Shown here: in pieces, positions 1 to 51,228 of the stretch
Layout of the letters: the number at the start of each line of letters is the position of its first letter
Numbering within the stretch: the first letter of the stretch is position 1
NCBI GenBank assembly: GCA_044226625.1
Contig: JBGAGQ010000047.1
Coordinates: forward strand, 1 to 51,228
Reading direction: 5' to 3'
Origin: Thermoanaerobaculia bacterium
GTDB taxonomy: Bacteria > Acidobacteriota > Thermoanaerobaculia > Multivoradales > UBA5704
Length of the DNA stretch: 51,228 bases
The notes under the pieces: model-generated
Databases searched by the model: none
What the model was told of the DNA's origin: nothing
Seen by the model: only the letters and a program-made list of their open reading frames with translations
Translations under genes and position numbers: made by a program

Positions 1-1449
1 TTGCCGGATCGAGCCGCGGCGTGCTCGGTGGTCAGCGATCGTCAGCCTCGGCCGATTCGATGCGCCCCGTCCGTCGCTTTGCGAATCGAAGTCGACGGCG
101 CGGCGGTCTTCGACGGAGATCGTGCGAAGCAAGACTCCTTCGAGCGGTACTTGCGCGCGGGAGCCATCCGAGCGTTGGGAGAGAACCGGATCGCGATCGA
201 TCCGCAAGCGCCGGAGCTCTTGTTCGCGGTGAGGCCCGCGTCCGCCCGGGGGCTGAAAATCGTGGTCGAGTCCCGGGGCCCCGAATCGTCGAAGTCGGTG
301 GATCGCGGCTCCGAGGCTCTGGAAAAGGCCGAGGTGGAAGCCGCGGAAGAGCTCGCCCCCGACTCCGCCCTCGAGACCCTGCCCGTGGAGATGGCGGAGC
401 ACCCCGGCGATCTGGCACGGGTCGCGCTCGATCTCTTCTCCCGCACGGTCGCGAACAACTGGCAGCTCGACTGCGAGCCGCGCCGGACGCTTTCGGCGAG
501 CGGCCGGTTTGCCTTCGACCTCCCGCCGATCCAGAAAGACGCACGGGACCGCTACCTCGCGGCGCTCGCGGAGGAAGGGGCTCCGACCGCCGGTCTGACG
601 GGTTCGCTGGTCGAACGATTCGACGACGGCGAGACGATGCGGGTCTCGACGTTCCAGCTCGCGGACGAGCGTTTGCCGGATAGGTTCCTCGTCTCGGACG
701 ACGGCCGGTTCGTCGTCGCCTTCGATCTCCGAGAGGGGAGAGGCAGCTCGGAGGGTCGCACGCGGATCTATCGCTCGGACGGCAGCCTCGTCTCGACCCT
801 CACCCTCGCGGATCTGTTGACTCGTGGCGACCTGAACGCTCACCGGATGGTTCTCGTGACCTCGACCTGCGGCGGCGAAACCAGCCCGCTTTCGGCCACG
901 CTGGCGGACGGACGCGATCTGCTGATCCTCACGCTCGACGCCAGCAAGATTCCCCACGAGATCGTGGTCGATCTCGAGACCGGAAAGCTGCTCACCGCTC
1001 GCCGCAACCTCCTCCCGCAACTGGGGGTGTCGACCGTGGCGCTCGACGGCTCGCCCTCGACCGCCGAGCCGAGATCCGGCTGGGTGGAAGCGGTTTGCTC
1101 GCGGCCGCTCGAGGCGGCAGCCGTGAGCCGGACGTTCGCAGACCCGAGCCTCCTCGGCGTCACGGCTTCCTCGCTCTTCTCCCATGCGATGTCGCACGAG
1201 ATGCCGGCCTACACGGACCTAGGGCGGCGCGCTCGCCTGGAAGGAACCGTCGAGGTGGAGGTCGTCGTCGGCGAATCGGGCGAGGTCTCGTGCGTCCGAG
1301 TCTCCAAGCTGCCCCTGGGTTTGGACAAGGCCGCCGCGGCCGCCGCGACGAAATGGCGCTTTCGGCCTTTTGATGTCGACGGCAAGCCGGCGCGGGCGAT
1401 CGGCCGATTCTCCTTCCGGTTCGGATGGATCGACCCCGCGCCGCTCTAG
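1..1449 (+). CDS. TonB C-terminal domain protein, 5' end probably outside the window
   Basis: C-terminus ARLEGTVEVEVVVGESGEV...LGLDKAAAAAATKWRFRPFDVDGKP...FSFRF is a typical TonB_C domain. The ORF is open from base 1. Confidence 0.75.
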   Translation: MPDRAAACSVVSDRQPRPIRCAPSVALRIEVDGAAVFDGDRAKQDSFERYLRAGAIRALGENRIAIDPQAPELLFAVRPASARGLKIVVESRGPESSKSVDRGSEALEKAEVEAAEELAPDSALETLPVEMAEHPGDLARVALDLFSRTVANNWQLDCEPRRTLSASGRFAFDLPPIQKDARDRYLAALAEEGAPTAGLTGSLVERFDDGETMRVSTFQLADERLPDRFLVSDDGRFVVAFDLREGRGSSEGRTRIYRSDGSLVSTLTLADLLTRGDLNAHRMVLVTSTCGGETSPLSATLADGRDLLILTLDASKIPHEIVVDLETGKLLTARRNLLPQLGVSTVALDGSPSTAEPRSGWVEAVCSRPLEAAAVSRTFADPSLLGVTASSLFSHAMSHEMPAYTDLGRRARLEGTVEVEVVVGESGEVSCVRVSKLPLGLDKAAAAAATKWRFRPFDVDGKPARAIGRFSFRFGWIDPAPL

Positions 1450-1542
1450 CCCGGTGGAGCACGCCAGGTTCCCGGCACCGGGCGTGCATTCAAAATTCCG
1501 TGTCCGCCGCCCGCGCGGCACTCCCGGGAGTAAGCTTCGACC

Positions 1543-3402
1543 ATGAGAACGATTCGCCGGAGCCCGTCTTCGCGTCTCTACCGGCTGGCCGCCTGGATTC
1601 TGGTGGCCGCCCTCGCCGCTCCTCCCTCGCTGCTCGCGCAGGTCGGCCCGGCCTCTCCGTCGGACGATCCGGTTCCGGCCACCCCTCCCGATCCGGACCA
1701 GGCTCCCGGAAGCTCGGGCCCCCCGGGGGGGCCGGGGCAGCCGGACGCGCGGCAGGGCAAGCCCGACCTTTTCGCCGAGAGCATCAAGGCGGCGCAGGAG
1801 GCGGTCGAAGAATACGGGACCTACGACAACCCGAAAGAGCTCGAGCGGGTGAACCGGATCGCCTTCGAGCTGCTCTCCAAGGCCGATTTCGATCGCTATC
1901 CCTTCTCGTTCGGGCTGGTCGACATGCCGGTGCCGAACGCGTTCGCCCTGCCCGGCGGGCAGATCTTCGTCACCCGCGGGCTGCTCGACCTCGAGCCGGA
2001 CGACGACATGCTCGCCAACGTGCTCGGCCACGAGATTACCCACGTGACCCACGAGCACTACCTGAAGCTCAAGAAGAAGGCGACGCTCATGAGCATTCTG
2101 AGCAACGCGCTCTTGCTCGGCGTGATCGTCGGTGCGGGGGGCGGTCGCCAATACCCGACGAACCCGGGGCACGATCCGCTGGACCACCAGGACAATTCGG
2201 GCGACATCCTCCAGGGCGCCGCCGCGGCGAGCCTGGTGGTGAGCGAGCTGCTCCTCCGGAGCTACAGCCGCGAAAACGAGGACGACGCGGACGACGAGGG
2301 ACAGCGGATCGCGGCGGCGGCAGGCTACGACCCGTCGGGCGCGCAGAAGTTCTGGGCGCTGCTCAACGCGCGGGCGCCGCAGGCGAAGGAGTACGGCTAC
2401 CTGCAGACCCACCCCTTCGCCGAGGACCGCGCGAAGTACGCGACGATCCGCGCGGCCGAGCTGAAGGTCCAGGGGCGCACGACGTCCGATTCGCTGCGCC
2501 AGGCGACCCAGAAGCGGCTGATGGAGTGGATCGACAAGAACCGTCCGAAAGGCCCGGAGCTCGGGTTCGTCAAGGCCGCCTCGCTCGCCACCTGGCCGAC
2601 CGGCCCGGTCGCCGAATCGCTGCGCCTCGAAAAGCTGCATGTCCTGCGCGACGACGCGCTCGCCAAGCCGGTGCTCGCCCGCGACTACGGCACCGTCTTG
2701 AAGAGCTACCGGAACGAGCGCGAGCAGGTGGCGACGCTCACCCCCGCGAGCCCTCTGCTCGCCAAGCTGGACGGCGAGATCTCGGATCTCGAATCGAAGT
2801 CGCGCGAGGCGTATCCGAAGGCGATCGAGACGCTCGAAGGGGGGATCTACGAGACCTCGTTCCTCGAGGCGTTCCTCGCCAACTACCCGGATTCGCCGCG
2901 GGTCCCCGAGGTCGCCCTCTCGCTCGGCAACGCCTACGCCCGGCTGGGGAACCAGACCCAGGCGGTAGCCCAATACCTGCGCGCCTACGAGGCGGGGCCC
3001 GAGAGTCCGGCGGGAATCAAGGCCCACGCGGGGCTGCGCAACCTCGCCCCGAACCTCGAGATGCTCGCCGCGCTGCAGGACCTCGTCGACCGCGAGAAAG
3101 AGCCGGCGATGAAGAAGCAGGCCGAGGAGCGGCTGGCCGCCCAGGCGAAAGTGTTCGACGACCTGGCGAACGGCGCGGAGTACCTGCACCGTTATCCGGA
3201 GGGAATCCACGTCCCGGTGGTGATCGAGCGTCTGAACAAGCTCGCCGACGACCTCTACGGCGAGGTGGTGCTCTACCAGGGAGTGGGCGAGACGGTCAAA
3301 GCGCTCGACCGGATCCAGCGCATCCTCACCCACGCGCCGCTCTCCCCCGCCGCCGCGAAGCTCCGCGACCACGCGGTCGTGGCGGGCGAGCGCGCGAGCT
3401 GA
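1543..3402 (+). CDS. M48 family zinc metalloprotease with C-terminal TPR-like region, secreted
   Basis: Signal peptide, Pro-rich linker, PNAFALPGG, HEITH (HExxH), SYSRENEDDAD, YLQTHP, then helical TPR-like repeats. Confidence 0.9.
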   Translation: MRTIRRSPSSRLYRLAAWILVAALAAPPSLLAQVGPASPSDDPVPATPPDPDQAPGSSGPPGGPGQPDARQGKPDLFAESIKAAQEAVEEYGTYDNPKELERVNRIAFELLSKADFDRYPFSFGLVDMPVPNAFALPGGQIFVTRGLLDLEPDDDMLANVLGHEITHVTHEHYLKLKKKATLMSILSNALLLGVIVGAGGGRQYPTNPGHDPLDHQDNSGDILQGAAAASLVVSELLLRSYSRENEDDADDEGQRIAAAAGYDPSGAQKFWALLNARAPQAKEYGYLQTHPFAEDRAKYATIRAAELKVQGRTTSDSLRQATQKRLMEWIDKNRPKGPELGFVKAASLATWPTGPVAESLRLEKLHVLRDDALAKPVLARDYGTVLKSYRNEREQVATLTPASPLLAKLDGEISDLESKSREAYPKAIETLEGGIYETSFLEAFLANYPDSPRVPEVALSLGNAYARLGNQTQAVAQYLRAYEAGPESPAGIKAHAGLRNLAPNLEMLAALQDLVDREKEPAMKKQAEERLAAQAKVFDDLANGAEYLHRYPEGIHVPVVIERLNKLADDLYGEVVLYQGVGETVKALDRIQRILTHAPLSPAAAKLRDHAVVAGERAS

Positions 3403-3414
3403 CGTTCACGAAAT

Positions 3415-3446
3415 AGACCGGCGGGGTCCCGTTTTCCCGCCGGTCT
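3415..3446. terminator. 11-bp perfect stem-loop after the M48 gene, possible terminator
   Basis: AGACCGGCGGG-N10-CCCGCCGGTCT. No strong U-tract follows. Confidence 0.4.
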
Positions 3447-3504
3447 CGCACTCGAACGGAAGCGGGAGGCGTGGGCTCCTCCCCGTGCTAACCTTCGTCC
3501 GCTC

Positions 3505-4887
3505 ATGAGCAAAACGATACGCATCGGCAACGGCCAGGGCTTCTGGGGCGACTCGATCGACGCGCCCGTGGAGCTGCTGCGTGGCGGCCCGGTCGACTAC
3601 ATCGGCCTCGACTATCTGGCCGAGGTCACCCTGTCGATCATGATGCGCCAGCGCTTGAAAGACCCCCGGCTCGGTTACGCGAGCGACTTTCCGGCGTTGG
3701 TGCGGCGCATTCTTCCGGAGCTCAAGAGCCGAAACGTCCGGGTGATCACGAACGCCGGGGGTCTCAATCCCCGCGGCTGCCGGGAAAAGATCTTCGAGAT
3801 CGCCCGCGAGCTCGGCGTCTCGGGCGTCCGCGTCGGCGTCGTCGAAGGCGACGACGTCTTCGCCCGCCTCCCCGCGCTCGTCGAAGCGGGCCACCGGATG
3901 GCGAACATGGACACGGGCGAGCCGATCGCCTCCGTGATGGACCGCCTGACCAGCGCGAACGCCTATCTCGGCGCCCGGCCGGTCGCCCAAGCGCTCGACG
4001 ACGGCGCGTTGATCGTGCTCTGCGGCCGGGTCACCGACACCGCCCTCGCGCTCGGGCCTCTGGTCCACGAATTCGGATGGGCCGCGGACGATTGGGACCG
4101 GCTCGCCGCCGGCACGATCGCCGGGCACATCCTCGAATGTGGCGCCCAGTGCACGGGCGGAAACTTCTCCCGATTCTGGGAGGTCCCCGACCTCTGGAAC
4201 GTCGGCTATCCGATCGCCGAGGTGTCGAAGGACGGCACGTTCGTGGTCACCAAACATCCGAACACGGGCGGCATGGTGACGACCGAGACGGTTGCCGAGC
4301 AGCTGGTCTACGAGATGGGGAATCCCAAGGAGTACATCACCCCGGACGTGGTGGCCGATTTCACCTCGATCCGGCTCGCCCAGGACGGCAAAGACCGCGT
4401 TCGCGTCTCCGGCATTCAGGGCCGGCCGCGGACGCCGACGCTGAAGCTGTCGGCCTCCTACCTCGCCGGCTGGAAGGCGAGCGGCCAAATTACCCTGTCC
4501 GGACCGCGCGCTGTCGACAAGGCGAAGCTCGCGGCCGAGGTGGTTTGGAAGCGGCTCGAGCGCGCCGGGGTGACCTTTCCCGACGACGACCGCTCGACCG
4601 AGATGCTCGGGCTCTCCGCTTGCCTTCCCGGCATCCTCGAAGCGCCCGCGGAGCCGGCCGAGGTCGTCCTCCGGCTCGGCGTTCGCGACAGCGACCGGAA
4701 AAGAGTCGAGCGCTTCGGCCAGGAGATCGCGCCGCTGATCACCGCCGGCCCCCCCGGGGTGACCGGCTTTGCCGGCGGGCGCCCGAAGCCGCAGGAGGTC
4801 GTCGCCTACTGGCCGGCGCTGCTCGCGCGCGAAGAGATCGAACGCCACGTTCAGGTCGACGTGCGCGTCGACGTGGAGGAGGCATGA
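3505..4887 (+). CDS. Acyclic terpene utilization AtuA family protein (DUF1446)
   Basis: IRIGNGQGFWGD, DYLAEVT, ITNAGGLNP, SANAYLGA, GRVTD, GHILECGAQCTGGNF, EQLVYE motifs. Confidence 0.92.
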   Translation: MSKTIRIGNGQGFWGDSIDAPVELLRGGPVDYIGLDYLAEVTLSIMMRQRLKDPRLGYASDFPALVRRILPELKSRNVRVITNAGGLNPRGCREKIFEIARELGVSGVRVGVVEGDDVFARLPALVEAGHRMANMDTGEPIASVMDRLTSANAYLGARPVAQALDDGALIVLCGRVTDTALALGPLVHEFGWAADDWDRLAAGTIAGHILECGAQCTGGNFSRFWEVPDLWNVGYPIAEVSKDGTFVVTKHPNTGGMVTTETVAEQLVYEMGNPKEYITPDVVADFTSIRLAQDGKDRVRVSGIQGRPRTPTLKLSASYLAGWKASGQITLSGPRAVDKAKLAAEVVWKRLERAGVTFPDDDRSTEMLGLSACLPGILEAPAEPAEVVLRLGVRDSDRKRVERFGQEIAPLITAGPPGVTGFAGGRPKPQEVVAYWPALLAREEIERHVQVDVRVDVEEA

Positions 4888-5231
4888 AGGTCCGCCTCGG
4901 ACAGATCGCCCACGCGCGCTCGGGCGACAAGGGAGACGCGAGCAACGTCGGCCTGATCGCCGCCACGGAGGCGCTCTACGACGTGATCCGCCGCGAGGTG
5001 ACGCCAGAGCGGGTAAAGGTGCACTTCGCGGAGATCTGCCGCGGTGCGGTCGACCGCTACGAGGTGCCGAACCTCTACGCGCTCAACTTCATCCTCCACG
5101 ACGCGCTCGGTGGCGGCGGCACCGAAAGTCTGAAGACCGACGCGCAAGGGAAGACCCACGCCCAGGGGATGCTGTTGATGGAGATCGACGTGCCGGACGA
5201 TCTCCTCCCGACGCCGCGGGCGGAGCGATGA
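4884..5231 (+). CDS. AtuA C-terminal-like small protein
   Basis: IAHARSGDKGDASNVGLIA...ALNFILHDALGGGG..SLKTDAQGK. ATGA overlap with the upstream stop. Confidence 0.9.
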   Translation: MKVRLGQIAHARSGDKGDASNVGLIAATEALYDVIRREVTPERVKVHFAEICRGAVDRYEVPNLYALNFILHDALGGGGTESLKTDAQGKTHAQGMLLMEIDVPDDLLPTPRAER

Positions 5232-6013
5232 CCTCCCCGCTGCTCGAGATCGCTCAAGACGGCGACCTGCTTCGCGTTCGGCTGAACGACCCCGCGCGCG
5301 CGAACGCCCTCTCCCCCGCTCTCGTCGAAGCGCTCACCGAGCTCTACGGCCGCGACCTCCGTGCGGAGGGAGTGCGGGCGGTGATCCTCTCCGGGGCCGG
5401 CAAGCACTTTTCGGCAGGCGCCGATCTCGACCATCTGCGAGCGCTCGCCGAGGCCGATCTCGAACGGCAGCGCGCCGAATCCGAAAAGCTGCGCGCCCTG
5501 TTCGCCTCGATCCTGAAGCAGGAGGCGCTCACCCTCGCGCTCGTCCACGGCAGCTGCGTCGCCGGGGGGTGCGGCCTCGCGACAGCCTGCGACTTCGTGC
5601 TGGCGGCGGAGGACGCGACGTTCCTCTACAGCGAGGTGCGGATCGGCTTCGTCGCGGCGCTCGTCGCGACCTACCTGCCGCTTCGCGTGCGCGGCTCCGA
5701 CCTGCGCGAGCTGCTCCTCTTCCCGCGGCCGCTCTCCGCGTCCCGGGCGCTCGAGATCGGCCTCGCGAACCGTGTGGTGCCGGCCGCGAGCCTCGCGGAA
5801 GAAGGAGACGCGCTCGTCGGAGCGATCCTCGCGAACGCCAGCTCCGAATCGATCGCGCGGACCAAGCGCCTGCTGCTCGACGCGCTCGGCCGGCCGCTCG
5901 ACGAAGCGCTCGCGCTGGCGGCCGAGGCGAATGCCCAGGCGCGAGGAACCGAGGACTGCCGCCGCGGCGTCGCCACCTTCCTCGAAACCAAGAAACCGCC
6001 GCGCTGGCGTTAA
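5228..6013 (+). CDS. Enoyl-CoA hydratase/isomerase (methylglutaconyl-CoA hydratase-like)
   Basis: LNDPARANAL, FSAGADL, VAGGCGLATACD, SEVRIGFV crotonase motifs. ATGA overlap at 5228. Confidence 0.9.
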   Translation: MTSPLLEIAQDGDLLRVRLNDPARANALSPALVEALTELYGRDLRAEGVRAVILSGAGKHFSAGADLDHLRALAEADLERQRAESEKLRALFASILKQEALTLALVHGSCVAGGCGLATACDFVLAAEDATFLYSEVRIGFVAALVATYLPLRVRGSDLRELLLFPRPLSASRALEIGLANRVVPAASLAEEGDALVGAILANASSESIARTKRLLLDALGRPLDEALALAAEANAQARGTEDCRRGVATFLETKKPPRWR

Positions 6014-6028
6014 GCCGAAGCTATTGCC

Positions 6029-6712
6029 ATGCGGCTGATCCTGTTCGACATCGACGGCACGCTGATCACCTGCGGCCCGCAGGTGCGGCCGATCTTCGCC
6101 TCCGCCCTGATCGACGTGTTCGGGACCGCGGGAGAGCTGGACGCCTACGACTTTTCCGGCAAGACCGATCCGACGATCGTGGTCGAGCTCGCGACCTCCG
6201 GCGGCATCCCTCGCGAGGAGGCGATCGACCGAATCGTCGACGTTCGGACGATTTACCGAGAGCGCCTCGCCGCGCGGCTCGACCCGGAGCGGATGACGCT
6301 GCTCCCCGGCGTCCGCGAACGCCTCGAAGAGCTCGCTGCCGATCCCGAGGTCGAGCTCGCCCTGCTCACCGGCAACTGGGAGCCCTGCGCGCGAATCAAG
6401 CTCGCGCCGTTCGACCTGAACCGCTTCTTCCCCTTCGGCGCCTTCGGCTGCGACGCGATCGACCGCTGCGACCTGCCGCCTTTCGCTCTCGACCGCGCCG
6501 AAACCCACCTCGGCCGGCGCTTCCTCGCGAACGAGGCGCTCGTCGTGGGCGACAGCATCCACGACGTCGCCTGCGCCAAAGCCCACGGCATTCCCTGCCT
6601 CGCGGTCGCGACCGGCCGCACACCGGCGGCCGACCTCGTCGCCGTCGGAGCCGACCGAGTCGTCGCGAATCTCACCGAACGGCTGGTCTTCGAGCCGGTG
6701 CTGGTCGGATAA
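6029..6712 (+). CDS. HAD family hydrolase
   Basis: LILFDIDGTL (motif I), LLTGN, VVGDSIHDVACA (motif IV). Confidence 0.92.
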   Translation: MRLILFDIDGTLITCGPQVRPIFASALIDVFGTAGELDAYDFSGKTDPTIVVELATSGGIPREEAIDRIVDVRTIYRERLAARLDPERMTLLPGVRERLEELAADPEVELALLTGNWEPCARIKLAPFDLNRFFPFGAFGCDAIDRCDLPPFALDRAETHLGRRFLANEALVVGDSIHDVACAKAHGIPCLAVATGRTPAADLVAVGADRVVANLTERLVFEPVLVG

Positions 6713-6754
6713 GGACGCTTGCGGCACGCCGCGCCTTCCTCGTACGCTGGGCCC

Positions 6755-7042
6755 ATGGAATCGCTCGAAGGACTTCCAGGCGCGGATCTCGTCGAAACAG
6801 GCCTCGCAGACCTGGGGCGAGGCGTTGAGTCCATCCCTTCGCTGCTCGTTCTGATCGGTGCGCCCCGCCTGCGCGGTCTCGGCCTCGAGGTCCCCGAAAC
6901 TCCGCTTTCAAGACCGGAGCACCGCCTCTACGAAGTCCTCGCCGACACTCACGGCGATGGCGCCCATTCCCGATACAACGCGCTCATCCGCACTCTGGTG
7001 AGCTTCGAACGCGCGATGGAATGCGCAAGCCGGAAAGCGTGA
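6755..7042 (+). CDS. Conserved hypothetical small protein
   Basis: Coherent 95-aa ORF (LPGADLVETGLADL...PEHRLY...HSRYNALIRTLVSFERA) with TACGCT 6 nt upstream of the ATG. Confidence 0.7.
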   Translation: MESLEGLPGADLVETGLADLGRGVESIPSLLVLIGAPRLRGLGLEVPETPLSRPEHRLYEVLADTHGDGAHSRYNALIRTLVSFERAMECASRKA

Positions 7043-7043
7043 C

Positions 7044-7892
7044 CTAACCCCAGCGCAACAGCCAACGCTGGGTCGCGTTCAGGACCTCGGTCAGCTGGGG
7101 CGTCGGATTCTGGAACGGGTGCTTGGCTCCGAAACCGTGATCGCCATCTTTGATCCGTAAGAGCTCGCAAGGCTCGGCCGCGGCGGCTTTGAGCTTCTCG
7201 GCGTCGCCGAAGCCGACCGAATCGTCGCGGTCTCCGTGGATGATCAGGAACGGGCAGGTGCGCTCCGCCGCGGCGCGGGTCGGTTCGAGCGCCTCGCCGT
7301 GGGCTTCGAGATCCTGGAGCAGGCCGAGACCGAGGGAGAGCCTCTGGAGCGTCCGCGCGTTCTGGATCGGGTACTCCCCCTTCTGGCGCCAGAACGTCTT
7401 CTGCTCCTCGTTGAAGCGGTCGAAGGTCGCCACCGCCGCCCAGGTGACGAGCGCGCGGATCTTTCCTCGGAGTTCCGGCCGCGCCGACGCGAGGATCACG
7501 TTGCCGCCGCCGCGGCTGTGGCCGATCAGGGAGATCCGGTTTGCGTCCGCACGCCCCGGGGCGATCTCCTGCCCGACGGCGCCGATCACCGCGAGCAGAT
7601 CCTCGAGCTCCCGGCCGTGGGTGTTCGAGCGGAACGCGTCGAGGTCGCTCACCCGATCCTCGCCGGGCTGCTGTCCACTTCCCGAGAGATTGAATCGCAC
7701 GGCGACGAAACCCCGCTCGGCGAGCAGGTGCGCGAGGTAGGGGAAGAACGCCCACTCCATAAAGCCTTTGAAGCCGTGGCAGATCACCACCGTAGGCCGG
7801 AGACCCGGCTCGTCCGGGAGATCGATGAGGCCGTGGAGAGGGCCGTTGGGACCAGGGAGCGTGAAGGGAACGGGAGAGGTCGGCGCCGACAT
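7044..7892 (-). CDS. Alpha/beta hydrolase
   Basis: ICHGFKGF oxyanion motif, GHSRGG nucleophile elbow, IIHGDRDDSV, GDHGF. Confidence 0.9.
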   Translation of the reverse strand: MSAPTSPVPFTLPGPNGPLHGLIDLPDEPGLRPTVVICHGFKGFMEWAFFPYLAHLLAERGFVAVRFNLSGSGQQPGEDRVSDLDAFRSNTHGRELEDLLAVIGAVGQEIAPGRADANRISLIGHSRGGGNVILASARPELRGKIRALVTWAAVATFDRFNEEQKTFWRQKGEYPIQNARTLQRLSLGLGLLQDLEAHGEALEPTRAAAERTCPFLIIHGDRDDSVGFGDAEKLKAAAAEPCELLRIKDGDHGFGAKHPFQNPTPQLTEVLNATQRWLLRWG

Positions 7893-8100
7893 GCCGATCA
7901 TCTTAATACGGCGAAAACGGCCACCCACGCGCGGCGGGTGGCCTTCTCCGGAGACTCGGCGACTTCCCTAGCCGTACTTGATGCACAGGAGGCAGGTGAG
8001 CATCAGGCAGCTCAACCGCTTCGAGCAACCCTTCGCCGAGGGAGGCGCGTCAAAAATGGGCGCGTTTGTATCCAGGGACGACGGATGGGGTGCCATTCCC

Positions 8101-9273
8101 TCACCCGATTTCACGACCTCTTCGCCGGGAGGCAGCAGCTCGTAGAGCAGCCAAGGGATCAGCCGACCACCGGTCATCCAAACAGACGTTGCTCGAGAGC
8201 TTGCCCTTGCATTCTGCGTGCGGATCCAAGCCTCCAGGAAGAGCGAAGCGGAATTCCCATCTCTCAGTCACGCTATGCAAACAGGCCGCGACCACGTCGA
8301 AGTCTTTGGGACTGTAATAGCGAGAACAGGGGTCGCTCTTAGCCGCGCGGGTGCGCTGGAAATCGAGTCGAACGAGACCGTCCCGATTGGGCTTTCGAAG
8401 AACGTTCTTGCACTCGACCATCAGTTCTCTCCCGTTCGCCAAGCGGACACCAACGTCTGGTCCGTCGCCCAATAGGCGCGCGCAACGGCTGATTCCGGGA
8501 AGACCCCGGAGCAATCGGTAGAGATGCTCTTCGGCAACGGAGCCTCGAACCGCCACCTTCAAGCGGTGCGCGCTTTCAATCAGGTCGAACACTTCGCTCT
8601 CGGCGAGCTGGAACTCCCGCGCGAGTGCGTGAACTGCCGTTTTCGACTTGAGGGCGCGTTCAGCCAAGAGCTGGCGATGTCCCTGGTCCTCACCCACCGC
8701 CTCGCGTTCGAAGCGAATATAGGAAAGGAAGGCGCTGGGCGTGCCGCCGACCAACACTTCGACCGGTTCCTCAGGAGCGCGTTGCCGTTCCCTTTCCCAG
8801 GCATGCCAGCCGTCTTGAAGAATCTCTTCAACGTGCCGCTGCTTGAATTCAATCGAGATAAAGAGGCGCGTCGGGCTGTGTAGAACGGGATCCGCACCGA
8901 TGAAAAAACCGAGCTCCGGATTGATCCCCACGAGCAACGTCGTATAAAGGCCGAAGGGATCCTGCCAAAGGTCGTGTAGCAATCCATCCTTCGAACCATA
9001 TTTGAGCTGAAATCGATGCTCGTCGGCTGGCCGATTCTTAGTCAACCGAGAGTTCGCCAGGAAAGCGTAGGCAACGATTCCCATGCGCTCGCCTTGCGCC
9101 GTCTCGAACGAGATGCGAAGTGGCGCTTGGGAAGCTGGCGAGAATTGGAGGATTCGGCAGCCCTCGCCACGGAGAGCTTCCAGCATGAAATCGAGCAGCG
9201 GCTGCCGATCCCTTCGGCTTGCGTTGTAGATCCGGAACCTCTCGGAGACACCCCGGCCTTCCAGCATGTTCAA
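8101..9273 (-). CDS. Putative restriction endonuclease (PD-(D/E)xK fold) with an N-terminal domain of unknown function
   Basis: GSVAEEHL...PDVGV...VECKN catalytic pattern. Translationally coupled to dcm (TTG 9273 or ATG 9267). Confidence 0.7.
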   Translation of the reverse strand: MNMLEGRGVSERFRIYNASRRDRQPLLDFMLEALRGEGCRILQFSPASQAPLRISFETAQGERMGIVAYAFLANSRLTKNRPADEHRFQLKYGSKDGLLHDLWQDPFGLYTTLLVGINPELGFFIGADPVLHSPTRLFISIEFKQRHVEEILQDGWHAWERERQRAPEEPVEVLVGGTPSAFLSYIRFEREAVGEDQGHRQLLAERALKSKTAVHALAREFQLAESEVFDLIESAHRLKVAVRGSVAEEHLYRLLRGLPGISRCARLLGDGPDVGVRLANGRELMVECKNVLRKPNRDGLVRLDFQRTRAAKSDPCSRYYSPKDFDVVAACLHSVTERWEFRFALPGGLDPHAECKGKLSSNVCLDDRWSADPLAALRAAASRRRGREIG

Positions 9274-10526
9274 GCGACCGCCAACTCCGGATCCACCTCG
9301 GCATGCTCCCGGCGAGCGCCTTTGCGCCGTGTTGCCGCAAATCCCTGCCCGGTTCCGGGATGAGGCTCGTGGTCTCCGATCAGATGCCAGTACTTCTCAG
9401 GTACCTGCCGTACTCGCTCTCGGCGGGGGACCGCGCCGCGAGTCTTAGGAACGAGCACAGATTCGACCTCAATTTTTTCTCCAAAAATCTGGCGGCGGAT
9501 TGAACGCGCCAAAACTTCCGCCAAAGCGGAAGGTACCGCGTTTCCCAGTTGCCGCTGTACAGAGGCGAGGTTACCTAGGACCGTGTAGCCATCCGGCACG
9601 GTCTGAAGACGGCAGAGCTCTCGCGCCGAGAGGCGCCGATTCTTCCAGTGAAAGGGACCGATCGCCGGGCCGGGTTGCGCCTGAATGGTCCAAGAAGGTA
9701 GGCCCTTAGCAAGCTTCAGGAGAAAGCTCCAGTAACGCCTACGCCAACCGAACAAGCTCTGTCCGCCGCCGCGCGCCGTATGCCAGAGATAGTTTTCTCC
9801 CTCAGGAATCGAAGGCAGGAGCTCAGCCCAGTAGCCCCGCATTTGAAGCGACGGGTCTTCGTCTTTCTCCAGATCGCCGATTGCGTCCCAAGCCGTAGCG
9901 TACGGTCTGGCGCCTAGCACGGTTTGACCGCCGCTTTCCGAGGCGTGAGTTGGAGTGGGAAACGAGAAACCCTGCCCGTCACGTCCCCCAATTACAAACA
10001 CACGTTCCCGGAGCTGGGGCACGCCGTAATCTGCGGCATTGAGTCGCGCCACGGCGAGCTCATAGCGGGTCCCCCGCTCCCTATTGATCGCTTGGACCGA
10101 TTTGGCTATCAGCTCGATACCCTCGCTCTTGCCCCGAAAGGTGAGTCCTGGAACGTTCTCCAGCAGGAATACCTTGGGCAAGGTGTCCCGCAGCACTCGT
10201 AGGTAAGCGCCGAGCGTGCCCGCGCGCGGGTCGTCAAGACGAAGCGTATCGCCTGACGACCAGTAGCCGGATTTCGAAAATGGCTGGCAAGGCGGTCCCC
10301 CGATCAGCGCGTCCGCTTCTCCTTCGCCCAGGCCCGCCGTGGCCAGAATCTCGGACGAGAGAATCGAATGGATGTCCCGATCGAGCACCGGCCAGTCTCG
10401 GTTATGTCGAAGAGTGGCGACCGCTTCCGAATCGATCTCCACGGCTACCGCCGTCTTGAATCCAGCCGCTTCAAAGCCGAGGTCAAGACCGCCCGCTCCC
10501 GTGTAGAGGCTGATCAGCTTGGGCAT
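9270..10526 (-). CDS. dcm: DNA (cytosine-5)-methyltransferase
   Basis: SLYTGAGGLDLG (I), GGPPCQPFS (IV), LLENV (VI), YGVPQLRERVF (VIII), RELCRLQ (IX), QLGNAVP (X). Confidence 0.95.
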   Translation of the reverse strand: MPKLISLYTGAGGLDLGFEAAGFKTAVAVEIDSEAVATLRHNRDWPVLDRDIHSILSSEILATAGLGEGEADALIGGPPCQPFSKSGYWSSGDTLRLDDPRAGTLGAYLRVLRDTLPKVFLLENVPGLTFRGKSEGIELIAKSVQAINRERGTRYELAVARLNAADYGVPQLRERVFVIGGRDGQGFSFPTPTHASESGGQTVLGARPYATAWDAIGDLEKDEDPSLQMRGYWAELLPSIPEGENYLWHTARGGGQSLFGWRRRYWSFLLKLAKGLPSWTIQAQPGPAIGPFHWKNRRLSARELCRLQTVPDGYTVLGNLASVQRQLGNAVPSALAEVLARSIRRQIFGEKIEVESVLVPKTRGAVPRRERVRQVPEKYWHLIGDHEPHPGTGQGFAATRRKGARREHAEVDPELAVA

Positions 10527-10539
10527 TATTACGTCCTAT

Positions 10540-11058
10540 TTACGCCTTCTTTTCGCCCGAGTCAAGAGCGGAAGTCGCCGAGCGACTCAGAGGCCGCCTC
10601 TCCTGCAGTATAGCCAGAACGCCGTTTGCTACCCCTTCGGGATCGGAACGGACTTCAGATTCCCAGATGTGTAGGACGGTCCAGCCCCGATGGAGTAGCT
10701 CGTGCGTATTCTGCCAATCCCGCTCGAGGTTCCGTTCGATCTTCGCAAGCCAATAAGCCGAATTGGCGCCACGGCCCAGCTTGCGACGGCGGGTTTCCCA
10801 ATCCCGGCCGTGCCAGAAGTCGCCATCGCAAAAAATCGCGACCCGCGCGCCAAGGAAAACGATGTCGGGGCACCCAGGAAGGTCTTTAAAGTTCTTCCGG
10901 TACCGGCAGCCCCTGGCCCACAGAGCCTGCCGAAGGGCGACCTCGCAGCGAGTATCCGACTTCTTGCTGCTTCCTCGAGCCGCCGACGTCGCCCTATCCG
11001 ACGCGGGGCGAAGGCCTTGGAAACTGGGTGTGGCAGGAGCTCGAAATCGGGTCATCAC
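10540..11058 (-). CDS. vsr: Very short patch repair endonuclease
   Basis: DTRCEVALRQALW, LPGCPDIVF, FCDGDFWHG, YWLAKIERNLERD, GWTVLHIWE. Confidence 0.93.
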   Translation of the reverse strand: MMTRFRAPATPSFQGLRPASDRATSAARGSSKKSDTRCEVALRQALWARGCRYRKNFKDLPGCPDIVFLGARVAIFCDGDFWHGRDWETRRRKLGRGANSAYWLAKIERNLERDWQNTHELLHRGWTVLHIWESEVRSDPEGVANGVLAILQERRPLSRSATSALDSGEKKA

Positions 11059-11065
11059 CGGAAGC

Positions 11066-11890
11066 CTACTTCTGCTCGACGAACGCCACGATGCGGGCGA
11101 AGGCGGCCTCTCCTCCTTTGAAGCGGAACGGGAAGCAGCCGAGCCAGACGCGCTGGTCGAGCACCTCGTCGATCTGACCGCCGACGTTCTCGGCGTGAAA
11201 CACGCCGTGGGGGAAGAGCTTCACGTGCATGCACTGATAGTCCTCGGGCCACGGGAACGCCTGGTCGAGGCTCATGCCGATGGCGGCTTCGACTTCCGGG
11301 ATCAAGTCGGGCCGGGCCTTGCGGACGTTGGTGTTCCATGGATGGTCCGCCGCGATGCAGTCGACTGCCAGCCATCGGATGCCCCGATCGAGGATCCACT
11401 GACAGAAGCGCGCCTGCGGGCCGGGGTGCTTCAAGAACATCTTCGGCAGATCGGGCTTTTCCTGATTGTAGACCTTGTACCAATCCTCGTTGTAGTAGTG
11501 GTGGTAGCCGGTGTGGATGATCAGGATGTCGCCGCGCTCGATCCGGATACCAGTCTTCCGCTCCCACTCCTCGAAGTGCTCCGGACCGTAGATCTGGTAG
11601 TCGCCGATCCCGAACTGCGAGATGTCGACGATGCAAGCCGGACCCATCAGCGTGTCGAGCGAGATGCCCGCGATGTCCGGACCCGGATCGTAAAAGTGGT
11701 AGGGCGAATCGAGGTGCGTCGCGATGTGGTTGGTGGTCGAGAGAAACTGCGCGTTCACCCCTTCGAACGCGAGCCGCTTCACCCACTTGACCGTCGGCCC
11801 CTCGTAGAAGGCGAACGACGGGGAATCGACGCTGAAATTCTGCGACAGGTCGAGGACCTTCACCTTGCTCATGTCGTATGGGACGTACAT
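11066..11890 (-). CDS. Cyclase family protein (kynurenine formamidase-like metal hydrolase)
   Basis: DLSQ, HIATHLDSPYHF (HxGTHxDxPxH variant), GDILIIHTG, AENV, PFRFKGGEAAFARIVA. AGGAG RBS. Confidence 0.9.
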   Translation of the reverse strand: MYVPYDMSKVKVLDLSQNFSVDSPSFAFYEGPTVKWVKRLAFEGVNAQFLSTTNHIATHLDSPYHFYDPGPDIAGISLDTLMGPACIVDISQFGIGDYQIYGPEHFEEWERKTGIRIERGDILIIHTGYHHYYNEDWYKVYNQEKPDLPKMFLKHPGPQARFCQWILDRGIRWLAVDCIAADHPWNTNVRKARPDLIPEVEAAIGMSLDQAFPWPEDYQCMHVKLFPHGVFHAENVGGQIDEVLDQRVWLGCFPFRFKGGEAAFARIVAFVEQK

Positions 11891-11973
11891 GGTTGCTCCT
11901 CTTTGGACGGAACGGGTTTCCGGGTCACCAATTCTCGCACGGGGGACTATCCACCAAAATCAAGCATCCGCGC

Positions 11974-12003
11974 TTGACCTTCAGGAATGAGTTGGCCTAC
12001 ATT
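11974..12003 (+). promoter_or_regulatory. Candidate sigma70 promoter for the peptide/PDZ cassette
   Basis: TTGACC-N18-TACATT in an AT-rich gap 45 nt upstream of ATG 12049. Confidence 0.4.
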
Positions 12004-12048
12004 CGATACTGCTTGAGATTTTCTCTAGCCATTCGATGAGGCATCGCC

Positions 12049-12327
12049 ATGAAATCCGGCTTTAGCGTGAGAAGGCTTCGAAGGAAGGTCTGGATGACGC
12101 TACGTGCACTCTTTGTTGCAGGAATGGTGTCTTTGCCGTCCGCAGTCCCCGCAAGTGCCTGCTGGAATTGTGCTTTCAACAATGAGGACTGCATTCCCAC
12201 CTGGACAGGATTCGATGACTGCCTCCAAAGAGTCGTCGTAGTGCAGGGCGTTGAATTCCACTTTTGCAGCCCCACCGGGTTTTCGTGCAGCTATAGCGGA
12301 CTCCCTGGACATCGTCCCCCCGTCTAG
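12049..12327 (+). CDS. Secreted Cys-rich small peptide (6 Cys)
   Basis: GAGG RBS, basic N-region plus hydrophobic stretch ending ASA|C, 55-aa mature part with 6 Cys. Stop is 2 nt from the next start. Confidence 0.7.
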   Translation: MKSGFSVRRLRRKVWMTLRALFVAGMVSLPSAVPASACWNCAFNNEDCIPTWTGFDDCLQRVVVVQGVEFHFCSPTGFSCSYSGLPGHRPPV

Positions 12328-12329
12328 CG

Positions 12330-14327
12330 GTGGCCTCGCGCATGCGTTGGGTTCTTGCTTTCGCGCTACTGAGCTACGCGTGGAGGGTCGAGGCTTCCGA
12401 AGCCCACCTCAAGATCTACGCGGAGTCGCCGGCCGAACCGCGCGGCGCGGGTCGGCCGGCGCTTTCCGGAACGATCCACGGCAAGATAGATCGGTCGGCG
12501 AAAGGGCCTTCTCCCATGCGCCTCTCGGCTCGATTCCTTGCGCCTGACCCCACCGGCACCGCTCGCCGATCCGTGCTGTCTGCCTGCAACCTGGAGAGAA
12601 GCTCGTTCCGATGCGATTTGCCGCCGGGGAAGCTCGACGTGGCGCTCGTGGCCCCGGGATTTTCTCCCTTCTACCTGTGGGGTCTCGAGATCGTACCTGG
12701 CCAAGACACCGATCTAGGAGCGGTCCGCTGGACGGTCGGTGCGTCTGTTTCGGGATGGATCGTCGTTCCGACGAGGGACGACTCCCCGGTCAAGATCGCT
12801 GTTGCGCCGGAGAACACAGGCTGGCGCAGCGATCCGGTATCTGAAAGAGCCGCCCTACGCAACGCTGAAACTCGAGCCGACGAACGCGGCTTCTTTCAGA
12901 TCGTCGGACTGTCCCCGGGGGCCTATCGACTGACGGCCGAGCGCAACGACCTTGCCAAGGCCGGAATGTCGATCGAACTCGGCGAAGGGGAAGAGCGCCG
13001 GTTGCCCCAACCCCTGCGGCTCGAGCCACCGATCACCCTCGAAGCTTTCGTCCGGCCGGCCGAAGCCGGAGGCAAGGCCTTGACCTGCGTGCTGGAACGG
13101 CTGGTTCCTCGAACGAACGTCGTTCAAGAGACGGCTCGTGGGTCGGTCGGCACGGATGGAGGATGTTCGGCAGGTAAACTGGAACCGGGCCGGTATACGT
13201 TTCGAGTCGTCGACAGCTCGAACAGCACGTTCTACGTCGCCGAGATCGAAGTCGAAGCGGACATGGCCCCGCTTTCGATCGATCTCGATTTCGTGGAGGT
13301 GGAAGGAAGGGTGACCGTCGGCGATTCCCACCCCTTGCGGGGCAGAGTGATCTTCGGCACGCTCAATCGCCAGCCCAACGTCACGGCCGAATCGGACGAA
13401 GAGGGCAAGTTCTCCACCCTCCTTCCCCGGGGCGGCGAGTGGCCCGTCGACGTGGTGGACGCCGACGGGACTTACCACGCGCCGAACGTCGACGTTCGGC
13501 GTAGTGCGGACGGAAAACCTTCTTGGGTCGATGTCGAGCTTCCTGACACCGCGATCCGCGGAACCGTTCGCGAAAAGGGTGAACCGGTTGCTGGCGCGAT
13601 CGTCTTGGCTCAACGCCAAGAGGAGGACAAGTTCCGGCGAGAGGCCTTCACGCGCAGCGGGAAGGATGGAACCTACCGATTGCGAGGGGTGCGTCCGGGC
13701 GATTTTCTTCTCCGCGCCTACACCCAGACCAGCTCTTCCCGCTGGCGCGAGCTGAAGATCGGGAAGGACGAAAAGCCTGGCGAGATCGATCTGGTTCTCA
13801 ACCGCCAACTTGAAGTTTCGGTCCGTGTAGTAGGTCCGCAGGGTCCGATTTCGGGAGCCTCGGTGACGGCTTTTCCCGTAATCCACGGACAGACCGAGTC
13901 ATGGACCCATCGCGGGGTAACAGAAGCGGACGGCGAGTTCCAATGGACCGACGTTGACGGCGAGGCCGAGGCGCTCGACCTCCTCGTCATTGCCGCGAGC
14001 TACGGGGCTCGGCTGCTTCGGGCTCCCCTCGCCGCCGCCAACGGCGCTCCGCTCACGATCCGTCTCGATCCGGAACAAGGCAGCCTGCGTTTGAGCGGAA
14101 AGCAGCTTGCGTCCGCCCCGCTCCTCCTGGCGGCGGGGGCTCGAATGCCGCTTTCCGTCGTCCTGCAGAATTTCCTCGTGGCGGGTCTAGCAAACGACGG
14201 TGCTGAAGGGCTGACTCTGAACGGATTCTCCCCGGGCACGTATTCGCTGTGCGGATCGCCACAGACCTGCGAGACCGGCGAACTCCGCAACGGCGAGCGC
14301 TTCTCGTTTTCGGCCGATTCGGAGTGA
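12330..14327 (+). CDS. Secreted protein with multiple carboxypeptidase-regulatory-like (CnaB-type) domains
   Basis: Signal peptide, then repeated motifs ADERGFFQIVGLSPGAYRL, SDEEGKF, IRGTVREKGEPVAGAIV, SGKDGTYRLRGVRPGDF, GPISGASV. Confidence 0.85.
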   Translation: MASRMRWVLAFALLSYAWRVEASEAHLKIYAESPAEPRGAGRPALSGTIHGKIDRSAKGPSPMRLSARFLAPDPTGTARRSVLSACNLERSSFRCDLPPGKLDVALVAPGFSPFYLWGLEIVPGQDTDLGAVRWTVGASVSGWIVVPTRDDSPVKIAVAPENTGWRSDPVSERAALRNAETRADERGFFQIVGLSPGAYRLTAERNDLAKAGMSIELGEGEERRLPQPLRLEPPITLEAFVRPAEAGGKALTCVLERLVPRTNVVQETARGSVGTDGGCSAGKLEPGRYTFRVVDSSNSTFYVAEIEVEADMAPLSIDLDFVEVEGRVTVGDSHPLRGRVIFGTLNRQPNVTAESDEEGKFSTLLPRGGEWPVDVVDADGTYHAPNVDVRRSADGKPSWVDVELPDTAIRGTVREKGEPVAGAIVLAQRQEEDKFRREAFTRSGKDGTYRLRGVRPGDFLLRAYTQTSSSRWRELKIGKDEKPGEIDLVLNRQLEVSVRVVGPQGPISGASVTAFPVIHGQTESWTHRGVTEADGEFQWTDVDGEAEALDLLVIAASYGARLLRAPLAAANGAPLTIRLDPEQGSLRLSGKQLASAPLLLAAGARMPLSVVLQNFLVAGLANDGAEGLTLNGFSPGTYSLCGSPQTCETGELRNGERFSFSADSE

Positions 14328-14345
14328 CGCCTCAGGAAGGGGACT

Positions 14346-15147
14346 ATGACGAGATCTTTCAAAAGAGCGCTCCTGGCGCTCCTGCCGGCCCTGCTTCTGG
14401 GAGTCGGCGAGTCGGCCTCGAGTGCTGAGACTTCCAACGCCCGGCGTGGCTTGCTCGGTGCCGAGCTCCAAGCCGAAGGCGATCGGGCTCGCGTCGTAGC
14501 GGTCACCTCGGGGGGGCCTGCGGCCAAGGCCGGCCTTGCGCCCGACGATCTGATCGTCGCCTTCAACGGATCGGGGTTCCGTTTCGCTACGGATCGCGAG
14601 CTCATCGAAGGCGGTGGCGTGGAAGACCCAGCCCTCCGGCTCGCAGTTCCGTTTCGCTACGGATCGCGAGCTCATCGAAGGGCTTGGCTGGATTCGCGCC
14701 GGCAAGCCGGTGCGTCTGTCCTTTCTTCGGGCGGGCTCGAGGCGCGAGGCGGCCGTCATGCCGAGAGCTGCATCAGACGAAGAGCAACGGGCCCTCGACT
14801 CCTGGCTGGCCGTCGCGCGCGGCGATGAAGAGCGCCTACGCCGCGAGCGCGCGCAGGCGGACTTCGAAGCAATGGTGAGACACCAGCCATTGGACATCAC
14901 CTTTCTCCGCTCGGCTACTGGTGTCGAGATCTCTTCGAAAACCCTGCTTCCGCTCGGGCTTGACCTCAACAACCGAGTGCTCGACGCGCTGACGAACGCC
15001 CTGCACGTCAGCGACCGAATGGTGATCCGCTACGGCTGGGAGAATGCCAAAAACGCGCTAAAGATGGATGTCGTAACGAGCCCGAGCCATGTCGATGTGG
15101 ATGCCGTGCTTGCGGAAGTCCGCGGCACGCCAGCAAAGCGCCAGTAG
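14346..15147 (+). pseudogene. Secreted PDZ-domain protein frameshifted by a 70-bp insertion
   Basis: Signal peptide and RGLLGAEL...VVAVTSGGPAAKAGLAPDDLIVAFNG in one frame; the rest of the PDZ (LGWIRAGKPVRLSFLRAG) in the +1 frame. Deleting 14612-14681 restores one 243-aa ORF. Confidence 0.85.
14576..14681 (+). repeat. Perfect 36-bp direct repeat flanking a unique 34-bp insert (CRISPR-like repeat-spacer-repeat unit)
   Basis: GTTCCGTTTCGCTACGGATCGCGAGCTCATCGAAGG at 14576-14611 and 14646-14681; insert CGGTGGCGTGGAAGACCCAGCCCTCCGGCTCGCA. Confidence 0.95.
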
Positions 15148-15150
15148 CCT

Positions 15151-16395
15151 TCAAAATTCATAGCGCTCGGCAAATGCGACCAGCGCCTCTTCGAATAGCG
15201 AAAGCGGCGGGCGGACCAACCCGGCGCCGACCTGGCCGACTCCGGCTTCTTTGTGGGCGATGCCGGTGTTGACGCGCGGCGGGATCTGGAGCTCGACCAC
15301 TTTTCTCAGGTCGATGCCCACGGGCGTGCCGCGAAAGCCAAGCGCGGGGATCGTCCAGTGCGGATGCTCGGCTGCGGTGATCTCGTACATCTCGAGGGTG
15401 GCGTCGCGCGCGTCTTCCGGACGGCCGCCGATGAAGGTGACGATCGCGGGGGCGGCGGCCATCGCGAAGGCGCCGATGCCCGCGGTTTCGGTGATCGTCG
15501 AGTCGCCGATGTCGGGGTTTGCGTCGGCGTTCGAAAAGCCCGGGAAGTAGAGCCCGTCGGGCACCGCGGCGGGAGCCGTGAACCAGCGGTCGCCGAGCCC
15601 CGAGACGCGGATGCCGAAGTCGGTTCCGTTCCGCGCCATGGTCGAGACGATCGTGCTCCCGGGAACTCCATGCGCCGCGTCCGCCATCGACTTGCTGGCG
15701 GCCATCACGGGGTTCAGGACCGAGAGCGGATTCGCGCCGAGAAATTCGAGGATCTCCCCCGCCCTAGGCGCTCTGGAAAGATGTGGCGCGAGCGCTTTCA
15801 GGAAGAGCAGCGAGCCCGCTTTGTTCCGGTTGTGCCCCTCGTCGCCCATCTGGAGCGCCTCGGCGATCAGGGCGCGAAGATCGAGGCCGCCCGCCGCGGC
15901 GAGCGCCGCGCCGAGCGCGGGCGCCATCGTTTCGTTCATCCAGCGGAGCTTCGCGAGCACCTCGGGCGCATAGGCGCCGTAACGGAGCACCTTGCCGTAC
16001 CCCTCGTTCAGGTTCGAGAACGTGCGGCGGCCGGAGGTCTCGTCCTCGAGGACGTAGACCTGCATCGAGGGAGAGATCACGCCCGCCATGGGCCCCACCG
16101 CACCCCGATGGTGGCAGGGCTCGAAGCGGACGCCGCCCGACTCGACGAGGGATTTGGCCTCCGCCTCGCTCTTCGCCCGTCCCTCGAAGAGAAGGGCGCC
16201 GATCACCGCGCCGCGCAGCGGCCCGGACATCCGTGCCCACTCGATCGGCGGCCCGGCGTGGAGCAGGAGATCTTCGGAGAAATCGCCGATCGCCTCGCGC
16301 GCTGCGGCGATCCCGACGAGGCGAGGGCGGGCGGCGGTCATCCGCTCGATCGCCGTGCGGTTCGCCTGGTCGATGTCGGGCTTGGGGTCGCTCAT
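15151..16395 (-). CDS. DUF1116 family protein (YlbE/AllG-like)
   Basis: LLHAGPPI, PCHHRGAVGPMAGVIS, NEGYGKVLRYGA, MGDEGHNRN, RNGTDFGI, DIGDSTITE, NTGIAHK. Confidence 0.92.
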   Translation of the reverse strand: MSDPKPDIDQANRTAIERMTAARPRLVGIAAAREAIGDFSEDLLLHAGPPIEWARMSGPLRGAVIGALLFEGRAKSEAEAKSLVESGGVRFEPCHHRGAVGPMAGVISPSMQVYVLEDETSGRRTFSNLNEGYGKVLRYGAYAPEVLAKLRWMNETMAPALGAALAAAGGLDLRALIAEALQMGDEGHNRNKAGSLLFLKALAPHLSRAPRAGEILEFLGANPLSVLNPVMAASKSMADAAHGVPGSTIVSTMARNGTDFGIRVSGLGDRWFTAPAAVPDGLYFPGFSNADANPDIGDSTITETAGIGAFAMAAAPAIVTFIGGRPEDARDATLEMYEITAAEHPHWTIPALGFRGTPVGIDLRKVVELQIPPRVNTGIAHKEAGVGQVGAGLVRPPLSLFEEALVAFAERYEF

Positions 16396-18137
16396 TCCAT
16401 TTCGTCCGTGCCTCGGCCCTTCAGGCGGCGAAGGATCGCGGCAAGCTTCTCGTTTCCCCCGGCGGGGGGGCGCCAATCCACGTGAACGGCCGCGATGCCT
16501 TGAGAAAGCAGGCTATCGCAGAACGTCTCGACGCCGACGTTGACGACCGAGAGCGGAGCGGCCACCGCGTCGAGCGGAACGGACGTCGCGGCCGCCTCGT
16601 GGCGGGGGCCGAGGCGTTCCCAGGCGATCTCGACCAGCTCTTCGACCGAGCGGGCGATCTCCGCCCCGGCGCGGCGAAGGATTTCGGTCTGCTCCGCCTC
16701 TCCCTGGAGATCGGCGTCCGTGCCGACGACCAAGGCGGCGATCGCGAGCTCGCGCCCGGCGCGCCGGGCCTCGGCGAGCGCCCGCTCGATCTCCGGCGCC
16801 AGCACGCCCGCGGGGTCGGCGTGCGCGCCGAAACCGAGGACGACGTCGAGGAAGACGAGGCTCACCGTCGGGTCCGACGCCTCGGCGCGCAACCGCCGGA
16901 GGCGCAGCTCCGGGTCGATCATCGGATGAAGCCGGCCGACGGTGAATTCGTCCGCGCCGAGGTCGAGGATGGCATGGCCCGAACCCGAGCTCCGGCCCGG
17001 ATCGGGCAGCGCGAGCGAGCCCCCGATCGGCGCGTTCGAGTACACGGGTGCGAACGCGATCTCCAGCCCCAGCTGAACCTCGTAGGCGAGCGTGCCGCCC
17101 GCGAACAGACCGCGCAGGAAGCCCGCCGGCCTCTCCTTCGGCAACGCACCCGCCGCATGCCGTGGCTCGGGGGTGCGGTCGGAGCCCTGCCCTGCCACTA
17201 AATGAGCCAGATCGGCCGCCTCGGCGAGGCTCACGGCGAATCGAATGTTGCCGAGCCGACGAAGCGGCGGGTTCTTTCCCAAGAAGCTCACGACCACCGG
17301 CTTGCCCGTGTCCCGTGCCTCGGCGAGGACTTTCAGCAGGACCGCGGGGGCAGGAGGCTTTGCGAGCAGGACGATCGCCGTCGTGTCCGGATCTCGCGCC
17401 AAGAGATCGAGCGCCTGGAGCGCGGAGATCCCGCCGACCTCGACGCTCAGATCGCGCCCGCCCAGGCCGATCGCCTGCGACACGCCGGTGCCCAGCGCGT
17501 GGAGACGGCACGCGACGGTTTGAAGCCCGGTGCCGGACGCGGCGACGATTCCCACCGATCCCCGACGCACGGCGTTCGAGAAGCCGAGCCCGGCACCGCC
17601 GAGGATCGCCGTGCCGCAGTCGGGACCGAGCACGAACAGCCCGCGCGAGCGAGCCTTCTGTTTGAGCGCCACCTCGTCCTCGAGGGCGACGTTGTCGGAA
17701 TAGAGGAAGATGTTCCGGCCACGATCGAGCGCCTCGTGCGCGACGTCGGCGGCATGGCGACCCGGAACGGAGACCTGCACCCACCGCGCCTCCGGCAGGG
17801 ACTTGAGCGCGCCATCGAGGCTTCGGGGCCGATAGCCGGTTTCGCCCGCGCCGCCCGAGCGGACCGCGAGCAGCGAGTCAACTCGCGACAGTGCCTCCGC
17901 CGCCGCGTCGGCGGATTCCGCGCGCACGGCGATCGCGAGGTCGCCCGGTCCCGCCGCCTCCGTCTCCGCGCCGAGTAGTCCGCTCGCCGCGAGGATCTCT
18001 CGGTTCGCCGGCGTCGCCATCACCACCCCCGCGTCGAGAACGCCGGGCAGCGCGGCGAGCGCCTGCTGTAGGCGCATCAGCACGACCGAGTCGTGGTAAG
18101 AGCCGGCGCGGACGGAGGTGCGGAGGATCGAGGTCAT
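16392..18137 (-). CDS. fdrA: Acyl-CoA synthetase FdrA (AllF/YahF-like)
   Basis: YHDSVVLM, SVPG, LGPDCGT, ASGTGLQ, GGRDLS, GLFAGGTL, DLGADEFTVGRLHPMIDP, WRPPAGGN. Confidence 0.92.
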   Translation of the reverse strand: MTSILRTSVRAGSYHDSVVLMRLQQALAALPGVLDAGVVMATPANREILAASGLLGAETEAAGPGDLAIAVRAESADAAAEALSRVDSLLAVRSGGAGETGYRPRSLDGALKSLPEARWVQVSVPGRHAADVAHEALDRGRNIFLYSDNVALEDEVALKQKARSRGLFVLGPDCGTAILGGAGLGFSNAVRRGSVGIVAASGTGLQTVACRLHALGTGVSQAIGLGGRDLSVEVGGISALQALDLLARDPDTTAIVLLAKPPAPAVLLKVLAEARDTGKPVVVSFLGKNPPLRRLGNIRFAVSLAEAADLAHLVAGQGSDRTPEPRHAAGALPKERPAGFLRGLFAGGTLAYEVQLGLEIAFAPVYSNAPIGGSLALPDPGRSSGSGHAILDLGADEFTVGRLHPMIDPELRLRRLRAEASDPTVSLVFLDVVLGFGAHADPAGVLAPEIERALAEARRAGRELAIAALVVGTDADLQGEAEQTEILRRAGAEIARSVEELVEIAWERLGPRHEAAATSVPLDAVAAPLSVVNVGVETFCDSLLSQGIAAVHVDWRPPAGGNEKLAAILRRLKGRGTDEME

Positions 18138-18469
18138 GAAGTGTCGGCCGCGTTCACGGTAGAGGCTCGGCCCCGGTCTGCGCGCTCCCAGAACCCGGCG
18201 CGACCTTGGCTGGCGATTCGCGGACGCCGAAAGCATGACGCACCACCCCACCGGAGACAAGAGGCGAAGGGAGATAGGCGACAAAGGAGGAACCTATCGA
18301 TCATCTTCCAATTGATCACGATTTCGACAGCTTTCCATTCCCGGCCTCGATACCCTCCTGTCGATCCGAGGCGGCGCGGCGGAACGGAGAGGAAACCGCC
18401 CGGTGACCGCGCTCAACGACCGCTCCTTCAAAGCGGCGATGCGCGCGACATAACGACAAGGAGGGTTTC

Positions 18470-21448
18470 ATGTCGATCGTACGTCGCGCCCGAAAACTAT
18501 TTCCTTTGTTACTCCTGGCGATCGCGCCGGCGCTCGCCGGCCGGCTCGAAGCGCAGACCCCCATGCAGGCCAAAGTCATGTCGACGGGCTCCGGCTGGCG
18601 CCTCCTCGACGTCGGCCCCGATCCGGAGGTCACCTCCGGGACGTTGATGTGGGAGGTAAGTGAAGAAGGGGTCAAGTTCCTCCCCGTGTCGCAGTTCCAG
18701 AAGGACGTCCTCACCGATTCCTTCGCCAACGATCCAGACGGCCCCGACGGGCTCCTGTTCTTCTCGAAGGAAATCCTGGAGGCGATGGAGGACCCGACGT
18801 TTCCCGCCGGGTACGAGCAGTACATCGATCCGAACGAGGTGATCGACCCGAACGAGAAGAGCTTCTTCGGCTGCAGTTGGCACGACGAGACGCGCAACCG
18901 GAGCTGGAACTACTCGCACAGCCTGCTCAACCAGAGCCTGCCGTTCTCGGGCGGGATCACCGGCAGCCTGAGCCTCGACCTGCCGATCACGGGAACGCTC
19001 AACCTCGCCGCGAGATACAAGATTCAGAAGTGCTTCGGCGTCCCCTCGGGATTCGAGTTCGTCGACGCCGTGGCGAGCGGCACCGCGACGATCGCCGGCA
19101 ACGGCGACCTGTCGGCCTCGGCGACCGCGAGTGCGAACTGGAGCCGGGAGTGGCTGTTGGCCGAGCCCGAGCTGGGTGAGGTCTCCTTCACCGTCGGCAT
19201 CATCCCGGTCCGCCTGGTCTTCACGCTGCCGATCTTCGCCGGCGCCGACCTCAACGCGAAGATCTCGGGCCAGCTCGCGGCACACCTGAACGCGTCGGCT
19301 TCCGGAACGTTCACCTATACCTGCACCACGCGCAGCTGCACGGGCACGAGCAACTTCACCGACCAGTTCTCCTTCACCGGTCCGAATGCGAGCGCCACGG
19401 TCGACCTGTCCGCCCAGGCCCACGCCCGCGTGATGCTGCGCGTAGGGATCTACGACGAGCACATCGCCTACGTGGAAGGCGGTTTGAAGGCGTACGCCAA
19501 AGCCGGCGTCTGGGGCTACATCGGCAACACCTGTGGCGACGCGGACGGCGACGGCACGAATGAGACCGTGCGGGCGCTAGCCGCCGACCTGGTCTGGGGC
19601 TACCGCTTCGCCTATGGCTGGGGCGGGTGGCTGCTGCCCGACACGTTGAACTTCACCGGCGGCAGCGAATATCCGCTCGGCTGGACGGACCTGCTCGGCA
19701 ACGGCGGCTCGACCGCGCTCCAGCCCATGCTCACCGGCCCGTCGACGGCCGTCCAAGGGCAACCGGCCGATTACGTCGTGAAGATGCGTCCCTGCTATCC
19801 CTACTCCCAGACGGTCAACATTTACGTCGACCCGGGGGTCTGGACCGGTCCGGGGCAAGTCGGTCCCACCGGTAGCGCGGCGCTGCAGACCACGTTCGCC
19901 AATACCGGCAACGTGACGGCCACCGCGACCGCGACCTCCGACACCTACGGGCGCGATCTCAACATGCCGTACAGCCGGGTGATCAACGTCACTCCGGCGA
20001 CCCCGACGGCGGCGACGCTCAGCGGCACCGTCCTGTCGGCGACCTCCGTGCGTCTGAATTGGACCGACGCGAACACCTACAAGAGCGGCTACGAGATCCA
20101 GCGTCGCATTGCGGGCGGCTCGTTCTCTTGGCTCACCACCGTCTCCTCCACAACGTCGACCTATACCGATACCACCGTCCAACCGGCGACGACCTACGAC
20201 TACAAGATCCGCGTCTTGAACGCCGGCGTGAACTCTCCCTATTCGAACGTGATCTCCGTGACGACCAACGCGACGATCCCGGCGGCACCGTCGTCGCTCT
20301 CCGCGACTCCGCAATCCGCCACCTCGGTCGCCCTCGCCTGGGCCGACAACAGCGGCAACGAGACGAGCTTCGAGGTCCAGCGCCGGCTCCTGCCGTCGGG
20401 CGCCTTCGGTACCCTCGCCTCGCCGGCAGCGAACGTCGTCTCCTACACCGACACCTCGGCGACCGCCAACACCTCGTACGAGTACCGGGTCCGTGCCGTG
20501 AACAGTGCTGGAGCGTCGAGCTTCTCGAACGTCGCGACGGCGACCACCGGTCAAACCGTCCCGACCGCGCCGTCAGGCCTGGCCGCCACCTACAACTCGG
20601 GCTCCAAGCAGTTCACCCTCACCTGGGTCGACAACAGCGGCAACGAGCAGGGCTTCGTCGCGCAATTCTCCTTCTCGGGCAGCGCGTTCTCCGACCTGGT
20701 GAACCCGGTGGGCGCCAACGTCACCACCTACGTGAGCGGCGCCAATCCTCCAGTGGGCTCCTATCAGTTCCGCGTCCGCGCCTACAACGCGGCCGGAAGC
20801 TCCGCCTACAGCAACACGGTCTCGCTCCTGGTGGTCAACCCGGGCAATGGCGCGGGATACCTCGGCTGCTACACCGACACCGCGACCCGCGCCTTGCCGG
20901 TGCAGATCGCCGGAACCACCCACACGATCGAGAGCTGCAAGCAGGCGGCCTACAACGCCGGCTACCGCTACGCAGGGCTCCAGTACTTCGGCTACTGCTT
21001 CGCCGGAAACACTCTCGGCTACAGCCTGGTCTCCGATACGCAATGCAGTACCGCTTGCACCGCCAACTCCTCTCAGACCTGCGGCGGCGCGTGGCGCAAC
21101 AGCATCTACTCGACCGGTTACAACCCGCCCTCGCCGGCGACCAGCATCGCCTGGATCCAGCCGGCAGAGAACGCCTGGGGTCCCGCGGGGACGTTGACCG
21201 CGGCGGGCTACGCGACGAACGGCACCGGCACGGTCACGCTGGTCTGGCGCGAGCGAAGCTCGTCCGGAGTCTGGGGCGCCTGGAACACCGTCGCCTACAG
21301 CGCCCCGGTGTCGCCGGACACGACCTGGTCGAACACCATCTCGAGCGGCAATCCGACCAACAAGTGCCACTGGTTCGACGCCTATACGACTTACTCGGGC
21401 GCCACATCGCCGATCTTCCACTACACGGGGTGGACCGGCTGCCCGTAG
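18470..21448 (+). CDS. Large secreted protein with three fibronectin type III repeats and a WSC domain
   Basis: AAGGAGG RBS, signal peptide, 3x (W.DN...E..F/Y...Y.YRVRA.N..G.S.YSN), then YLGCYTD...YAGLQYFGYCFAGN...C...C.......CGG...NSIY. Confidence 0.88.
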   Translation: MSIVRRARKLFPLLLLAIAPALAGRLEAQTPMQAKVMSTGSGWRLLDVGPDPEVTSGTLMWEVSEEGVKFLPVSQFQKDVLTDSFANDPDGPDGLLFFSKEILEAMEDPTFPAGYEQYIDPNEVIDPNEKSFFGCSWHDETRNRSWNYSHSLLNQSLPFSGGITGSLSLDLPITGTLNLAARYKIQKCFGVPSGFEFVDAVASGTATIAGNGDLSASATASANWSREWLLAEPELGEVSFTVGIIPVRLVFTLPIFAGADLNAKISGQLAAHLNASASGTFTYTCTTRSCTGTSNFTDQFSFTGPNASATVDLSAQAHARVMLRVGIYDEHIAYVEGGLKAYAKAGVWGYIGNTCGDADGDGTNETVRALAADLVWGYRFAYGWGGWLLPDTLNFTGGSEYPLGWTDLLGNGGSTALQPMLTGPSTAVQGQPADYVVKMRPCYPYSQTVNIYVDPGVWTGPGQVGPTGSAALQTTFANTGNVTATATATSDTYGRDLNMPYSRVINVTPATPTAATLSGTVLSATSVRLNWTDANTYKSGYEIQRRIAGGSFSWLTTVSSTTSTYTDTTVQPATTYDYKIRVLNAGVNSPYSNVISVTTNATIPAAPSSLSATPQSATSVALAWADNSGNETSFEVQRRLLPSGAFGTLASPAANVVSYTDTSATANTSYEYRVRAVNSAGASSFSNVATATTGQTVPTAPSGLAATYNSGSKQFTLTWVDNSGNEQGFVAQFSFSGSAFSDLVNPVGANVTTYVSGANPPVGSYQFRVRAYNAAGSSAYSNTVSLLVVNPGNGAGYLGCYTDTATRALPVQIAGTTHTIESCKQAAYNAGYRYAGLQYFGYCFAGNTLGYSLVSDTQCSTACTANSSQTCGGAWRNSIYSTGYNPPSPATSIAWIQPAENAWGPAGTLTAAGYATNGTGTVTLVWRERSSSGVWGAWNTVAYSAPVSPDTTWSNTISSGNPTNKCHWFDAYTTYSGATSPIFHYTGWTGCP

Positions 21449-21487
21449 CCTTCGGGCACCGATCAAGACAGCGGTTCGACTCCCTCG

Positions 21488-21520
21488 GGGGGCGGCATCA
21501 CGCCGCCCCCTTCTTTCTTT
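21488..21520 (+). terminator. Rho-independent terminator
   Basis: GGGGGCGGC-ATCAC-GCCGCCCCC followed by TTCTTTCTTT, downstream of the 21448 stop. Confidence 0.8.
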
Positions 21521-21567
21521 CTCAGACAGGCCAAGCCGTTCGCGTGCGCCGCCCTCGACGGGACGCT

Positions 21568-22179
21568 TCAGCGAACGCCCGACATCTCGACGACGCTTTC
21601 GGCCACCCGACGCGAGTTCATGATGAAGGTATGGAGCGCCGGCACCTCGACGACCGGATCGCCCTCGCGAGCACGCGTTTCTTCGACCGTCAGGATGCCG
21701 TCGTTCGGCTCCCCCTCGAACGGCAGCCAGGCGGCCCGCGGACCGGCGGTTCCCGCGAACACCCGGGTGGGCACGTGGGGCAGCGGCAGATCCGCGAAGA
21801 ACGAGGGATCCGCGAGCAGCTGGCCCATCTCGCCGTTCATCCAACGGTAGAGCGGATGGCCGGAAAAGAACCGTGCGGCCCGACAGGCCCGCTGAGGCGG
21901 GGCGAGGAACAAGCACCCTGCCAAGGGAAGGTCAGAGATCTTCGGCAGGGCGCCGCGGGAGAGCACCGCGCCGAGCGAGTGGCCGACCAGCAGAAACGGC
22001 TCGCCGTCGGCCAGCTTTCGAATTCGCTCCGCCAGGCGCTCCACGCAACGATCGAACGGTTCGAGCGCGGCCACGTAGCCCAGCGCTCGCGTCGGGAGCC
22101 CCCGCGCGCGAAGACGCCGGGAAAGGATCGCCATCGAGACCGGGGTTCGGCCCATGCCGTGGATCAGGATCGCTTTCAT
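21568..22179 (-). CDS. Small alpha/beta hydrolase (esterase/lipase)
   Basis: ILIHGMGR, VGHSLG, NDGILTVEET, HTFIM. Confidence 0.88.
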   Translation of the reverse strand: MKAILIHGMGRTPVSMAILSRRLRARGLPTRALGYVAALEPFDRCVERLAERIRKLADGEPFLLVGHSLGAVLSRGALPKISDLPLAGCLFLAPPQRACRAARFFSGHPLYRWMNGEMGQLLADPSFFADLPLPHVPTRVFAGTAGPRAAWLPFEGEPNDGILTVEETRAREGDPVVEVPALHTFIMNSRRVAESVVEMSGVR

Positions 22180-22243
22180 CGGTCGGCAGATCTTACGGTA
22201 GCCCGTCCGAACGCTTTCTTACGATCGCCCGTACAATCGATCG

Positions 22244-24220
22244 ATGCTCGATTCCAAGATGGATTTCCGGGGCTCCTGGTGGGCGCTCGCCGTGGCCGGC
22301 GCGGGTTTCGCGCTCGTCGCCACCCTGTTCGCGTCCTGGACCGCCGGGAAGTCCGGGATCGACGACGTGTACATCACCTACGTCTACGCCCGCTCGTTCG
22401 CTCAAGGGCATGGACTCACCTGGCCCGGGTCCACCGCGCTCGGCACCTCGTCGCCGTTTCTGGCGGTGGTGCTCGGCAGCCTCTCCGCGCTCACCGGGCT
22501 CGAAGTTCCCGCCTTGGGCAACGCCTTCGCCTGGATCGCGATCGCCATCGGCTCGCTCGGCCTGTTCGCTCTCGGCCGAGCCGAACGATGGCCGTGGGCG
22601 GGACTGGCCGCTGGCGCACTTTGGCTTCTCGCCGCCCCTTCGCACAACCTGCTCGGCAACGAATACCTACCGGCGATCGCCGCCGTGATCTGGGCTTTTC
22701 ACGAGCGGGCGCGCGGACGTCTCGCGAGCGCGGGCATACTGCTCGCCCTCGCGGCGATGTTCCGCGCCGAGACGGGGCTCGCCGCGCCGATCCTCGCGAG
22801 CCTCGAGGTCAGGCGTTCCGACCTGCGCGGCAGCGCGCGGCGGATCGCACGCGTCGCGATCGCCGCGATCCTGGTCGCCGGTGCTTGGCTCGTCGCGCTG
22901 TACGCGATCTCCGGCACGGTGCTGCCGGCGACGTTCGCAGCCAAGCGGGCGCAATCCGAAAGCGCCCTCGGCATCTGGTCGTCCAACGCCGGTTGGAGCG
23001 CGGCGCTCGCCGAGCCCGATTCCACCTTCCCACGCGACGTCCATACCTGGTGGTGGCCGCTCTCGCTCGCCGCCGTCGCGGCGATCGCCTTGAGGACCTG
23101 GAAGCGAGACCGGGACTCCCCCTTTCCTTCGTCCGCGATCGCCCTCGCGGTCTGGGGCGCCACCCACCTCGCGCTGGTCCTCGCGCTCGGCATCCCGTAC
23201 TACCCGTGGTATGCCGCGCCGCTTCGTTTCGCACAGCTGATCCTGCCGGCGCTCGCCCTGGCCGTCGAACTTCCTCGGGGTTCGCTGCCTTGGCTGCGCC
23301 GCGGTTGGTTGCTTGCGGCGGGCGTCTCCCTCGCGATGGTGGCCGCGGCCACCCGCCGCGATCTCAACTGGCTGCGTTCGAGTCCGGGGGACCTCCGGCG
23401 TTCCGCCTATGCGCAGGCGGCCGAATTGGCCGGGCGCTATCCCCAGGGGACCCGCATCGCCGCTTGGGAGGTCGGATTTCTCGGCTGGGAGTCCTCCCGG
23501 CCGGTGGTCGACCTGCTCGGCCTGGTCAGCGACGGCGCGTCGCTCGACGCCGTCCGGCGTGGCGACCTCCGGTCGAACGCGGCGAGCCTGCGTTCCGACC
23601 TGCTGATGATGCCGCTCGCCTCCCGAGGGCTGTTGAACGCGACGGCCGGCGAGCCGCGCCGGTTCCTCGTCGACTACCGGCTCGACCGCCTCCAGATCTC
23701 GTCCCAGCCCCCCCTCGCGGTCTACCGCCGGGCGTCGCTCGCGTCCCGTGGCGAAGCCGACGTCGATCTCCTCGCGACGATCGCCGAGGGGAATCCGAAG
23801 GCGCAAATCGAATGGCACCGGGCCGCGGGAATCTCCTTGCTCTCGCTCGCTCTCGCTCGCGGCGAGCAGACCCAGGTCCACCTACCGCCCGGGCCGCGGC
23901 GGAACCTCACGGTACAGCTCACGGCGCCGAAGAGGAGAGCGCGGCTTCAGATCGCCATCGAATCCGACGAAGCGAAGGGCGGCTCGATCGAGCAGCTCGA
24001 GGCGGCCGAATGGAAGCGCTTCATCACGGTCGTCCCGGAGTCGAAGATCGCGACGACCATCACTTTCTCGTGCCTGCGCGGCAACGGCTGCCGCATCGGT
24101 CAGCCGTACCTCGGCGCGGCATACGTCCCCGCACCCGAAGCCTCTCCCCATCCGCATCCCCGAGGCAGCCGCCCGCGGCGACCGGCAGCGGGCCGATGGA
24201 AAGAGAAATGGTCGTCCTAG
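22244..24220 (+). CDS. Multi-pass membrane protein, GT-C-like glycosyltransferase
   Basis: DDVYITYVYARSFAQGHGL after TM1, GTSSP, RAE, AKR, about 10 hydrophobic segments, EVGFLGW...VVDLLGLV. Confidence 0.65.
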   Translation: MLDSKMDFRGSWWALAVAGAGFALVATLFASWTAGKSGIDDVYITYVYARSFAQGHGLTWPGSTALGTSSPFLAVVLGSLSALTGLEVPALGNAFAWIAIAIGSLGLFALGRAERWPWAGLAAGALWLLAAPSHNLLGNEYLPAIAAVIWAFHERARGRLASAGILLALAAMFRAETGLAAPILASLEVRRSDLRGSARRIARVAIAAILVAGAWLVALYAISGTVLPATFAAKRAQSESALGIWSSNAGWSAALAEPDSTFPRDVHTWWWPLSLAAVAAIALRTWKRDRDSPFPSSAIALAVWGATHLALVLALGIPYYPWYAAPLRFAQLILPALALAVELPRGSLPWLRRGWLLAAGVSLAMVAAATRRDLNWLRSSPGDLRRSAYAQAAELAGRYPQGTRIAAWEVGFLGWESSRPVVDLLGLVSDGASLDAVRRGDLRSNAASLRSDLLMMPLASRGLLNATAGEPRRFLVDYRLDRLQISSQPPLAVYRRASLASRGEADVDLLATIAEGNPKAQIEWHRAAGISLLSLALARGEQTQVHLPPGPRRNLTVQLTAPKRRARLQIAIESDEAKGGSIEQLEAAEWKRFITVVPESKIATTITFSCLRGNGCRIGQPYLGAAYVPAPEASPHPHPRGSRPRRPAAGRWKEKWSS

Positions 24221-24276
24221 CCTCGCTTAGAGTGGGGCGCTTCGGACGGTTCGAGACGTGAAAAACTCTTCGCACT

Positions 24277-25287
24277 ATGGCCATCCCCTCGAAGGTTCTC
24301 GGTCGCATCCGATCACGCCGCGCCCTATCGCCGCGCGGCGCCCTGGTTCCCTTTCTCGCATCGCTCACCTTCGGGCTCACGATCGCCGCCTGCACTCCGC
24401 CGTCGCCCCAAGCCCACCCCAGCGAGGACGAGAAGATCGTCGCGACGCTGCGGGCGGACGCCGAAGATGGCAAGCCGGAGTCGAAGATCGCGCTCGCCAA
24501 CGTCCTCGCGTATGGCAAGGGGGCGACCCCCGAGCGGCGACGCGAGGCGGCCGTGTGGTACCGCCGCGCCGCTGAACAAGGAAACGCCGATGGGCAGTTC
24601 ACGCTGGCACTCTGGCTCTGGACCGGGCAAGACGTCTCGAAGGATCGGACCGAAGCCGTCGGATGGTGGCGCAAAGCGGCCGATCAGGGCCGGTCCGACG
24701 CGCAGTATTGGCTCGCGGGCGCCTACCGAGCGGGCGAGGGAGGTCTGCCCCGAGATCTCGCCGAGGCGGCCCGTTGGTTTCGCCTCTCGGCGGAGCAAGA
24801 TTTCGGCGAGGCCCAATCGAGCCTCGGGCAGATGTACAGGAACGGCGAAGGGGTGCCGCGGGACGACCGCGAGGCCGTCGCTTGGCTGCGTAAAGCTGCC
24901 GAACGCCATATCGCCTCCGGCGAGCACTACCTCGCCCGTATGTATGCCGAGGGGCGTGGGGTACCGCGGGATGACGCGGAGGCGGCGAGGTTGCACCTCC
25001 TTGCCGCCGAGGCCGACTTCACCGTCTCGATGACCGAGCTGGGCGAAGCCTACGAAGCGGGGCGGGGGGTTTCCGAAGATCGGGTGTGCGCCTATTTTTG
25101 GTACGGCTTCGCCGACAAGCGTGGCTTTTCCATCGGCGCGAACCGACGCGACGCGTTGGCGTCCCAGCTGTCGAGTGCCGAGCGGAACCAGGGCGACCGC
25201 ATGGTGGCCGCCGCCGACTTCGAAGACGGCGTCATCAAGCGGCCGCGTTGTCCCAGCGAGAAAACCCAGGGGACCGGGTCGGTCTGA
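24277..25287 (+). CDS. Sel1-repeat protein, probable lipoprotein
   Basis: LTIAAC lipobox; repeated WYRRAAEQGNADGQF.L...G..V..D..EA..W units. Confidence 0.9.
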   Translation: MAIPSKVLGRIRSRRALSPRGALVPFLASLTFGLTIAACTPPSPQAHPSEDEKIVATLRADAEDGKPESKIALANVLAYGKGATPERRREAAVWYRRAAEQGNADGQFTLALWLWTGQDVSKDRTEAVGWWRKAADQGRSDAQYWLAGAYRAGEGGLPRDLAEAARWFRLSAEQDFGEAQSSLGQMYRNGEGVPRDDREAVAWLRKAAERHIASGEHYLARMYAEGRGVPRDDAEAARLHLLAAEADFTVSMTELGEAYEAGRGVSEDRVCAYFWYGFADKRGFSIGANRRDALASQLSSAERNQGDRMVAAADFEDGVIKRPRCPSEKTQGTGSV

Positions 25288-25405
25288 CCCTTTCGGCTTT
25301 CGCGCGCGTCTTTCGGCCCGTTCGTCAGCGCGACTCTCCTCGCCCGGAGCCCGGCCGACAAGCGGCCTTTCGTTCCCCGTAACGCCGTGCGAAACTCGGC
25401 GCATC

Positions 25406-26620
25406 ATGACCTCGCCGACACCGACTTCGGGCCGCGCCCGAATCTCTTCGTCTCCGCTCGCCCCGCGCCCGAAGGCGGTCCTGCTGGTATTCGCCGCGGC
25501 CTTGTCGCTCGCGCTCACCGGTCGTCCGGCGCCCGCCGCCGAGGACGCACCGGCGAAGACTCTCGAACAACTGCGCGCCGCCGCGAAATCGGGCGAGCCA
25601 CAGGCCCTCCTCGATCTCGCGGACGAGCTCGCCTACGGAGCCGAGGCCACGGCGGAGTCGCAGGCGGAATCCGTCGCCTGGTTTCGCCGCGCCGCCGAGA
25701 AGGGGAGCGCCGAAGCGCAGCATCACCTAGGCCTGCTCTACTGGAGCGGCGAAGGGTTGGAGCAAGATCGCAACGAGGCGATCCGATGGTTCCGACGGGC
25801 GGCGGAGCAGGGGAACGCGAGCGCCCAGTTCTGGCTGGCGAGCGCGTATGAGTTCGGCCAGGGAGGTCTGGAAACCGACCTGGCCGAGGCCGCACGCTGG
25901 TATCGGCGCGCGGCCGACCAGGGCCAGCCGGAGGCCCAAGGAAGCCTCGGAGAGCTCTACGCCGAGGGGCGCGGCGTGCCTCGGGACGAAGCGACGGCCG
26001 TCTCGTGGTTCAAAAAAGCAGCCGATCAGAACAGCCCCTCGGGCGAGTACAGCCTGGCGGAAATGTACGCCAACGGCCGGGGCGTCCCGAAGGATGAGAA
26101 ACAGGCGTTCCTCCTCTATCAAAAGGCCGCCGACAAGGACTTCACCGCGTCGATGATCGCCCTCGGCGAGGCCTACGAACGAGGAAGCGGCGTCACTAAA
26201 GACACCGTCTGCGCCTACTTCTGGTACGGCTTCGCCGCCGAGCGCGGTTTATCCATCGGCGAGGAAAAGCGCGGCGCGCTCTCCCCTCGACTCTCCGACG
26301 CCGACCGCGCGGAAGGCGACCGCCTGATCTCGGGCGCGAGCGTCCTCGACGGTGTGGTCCAACATCCTGCCTGCCCGCGCGACCTCATCTCGATCTCGGT
26401 CACCCACTCGCCGCTGAGCGGGCTTCTCAAGGCCTTCGAATCCATAAGCGGTTTGAGGATCTTGGGCGTCGACGAGACGGTGGCCGCGCGCTCGGTGACG
26501 CTCAAGGTCGACGACGTCCCCTGGGAGAGCGCGCTCACCCAGCTGCTCGCCGGCCAAGGGCTCCGCTGGCAGCGCAACGGGGGTGTGATTCGCGTCGTCC
26601 GAGCCGAGAAGAATCGTTAG
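25406..26620 (+). CDS. Sel1-repeat protein with a C-terminal STN/secretin-N0-like domain
   Basis: Signal peptide, Sel1 repeats, C-terminal VTLKVDDVPWESALTQLLAGQGLRWQRNGGVIRV resembling PilQ N0/STN. Confidence 0.85.
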   Translation: MTSPTPTSGRARISSSPLAPRPKAVLLVFAAALSLALTGRPAPAAEDAPAKTLEQLRAAAKSGEPQALLDLADELAYGAEATAESQAESVAWFRRAAEKGSAEAQHHLGLLYWSGEGLEQDRNEAIRWFRRAAEQGNASAQFWLASAYEFGQGGLETDLAEAARWYRRAADQGQPEAQGSLGELYAEGRGVPRDEATAVSWFKKAADQNSPSGEYSLAEMYANGRGVPKDEKQAFLLYQKAADKDFTASMIALGEAYERGSGVTKDTVCAYFWYGFAAERGLSIGEEKRGALSPRLSDADRAEGDRLISGASVLDGVVQHPACPRDLISISVTHSPLSGLLKAFESISGLRILGVDETVAARSVTLKVDDVPWESALTQLLAGQGLRWQRNGGVIRVVRAEKNR

Positions 26621-26693
26621 CCGAGTCGCACCTACTCGTGGCTCCCGACGGCCGACGGAAGGGCCGGTTCGTACGTAGAAGCTCTGATCTCCC

Positions 26694-27266
26694 ATGAGTC
26701 GAGAGGGTCAAGAGGGCGTCACCCAGCTCCTGCTCGCCTGGCGGCAGGGGGACGGCCAGGCGCTCGACCGTCTGATGCCGATCGTCTACGCGGAGCTGCA
26801 CCGGCTCGCGCATTCCCACATGCAGGGCGAGCGGCAGGGGCATCTCCTGCAGACGACCGCGCTGGTCCACGAGGCCTACGTCCGCCTGGTCGGTCAGGAG
26901 CGCGACTGGCAGGGGCGCGGCCATTTCTTCGCGGTCGCGGCGCAGACGATGCGGCGCATCCTGGTCGATTTCGCGCGCCGCCGCGAAGCCGAGAAACGCG
27001 GGGGCGGCGCGATCGCCATCCCTCTCGACGAGGAGATCTTCGCGATCGAGCGATCGGACGAGCTGGTTCGCCTCGACGACGCGCTCGAAGCGTTCGCACG
27101 GATCGACGCGCGCAAGGCGAAGGTGGTGGAGCTGCGCTTCTTCGGCGGCCTTTCGATCGAGGAGACCGCCGCGGCGCTCGACCTCTCGCACGCGACGGTG
27201 GAGCGAGATCTGAAATTCGCCCGCGCCTGGCTGCAGCGCGCGATGGACGCGACCCGGCAAGCGTGA
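26694..27266 (+). CDS. ECF sigma factor, TIGR02999/ECF43 type
   Basis: VTQLLLAWRQGD..ALDRLMPIVYAELHRLA, LQTTALVHEAY, MRRILVDFARRR..KRGG, VVELRFFGGLS.EE. Confidence 0.95.
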   Translation: MSREGQEGVTQLLLAWRQGDGQALDRLMPIVYAELHRLAHSHMQGERQGHLLQTTALVHEAYVRLVGQERDWQGRGHFFAVAAQTMRRILVDFARRREAEKRGGGAIAIPLDEEIFAIERSDELVRLDDALEAFARIDARKAKVVELRFFGGLSIEETAAALDLSHATVERDLKFARAWLQRAMDATRQA

Positions 27267-30022
27267 GCGATCGAGAGCCCACAACTCCGTCGCCTTCGTC
27301 CGCTCCGACCTCCCGGGTGGAGGAGATCTTCTTCGAGGCGCTCGACCTTCCCGACGCCGCTCGCGACCTCCATCTCGCGAAGCTCGCCGAGTGCGAGCCC
27401 GAGGCGGTCCAGGAGGTGCGGGCACTCCTCCCCTACGCCGAGCCGGGCCCGATCGAACGGGCGGTCTCGGCCGGCCTGGCGCTCGCGTCGGAGAGCGAAT
27501 CGTTCACGGAGCGTGAGGTCCCCGACCGGATCGGTCCCTGGCGCCGGCGAGACGAGATCGGCCGCGGCGGCTCGGCCACGGTCTACCTCGCCGAGCGCGA
27601 GGAACCGTTTCACCAGATCGTCGCGCTGAAGGTGCTCCGATCGAGCTTCGCTTCCGGCGAGATCGCGCGGCGCCTCGCCCAGGAGCGGCGGATCCTCGCC
27701 CGACTCGAGCATCCGGGGATCGCGCGTTTGATCGACGGCGGCACCTTGCCGGACGGCCGGCCTTATCTCGTCATGGAACGGGTCGACGGCCTGCCGATCG
27801 ACCTCTACGCGGTGCGCGAAGGTCTCTCGCTCCGCGGGCGGATCGAGCTGTTTCATGCCGCTTGCGCCGCGGTTCAGTTCGCGCATCAAAACCTGGTGGT
27901 CCATCGGGATTTGAAGCCGAGCAACCTGCTGGTCTCCGCCGACGGACAGCCGAAGCTGCTCGACTTTGGGATCGCCAAGCTCCTGCAGAGCGACGCCCCT
28001 GTGGCCTCCACGGCGAGCGGTCCCTTGGCCGTTTCGACGGGAGATCCAGCGAGGGATCCGGCGATCCATCCCGAAACCGAGGCGGGCTGGCGGCTGCTCA
28101 CTCCGGCTTTCGCCGCGCCGGAGCAGATCCTCGGCCTGCCGCCGACCACGGCGACCGACGTCTACGCGCTCGGCGTCCTGCTCTACCGGCTCCTCTGCGG
28201 CCGGCATCCCTATCCGCTGGACGGGACCGGCCGGGCCGTCGAGCTTCGCGTCCTCGACCTCGAGCCCGATCTCGCGAGCCGCGCGCTCGAGCGACGCCCC
28301 GCTCTGCTCGACGATCCGCTCTGGGCGACGGCGGAATCCCGGGCGCGCCTCGGGCGGGCACTGCGCGGCGACCTCGACGGCATCCTTGCCAAAGCGCTGG
28401 CGAAGGCCCCGGACCAGCGCTATTCCTCCGTCGAGCAGCTCGCCGAAGACCTCTCCCGCCATCTCGCGGGTCTGCCGGTGCGGGCGCGGCGTCCGACGTT
28501 CTCCTACCGCGTCGGGCGCTTCACGCGCCGCCACCGGATCGCGCTCGCCGCCGGGGCGCTCGCCGCCGCGGGTCTCGTCGGCGGAGCGGCCGCCGCGATC
28601 TGGCAGGCGCGTGAGGCGCTCGCCGCGCGGACGCGGGCGGAACGGGCGCTGCACGAGTCGGAGCTGTCGCGACGGCGCACCGAGCGGGTCACCCGATTTC
28701 TCATCGATCTGTTCGAGGCCCCCGATCCCGCGCGCGCCCGCGGCACCGAGGTGAGCGCCCGCGAGCTGCTCGACCGCGGCGCCCGCACGGCGCGCCGCGA
28801 GCTTTCCGCGGAGCCCGCGCTCGCCGCCGCGATGCTCGACACGATGGGCCAGGTCTACGGCAAGCTAGGCGCGTTCGACCAGGCCGAGCCGCTGCTCTCC
28901 GAATCGCTGAAGCTCGCCGAGCGGACGCTCGGCCCAGGCGCCCCGGGAACCGCCGAGAGTAGGTCGCGGCTCGGCCTCGTTCTCGTCCAGCGCGGGCGGT
29001 ATGCCGAGGCGGAGGGCGCCCTGCGCCGAGCGCTCGCGGATCAAGAGAAGGCTCGCGCGGGCGACGCGGCGCTCGGCCAGACCCTTTCGAACCTCGGCAT
29101 GGCGCTCTACCACCAGGCGCGCTGGGAGGAGGCCGAGCGGGCGCTCTCCCGCTCGCTCGCGGTGAGGAGGCGGGGGCTCGGACCCGGCCATCCCGAGACG
29201 ATCGAGACGCTCAACAACCTTGCCGCGGTCTGGCTCGCCCGAGGGGATCTCGCGCGAGCCGAAAGCGCGCTCCGCGAGGCGCTCGCCCGCCACCGCGCGA
29301 CGCTCGGTCCCGAGCACCCCTCGGTCGCGACGAACCTCAACAACCTGGGCGCGCTGCTCGCGCAAGCGGGCCGCCTGGACGAGGCCGAAAGCGCGACCGA
29401 GAACGCCCTCGCGATCCGCCGGAAGGTGCTGGGCCAGGACCATCCGCAGGTCGCCGAGACCCTGGCGAATCTGGGGTGGATCCGGCTCGAGCGGAAAGAG
29501 CTCGACGGTGCCCGCGCCGCTTACGCGGAAGCCCGCGCGAGCACGATCGCCGAGCTGGGCGCCGACCATCCGAACGTGGCGCGGATCGAGGCAAACCTGG
29601 GCGACGTCGAACGCGCGGCCGAGCGGCTCGGCGAGGCGGCGGGCCACTACCGCGCGGCCCTCGCCATCCGCCGCCGGACCGCGCCGAAGGGCGATCCGCG
29701 CCTGGCCTATCCCCTGCTCCGGCTCGGCGATCTCGCTCTCGAACGGGGGGACGCCGCCGGCGCCGAGCCGTTGCTGGCCGAGGCCGAGGCGATCCAGGTC
29801 GCCGCCTATCCCGCCGAGTCGTGGCAGGTGGCCGAGGCGCGAAGCCTCCTCGGCCGTTCCCGCGTCGCGCTCGGCCGGCGCGACGGCGCGGAGATGCTCG
29901 CGGGCGTCCTGCCCACCCTTCGCCGCACCCTCGGCACCGAACACCGGCTGACCCGCGCGGCGGAGCGGGCCCTCGCGGGACCGGTCACCGCGGCGGGCGG
30001 CACTCCCCGATCACGACGCTGA
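27263..30022 (+). CDS. Membrane Ser/Thr protein kinase with C-terminal TPR repeats
   Basis: GRGG, VALK, HRDLKPSN, LLDFGIAK, APEQ, DVYALG, one TM segment, TPR repeats (HP.T...LNNL). GTGA overlap with the sigma gene. Confidence 0.95.
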   Translation: MSDREPTTPSPSSAPTSRVEEIFFEALDLPDAARDLHLAKLAECEPEAVQEVRALLPYAEPGPIERAVSAGLALASESESFTEREVPDRIGPWRRRDEIGRGGSATVYLAEREEPFHQIVALKVLRSSFASGEIARRLAQERRILARLEHPGIARLIDGGTLPDGRPYLVMERVDGLPIDLYAVREGLSLRGRIELFHAACAAVQFAHQNLVVHRDLKPSNLLVSADGQPKLLDFGIAKLLQSDAPVASTASGPLAVSTGDPARDPAIHPETEAGWRLLTPAFAAPEQILGLPPTTATDVYALGVLLYRLLCGRHPYPLDGTGRAVELRVLDLEPDLASRALERRPALLDDPLWATAESRARLGRALRGDLDGILAKALAKAPDQRYSSVEQLAEDLSRHLAGLPVRARRPTFSYRVGRFTRRHRIALAAGALAAAGLVGGAAAAIWQAREALAARTRAERALHESELSRRRTERVTRFLIDLFEAPDPARARGTEVSARELLDRGARTARRELSAEPALAAAMLDTMGQVYGKLGAFDQAEPLLSESLKLAERTLGPGAPGTAESRSRLGLVLVQRGRYAEAEGALRRALADQEKARAGDAALGQTLSNLGMALYHQARWEEAERALSRSLAVRRRGLGPGHPETIETLNNLAAVWLARGDLARAESALREALARHRATLGPEHPSVATNLNNLGALLAQAGRLDEAESATENALAIRRKVLGQDHPQVAETLANLGWIRLERKELDGARAAYAEARASTIAELGADHPNVARIEANLGDVERAAERLGEAAGHYRAALAIRRRTAPKGDPRLAYPLLRLGDLALERGDAAGAEPLLAEAEAIQVAAYPAESWQVAEARSLLGRSRVALGRRDGAEMLAGVLPTLRRTLGTEHRLTRAAERALAGPVTAAGGTPRSRR

Positions 30023-31295
30023 TCTGGTCCGGATCGATCGGCTGCGGCAACGGATCGAGGAACGGGCTCGGCCCGCTGATCCGGCCGACCTCCACCCGCG
30101 GCGGCACCGCGCAGGCCGCCTCGCCCGTGGAGCGAACCGCGTAGGCGACCCGGGCCTCCGCGATGCCGCGGTCGATCCCGCGAGGGGCCTGGAGCTCGCT
30201 CCAGAGCTCGACTTGCCACTCGATCGCCCCGGCCGTTCCGGCCCAGGTTCGGATCGTTTCGAATCGGTCGTCGCCGTTGGGCGTGGTCGCGGCCCGGCCG
30301 TCCGACGCGCCGAGCACCGCCCCGCCGTCCGCGTCGACCGCGAACGACCACCCGGAGCGCGTCGCCGCGCTCGGGATTCCCTCGGCCAGCGCCGAAGCCC
30401 CGCCGAGGAACGTCGCATCCGCCTGCGCCACGCCCGCGCAGGCTCCGCACGGGGCGAGGCGAACACGCGGCCAGGAGACGGCGGCTCCCCTTTCGCCCAG
30501 GGACAGCCGGATCTTCTCGTCGCCGTCCCGCCGGGCGGTCCAGCAGGCGGTCTCCAGCTGCATGGCTCCCTTCCAGATCCGCCGCGCCGAGAGGCCGTCT
30601 TCTCGTACCCCGCGGTCGTAGATTCCGAGCGAGATCCCGGAACCGCCGCACGCGGCCGGCGTGGTCGAGTAAGCCCAGCGACAGCGACACGAGCCGTCGG
30701 CCTCACCAGCGAGCCGGAACGCGAGGTCGCGCGCCGCGCCGAGCAGGGAGGGATCCTCCTCGACCGCCGAGGCGAGCAGATCGGTCGAAGCCGCGTCGCC
30801 CGCGCGCAACGCCGTGGCGAGCCGCGAATCCATCCATACCGCTCCGCCCGCCGTCACCCCCAGCTCCGGCACGAACCGGCAAACCGGGCCGTCGCAGCTC
30901 ATGCTGACTGTGAACGGAGCGGGAGGCGCCACCTCGCGCCCCGCCGCGTCGCGGAGGCGGATCCGGTAGTCGAAGCCGTCGAGGGCGAAGCGCTCGACCG
31001 CGCGGGGAAACGCCGCCGCCACCCGAGCAGGAGCCATCGAGCCGACGATCACGCTTGCCTTCTCCACCCCCGCGGCGGTCTCGAGGGTGATCGCGAGCTT
31101 CGCCGGCGCTCCTCGATAGAACCCGATCTCGGCCTCGAGGTCCGCACCGTTCGCGCGAAGCGCGAGGACCTCAGCGGTTCCAGCGGGCGCCACCCCATCC
31201 GCCGCAAACGTCGCGTGCGACGAGAGCAAAGCCATCAGCGGCAGCGATGCCGCAAGGTTCCGGGCGATCCGGAGCCCGACCGATTCATTCGACAT
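29985..31295 (-). CDS. Secreted hypothetical protein, Cys-containing
   Basis: GGAGGAG RBS, signal peptide ending TFA-A, 436-aa ORF with paired Cys. Convergent with the kinase gene, 38-bp overlap. Confidence 0.7.
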   Translation of the reverse strand: MSNESVGLRIARNLAASLPLMALLSSHATFAADGVAPAGTAEVLALRANGADLEAEIGFYRGAPAKLAITLETAAGVEKASVIVGSMAPARVAAAFPRAVERFALDGFDYRIRLRDAAGREVAPPAPFTVSMSCDGPVCRFVPELGVTAGGAVWMDSRLATALRAGDAASTDLLASAVEEDPSLLGAARDLAFRLAGEADGSCRCRWAYSTTPAACGGSGISLGIYDRGVREDGLSARRIWKGAMQLETACWTARRDGDEKIRLSLGERGAAVSWPRVRLAPCGACAGVAQADATFLGGASALAEGIPSAATRSGWSFAVDADGGAVLGASDGRAATTPNGDDRFETIRTWAGTAGAIEWQVELWSELQAPRGIDRGIAEARVAYAVRSTGEAACAVPPRVEVGRISGPSPFLDPLPQPIDPDQISVVIGECRPPR

Positions 31296-31526
31296 GGGAT
31301 CTCCTCCACGAGAGAGCTGCCGCGGGCGCGACGCCTTCTCCGTTTTTCGGCTCAAATAGGTAGCTCGAGCGTCCCGCCCGAGTTTCTGGCTGGGGCTTCG
31401 GCCCCGAATTCTCACACCGAACAGTCAGGCGCAAACCGCTCTCGGAATCCCTCATCCGGCCGTTCACCCGCCCGTGGCTCGCGGCACTGGACTTGCACTT
31501 TTGGGCCTGCCGAAAGGAGCTCACCC

Positions 31527-31760
31527 ATGGCGACCTGCACCGTTTGCGGCAACGAATACGACAACAGCTTCGACATCACGCTGGCGGGCGAAACCTACAC
31601 CTGCGACAGCTTCGAGTGCGCAATCCATCTCCTGGCCCCGGTCTGCAATCACTGTGGTTGCCGGATCATCGGGCATGGCGTCGAGGCCGAGGGGTTGATG
31701 TATTGCTGCGCTCACTGCGCCAAGGAATCGGGACAGCTCGAAATGCGCGACCGGGTTTGA
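31527..31760 (+). CDS. Small Cys/His-rich metal-binding protein (prokaryotic metallothionein-like)
   Basis: AAAGGAG RBS; CTVCGN...CDSFECAIH..APVCNHCGCRIIGHG...YCCAHCA. Confidence 0.85.
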   Translation: MATCTVCGNEYDNSFDITLAGETYTCDSFECAIHLLAPVCNHCGCRIIGHGVEAEGLMYCCAHCAKESGQLEMRDRV

Positions 31761-31850
31761 CCCCCGCGTCCGTCTCTCGCCCGGCCTGCAGGTTTTTCCC
31801 CACCGAACCGTCGGATTTTCCGGCCCTTTGGGACCGAGGAGGAGATGTCG

Positions 31851-32024
31851 ATGAGCTGGATCGTGATGCTCTGGATCGCCGCCGGAATCACCGCGTTGAT
31901 CGCCTTGACCGGCATCAAGCCCAAAGGAACGCGGCCGGTTTCCCACACCTACCTGATCAACGCCGCGCGCGTCTGCTTCGTCATCATCCTCCTGATCCTC
32001 GCCGCGATGGCGTTCCGGGGGTGA
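31851..32024 (+). CDS. Small two-TM membrane protein (57 aa, below the ORF-track cutoff)
   Basis: GAGGAGG RBS; MSWIVMLWIAAGITALIALTGIKPKGTRPVSHTYLINAARVCFVIILLILAAMAFRG. Confidence 0.7.
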   Translation: MSWIVMLWIAAGITALIALTGIKPKGTRPVSHTYLINAARVCFVIILLILAAMAFRG

Positions 32025-32109
32025 CCCTCGTCGATCTCCGTGATCTCGGAGAGCGCGCCTTCCGGCCTGAGCCTGGTAGCCTTGGAGCCTTCCTTCGAGG
32101 CCAACGGAC

Positions 32110-32853
32110 ATGCGCATCGCTCTCCTCTCGGACATCCACGGCAACCTGGCCGCGCTCGAGGCGGTCGTGGCCGATCTGCGCCCGCGCGGCGTCGACCGAA
32201 TCATCAACCTGGGAGACCTGGCATCCGGTCCGCTCCTGCCTCGCGAGACGGCGGAGTACCTCCAGGCCGAGGGTTGGCTCACGATCGCGGGCAACCATGA
32301 ACGCCAGTTGCTGACGCTGGAAGCCGGCGAGCGGGGCGCCTCGGACGAGTACGCCCACTCCTGCCTGAGCGAGCGTGACTTCGACTGGTTCCGTACCTTT
32401 CCCGCGACGTTTCAACTGGAGCCCGAGATCTTCCTCTGCCACGGCACGCCGGAGAGCGACAACGACTATTTTCTCGAATCGGTCGAAGGGCCCAGGGCAC
32501 GGCTCGCCACCCGCGAGGAAATCGATTCGCGCCTCGGCGGCCAGGCCTCCGCGGTCGTCGCCTGCGGACACACCCACGTGCCCCGCTCGGTCCGAAACGC
32601 CCGCGGTCAGCTACTCGTCAATCCCGGCAGCGTCGGCCTCCAGGCATTCTTCCACGACGTTCCGACGCTGCATTCCGTCGACAACGGTTCACCGGATGCG
32701 CGCTACGCGATCCTCGAACGGGGCCGAAGCGGTTGGACCGTCCAGCACCTCACCGTCCCCTACGATCACCACGCGATGGCCGATCTAGCGAAGAAGCGCG
32801 ACCGGCCCGATTGGGACCAGGCGTTGCGGACCGGCTATGTCACCGGCGGCTAG
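32110..32853 (+). CDS. Metallophosphoesterase
   Basis: SDIHGN, LGD, GNHE, CHG, GHTH, NPGSVG. Confidence 0.93.
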   Translation: MRIALLSDIHGNLAALEAVVADLRPRGVDRIINLGDLASGPLLPRETAEYLQAEGWLTIAGNHERQLLTLEAGERGASDEYAHSCLSERDFDWFRTFPATFQLEPEIFLCHGTPESDNDYFLESVEGPRARLATREEIDSRLGGQASAVVACGHTHVPRSVRNARGQLLVNPGSVGLQAFFHDVPTLHSVDNGSPDARYAILERGRSGWTVQHLTVPYDHHAMADLAKKRDRPDWDQALRTGYVTGG

Positions 32854-32911
32854 CCCGACCGCTCGCTCCAAGGATCGCGTAAGCATCCGGCCACGATGAT
32901 CCTCAGGGGTC

Positions 32912-32940
32912 TTGGCACAGCTCCATTACCACGGTAATCT
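32912..32940 (+). promoter_or_regulatory. Sigma70 promoter with overlapping operator palindrome for the TA operon
   Basis: TTGGCA-N17-TAATCT; palindrome ATTACC-AC-GGTAAT at 32925-32938; ATG 6 nt after the -10. Confidence 0.7.
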
Positions 32941-32946
32941 AGCTTC

Positions 32947-33207
32947 ATGGCAATCGCAACGTCGAAGCTCACGGCACAGGGCCAGATCTCGGTACCCGCC
33001 GAGGTCCGGCGCAAGCTCGGCATCGGTCCCGGATCGGTTCTCGAATGGGAACAAGAGGGCGAGAAGATCCTGGTCCGGCGCGGGGGACGCTACTCTTCGG
33101 AAGACCTGCATCAGGCGTTGTTCAGCGTGGCCCCGAAGCGCCGTTCCCTCGAAGAGCTGAAGGAAGGGATTCGCACCCACATCAAGAGCCGGCATGCGCG
33201 CGGTTGA
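32947..33207 (+). CDS. AbrB/MazE/SpoVT family antitoxin
   Basis: SKLTAQGQISVPAEVRRKLGIGPGSVLEW swapped-hairpin motif; overlaps the PIN gene. Confidence 0.92.
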   Translation: MAIATSKLTAQGQISVPAEVRRKLGIGPGSVLEWEQEGEKILVRRGGRYSSEDLHQALFSVAPKRRSLEELKEGIRTHIKSRHARG

Positions 33208-33574
33208 TACCAATGTCCTGGTTCGCCTGATCGCACGCGACGACGAGCGCCAAGCCCAAGCGGCCGAGGCCTTCATCGCCGGAGGTGCCTGGGTCTCGCA
33301 CCTCGTCCTCGTCGAAGCGATGTGGGTTCTCGGCTCGGTCTACGAACTAGCCTCGGCCAAGATCGCGACCGCTATCGAAATCCTTCTCGATCATCGCGAT
33401 TTGACGCTTCAAGAGCCCGAGGTCGTGGCGGCTGCGCTCAACCTCTTCCGCGAACGCCCGAAGCTCGGCTTTTCCGATTGCTTGATCCTCGAAGTGGCCC
33501 GGCGGGCAAGGCATCTACCTCTTGGCACGTTCGACCGCGAGCTTTCCCATGTCGAGGGGACGGCCAAGCTCTGA
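33194..33574 (+). CDS. vapC: VapC family PIN-domain toxin
   Basis: AVDTNVLVR, LVEAMWVL, GFSDCLI, TFD acidic tetrad. Confidence 0.92.
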   Translation: MRAVDTNVLVRLIARDDERQAQAAEAFIAGGAWVSHLVLVEAMWVLGSVYELASAKIATAIEILLDHRDLTLQEPEVVAAALNLFRERPKLGFSDCLILEVARRARHLPLGTFDRELSHVEGTAKL

Positions 33575-33604
33575 TCTCGCAAAGCCGCCGCGGCTGGACT
33601 CGAT

Positions 33605-34870
33605 TTACCGCCGCAGCCGCCGGGCCTCCGCCTCCAGTCCGGCACCTAGCGCGAACAGCTCTTCGTCGCGGCCGAAACGTCCCACTACCTGAAGGCCCAT
33701 CGGCAGCCGCTCGGCGCTCTCTCCGGCCGGTAGGCAGAGAGCGGGGAGCCCCGCCTGAGTCCAGGGGATGTTCATCACCGGATCGCCCGTGCTTCCGAGC
33801 CCTCGCGGCGCCGGGCCTTGCGCGGGAGGCGCGATCCAGAGGTCGATCCCTTCGCGGTCCATGACCGACTCGATCTCCGGACGGAGCATCGCCGCGTCCT
33901 CGAGGTCGCGAGCGAGATCGGCGTCGCTTAGCGCGAGCCCGCGCTCGAGCAGCTCTTTCGTTCTTCGATCATAGAGATCGGCATAGAGGGGATACCAGCC
34001 GGCGGCGGTATGGGCGCGGGCGGCCTCGGCCGCGACCACGCGGCGATGCCGCGCGGCGATCTCTTCGAAGTCGGCGAAGATCGCCACGGGCACGACCTCG
34101 TATCCGCCTCGGGCCATGCGCTCGGCGACCCGCTGAAAGTGGACCTGGCCTTCGGCTCCGGCATTTTCGAGATACGGACCTTCGGGGAGACCGATGCGCG
34201 GCTTGCCCGATGCCTTCGAGCGCGGCGGAACCGGCCGCCAGTCGCGGCAGAGCACGCGGGCGCCGCGGAGCGCCGTCGCCACGTCCGGCGCGAACAGTCC
34301 GACGTGATCGAACGACGGTGCGAGCGGGATCACCCCTTTGCGGGAGATCCGATCGTAGGTCGGCTTCCAACCGACGACGCCGCAATAGGCCGCGGGTCGG
34401 ATGATCGAGCCGATCGTCTGCGTCCCCAACGCGAGCGGACAGAGGCCCGCGCCCACCGCCGCGGCTGAGCCGCTGCTCGATCCGCCCGGCGTGTGCTCCG
34501 GGTTCCGCGGGTTCCTCGTCGGACCGGGCGCGAAGTAAGCGAACTCGGTCGAGACCGTCTTTCCCAGGACGAGGGCTCCCGCCGCGCGCAACGCGGCAAC
34601 CGCCGGCCCTTCCTCCCCCTCCAAAGCTTCGAGCGGAAGCCGGCTTCCCGCGCCGGTCGCGAAGCCGGAAACGTGGAAGATGTCCTTGATGCCGATCGGC
34701 ACCCCGAACAGAGCGGGCCGGCTCGCCGGGTCGGGAAAGCGCGCTTCGAGATCGGCCGCCTCGCGGCGTAGCCGCCCGAAACGGTCCTCTTCCGGCAGGA
34801 AAGCGAGAACCTCGGGCTCGCGCTCGGCGAACAGAGCCTCCGAGTCGGCCCCTTCCGATAGGCCGCTCAT
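33605..34870 (-). CDS. Amidase-signature family amidase
   Basis: GVPIGIKD, GKTVSTEFA, TPGGSSSGSAAAV, GTQTIGSIIRPAAYCG. Confidence 0.93.
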   Translation of the reverse strand: MSGLSEGADSEALFAEREPEVLAFLPEEDRFGRLRREAADLEARFPDPASRPALFGVPIGIKDIFHVSGFATGAGSRLPLEALEGEEGPAVAALRAAGALVLGKTVSTEFAYFAPGPTRNPRNPEHTPGGSSSGSAAAVGAGLCPLALGTQTIGSIIRPAAYCGVVGWKPTYDRISRKGVIPLAPSFDHVGLFAPDVATALRGARVLCRDWRPVPPRSKASGKPRIGLPEGPYLENAGAEGQVHFQRVAERMARGGYEVVPVAIFADFEEIAARHRRVVAAEAARAHTAAGWYPLYADLYDRRTKELLERGLALSDADLARDLEDAAMLRPEIESVMDREGIDLWIAPPAQGPAPRGLGSTGDPVMNIPWTQAGLPALCLPAGESAERLPMGLQVVGRFGRDEELFALGAGLEAEARRLRR

Positions 34871-34907
34871 GCGAGCCCACCGCGCGAGGGAACGGCTTGC
34901 GATCGCT

Positions 34908-35402
34908 TCATGCGCGCCGCCGCTTCGCGGCGAGGAGGACGGCGTCGACGATGTGCTGGTACCCGGTGCAGCGGCAGAGGTTGCCCGAGATCGCGGCGCG
35001 CACCTCCGCCTCGGTCGGGTCGGGGTTCTCGTCGAGGAACGGCAGCAGCGTCATCAGGAAGCCCGGCGTACAGAAGCCGCATTGCAAGCCGTGACTCTCG
35101 CGGAACGCCTCCTGGAGCGGATGCAGACCGTCCGGTCCGGATCCCGACAGGCTCTCGACCGTCGCCACCTCGTGGCCGTGGGCCTGTACCGCGAGCATCA
35201 GGCAGGAGCGGACCGGCTCGCCGTCGAGGAGCACCGTGCAAGCGCCGCAGACTCCGTGCTCGCAGCCTACGTGCGTCCCGGTGAGCCCGAGGTCGTGGCG
35301 CAGGAAATCGGACAGCAGGAGCCGGGGCTCGACCTCTCTCTCGATCGGTTTGCCGTTGATGGTGAAGGCGACCCGGGTCGCCGCTCCCGCCTCTCCGTTC
35401 AT
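34908..35402 (-). CDS. (2Fe-2S) subunit of a xanthine dehydrogenase/CODH-family molybdoenzyme (CoxS-like)
   Basis: GCEHGVCGACT...SC, QCGFCTPG, GNLCRCTGY. Confidence 0.95.
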   Translation of the reverse strand: MNGEAGAATRVAFTINGKPIEREVEPRLLLSDFLRHDLGLTGTHVGCEHGVCGACTVLLDGEPVRSCLMLAVQAHGHEVATVESLSGSGPDGLHPLQEAFRESHGLQCGFCTPGFLMTLLPFLDENPDPTEAEVRAAISGNLCRCTGYQHIVDAVLLAAKRRRA

Positions 35403-36277
35403 GCCGCCCTCCTCGCCCGCTCGGCCGCGATACCGAGCGCCCGGCGCGTCAGGACGCGCGCGAGGTGACGCTTGAACTCGGCCGTCGCGTGCACATCGGA
35501 AAACGGCGAGATCTCGCGATCGACCGCCGCGGCCGAGGCGTCGATCGCCGCGGCGTCGAGCGAGGTGCCCGCGAGGAGGCTACTCGCGCCTCGGGCCTCG
35601 ACCGGGCGGTCGCCGGCGCTCAAGAAGGTCAACCGCGCCGCGCGGCAGCGCCCGTCGTCGCCGAGCGTCACGCTCGCCGCGAGCCCCACCTGGGCGTAAT
35701 CGCCATGGCGGCGGGCGATCTCCAGGAAAGAGAAACCGGTGCGCGCCGCCGCCGCAGGGATCGCGATCTCGACCAGCAACTCGTCGGGCTCGAGCAAGGT
35801 GGAAAACAGCCCGGTGTAGAAATCGCGCGCCGCGACCCAGCGCTCACCACCCGATTTGACCAGGCGGAACCGCGCTTCGAGCGCCACCGCGAGCGCGGGA
35901 AGCTCTGCCGCCGGATCGGCGTGGACGAGGCTGCCGCCGATCGTGCCGCGGTTCCGGAGCTGCGGGTGGGCGATCCAGGGAACCGCCTCGGCGAGCAGAG
36001 GCGCCGCCTCGGCCACCAGCGGGGACCGCTCGATCGCGCGCTGGCGGGTCATCGCGCCGATCGAAAGTCCGCCGTCCGCGCCCCGGCGGATGTCGGCGAG
36101 ACCGCCGATCCGATTCAGGTCGATCAAACGCGCCGGCTGCGAGAGGCGGAAGTTGAGCACCGGGATCAAGCTCTGTCCCCCGGCGAGGACCTTCGCCTCG
36201 TCGCCGTGGCGCGCGAGCAGGTCGAGCGCCGCCGGGAGCGTCTCCGGCGCGTCGTAGGCGAACGATGCGGGTTTCAT
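35399..36277 (-). CDS. FAD-binding subunit of a xanthine dehydrogenase/CODH-family enzyme (CoxM-like)
   Basis: MKPASFAY, AGGQSL, IAHPQLRNRGTIGGS..HADPAAE, RRHGDYA, DVHATAEFKRHLA. Confidence 0.95.
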   Translation of the reverse strand: MKPASFAYDAPETLPAALDLLARHGDEAKVLAGGQSLIPVLNFRLSQPARLIDLNRIGGLADIRRGADGGLSIGAMTRQRAIERSPLVAEAAPLLAEAVPWIAHPQLRNRGTIGGSLVHADPAAELPALAVALEARFRLVKSGGERWVAARDFYTGLFSTLLEPDELLVEIAIPAAAARTGFSFLEIARRHGDYAQVGLAASVTLGDDGRCRAARLTFLSAGDRPVEARGASSLLAGTSLDAAAIDASAAAVDREISPFSDVHATAEFKRHLARVLTRRALGIAAERARRAA

Positions 36278-36326
36278 CGGGGTCGATTGTACCCCGCCGT
36301 GCGGTGAACGGACCGGCCGCCGTCGC

Positions 36327-37871
36327 TCACCGCGGCAGCAGGTGTTTCTGGACCTTGCCGAGGGCGTTGCGCGGCAGGATCTCGACGACATGAATCTCGC
36401 GCGGTACCTTGAACGAGGCGATCCGTTCCTTGGCGAACGCGATCAGCGCCTCGGGATCGAGCGGCGGGGCGCCCGGCTCGATGACCAGGAAGGCGGCGGG
36501 AACGGCGCCGAAATCGGGGTGGGGTCGCCCGACCACCGCCGCCTCGCGGATGCCGGGAAAGCCGAGCAGCACCTCTTCGACCTCCCGGGGATAGACGTTG
36601 AATCCCCCGGCGAGGATCAGCTCGCTGCTCCGTCCGAGCAGCGAGATCGCGCCGTGCCCCGGATCGCGCCGCGCGAGGTCGCCGGTCTTGAACCAGCGGT
36701 TCCCGAGCGCGTCGGAGACAAAGCTCTCCTCGGTCTTTTCCGGAGCCCGCCAATAGCCTTCGAAGACGTTCGCGCCGCGGACCAACAGCTCCCCTTCGTC
36801 GCCGTCCGGCACGTCGCGCCAATCCCCCGCCTCGCAACGGGCGACGCGCACCGAGATGCCGGGCAGCGCAGTCCCGACCGTGCCGGCGCGGCGTTCCCCG
36901 ACGAGCGGGTTCGAGAGGATCATGCCGGCCTCGGTCATGCCGTAGCGCTCGAGGATCGCGTGGCCCGAGATCTCGCGAAAGGCTTCGAACGTCTCGGGCG
37001 AAAGCGGCGCGCTCCCCGAGCAGAACAGGCGCATCCGGGCGAGCGGCGCGCGATCCATCTCGGGGCCCGCGAGCGCCTCGACGAGCCGCACGTACATGGT
37101 CGGAACGCCGAAGAAAAGCGTCGGCCGGCGCGTGGGCTCGGCCGCCACGAGATCGGCGGCGATCGCCGCCGCCTCGAACTTCCGCCGCAGGAGGACCGTG
37201 GCCCCCGCCGCGAGTGCGCAGTGGAGCCCCACGACCAGGCCATGGGTATGAAAGAGAGGCAAGGCGAGCAGCAGGACGTCGCCGCGCTCCCAACCCCAGG
37301 CGGCCAGGAGCCCGGTGATCGTCGCGAGCAGGTTGTCGTGCCGGATCTCGGCCCCTTTGCTGCGACCGGTGGTCCCTGAGGTGTAGAGCAGAAAGGCGAG
37401 CTCGGAGCCGTCGATCGGCGGCGCGAGGAGCGGCGCCGCGGGCCCGTCGGGCCAGCCGGCCAGATCCTCCGCCTCGATCGTCTGCTCGACGCTGGCGCGC
37501 GAGTCTCGGTCGACCTCCTGCAGGACCTCGCGCAGCTCGCGCTCCGAGAAGATCAGACGCGGCTGGGCGTCCGACAGGATGTGGGCGAGCTCGACCTTGC
37601 GGTAGGCGAGGTTGATCGGCACCACGATCGCGCCGAGACGGATCGCGGCGAGGTAGGCGATCACGAACTCCGGCCGGTTGCCGAGGAAGAAGGCGATCCG
37701 GTCGCCGCGCGAGAGACCGCGCGCGCAAAACCCGGCGGCCACGCGCTCGGCGGCCGCGAACAGCTCGCCGTAGGAGTACGAGACTTCGATCCCGTCCGCG
37801 CCGCGAAACCGGAGCGCGGCTTTCGCGGGAACGTCGGCTCGCGGGATCGCGAAGAGGTCGAGGAGGTTCAA
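36327..37871 (-). CDS. AMP-forming acyl-CoA synthetase (malonyl-CoA synthetase MatB-like)
   Basis: YTSGTTGRSKG, LPLFHTHGL, GSAPL, ILERYGMTE, FKTGD, NVYPREVE, PRNALGKVQK. Confidence 0.9.
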   Translation of the reverse strand: MNLLDLFAIPRADVPAKAALRFRGADGIEVSYSYGELFAAAERVAAGFCARGLSRGDRIAFFLGNRPEFVIAYLAAIRLGAIVVPINLAYRKVELAHILSDAQPRLIFSERELREVLQEVDRDSRASVEQTIEAEDLAGWPDGPAAPLLAPPIDGSELAFLLYTSGTTGRSKGAEIRHDNLLATITGLLAAWGWERGDVLLLALPLFHTHGLVVGLHCALAAGATVLLRRKFEAAAIAADLVAAEPTRRPTLFFGVPTMYVRLVEALAGPEMDRAPLARMRLFCSGSAPLSPETFEAFREISGHAILERYGMTEAGMILSNPLVGERRAGTVGTALPGISVRVARCEAGDWRDVPDGDEGELLVRGANVFEGYWRAPEKTEESFVSDALGNRWFKTGDLARRDPGHGAISLLGRSSELILAGGFNVYPREVEEVLLGFPGIREAAVVGRPHPDFGAVPAAFLVIEPGAPPLDPEALIAFAKERIASFKVPREIHVVEILPRNALGKVQKHLLPR

Positions 37872-37878
37872 AACCTCC

Positions 37879-38523
37879 CTACCCTTCGACCGCCCGGCAG
37901 CATTCCGGCAGCTCGGCGCGCAGGAGCGCGAGGGCGTGAGAGGCCTTGTGCAGGAAATCGGGACTGCTGTCGATCACGAACCGGCGCGGGTGCGCCGACC
38001 AGACCTCCAGGATGCGCTCGTCGATGGCGTGCGCCTGGCGCGCCGACTCGATCCGCAGCTCGTTCGTGTGGTTGTATCCCTGGCGCGGGGTCGGGGTCCT
38101 CAGGTGGATGACCGCCGCGTAGCGCGCGAGCTGCTCGGGAAGCGTCGTCTCCTGTTCCTCGAAATAACTCGCCTCGGAACCGGGCCAGTAGGCAAGCCCG
38201 TCGATCGCTCCGCGATCGCAGAGCGTGAGCGCCGCGCGCCCGTCCTGCTCGGCGAGCCTTTCGAGCTCGCCTTGGACCCGGAAGATCGTCCGCTGCGCGG
38301 CGCGCAGCCCGGCCTCCGAGTCGATGCGCGGGAACCCCCCTCCGAACAGAAGGCTCGCCGACTCCGGGAGGAAGACCGAGTGGATGCAGAGGCTCCGTTG
38401 CGCCATCTCGAGAACGGCCGTCTTGCCGGCTCCGGGACCTCCGGTGACCACCACTCGGTGGACCGAATGGCTCGTTCGGACGCAGCCGCAGCGCTTCGAG
38501 CCGGTGACGAAATCGGTCTTCAA
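37879..38523 (-). CDS. P-loop ATPase/kinase (AAA_28, NadR-like)
   Basis: VVVTGGPGAGKT, PESA, CDRGAIDGLAY. Confidence 0.8.
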   Translation of the reverse strand: MKTDFVTGSKRCGCVRTSHSVHRVVVTGGPGAGKTAVLEMAQRSLCIHSVFLPESASLLFGGGFPRIDSEAGLRAAQRTIFRVQGELERLAEQDGRAALTLCDRGAIDGLAYWPGSEASYFEEQETTLPEQLARYAAVIHLRTPTPRQGYNHTNELRIESARQAHAIDERILEVWSAHPRRFVIDSSPDFLHKASHALALLRAELPECCRAVEG

Positions 38524-39833
38524 GCCGGGCTCCCGGGACGGGCCCGAGGCTCGACCGACGAGACCGGCTTGATGCCGATCAGACCGTAATCCTGGGTGCC
38601 GAACAGCAGGTCGTCGATCCGGTCGCGCAGGCGGTTCACCCGGTCGGCGAGGAGGTGCTGCTCCTCCGGGATCTCCCGGAGGTCGATCTCCGGCAGACGC
38701 TCGCTCGCCGGGAAGGGGCGCAGCTCGAGCCGCTCGATCGGATCGAAACCCGCGAGCTCGTAATGGAGCTTCAGGCTCTCCGGATGCACCGGGCGGCGAT
38801 GGGTCGGATCGAGCCAGAAGTTGCGCGCGGCGACCACCAGCGACAGCGGGTTCGGCGTCTCGAGGATCAGCGCGCCACCCGGCCGCAGGGCGCGGTAGGC
38901 GAGGCGCACCAGCCGGTCGAGCGACTCGGACGGCAGGTGCTCGATGACGTGGAACGAGACGATCGCGCCGAGCGAGCCTTCGTCCAGGCTCGCGAGGTGC
39001 GAGAACAGATCGCCCACCTCCGCCTCGAGACCGCGCTCGCGGCAGAGACCGACCATGCGGGCGGAGGAATCGACGCCGCGACCGGAGATCCCTCGTTCAC
39101 GCAGCAGCGCGAGCGACTCGCCGCGGCCGCAGCCGAGGTCGAGCACCGGCGAGCGATCGGCGAGCCAGGGCAGATAGACCGAGATCCGCTGGCCGATCTC
39201 CTCCTCGGTCCCGCGGTAGCGGCGCTCGAGCTCGAGGTAGGCGTGCTCCTCGCGCACCCGGATCAGGTCGTCGATCGATGGCGCGTCGGAGACCTGCGGT
39301 TCGGAGGCGCGCGTTTCAGCCGACCCGCCTTCGGCCACGGACAGCGCCGCACCGAGCGAAGCGAGGAGATCGCGCGACTCGCGGCGGACCCGGTCGAGCT
39401 TCTGGTCGACGCGCGAAAAGAGCGCGTCGTTGTGCTGCATCAGCTCGCGGATTCCCTTGGCGTCCAGTTCTTCGAGATACGCCAGACGGTCGTGGTGCCG
39501 CACCCGTTCGGCGTCCTGGCGTTCGAGCTGCTCGAGCAGGATCAGGTTGAAGATCCGCTGGCGTTCCCAAAGGTCGTTCTGCGGCACCTTGACGAGCGGC
39601 CGGATCAACCGCTTCCAGGCGACGAGGAGGCGGCCCAGAATGCCGCGATGGCTGCGGATCGGGAACTCCACGTCCCGTTTCCACAGCCAACGCCAGTCGG
39701 AAAGCTTGCGGGTCGGCTCGATCAGGAAATCGTCGAGCCGGGGCTCTCTCGCGGGAACGTCCTTCGCGGCGAGAGAGGTTGCGGGCGTTTCGATCGGGTG
39801 CGTGGGGCTTGCGCCCTGGCCGCGATCCGACAT
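38520..39833 (-). CDS. Class I SAM-dependent methyltransferase with N-terminal coiled coil (glycan-capping type)
   Basis: ERRYRGTEEEI, VLDLGCGRGE, FHVIEHL, LILETPNP, FWLDPTH. Confidence 0.85.
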   Translation of the reverse strand: MSDRGQGASPTHPIETPATSLAAKDVPAREPRLDDFLIEPTRKLSDWRWLWKRDVEFPIRSHRGILGRLLVAWKRLIRPLVKVPQNDLWERQRIFNLILLEQLERQDAERVRHHDRLAYLEELDAKGIRELMQHNDALFSRVDQKLDRVRRESRDLLASLGAALSVAEGGSAETRASEPQVSDAPSIDDLIRVREEHAYLELERRYRGTEEEIGQRISVYLPWLADRSPVLDLGCGRGESLALLRERGISGRGVDSSARMVGLCRERGLEAEVGDLFSHLASLDEGSLGAIVSFHVIEHLPSESLDRLVRLAYRALRPGGALILETPNPLSLVVAARNFWLDPTHRRPVHPESLKLHYELAGFDPIERLELRPFPASERLPEIDLREIPEEQHLLADRVNRLRDRIDDLLFGTQDYGLIGIKPVSSVEPRARPGSPA

Positions 39834-39856
39834 CTCGAAACGCCCGGGGGCAGGGT

Positions 39857-40303
39857 TTACCGCTCCGGAACGACCGCGAGCGCCAGCTCGGCCACGACGT
39901 CCGGATGCAGGTCGACGCGCACGGTGAAATCGCCGAGCCTCTTGATGCCGCCGGAGAGGTCGATCCGCCGTTTGTCGACCGAGATCCCCTTGGCCTCGAG
40001 CGCCTGGGCCACGTCGGCCGCGGTCACCGAGCCGTAGAGAACCTCGTTCTCGCCGACTCGCTTGGCGATCTCGATCTTGACCCCGGCGATCTCGGCGGCG
40101 ATCGCCGCCGCCGCGTCGCGCTCGCGAGCGTGACGGTCGTCGATCTTCTTCTTCTGGTGCGAGAAGTACGCCTTGTTGGCGTTCGTCGCTTCGAGCACCA
40201 GGCCCTGCGGGATGAGGAAATTGCGCGCGTAACCGGGCTTGACGTCGACCTCATGGCCACGCTTGCCCAGGTTCCGCTGATCGGAAAGCAGGATCACACG
40301 CAT
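39857..40303 (-). CDS. rplI: 50S ribosomal protein L9
   Basis: MRVILL..LGKRG..VDVKPGYARNFLIP, LYGSVT, IKRLG. Confidence 0.98.
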   Translation of the reverse strand: MRVILLSDQRNLGKRGHEVDVKPGYARNFLIPQGLVLEATNANKAYFSHQKKKIDDRHARERDAAAAIAAEIAGVKIEIAKRVGENEVLYGSVTAADVAQALEAKGISVDKRRIDLSGGIKRLGDFTVRVDLHPDVVAELALAVVPER

Positions 40304-40316
40304 CGCTCGCTGTCCT

Positions 40317-40550
40317 TTAATCGGTGGTGAACGGCAACAGCGCGAGATGACGCGCCCGCTTGATCGCCGTTTGGAGAAGTCGCTGGTGGCGGGCGCAGGT
40401 GCCCGAGATGCGGCGCGGGAGGATCTTCGAGCGCTCCGGCACGAATCCTTGCAGGAGCTTCAGGTCCTTGTAGTCGGCGTGCTCGATGCGATCGACGCAG
40501 AACTTGCAGACCTTCCGGCGGCGGAAGAAAACCTTCTTCGGACGAGCCAT
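40317..40550 (-). CDS. rpsR: 30S ribosomal protein S18 (Zn-binding C+ form)
   Basis: [34 protein letters not shown]. Confidence 0.98.
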
Positions 40551-40553
40551 CGA

Positions 40554-41030
40554 TCAGTCCTCCCTACCGGACATGTAACCGCCACGGTCGCCGCGATCTC
40601 CACGGTCCCCGCGATCTCCGCGCCCACCCCGGTCGCCGCGATCCATACGGTCGTCGCGATCGCCGCGATCGCCACGGTCGCCGTCGGCGTCGGGGGATGG
40701 GTTCTTCCGCGGCACGACCCGCGCCGCGCGCTTCAGGTCTTCGTCGGTGCGAACGGTCAGGAAGCGCAGGACCTTGTCGTTCTGCAGCAGCCGGCGCTCG
40801 ACGTCGGCGAGCCCTTGGGCTCCGCCCTCGCTCGAGAAGTAGAGGAGGACGTACTTGCCCTCGGTGACCTTGTTGATGGGGTAGGCGAGCTTGCGCCGGC
40901 CCCAGCTCTCTTCCTTGGTGATCTCCACCCCCTTGGAAGTGAGCAGCTGTTTGTAATCGTCGGTCATCGCGACGACCTCTTCGTCGGAAAGACGAGGGTC
41001 TGCCACGAAGCACAGCTCGTAGGTACGCAT
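40554..41030 (-). CDS. rpsF: 30S ribosomal protein S6 with Arg-Gly-Asp repeat tail
   Basis: MRTYE, WGRRKLAYPINK..EGKY, VLRFLTVR; GGAGG RBS. Confidence 0.97.
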   Translation of the reverse strand: MRTYELCFVADPRLSDEEVVAMTDDYKQLLTSKGVEITKEESWGRRKLAYPINKVTEGKYVLLYFSSEGGAQGLADVERRLLQNDKVLRFLTVRTDEDLKRAARVVPRKNPSPDADGDRGDRGDRDDRMDRGDRGGRGDRGDRGDRGDRGGYMSGRED

Positions 41031-41215
41031 GTCGAGTTACGAACCTCCCTATGGCCTGGGATCGGTCCCGCGTCGTGCGCGGAACAGAGAGGGTGGAAAG
41101 GGCCGGAGACGATTCCGGCCGCGAGCCGATGATTCTAAACGCGCCCAGGGCCGCCGCGCAAGTCGGGCGCATCGGAGGCGCTGAACGGGCCTTCGGCCGG
41201 AAGGGGGCGACCGAT

Positions 41216-41875
41216 CTACGAGCCGTCGCTCGGCGGCGCCACCATCCCCTTGCGCAAGGCGAACCCGACCACCTGCGCCCGGTTGTGGACGTGGAGCTTG
41301 TCGAGAATGTTGCGGACGTGGAACTTGACCGTGTTCTCCGAAACGCCGAGCTGCTTGGCCAGCTTTCGGTTCGAGGTCACACCGGCGACCATCAGCTCGA
41401 GCACCTCGCGCTCGCGATCGGTGAGTGCGTCGGGGTCCTCGACCTCCTTCTTGGCCGAGGCCGGCCGCGCGAGCTCGGCAAGGACCTTCCGCGCGAGCAC
41501 CGGCGTGAGCGCGGGCTCGCCGCGCTCCAGCCCCTCGAGCAGCGGGAAGAACCCGCTCGCCTCCAGATCCTTCAGCATGTAGCCCTGGGCGCCCGCCTTG
41601 ATCGCCTCGAACAGCTTCGAGTCGTCGTCCGAGGCGGTGAGCATGGCCACCTTGACCTCGGGCAGCTCGGCGCAGATCGTCCGCGTCGCAGCAAGGCCGT
41701 CCATCTCCGGCATCGAAAGATCCATCAGCACGACGGTCGGCTTGAGCCGCCGGGCGAGCTCGACCGCCTCGCGGCCGTTCTTCGCTTCGCCGACCACTTC
41801 GTATCCGCGCGCTTCGAGCAGGCTTCGGAGGCTGTCGCGAAACAGGGCGTGGTCGTCGGCGATCAAGATCTTCAC
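41216..41875 (-). CDS. NarL/LuxR family response regulator
   Basis: ILIADDH, LMDLSMPEMDG, LTDREREVL, SENTVKFHVRNILDKL. Confidence 0.95.
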   Translation of the reverse strand: MKILIADDHALFRDSLRSLLEARGYEVVGEAKNGREAVELARRLKPTVVLMDLSMPEMDGLAATRTICAELPEVKVAMLTASDDDSKLFEAIKAGAQGYMLKDLEASGFFPLLEGLERGEPALTPVLARKVLAELARPASAKKEVEDPDALTDREREVLELMVAGVTSNRKLAKQLGVSENTVKFHVRNILDKLHVHNRAQVVGFALRKGMVAPPSDGS

Positions 41876-43233
41876 GAAGGAGCTCCTTCCGCCCGGAGGG
41901 CCGGCACCATCGGCAGGTCGGCCACGACGCGCGCGCCCTGGCCAGGTTGGGTCTCGATGCGAAGCATACCGCCGACCGACTGCGCCCGCTCCTTCATCGT
42001 CGTGAGCCCGAAACGAGGAAAATCACTCCGGCCGAGCGCGGTCGGCTCGAACCCGACGCCGTCGTCCTCGATGGTCAGATGGAGGCGCCCCTCGGCGGGA
42101 CGCATCCGGATCGTGACGCAGCGCGCACGGGCATGCTTGCGAACGTTGGCCAGCGCTTCCTGGACGATCCGCACCACCTGGAGCTCGACGGGGGGCGCGA
42201 GGGCGAGCTCCGGCTCGACCTCGATCGCGATCGCGATCTCGTTCTGATCGCGCCACCGGTCGACGTAGCTCGTCAGGGTGTCGACAAAGGTTCCGTGCTC
42301 GCCGAGCCCCACGCGCAGCCCGAGGATGCCCTCCCGGACGTCCGCGTACGCCTCGCGGGCGGCGGCGGCCAGCTGGTCGATCTGCGCCGACGCCTCGGCC
42401 GGGCGGCCGTAGTTGAAGTGCTCCTTGGCCGCCTGGGCCTTGGTGTTCACGTAGGCGAGGATCTGCGCCATGCCGTCGTGCATCTCGTGGGCGATGTGCA
42501 GACGCTCCTCGGAGACCGCGACCGCGCGGAGCCGCTCGTGAAGGTGCGAGATCTCGATCGCCACCGCCGCCGTCGCGGCGAAGCGGACCAACGACTCCTC
42601 GTCCTCGAGCGTGAAGCCGTCCGGGGCGTGGCTCTCGGCCAGGTACAGGTTGCCCCGGAACGGCGCGCCGCAGACGATGGGCACGGCGAGAAGCGTGCGG
42701 ATCTCGGGATGGTGCGCGGGGAGTCCGATCGAGCGCGGATGGGAGGCGACGTCCTTCAACCGCAGTCGCTGTCCTTCGCGCAACGGCAGCCCCAAGACGC
42801 CCTTGCCTTCCGGCGGGCGGCCGATCCGCTCGCGCTCTTCGGCCGAGATCCCGGTGGTCACGAAAGCGAGGATCCGCTGGCCCGAATCGAGCACCGAGAT
42901 CGCGCCGTAGCGGGCGCCGAGGAGCTGGCAGGCCTGCTCCACCACGCGTTGCAGCACCGCGTCGAGCGCGAGCTCGCCATAGACCGCCAGCGACGCCGTA
43001 CGGACCGATTCCAGCTCTCGGTTCTGGCGCTCGACCCGGCCGTAGAGGCGGGCGAGCTGCTCGAAGGCGAAACCGAACACCACCATCATGCCGAACGCGA
43101 CCACCAAGTCCATCGCCAGCCGGCCGGCGACGGACGAAAAGAACGGCTCGAGGACTTTTCGAGCCAGCTCGATGACGATCAGGTAGACGAGAAGCGCCAG
43201 GATGGCGACCCCTCGAAGGCGCTTGAGATTCAC
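41872..43233 (-). CDS. GAF-domain sensor histidine kinase (HisKA_3 type)
   Basis: Two TM segments, GAF domain, ERLHIAHEMHDGMAQ, QEALANVRKHA, DDGVGF, FGL..MKER. Confidence 0.93.
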   Translation of the reverse strand: MNLKRLRGVAILALLVYLIVIELARKVLEPFFSSVAGRLAMDLVVAFGMMVVFGFAFEQLARLYGRVERQNRELESVRTASLAVYGELALDAVLQRVVEQACQLLGARYGAISVLDSGQRILAFVTTGISAEERERIGRPPEGKGVLGLPLREGQRLRLKDVASHPRSIGLPAHHPEIRTLLAVPIVCGAPFRGNLYLAESHAPDGFTLEDEESLVRFAATAAVAIEISHLHERLRAVAVSEERLHIAHEMHDGMAQILAYVNTKAQAAKEHFNYGRPAEASAQIDQLAAAAREAYADVREGILGLRVGLGEHGTFVDTLTSYVDRWRDQNEIAIAIEVEPELALAPPVELQVVRIVQEALANVRKHARARCVTIRMRPAEGRLHLTIEDDGVGFEPTALGRSDFPRFGLTTMKERAQSVGGMLRIETQPGQGARVVADLPMVPALRAEGAPS

Positions 43234-43294
43234 GATCCGCGCGACTCCAAGCCCCGAGATCCGGGGCGCTTGAGAGAGAGAACTCTCGGAGAGT

Positions 43295-43510
43295 CTACTC
43301 GGATCGCACCCGGGAGAGGGTGCTCCAGCCGAAGAAGGCGTAAACCGGGCTCCAACCGCACAACCCGGTCGCCAAGGGAAGCCAGGCGAAGATGCGGCTC
43401 GTCGCTTCGAGGAGGCCGGACGAACCGCCGAAGAATCCGAGGTAGAGCAGGACCGCTCCGATTCCTATCCTCACCATACGGTCCCAGTTCGCCAGGTTGC
43501 GGTTCGACAT
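43295..43510 (-). CDS. DUF2892 (YgaP-like) small membrane protein
   Basis: RNLANWDRMVRIGIG...LATGLCGWSPVYAFFGWST. Confidence 0.8.
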   Translation of the reverse strand: MSNRNLANWDRMVRIGIGAVLLYLGFFGGSSGLLEATSRIFAWLPLATGLCGWSPVYAFFGWSTLSRVRSE

Positions 43511-43610
43511 CGTGCGCTCGATCTTCCGTCCGACGTACGTCGCCGGGTACCCCCCGCGGGGTGGTGGCGCGACCTACCCTGAGGAGTGGGCTGAAGGGCG
43601 TGAGGATCGG

Positions 43611-43733
43611 CTCTTCCCGCTCGCGATCCGCCAGCAGCGGCAGCTCGCCGAGCGGCGTCTCCGGTGCGGCCGCCGCGAACGCCAACAACCGCCGCCATTG
43701 CTCCGCCCAGCGCTCCAGCGTCGTGCCGTCGAT
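43611..43733 (-). pseudogene. NRPS condensation-domain C-terminal/linker remnant
   Basis: IDGTTLERWAEQWRRLLAFAAAAPETPLGELPLLADRERE resembles the F(D)xxTIERxxxxxxxLLxxxxxxPxxxLxxLPLLxxxER end of NRPS C domains. Confidence 0.6.
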
Positions 43734-43736
43734 CGG

Positions 43737-43853
43737 CCCCCCTCCTAGCCTCCCCCCGCGAGCGGGGGGAGGGACCCTTTGGAGAGCCGGTATTGGAAGC
43801 CGGAACGGACAAGCGCCTCCTCCCCCGCTTGCGGGGGAGGATCGAGGTGGGGG
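43737..43853. repeat. Inverted pair of GC-rich palindromic intergenic repeats (CTCCCCC-GCnnGC-GGGGGAG type)
   Basis: CCTCCCCCCGCGAGCGGGGGGAGG (43749-43772) and TCCTCCCCCGCTTGCGGGGGAGGA (43818-43841), with mutually inverted flanks. Confidence 0.8.
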
Positions 43854-43877
43854 CGGCGAGAGATCCGTAGCTTCCGC

Positions 43878-43902
43878 GGGCGGAGGCAAGCTCCGCCCCT
43901 AC
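43878..43902 (-). repeat. GTAG-type REP element
   Basis: Minus strand GTAG-GGGCGGAG-CTTGC-CTCCGCCC, a GTAG tetranucleotide followed by an 8-bp hairpin, just after the pth stop. Confidence 0.7.
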
Positions 43903-43908
43903 GAAAGG

Positions 43909-44541
43909 TCAGGCGTTCGCGCGCATCATCGCCGCTTCGATCCCATCCTTCGCCCAGGCCTCGGCGACATCCGCGGCGCGCTTGACCATTTCGGCAACGG
44001 CCTCCCTCTCTTCCGGTGGGAAGGGCGACAGGACGAAGTCGGCGAGGCTCGGGAGATCGGAACCCTCGGCGGGTTTCTCGGGGGCCGGCTCGAGGCTCGG
44101 CTCGGCGGGCTGGCTCTCCGCGCGGACCGCGCCGCGCCCGACCCCCAGGCGTAGACGCGGCACCTGGTCGGTGCGCAGCTGCGCGAGGATCGATTCGATG
44201 CCCCGGTGCCCCGCGGGGCTACCGCCCCGGCGCATGCGCAGCCGCCCGAGCGGCAGGGCCACCTCGTCGTAGACCACCAGGATCTCCTCCGGGGCGAAAC
44301 CGTGGACCTCGACGAGGCACCGGGCGGCGTAGCCGCTCCGGTTCATGAACGTCTGGGGCTCCGCGAGCAGCAGATCGCCGATTCGGACTACGTGCGAGCC
44401 GCATTCGGTTCGGACCGCGTCCGACTCGAAGCTCGCGCCGAGACGGCGCGCGATCTCCTCGACGACTTTCCAGCCGACGTTGTGCCGGGTCTCGCGGTAC
44501 TCCGAACCGGGGTTTCCCAGACCGAGGATGAGGCGTGGCAT
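43909..44541 (-). CDS. pth: Peptidyl-tRNA hydrolase
   Basis: LILGLGNPGSEY..TRHNVG, PQTFMNRSG, VVYDE, AGHRGIESI, RLRLGVG. Confidence 0.97.
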   Translation of the reverse strand: MPRLILGLGNPGSEYRETRHNVGWKVVEEIARRLGASFESDAVRTECGSHVVRIGDLLLAEPQTFMNRSGYAARCLVEVHGFAPEEILVVYDEVALPLGRLRMRRGGSPAGHRGIESILAQLRTDQVPRLRLGVGRGAVRAESQPAEPSLEPAPEKPAEGSDLPSLADFVLSPFPPEEREAVAEMVKRAADVAEAWAKDGIEAAMMRANA

Positions 44542-44613
44542 GGTCGGCGTAGGGAGGGAGGACGACGGGAGGCCCGATCGGCGCGGCGGCCGAGGGTCTC
44601 CCGTCGCGGACGG

Positions 44614-45285
44614 CTACTTCTTGTCCTTCTTCTTGTCGTCCTCGGGCTTCTTCTTCTTGATCACCTCGGGCTCCGCCTTGGCGGCTTCGAGGAGACCCTC
44701 GCCGGTGGCGGCCGACTGCTCGGCATGGGTATGCGAGCAGGAGACGATCACCCGGTCTTCGTCCTCCAGGAGCGCGACGCCCTTGGGCAGCTCCAGCTCG
44801 CGCGCCTCGACGTGCTGGCCGATGTGCAGGGGCGTGACGTCGATCGTGATCTTCTTCGGGATGTCCTTCGGCAGGCACTCGATTTGGACTTCGCGGGTCA
44901 CGAAGTCGATGATGCCGCCCTCGGTCTTGACGCCGTAGGCGACGCCCTGGATCTCGATCGGCACCGTCGTGCGCAGCTTTTCGGTCATCAGGATGCGCTG
45001 GAAATCGATGTGCTCGAGGACCCGGCTGATCGGGTGGACCTTGATCTCCCGCACCATGGCGTGGCGCTCCTGGCTCGAATCGGCGAGCTTCAAGAGGAAG
45101 ATCGGGTGCTCGCTGCCGGCCTTCTTGAGCAGCTCGATCATCTCTTTCCGAGCCACCTGGATCGACACCGTGTCGCGGTCGCCACCGTACAGGACGGCCG
45201 GCACCAACCCGGCGGCCCGCAGGCGCCGATTGGCGTTCTTGCCGCTGGTTTCGCGCATCTGGACTTCTACGGTCAATTCGTTCAT
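44614..45285 (-). CDS. rplY: 50S ribosomal protein L25/Ctc
   Basis: GKNANRRLRAAGLVPAVLYG, HIDFQR, GVKTEGG, CLPKDIP, EPEVIKK. Confidence 0.97.
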   Translation of the reverse strand: MNELTVEVQMRETSGKNANRRLRAAGLVPAVLYGGDRDTVSIQVARKEMIELLKKAGSEHPIFLLKLADSSQERHAMVREIKVHPISRVLEHIDFQRILMTEKLRTTVPIEIQGVAYGVKTEGGIIDFVTREVQIECLPKDIPKKITIDVTPLHIGQHVEARELELPKGVALLEDEDRVIVSCSHTHAEQSAATGEGLLEAAKAEPEVIKKKKPEDDKKKDKK

Positions 45286-45312
45286 CGCCTTGCCCTCAAT
45301 TGCCTGCCGCCG

Positions 45313-46254
45313 TCAAACGAACAGCGAGCTTACGGAGCTGTTTTCGTGAATCCGGCGGATCGCTTCACCGAGTAGCGGGGCGACCGACAGCGTGCGCAGC
45401 TTCGCCGAACGGGCGAGCTTGGCTTCCACCGGGATGGTATTCGTGATCAGGACCGACTCGAGCGGAGACGCGTTGATCCGGTCGAGCGCCGGCCCGGACA
45501 GGACGCCGTGCACTCCGGCGGCGAGCACGCGCTCGGCACCTTTCTTCTTGAGCGCCTCGACCGTCTTGGTGAGCGTGCCGGCGGTGTCGATGATGTCGTC
45601 GACGATCAGGGCGTTCTTCTGGTCGACGTCGCCGATGACGTGCATGACCTCCGCCTCGTTCGGCGCGGTGCGCCGCTTGTCGACGATCGCGAGGCCGACG
45701 CCGAGCCGCTTGGCGATCGCCCGCGCGCGCTCGACCCCGCCCGCGTCGGGGGAGACGATCACCAGGTCGGGGACCGGATAGGCCTTCATCGCCTCGAGCA
45801 GCACGGGCGCGGCGAACAGGTGGTCGACCGGGACGTCGAAGAAACCCTGGATCTGGTCGGCGTGGAGGTCGAGCGTGAGCACGCGGTCGGCGCCCGCGCG
45901 CGAGATCAGATCGGCCACCAGCTTCGCCGTGATCGGCACCCGCGGCATGTCCTTCTTGTCCTGCCGGGCGTAGCCGTAATAAGGCAGGACGGCGGTCACG
46001 CGCGAGGCGGAGGAGCGCTTGAACGTGTCGAGCAGGATCAGGAGCTCCATCAGGTTCTCGTTGACCGGCTCGCAGGTGGGCTGGACGACGAAGACGTCCG
46101 AGCCGCGCACGTTCTCGGTGACCTGGCAGAAGATCTCGCCATCCGAGAAGTTCAGGGCTTTGACGTGCCCCGCCTCGAGATGGAGGTATTCGCAGATCTC
46201 CTGCACCAGTGCCGGATGGGCGCGCCCTCCGAAAATCTTCATCTCTCCCGCCAT
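45313..46254 (-). CDS. prs: Ribose-phosphate pyrophosphokinase
   Basis: FSDGE, PYYGYARQD, DLHADQIQGFF, VSPDAGGVERA, VDDIIDTAGT. Confidence 0.98.
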   Translation of the reverse strand: MAGEMKIFGGRAHPALVQEICEYLHLEAGHVKALNFSDGEIFCQVTENVRGSDVFVVQPTCEPVNENLMELLILLDTFKRSSASRVTAVLPYYGYARQDKKDMPRVPITAKLVADLISRAGADRVLTLDLHADQIQGFFDVPVDHLFAAPVLLEAMKAYPVPDLVIVSPDAGGVERARAIAKRLGVGLAIVDKRRTAPNEAEVMHVIGDVDQKNALIVDDIIDTAGTLTKTVEALKKKGAERVLAAGVHGVLSGPALDRINASPLESVLITNTIPVEAKLARSAKLRTLSVAPLLGEAIRRIHENSSVSSLFV

Positions 46255-46305
46255 GTACGTCCTCTCTCCTCTCGCATGGAAACTTCGACAGAGACCGGCG
46301 AGCTT

Positions 46306-46380
46306 TGGTTGGGGCGGGAGGATTCGAACCTCCGAATGCCAGATCCAAAGTCTGGTGCCTTACCACTTGGCGACGCCCCA
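46306..46380 (-). tRNA. tRNA-Gln (TTG)
   Basis: TGGGGCGTCGCCAAGTGGTAAGGCACCAGACTTTGGATCTGGCATTCGGAGGTTCGAATCCTCCCGCCCCAACCA: cloverleaf, anticodon TTG, encoded CCA. Confidence 0.98.
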
Positions 46381-46437
46381 GAGCTGCTTCGCCGATTGCT
46401 CCCGAACCTCGATGTCCGCTCTACCCGCGTCGCTCCC

Positions 46438-46932
46438 CTACGTCACGCTCCAAAACGAGTCGCTCAGATGGAGCTCCTCGAGCTCTTCGAGCGTTTTGCC
46501 ATCCGCCGACGGCGTCGTCGGCGTCGCGTTGGGCGCCCGCGCGACCGATCCCGGCGCCCCTCCGACCGACCGCTCCGCCCCCGCGTAGGCGGCCGCTCCC
46601 CCCGACCCATCCATCGTCGTCACGCTTCCGAATCCGTCGAGACCCCCCAGAGGGCGGCTCGGGGCGGACTCCCCGGATTCCTCGGCGGTCTGGCGATACG
46701 CGGCGAGGATTCGATCCTCGATCGTGCGCCGCGCCTCGTTGTTCAACGGATGGGCGATGTCCTTGAACTCCCCGTTCTTCTTCTTGCGGCTCGGCATGCT
46801 GATGAACAGGCCGTCCCGCCCCTGAATGACCTTGATGTCGTTGACCATGAAGCAATGGTCGAAGACGATCGAGACGAAGGCTTTGAGCTTCTCTTCCTGA
46901 ATGGGAAAGACCTTGACCTCCGTGATCTCCAT
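46438..46932 (-). CDS. spoVG: SpoVG family protein with low-complexity C-terminal extension
   Basis: MEITEVKV...LKAFVSIVFD.CFMVNDIKVIQG..GLFISMPSRK...GEFKDIAHP. Confidence 0.95.
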   Translation of the reverse strand: MEITEVKVFPIQEEKLKAFVSIVFDHCFMVNDIKVIQGRDGLFISMPSRKKKNGEFKDIAHPLNNEARRTIEDRILAAYRQTAEESGESAPSRPLGGLDGFGSVTTMDGSGGAAAYAGAERSVGGAPGSVARAPNATPTTPSADGKTLEELEELHLSDSFWSVT

Positions 46933-47161
46933 GATGCCTGCCCTCTCCTCGTCCAGCGAGCCGCCGCACCCCGCCCAGGCCCGCCGAAGCCGGAAAGGCC
47001 CACGCGCGACCGACGAAACGCGACGAAAGATACTCGGGATGTCCCGAGGCACCGCTAGCGCGGCGACACAAACACCCCGCGCGGAGCCGTCCGGTCCGGT
47101 GGGGTTGACGGAAGCAATCTTGGAGGCGAGGCGAGGGTCTCCCCTCTTTCCGCGGCCCGCA

Positions 47162-47190
47162 ATCCTAGAGGCGCGGGGCCGGACTGTCAA
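47162..47190 (-). promoter_or_regulatory. Sigma70 promoter of the spoVG-tRNA-prs operon
   Basis: Minus strand TTGACA-N17-TAGGAT. Confidence 0.7.
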
Positions 47191-47287
47191 ACGGCGGAGC
47201 CCCTTCCGGCACCGGCCGCGGGGTTCGAGGCCGCCTCTCGAAGCGCCGGAAAATGCCGCCGGTTGAGCGTGTTAACGTGATCCCCCG

Positions 47288-48904
47288 ATGGGGAGTCGCC
47301 TCGCGGTCAGCCTCTCTAAATGGCGGGACGGCGCGCTACCCGCGCATCTTTTCTATTGCTTGGAGGCCGGAGCGATCCACGCGGGCGCCCGGCGGATCGG
47401 CCTCGTCGGCGATTCCTGGGCGATCCTTCTGCAAGCCGCGCGCGGCTGGGACTCGGCGCTCGCGACTCCCCTCGGCTATCACTACATTCCCGTCGCGCTC
47501 GGCTGGACCCGACTGCTCTATCTGGTCTTCGGCGACCGGGAGCCGCTCTACGCGGTCGCGAACGTCGCGCAGCTCACCCTGGTCGCCTGGCTGACTTTTC
47601 TCCTCGGACGTCGCCTGCTCGGCCGTCCTCTTCCCGGCCTGCTCGCCGGGGCCTTGCTGATCGGCAGCGCCGCCTTTCCCGACATTACCTATTGGGTGGT
47701 GGTCGGAAATTTCCACAGCCTCTCCTTGGCCTTCTCGATCCTGGCGGTCGCCGCGGCATTCGAGCTCGCCGAGGAGGCCCCGCCGCGCCGCGCCGCCTGG
47801 GTCTTTGCGGCCGCCCTCGCCGGAGCGATCTTCGCCTACGAGGGAACGCTCGTCATCCTGGCCGTCGGGATCCTCTGGGTCCTCGGCCGCGCGCTGGCGA
47901 GACAGGGGATGCGAGGCCTCACCAGGCCGGCTCTGCTTGGGGACCTGTTTCGTCGTTTCGCGCCGACCCTGGCCGTGATGGCGGCCTGGCTCTTCAGCCA
48001 GGCGCGCTTCGCCGTGGCGACCGGGACGCCGGTCGCGCCGAGGATCGACGAGATCCGCCTTCATTCCGCGGCGCACGCGCTCCTCGGAATCTTCACCTTG
48101 AGAGGTTCCTTCGACGTTCTCGAATCTCTGCTCGCGTTCGGCCGCGGGGGCGTCCTCACCGGCTTGGCACCCTCTCTGGGTCTGATCGTCTTGGCCGTCG
48201 CGGCGTCGGTCTGGTGTTCTCGCCGAGGCGGCCTGGGCGTCCGCCTGCTCCTGCTCTGGTTCTGGCTCTATCTCGCGATCGCGGCGGTGGGGCTACCGCT
48301 CGCCCCCCGGCACCGATTCATGCCAAGCGTCCCCGGGCTGCTGCTCTTTTCCTTCGCTCTCTGCCAAGGGGGGGAGTGGCTGGCGACCCGCATCGCGAAA
48401 GGATCGGACGCCGGGTCCGTCCCGCCGGGTGCTTTCCGGCCCGCGACGGTCGCCCTCGGCGTGCCGCTGACCGTCGCCCTGGTCTTGCTGCTGTCGGCCC
48501 AGGGGGAGCTCCGTCGCGCCCAAGAGCTCTATCGACGGAGCTCCGGCTCGATGCGTCTCGCGGTCGAGCAGGCGCGCGCCGCGTTGCCGTCGCGGCGCCC
48601 GCCCGCCGTCGTCACGCTGGTCGACGCTCCCGCACACTGGGTGGAGGGAGGCATCACCGTGCCCGCGTTCGGCAACGCGCTCGAGGGGATCGCCTTCTTC
48701 CGCCTCCCCGGCGCACGGCTGGAGCTCGTTCGGACCCGACCTGATCCTCCCGGCTGGATGGCGGTCCCCGGGAGCCCCCGGGTCGACGCCGAGGAGTTGC
48801 GTCGCCTCATCGCCGATCCCAGCCGGACCGTCGTCGTCTTCGACCGCGACCCGGAGCAGGTTCACACCCTGTTGCCCGCCGAGGAAGCGGAGGATTCGCC
48901 GTAG
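47288..48904 (+). CDS. Multi-pass membrane protein, possibly GT-C-like glycosyltransferase; start uncertain
   Basis: About 10 hydrophobic segments, GDSW and HYIP in the first loop, YE and PRHRFMP motifs, soluble C-terminal domain. Confidence 0.6.
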   Translation: MGSRLAVSLSKWRDGALPAHLFYCLEAGAIHAGARRIGLVGDSWAILLQAARGWDSALATPLGYHYIPVALGWTRLLYLVFGDREPLYAVANVAQLTLVAWLTFLLGRRLLGRPLPGLLAGALLIGSAAFPDITYWVVVGNFHSLSLAFSILAVAAAFELAEEAPPRRAAWVFAAALAGAIFAYEGTLVILAVGILWVLGRALARQGMRGLTRPALLGDLFRRFAPTLAVMAAWLFSQARFAVATGTPVAPRIDEIRLHSAAHALLGIFTLRGSFDVLESLLAFGRGGVLTGLAPSLGLIVLAVAASVWCSRRGGLGVRLLLLWFWLYLAIAAVGLPLAPRHRFMPSVPGLLLFSFALCQGGEWLATRIAKGSDAGSVPPGAFRPATVALGVPLTVALVLLLSAQGELRRAQELYRRSSGSMRLAVEQARAALPSRRPPAVVTLVDAPAHWVEGGITVPAFGNALEGIAFFRLPGARLELVRTRPDPPGWMAVPGSPRVDAEELRRLIADPSRTVVVFDRDPEQVHTLLPAEEAEDSP

Positions 48905-48938
48905 CGGCCTCCCGACGGCGTTCTTCCCAGGAGATTCG

Positions 48939-50360
48939 ATGAAGGAACAGCCGACGGCTCCCGCCGCTCCCGATCCCGCCGCGGCCGGCGATCCCGTCCC
49001 CTTTCGGGAGGCCCTGCGGGTCTGGGTCTCGGTCGCCCTCCAGAGCTTCGGCGGACCCGCCGGACAGATCGCGGTGATGCACCGAATCCTGGTCGACGAG
49101 AAGCGCTGGATCAGCGAGAACCGCTTTCTCCACGCTCTCAACTACTGCATGCTGCTCCCCGGCCCCGAGGCGCAGCAGCTCGCGATCTATATCGGTTGGC
49201 TGCTCAACCGGACCCCGGGCGGCCTCGCGGCCGGGACGCTGTTCGTCCTGCCGGGGTTCCTGGCCATTCTCGGCCTTTCGGTCGTCTACGTCGGCTTCCG
49301 AGACACGGCGCTCGTCTCCGCGCTCTTTTTCGGCCTGAAACCGGCGGTCATGGCGGTCGTGGTCGAGGCCGTGATCCGCATCGGCCGCCGAACCCTGAAG
49401 AGCGGCGCTCTCACCGCACTCGCCGCGGCGGCATTCTTGGCGATCTTCTTTTTCCAGGTCCCCTTCCCGGCCATCGTCGCCGGAGCCGGGCTCGTCGGCT
49501 GGATCGGCGGGCGCCTGTCGCCGGAACGATTCCCTTCGACGCAGCCTCCAGCCCCCGGCACCTCCCGCGACGAGGCGGACGTCCCGGTGGCCGACGCCCA
49601 CGCGAACCGCGTCCGGCCTTCACTAGGACGGTCGGCGCGCATCCTGGCGACGGGCTTGGCCCTCTGGTCCATACCGCTCCTCGGCTTGATCGCCCTCTTC
49701 GGACGCGAGCACGTCCTCGTCCAGGAAGGGGCCTTTTTCAGCAAAGCCGCGGTGGTGACCTTTGGAGGCGCTTACGCCGTGCTCGCCTACGTCGGCCAGC
49801 AGGCGGTGAACGTCCACGGCTGGCTCCGGCCCGGGGAGATGCTGGACGGCCTGGGCATGGCCGAAACCACGCCCGGTCCGCTCATCATGGTGCTTCAGTT
49901 CGTCGGCTTCCTCGGCGCCTATCGCCATCCGGGCGGGCTCGATCCCATGACGGCCGGCATCCTGGGCTCGATCATCACCACCTGGGTCACTTTCGTTCCC
50001 TGTTTCCTATGGATCTTTCTCGGCGCCCCGTACATCGAGGTCCTTCGCGGCCGTCGATCGCTCGGCACGGCGTTGACCGCGATCACCGCGGCGGTCGTCG
50101 GAGTCATCCTCAACCTCGCCGTCTGGTTCTCCCTCCACACGCTCTTCGGGAAGGTCCGGGAAGTCCGCTGGTTCTCGCTACACCTTCTCGCCCCGGACTG
50201 GAGCACGATCCATACGGGAGCGGTCCTGATCGCCGTCGCCGCGTTCTTCGCGCTCTTCCGTTGGAAGCTGGGGATACTCAAGACGCTGGCCCTGAGCGCC
50301 GCGGCCGGGCTGCTTTGGGCCCTGGTCGTCCACGGGTGGCTGGCGGGGTTGGGCTTCTAG
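48939..50360 (+). CDS. chrA: Chromate efflux transporter (long-chain CHR family)
   Basis: SFGGPAGQIAVMH, MLLPGPEAQQLA, TFGGAYAVL, AETTPGPLI; duplicated CHR domains. Confidence 0.95.
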   Translation: MKEQPTAPAAPDPAAAGDPVPFREALRVWVSVALQSFGGPAGQIAVMHRILVDEKRWISENRFLHALNYCMLLPGPEAQQLAIYIGWLLNRTPGGLAAGTLFVLPGFLAILGLSVVYVGFRDTALVSALFFGLKPAVMAVVVEAVIRIGRRTLKSGALTALAAAAFLAIFFFQVPFPAIVAGAGLVGWIGGRLSPERFPSTQPPAPGTSRDEADVPVADAHANRVRPSLGRSARILATGLALWSIPLLGLIALFGREHVLVQEGAFFSKAAVVTFGGAYAVLAYVGQQAVNVHGWLRPGEMLDGLGMAETTPGPLIMVLQFVGFLGAYRHPGGLDPMTAGILGSIITTWVTFVPCFLWIFLGAPYIEVLRGRRSLGTALTAITAAVVGVILNLAVWFSLHTLFGKVREVRWFSLHLLAPDWSTIHTGAVLIAVAAFFALFRWKLGILKTLALSAAAGLLWALVVHGWLAGLGF

Positions 50361-50370
50361 CAGACCAGAG

Positions 50371-50664
50371 GTGGTTCAGCCCAGCCCACCGGTGTTCCCG
50401 TCGGGCGCAACAGTGATCCGGACCCAACAACCGGTGCGCAAGTCCAGCTCAGTGGTGTTCCCGACCGGTCCAGTGGTGGTTCGGCTCAGATCAGCTGTGG
50501 CCCGGTCCAGAAAAGGGGTGGTCCAGTCCAAGTCACCGGTGGTCCGGACCAGTCCAGCGGTGGTCCGGTCCAGCTCACCACCGATTCGGACCCGATCAGC
50601 GGTGATCCGGACCCGGTAAGCAGTGCGCCCGTCCAGATCACCGATGATTCTGGGCCGATACTCC
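50371..50664. repeat. Degenerate tandem array of 14 x 21 bp
   Basis: Units such as GTGGTCCGGACCAGTCCAGCG, GTGGTCCGGTCCAGCTCACCA and GTGATCCGGACCCAACAACCG in exact 21-bp register. Confidence 0.85.
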
Positions 50665-50804
50665 GTCGGATCAGCGTGGCGGAAGGATAGAGGACGAGGG
50701 TCCGAGAAAGCGATAGTTTTCCGGAAACTTTGTTTTTCCGTCGAGGCACCTGTTCGATCGAGGTCCGACGTCTCCGCCGGCCTCCAAGAGGCTCCGTAGG
50801 TCCC

Positions 50805-51167
50805 CTACGGCTCCGCCGGCTCCGAAGCGTTCCGGATCGTTTCGAGGGCAGTGCGGAGGCGGACCTCGAGCCGCGCCATCAGGTCGGTCATCGGATCGGC
50901 ATTCGAGCGGAGTCGGGCATCCGGCCGGCCGGCGACCTCTCTCCGCGCCCGGCCGACCGCGGCGATCCATTCGAGCCAGCCTTCGGCGGTGAAGCCTAGG
51001 GCGCACCGGACCGCCTCCTCGCTCGGGCGGGAAGGACGGGCGCCTTTCTCCAGCCGGGAGACCGTGACGCGGTGGAGCTTCGCCTCGCGGGCCAGGTCTT
51101 TTTGGCTCCATCCTTTGAGTTGACGGCCGAAGGCGACGGCCGTTCCGAGGTCTTCGAGGCCGTTCAT
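50805..51167 (-). CDS. XRE/Cro-C1 helix-turn-helix transcriptional regulator
   Basis: GRQLKGWSQKDLAREAKLHRVTVSRLEKGARPS. Confidence 0.8.
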   Translation of the reverse strand: MNGLEDLGTAVAFGRQLKGWSQKDLAREAKLHRVTVSRLEKGARPSRPSEEAVRCALGFTAEGWLEWIAAVGRARREVAGRPDARLRSNADPMTDLMARLEVRLRTALETIRNASEPAEP

Positions 51168-51228
51168 GTCAACTCTTTGCCGGCCGCGGTGACGAAATGT
51201 AGCCGCAAAGGGGGATATTTCCCCCTTC

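What the first reader, a model, noticed from the sequence alone, without database searches (positions are those of the whole stretch)
14576..14681. Apparent off-target CRISPR spacer acquisition inside a coding gene: a one-spacer array that frameshifts the PDZ gene
Seen: two identical 36-bp copies (GTTCCGTTTCGCTACGGATCGCGAGCTCATCGAAGG) flank 34 unrelated bp. One copy is native PDZ coding sequence (FRFATDRELIEG), and deleting 70 bp restores an intact 243-aa PDZ protein. The event was therefore insertion of foreign DNA with a 36-bp target duplication. The duplicated site looks like a CRISPR repeat: 5' GTT, internal palindromes (TCCGT/ACGGA and TCGC/GCGA) and a 3' end CTCATCGAAG. Established: many type I repeats end in ATTGAA(A/G), type I-G/I-U repeats often end in CTCATTGAAG, and Cas1-Cas2 integration duplicates the whole repeat and inserts a 30-40 bp spacer. 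Transposon target duplications are much shorter, and off-target integration has been shown experimentally in E. coli. Inference: this is a natural record of Cas1-Cas2 mistargeting that acts as a mutagen and could seed a new array. No cas genes are in the window.
Basis: partly seen in the sequence, partly recalled or inferred. Interest (0 to 1): 0.9.

Follow-up and report, generated by a model that had tools for sequence, protein, structure and literature searches.

The report
70-bp duplicating insertion breaking PDZ gene
A PDZ-domain gene is broken by a 70-base insertion, 34 bases of unknown origin plus a 36-base copy of the target site, which looks like a stray CRISPR spacer insertion but does not fit the genome's own CRISPR system well enough to be sure.

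Summary
Window 14576-14611 and 14646-14681 are identical 36-mers around 34 unrelated bases. Orthologues of 243-253 aa lack the 70 bp. A 100-nt contig built independently from a public run carries both repeat/insert junctions.

The CRISPR reading is only partly supported. The genome has one cas locus, type I-C, with a 32-bp repeat (not 36) and 33-36-bp spacers. The duplicated site is no more like that repeat than shuffles are, and it matches no Rfam CRISPR family. No source was found for the 34-mer.

Two new facts:
- cas1c itself carries a twin event, a 39-bp duplication plus 31 orphan bases, again 70 bp, absent from five same-genus genomes.
- The assembly also holds 11 perfect filler-free tandem duplications, enriched near contig ends. 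These are probably join artefacts.

My odds:
- Cas1-Cas2-type off-target integration: about 0.37.
- Break repair with filler DNA: about 0.28.
- Assembly artefact: about 0.15.
- Something else: the rest.

The parts
14346..15147 (+). PDZ-domain gene with a signal-peptide-like N-terminus, interrupted. Without the 70 bp it would be 732 nt, i.e. 243 codons plus stop.
   Evidence: ORFs. PDZ_2, PDZ_6 and PDZ Pfam hits on residues 33-79. Collinear alignment to the intact G006 protein. Intact orthologues of 243-253 aa. Same neighbours in G006: a CarboxypepD_reg protein upstream and AllG downstream on the other strand.
14576..14611 (+). Copy 1 of the 36-bp duplicated target site (native coding sequence, FRFATDRELIEG).
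   Evidence: aligned to G006 DNA.
14612..14645 (.). 34-bp orphan insert of unknown origin.
   Evidence: Unique in the window and in the genome. Not similar to its flanks on either strand, nor as a diverged tandem copy, nor at protein level. No exact match in viral, metagenome or genome contig collections. Only E>=1 matches in phage records. 0 of 299 other genomes of the same order match with up to 3 mismatches.
14646..14681 (+). Copy 2 of the 36-bp duplicated target site, in frame with the C-terminal part of the gene.
   Evidence: a Logan contig of run X1 covers 14582-14681.
14346..14828 (+). N-terminal ORF (160 aa). The native frame runs to the end of copy 1, then continues out of frame through the insert and copy 2.
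14614..15147 (+). C-terminal ORF (177 aa). Its GTG start lies inside the insert. There is no evidence that it is expressed.
   Evidence: (its only database entry is the window's own).

Best explanation
A real, recent insertion made by a staggered-cut integration. Two nicks about 36 bp apart on opposite strands were joined to the ends of a foreign fragment of about 34 bp, and gap filling duplicated the 36 bp. The only enzyme known to give a duplication of 30-40 bp around an insert of 30-40 bp is the CRISPR integrase Cas1-Cas2 acting away from its array (non-canonical or off-target spacer acquisition). The likeliest agent is the genome's own type I-C Cas4-Cas1-Cas2 with a slipped second cut. Less likely is a second adaptation module that is not in this assembly. 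The same process hit cas1c itself. The consequence is a frameshifted PDZ gene. The two-copy structure is not a working CRISPR array.

Shown: the anatomy, the empty site in relatives, junction support in reads, and the presence of cas genes. Inferred: the enzyme.
For: - Anatomy: 36-bp exact duplication plus 34 unrelated bases. The insert is not a copy of either flank or of anything else in the genome, so this is not a plain tandem duplication.
- A 34-bp insert lies inside the native spacer range. 36 of the 64 intervals measured between near-perfect repeats are 33-36 bp.
- The genome encodes a complete type I-C set: cas3, cas5c, cas8c, cas7, cas4, cas1c, cas2. It sits beside an array in which the repeat's 11-mer occurs 94 times.
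- A twin event lies in cas1c (G000:C121:90322-90430): a 39-bp duplication plus 31 orphan bases, again 70 bp. In a genome-wide scan these were the only isolated exact pairs of this kind among the 20 listed. It is absent from cas1c in 5 of 5 same-genus genomes that have the gene.
- The site is empty in same-genus G006 and in all 4 database orthologues.
- Both junctions are present in an independent k=31 contig of run X1, at a depth like that of the flanks.
- A 70-bp unit (32 + 38) occurs in the I-C array of G006.
- Literature, passages read: off-target integration was seen in E. coli and described as 'circumstantial evidence in two other species' (PMC7054753; bioRxiv 10.1101/148544, both citing Nivala 2018, which I could not read). 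In S. thermophilus, mutated repeats shift the second cut by about 8-9 bp in vivo, so a longer duplication at a non-canonical site is possible (PMC6895254).
Against: - The duplication is 36 bp here and 39 bp in cas1c, but the native repeat is 32 bp in this genome and in 4 of 4 relatives whose arrays I read. A true 32-bp duplication would need 4 and 7 chance matches at the borders.
- The 31-bp cas1c insert is below the native spacer range.
- Neither duplicated site resembles the native repeat. Shuffles scoring as well: R1 652 and 318 of 2000; R2 498 and 1695 of 2000.
- No Rfam CRISPR-DR match on the PDZ site at E<=10 or on the cas1c site at E<=1. R1 folds no better than shuffles.
- The upstream flanks do not resemble this genome's own leader end.
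- No protospacer and so no PAM for either insert.
- The genus's second module (RT-Cas1-Cas2) has a 37-bp repeat and a 73-80-bp period. It does not fit either, and its repeat is not in this assembly.
- An identical total of 70 bp with different partitions is not what a ruler enzyme predicts.
- One of only two events landing in the 1-kb cas1 gene is very improbable by chance.
- The same assembly carries 11 perfect tandem duplications that look technical.
- The cas1c twin was not checked in reads.
- k=31 contigs cannot show X-R-Y-R-Z on one molecule.
Confidence: 0.37

Rival explanations
1. Break repair with filler DNA. A double-strand break with long 5' overhangs (two nearby nicks on opposite strands) was filled in, which duplicated 36-39 bp. 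It was then joined by the cell's Ku/LigD end-joining system, which captured a short stray DNA fragment. No CRISPR enzyme is involved.
For: The genome encodes Ku and two LigD polymerase-domain proteins, one of them next to Ku. The junctions show no resemblance to the CRISPR repeat or leader. Duplication and filler lengths differ between the two events, 36/34 and 39/31. Two further sites have a duplication with a short filler, C125:111000 (94 + 8) and C106:14856 (69 + 10), so there may be a continuum of filler lengths. That fill-in of 5' overhangs is a main mutagenic outcome of bacterial end joining is from my own knowledge, not from a call.
Against: Nothing explains why overhangs and fillers both fall in the 30-40-bp range twice, or why both events total 70 bp. 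Overhangs of 36-39 nt have no known source. Filler capture of this size is not, to my knowledge, documented for bacterial Ku/LigD repair. The C106 filler is a one-mismatch copy of the downstream sequence, and both short-filler sites may be assembly artefacts.
Confidence: 0.28
2. Assembly or gap-closure artefact. Two primary contigs overlapping by 36 bp were joined without merging, and junk was left between them. This would be the same fault that made the other short duplications in this assembly.
For: - One search flagged 38 loci. I examined the 13 that looked two-copy. 11 are perfect tandem duplications of 34-140 bp, with junction microhomology of 0, 2, 2, 0, 0, 0, 1, 0, 3, 0, 0 bp.
- 3 of the 13 are exactly 140 bp.
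- 7 of the 13 lie within 2 kb of a contig end, against 8% of the genome (binomial P = 2e-5).
- One of them splits an ABC-F ATPase gene that is intact in 7 of 7 same-genus genomes.
- Stretches of the CRISPR array are full of indels, as if filled from raw long reads.
- No Logan contig was laid on 14439-14581, just upstream of copy 1.
- Both filler events add exactly 70 bp.
Against: A contig built independently from the reads of run X1 contains the path end of repeat, insert, whole repeat, with 0 differences at depth 4.69, against 2.8 and 5.89 for the flanks. Junk from a join or from one noisy read should not recur in reads. The two filler events are 14.6 and 43 kb from contig ends. Unlike the 11 perfect duplications, they carry unrelated DNA. 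X1 may be the sample the genome came from, so this is independent of the assembler but not of the library.
Confidence: 0.15
3. Replication template switching. The polymerase left the template after copying the 36 bp, copied 34 nt elsewhere, and returned to the start of the 36 bp.
For: This would give a duplication with a templated insert. The best local match of the insert is to the reverse complement of the gene's own signal-peptide region about 190 bp upstream, matched or beaten by 8 of 300 shuffles.
Against: That match is gapped (6 gap columns in 35) and was one of four tests. No other template exists in the 97.9%-complete genome or in 299 genomes of the same order.
Confidence: 0.07

Closest known systems
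Non-canonical (off-target) Cas1-Cas2 spacer integration, 'neo-CRISPR' (Nivala, Shipman & Church 2018, Nat Microbiol). The paper is not held; I know it here only through passages in PMC7054753, PMC6698737 and bioRxiv 10.1101/148544.
   Same: A spacer-sized insert flanked by a direct duplication of a repeat-sized piece of ordinary chromosome, in a host that has Cas1-Cas2. The result is a two-repeat, one-spacer unit.
   Different: The duplication is 4 to 7 bp longer than the host's repeat. There is no detectable likeness to the repeat or leader, and no protospacer. This is a natural population rather than an over-expression experiment, and one event lies in cas1 itself.
The genome's own type I-C CRISPR array (G000:C121:92579-102487)
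   Same: Unit length is of the same order (65-68 bp against 70). The insert length of 34 is inside the 33-36 spacer range.
   Different: The array repeat is 32 bp with a 7-bp stem (z -2.34) and gives a weak Rfam CRISPR-DR9 match. The PDZ site is 36 bp of coding sequence with no such signal, has only two copies, has no leader, and lies on another contig.
Ruler-defined second-site integration and its slips (S. thermophilus type II-A, PMC6895254; passages read)
   Same: It shows that when repeat motifs are altered the second cut can move by about 8-9 bp in vivo, lengthening the duplicated segment.
   Different: A different CRISPR type and engineered repeats. Nothing comparable is known to me for type I-C.
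False duplications at contig joins or gaps in assemblies (Ko et al. 2022, PMC9516828; search listing and start of abstract only)
   Same: The same assembly has 11 perfect short tandem duplications, enriched near contig ends.
   Different: The PDZ event carries 34 unrelated bases, lies mid-contig, and its junctions recur in reads.
Transposon or MITE insertion with target-site duplication
   Same: An insert flanked by a direct repeat of the target.
   Different: The insert is 34 bp and single-copy. By eye it has no terminal inverted repeats and is not palindromic. The two inserts are unlike each other: 631 and 1819 of 2000 shuffles score as well. By my own knowledge, a 36-bp duplication is far longer than those of known bacterial transposons.

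Membership tests
Off-target Cas1-Cas2 spacer integration | Spacer-sized unrelated insert flanked by an exact direct duplication of the target | tested here: met
   36 + 34 + 36. The insert is unrelated to its flanks.
Off-target Cas1-Cas2 spacer integration | Duplication length equals the host system's repeat length, give or take a base | tested here: not met
   The native repeat is 32 bp. The duplications are 36 bp here and 39 bp in cas1c.
Off-target Cas1-Cas2 spacer integration | Insert length within the host's spacer range | tested here: met
   34 bp against a native 33-36 bp. The cas1c twin, at 31 bp, is below the range unless 3 border bases are chance matches.
Off-target Cas1-Cas2 spacer integration | Host encodes Cas1 and Cas2 | tested here: met
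   A type I-C locus on C121. In this assembly cas1c is split by the twin insertion.
Off-target Cas1-Cas2 spacer integration | Target resembles the leader-repeat junction or the repeat | tested here: not met
   No significant likeness to the repeat and no Rfam CRISPR-DR hit. The flank ends GGG|G while this genome's own leader ends GCC|G. The last 8 bases share 5 with ATTGAAAC, and a 5-bp stem starts at position 3 as in the native repeat, but the fold is not better than shuffles.
Off-target Cas1-Cas2 spacer integration | Insert traceable to a protospacer with the system's PAM | tested here: inconclusive
   No source was found in any collection. Most natural spacers have no known match, so this neither supports nor refutes.
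Off-target Cas1-Cas2 spacer integration | Empty site in close relatives | tested here: met
   G006 DNA and 4 orthologous proteins lack it.
Bona fide CRISPR array | Several repeats, a leader, non-coding context, repeat recognised by the Cas processing enzyme | tested here: not met
   Two copies only, inside a coding gene, with no leader. The repeat is unlike the I-C repeat. Processing is not testable with these tools.
Simple tandem duplication (slippage or contig-join artefact) | The second unit is a copy of the first over its whole length | tested here: not met
   The best phase gives 16 of 34 matches, reached by 381 of 5000 shuffles. Semi-global alignments to the flanks score below the shuffle mean.
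Contig-join artefact class of this assembly | Junction absent from reads | tested here: not met
   A contig of run X1 covers 14582-14681 exactly at depth 4.69. This was not tested for the cas1c twin or for the perfect duplications.

The most novel reading that the evidence does not exclude
The type I-C adaptation complex of this bacterium mis-integrated spacers into ordinary genes, including its own cas1, so switching itself off. Off target, its second cut lands 4-7 bp further out than in the array. That would make these two sites a natural record of how the repeat-length ruler fails without a repeat, of CRISPR adaptation acting as a mutagen, and of the first step towards a new array.
Probability: 0.27. 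Interest if true: 0.8.

Novelty: new member of a known kind. Interest (0 to 1): 0.5.

Why it matters
Off-target spacer integration has been shown in E. coli that over-produce Cas1-Cas2. In the passages I read, evidence from natural genomes is called circumstantial. A clean natural case would show the fitness cost of adaptation directly, with two genes knocked out and one of them cas1. It would give real off-target sites for a type I-C integrase. It would also show how new arrays could be seeded.

If the events are instead break-repair products or artefacts, the lesson is practical. Repeat-spacer-repeat units in draft metagenome genomes need read-level proof, and this assembly carries at least a dozen short duplication faults that break genes.

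Tried and rejected
**Ideas tested and rejected**
- Insert as a noisy or diverged copy of its flanks, in any phase, on either strand, or at protein level: not supported. My early impression that VAWKTQPSGSQ mirrors VAFNGSG did not survive. 1265 of 3000 shuffles score as well, and none of 4 orthologues has such a loop.
- Insert resembling a junction of two native repeat halves: 35 of 2000 shuffles reach the score, as one of 12 tests. Not significant after correction.
- Other CRISPR arrays in the genome with 36-bp repeats: the candidate loci printed from my k-mer scan are plain tandem repeats.
- The genus's RT-Cas1-Cas2 module (37-bp repeat) as the agent: its repeat is not in this assembly, and its 73-80-bp unit does not fit.
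- The split second cas1 of G004 as a further example: the stretch aligned shows a single extra base and a TAG, not a large insertion.
- C81:218532 (33 + 38) and C20:17557 (33 + 34): diverged tandem or repeat-family elements, not the same kind.
- C113:73124 (35-bp repeat, 132-bp insert): relatives match only from downstream of it, so it is uninformative.

**Searches that found nothing**
- A source for either insert.
- Protein Atlas on the C-terminal part: no hit at 0.9 or above.
- Runs X2, X5 and X3 laid nothing on the stretch, and no contig was laid on 14439-14581. This is not evidence of absence.
- The search for homologous proteins found no near-identical allele, empty or filled, in other assemblies. 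The closest is 85% identical.

**Not done**
- Structure prediction, fold search and complex prediction were not used. Nothing here turns on a fold.
- Supplements of papers were not opened. Supplementary figures of PMC6895254 may give exact slip distances.

Full report
**1. What is there.** Window 14576-14611 and 14646-14681 are identical 36-mers separated by 34 bases. With up to three mismatches allowed the 36-mer occurs exactly twice in the window, and no shuffle gives two. In the whole 6.6-Mb genome it occurs only there. The window is the whole of contig C38 in a draft of 133 contigs, 67.7% G+C, N50 78.5 kb. The 34-mer occurs once in the window and once in the genome, and the next best matches are 14-mers. 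The identity ends abruptly on both sides.

**2. What it does to the gene.** The region lies in a PDZ-domain gene. The N-terminal ORF (14346-14828) has PDZ_2, PDZ_6 and PDZ hits in residues 33-79. It leaves the native frame after the first copy. A second ORF (14614-15147) carries the rest.

**3. The empty site.**
- One same-genus genome of the seven searched (G006) has the orthologue at 77-78% DNA identity, with the same neighbours. Its DNA aligns with a single gap of 70 columns, and its 253-aa protein is intact.
- The two halves of the window's gene align collinearly to that protein and overlap by FRFATDRELIEG.
- The four database orthologues (72-85% identical, 243 or 253 aa) are all uninterrupted and read ...AFNGSGF(H)F.TDR.LIEGL....
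- So the 70 bp are an insertion particular to this genome. The perfect identity of the copies and the otherwise undecayed frame say it is recent.

**4. Is it in the reads?**
- One public run (X1, bioreactor metagenome, holding 0.88 of the sampled words) may be the sample of origin.
- Three of its independently built k=31 contigs lay on the stretch. One ends at 14438 (depth 2.8). One of exactly 100 nt equals 14582-14681 (depth 4.69, no differences). One starts at 14652 and runs downstream (depth 5.89).
- The 100-nt contig is what a de Bruijn graph gives for repeat-insert-repeat: 30 nt of the first copy, the insert, and the second copy up to the branch. So reads join the end of the repeat to the insert, and the insert to the start of the repeat, at a depth like that of the flanks.
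- Not shown: one molecule carrying everything, since k=31 is shorter than the 36-bp repeat; the absence of an empty allele; and cover of 14439-14581.

**5. The host's CRISPR-Cas.**
- Cas1 and Cas2 profiles each hit one locus, on contig C121. NCBIfam names cas3, cas5c, cas8c, cas7/csd2, cas4, cas1c and cas2, which is type I-C.
- The array follows at C121:92579-102487. Its repeat is 32 bp and ends ATTGAAAC. 36 of the 64 intervals between near-perfect repeats are 33-36 bp, with a mode of 35.
- Four relatives whose arrays I could read also have 32-bp repeats, with units of 66-70 bp.
- The 36-mer is not like the native repeat: 652 and 318 of 2000 shuffles score as well on the two strands. It matches no Rfam CRISPR family at E<=10, whereas the true array gives weak CRISPR-DR9 hits. 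It folds no better than shuffles, z -0.13, against -2.34 for the native repeat.
- What remains of the resemblance: it starts with GT followed by a 5-bp stem at the same offset as the native stem, and 5 of its last 8 bases match ATTGAAAC.

**6. A twin in cas1c.**
- The Cas1 match is split between two frames. The cause is the same kind of structure. C121:90322-90360 and 90392-90430 are identical 39-mers (native sequence encoding LDPAVGFLHRDR) around 31 unrelated bases, again 70 bp in all.
- Five same-genus genomes have cas1c without it; their two matching pieces are offset by 70 bp.
- This insert too has no source in the genome (best match a 17-mer), in three public collections, or in 299 genomes of the order.
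- In a genome-wide scan for isolated exact pairs, which listed 20, only these two combine a repeat above 30 bp with an unrelated insert of about 30 bp. A third candidate is a diverged repeat-family element.
- The two inserts, and the two duplicated sites, are not alike. Both upstream flanks end in GGG followed by G.TC, a weak likeness that I did not test formally.

**7. A warning from the same assembly.**
- A scan for near-perfect tandem duplications flagged 38 loci. I examined the 13 that looked two-copy.
- Eleven are perfect duplications of 34, 52, 61, 62, 66, 74, 99, 108, 140, 140 and 140 bp with 0-3 bp of junction microhomology. Two have short fillers (69 + 10 and 94 + 8).
- Seven of the 13 lie within 2 kb of a contig end, where 8% of the genome lies (P = 2e-5).
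- One splits an ABC-F ATPase gene that is intact in all seven same-genus genomes.
- Parts of the CRISPR array are riddled with indels and partly repeated, as if filled from raw long reads.
- I read these as faults of contig joining or gap filling. That reading is inference; I could not lay reads on them.
- They lower trust in any short duplication here. The PDZ event differs from them: it carries unrelated DNA, lies 14.6 kb from a contig end, and has its junctions in reads.

**8. Weighing the explanations.**
- A duplication and an insert that are both 30-40 bp, twice, in a genome with Cas1-Cas2, is the signature of the CRISPR integrase. I know of no other enzyme that gives it.
- Against this, the duplications are 4 and 7 bp too long for the 32-bp system. 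The sites do not resemble the repeat or this genome's leader. The second insert is short. The equal total of 70 bp with unequal parts is odd, unless both events are 36 + 34 with three chance matches in cas1c. A hit in cas1 itself is very unlikely by chance.
- In S. thermophilus the second cut shifts by about 8-9 bp when repeat motifs are altered (PMC6895254, passages), so a longer duplication off target is conceivable.
- The genus also carries an RT-Cas1-Cas2 module with a 37-bp repeat and 73-80-bp units. Its repeat is not in this assembly and its dimensions do not fit either.
- The cell has Ku and LigD. Fill-in of a staggered break with captured filler is therefore possible, but it predicts no particular sizes.
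- My odds: Cas1-Cas2-type integration 0.37 (own I-C about 0.27), break repair with filler 0.28, artefact 0.15, template switching 0.07, and something unforeseen for the rest.

**9. Novelty.** Off-target integration is established for E. coli. One preprint I read says the evidence for two other species is circumstantial (10.1101/148544; also PMC7054753 and PMC6698737; Nivala 2018 itself is not held). My two literature searches on the topic listed no paper reporting a natural off-target event in a type I-C host or in a cas1 gene. That is a statement about those searches only. If the integrase reading is right, this is a new natural member of a known kind, with an unusual stagger.

Noticed in passing
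G000:C121:90322-90430 (outside the window; L016:14323-14431): cas1c of the genome's type I-C locus is split by a 70-bp insertion of the same anatomy: a 39-bp exact duplication around 31 orphan bases. Five same-genus genomes lack it.
   Followed up: yes
G000 contigs C107:760 and 15278, C11:70618, C128:1836, C16:56602, C35:51113, C57:38348, C70:606, C84:82672, C86:104139, C120:119355: Eleven perfect two-copy tandem duplications of 34-140 bp, three of them exactly 140 bp, with 0-3 bp of microhomology. With the two short-filler sites C106 and C125, 7 of these 13 sites lie within 2 kb of a contig end. They are probably contig-join or gap-fill artefacts, and many would break genes.
   Followed up: partly
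G000:C106:14856-15013 (L033): A 79-bp duplication (69 exact bases plus 10 with one mismatch) splits an ABC-F family ATPase gene. All seven same-genus genomes lack it.
   Followed up: yes
G000:C121:93100-96300 and 97550-99600, 101450-102487: Stretches of the type I-C CRISPR array have repeats full of small insertions and deletions. Its far end looks like a noisy second copy of spacers seen at 96392-97017. This suggests long-read filling or strain mixture in the array.
   Followed up: partly
L028 (G002:C81), L031 (G004:C23), L030 (G006:C259): Three same-genus genomes carry a second adaptation module flanked by arrays with a 37-bp repeat and 73-80-bp units. Cas1 was seen in all three, Cas2 and a group-II-intron-like reverse transcriptase in G004. 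Its repeat is not in G000. The cas1 of G004 is broken, with a single extra base and a TAG in the stretch aligned.
   Followed up: partly
G000:C77:20431-23644 and C27:5036-5773: Ku lies next to a LigD polymerase-domain gene, and there is a second LigD polymerase-domain gene. The organism has bacterial end-joining repair.
   Followed up: no
window 46306-46380 (-): tRNA-Gln (anticodon TTG), the only Rfam or ARAGORN hit in the window.
   Followed up: no
window 12330-14327 (+) and 15151-16476 (-): The neighbours of the PDZ gene are a 665-aa protein with three carboxypeptidase-regulatory-like domains and an AllG (oxamate carbamoyltransferase subunit) homologue. The same arrangement is found in G006.
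   Followed up: partly
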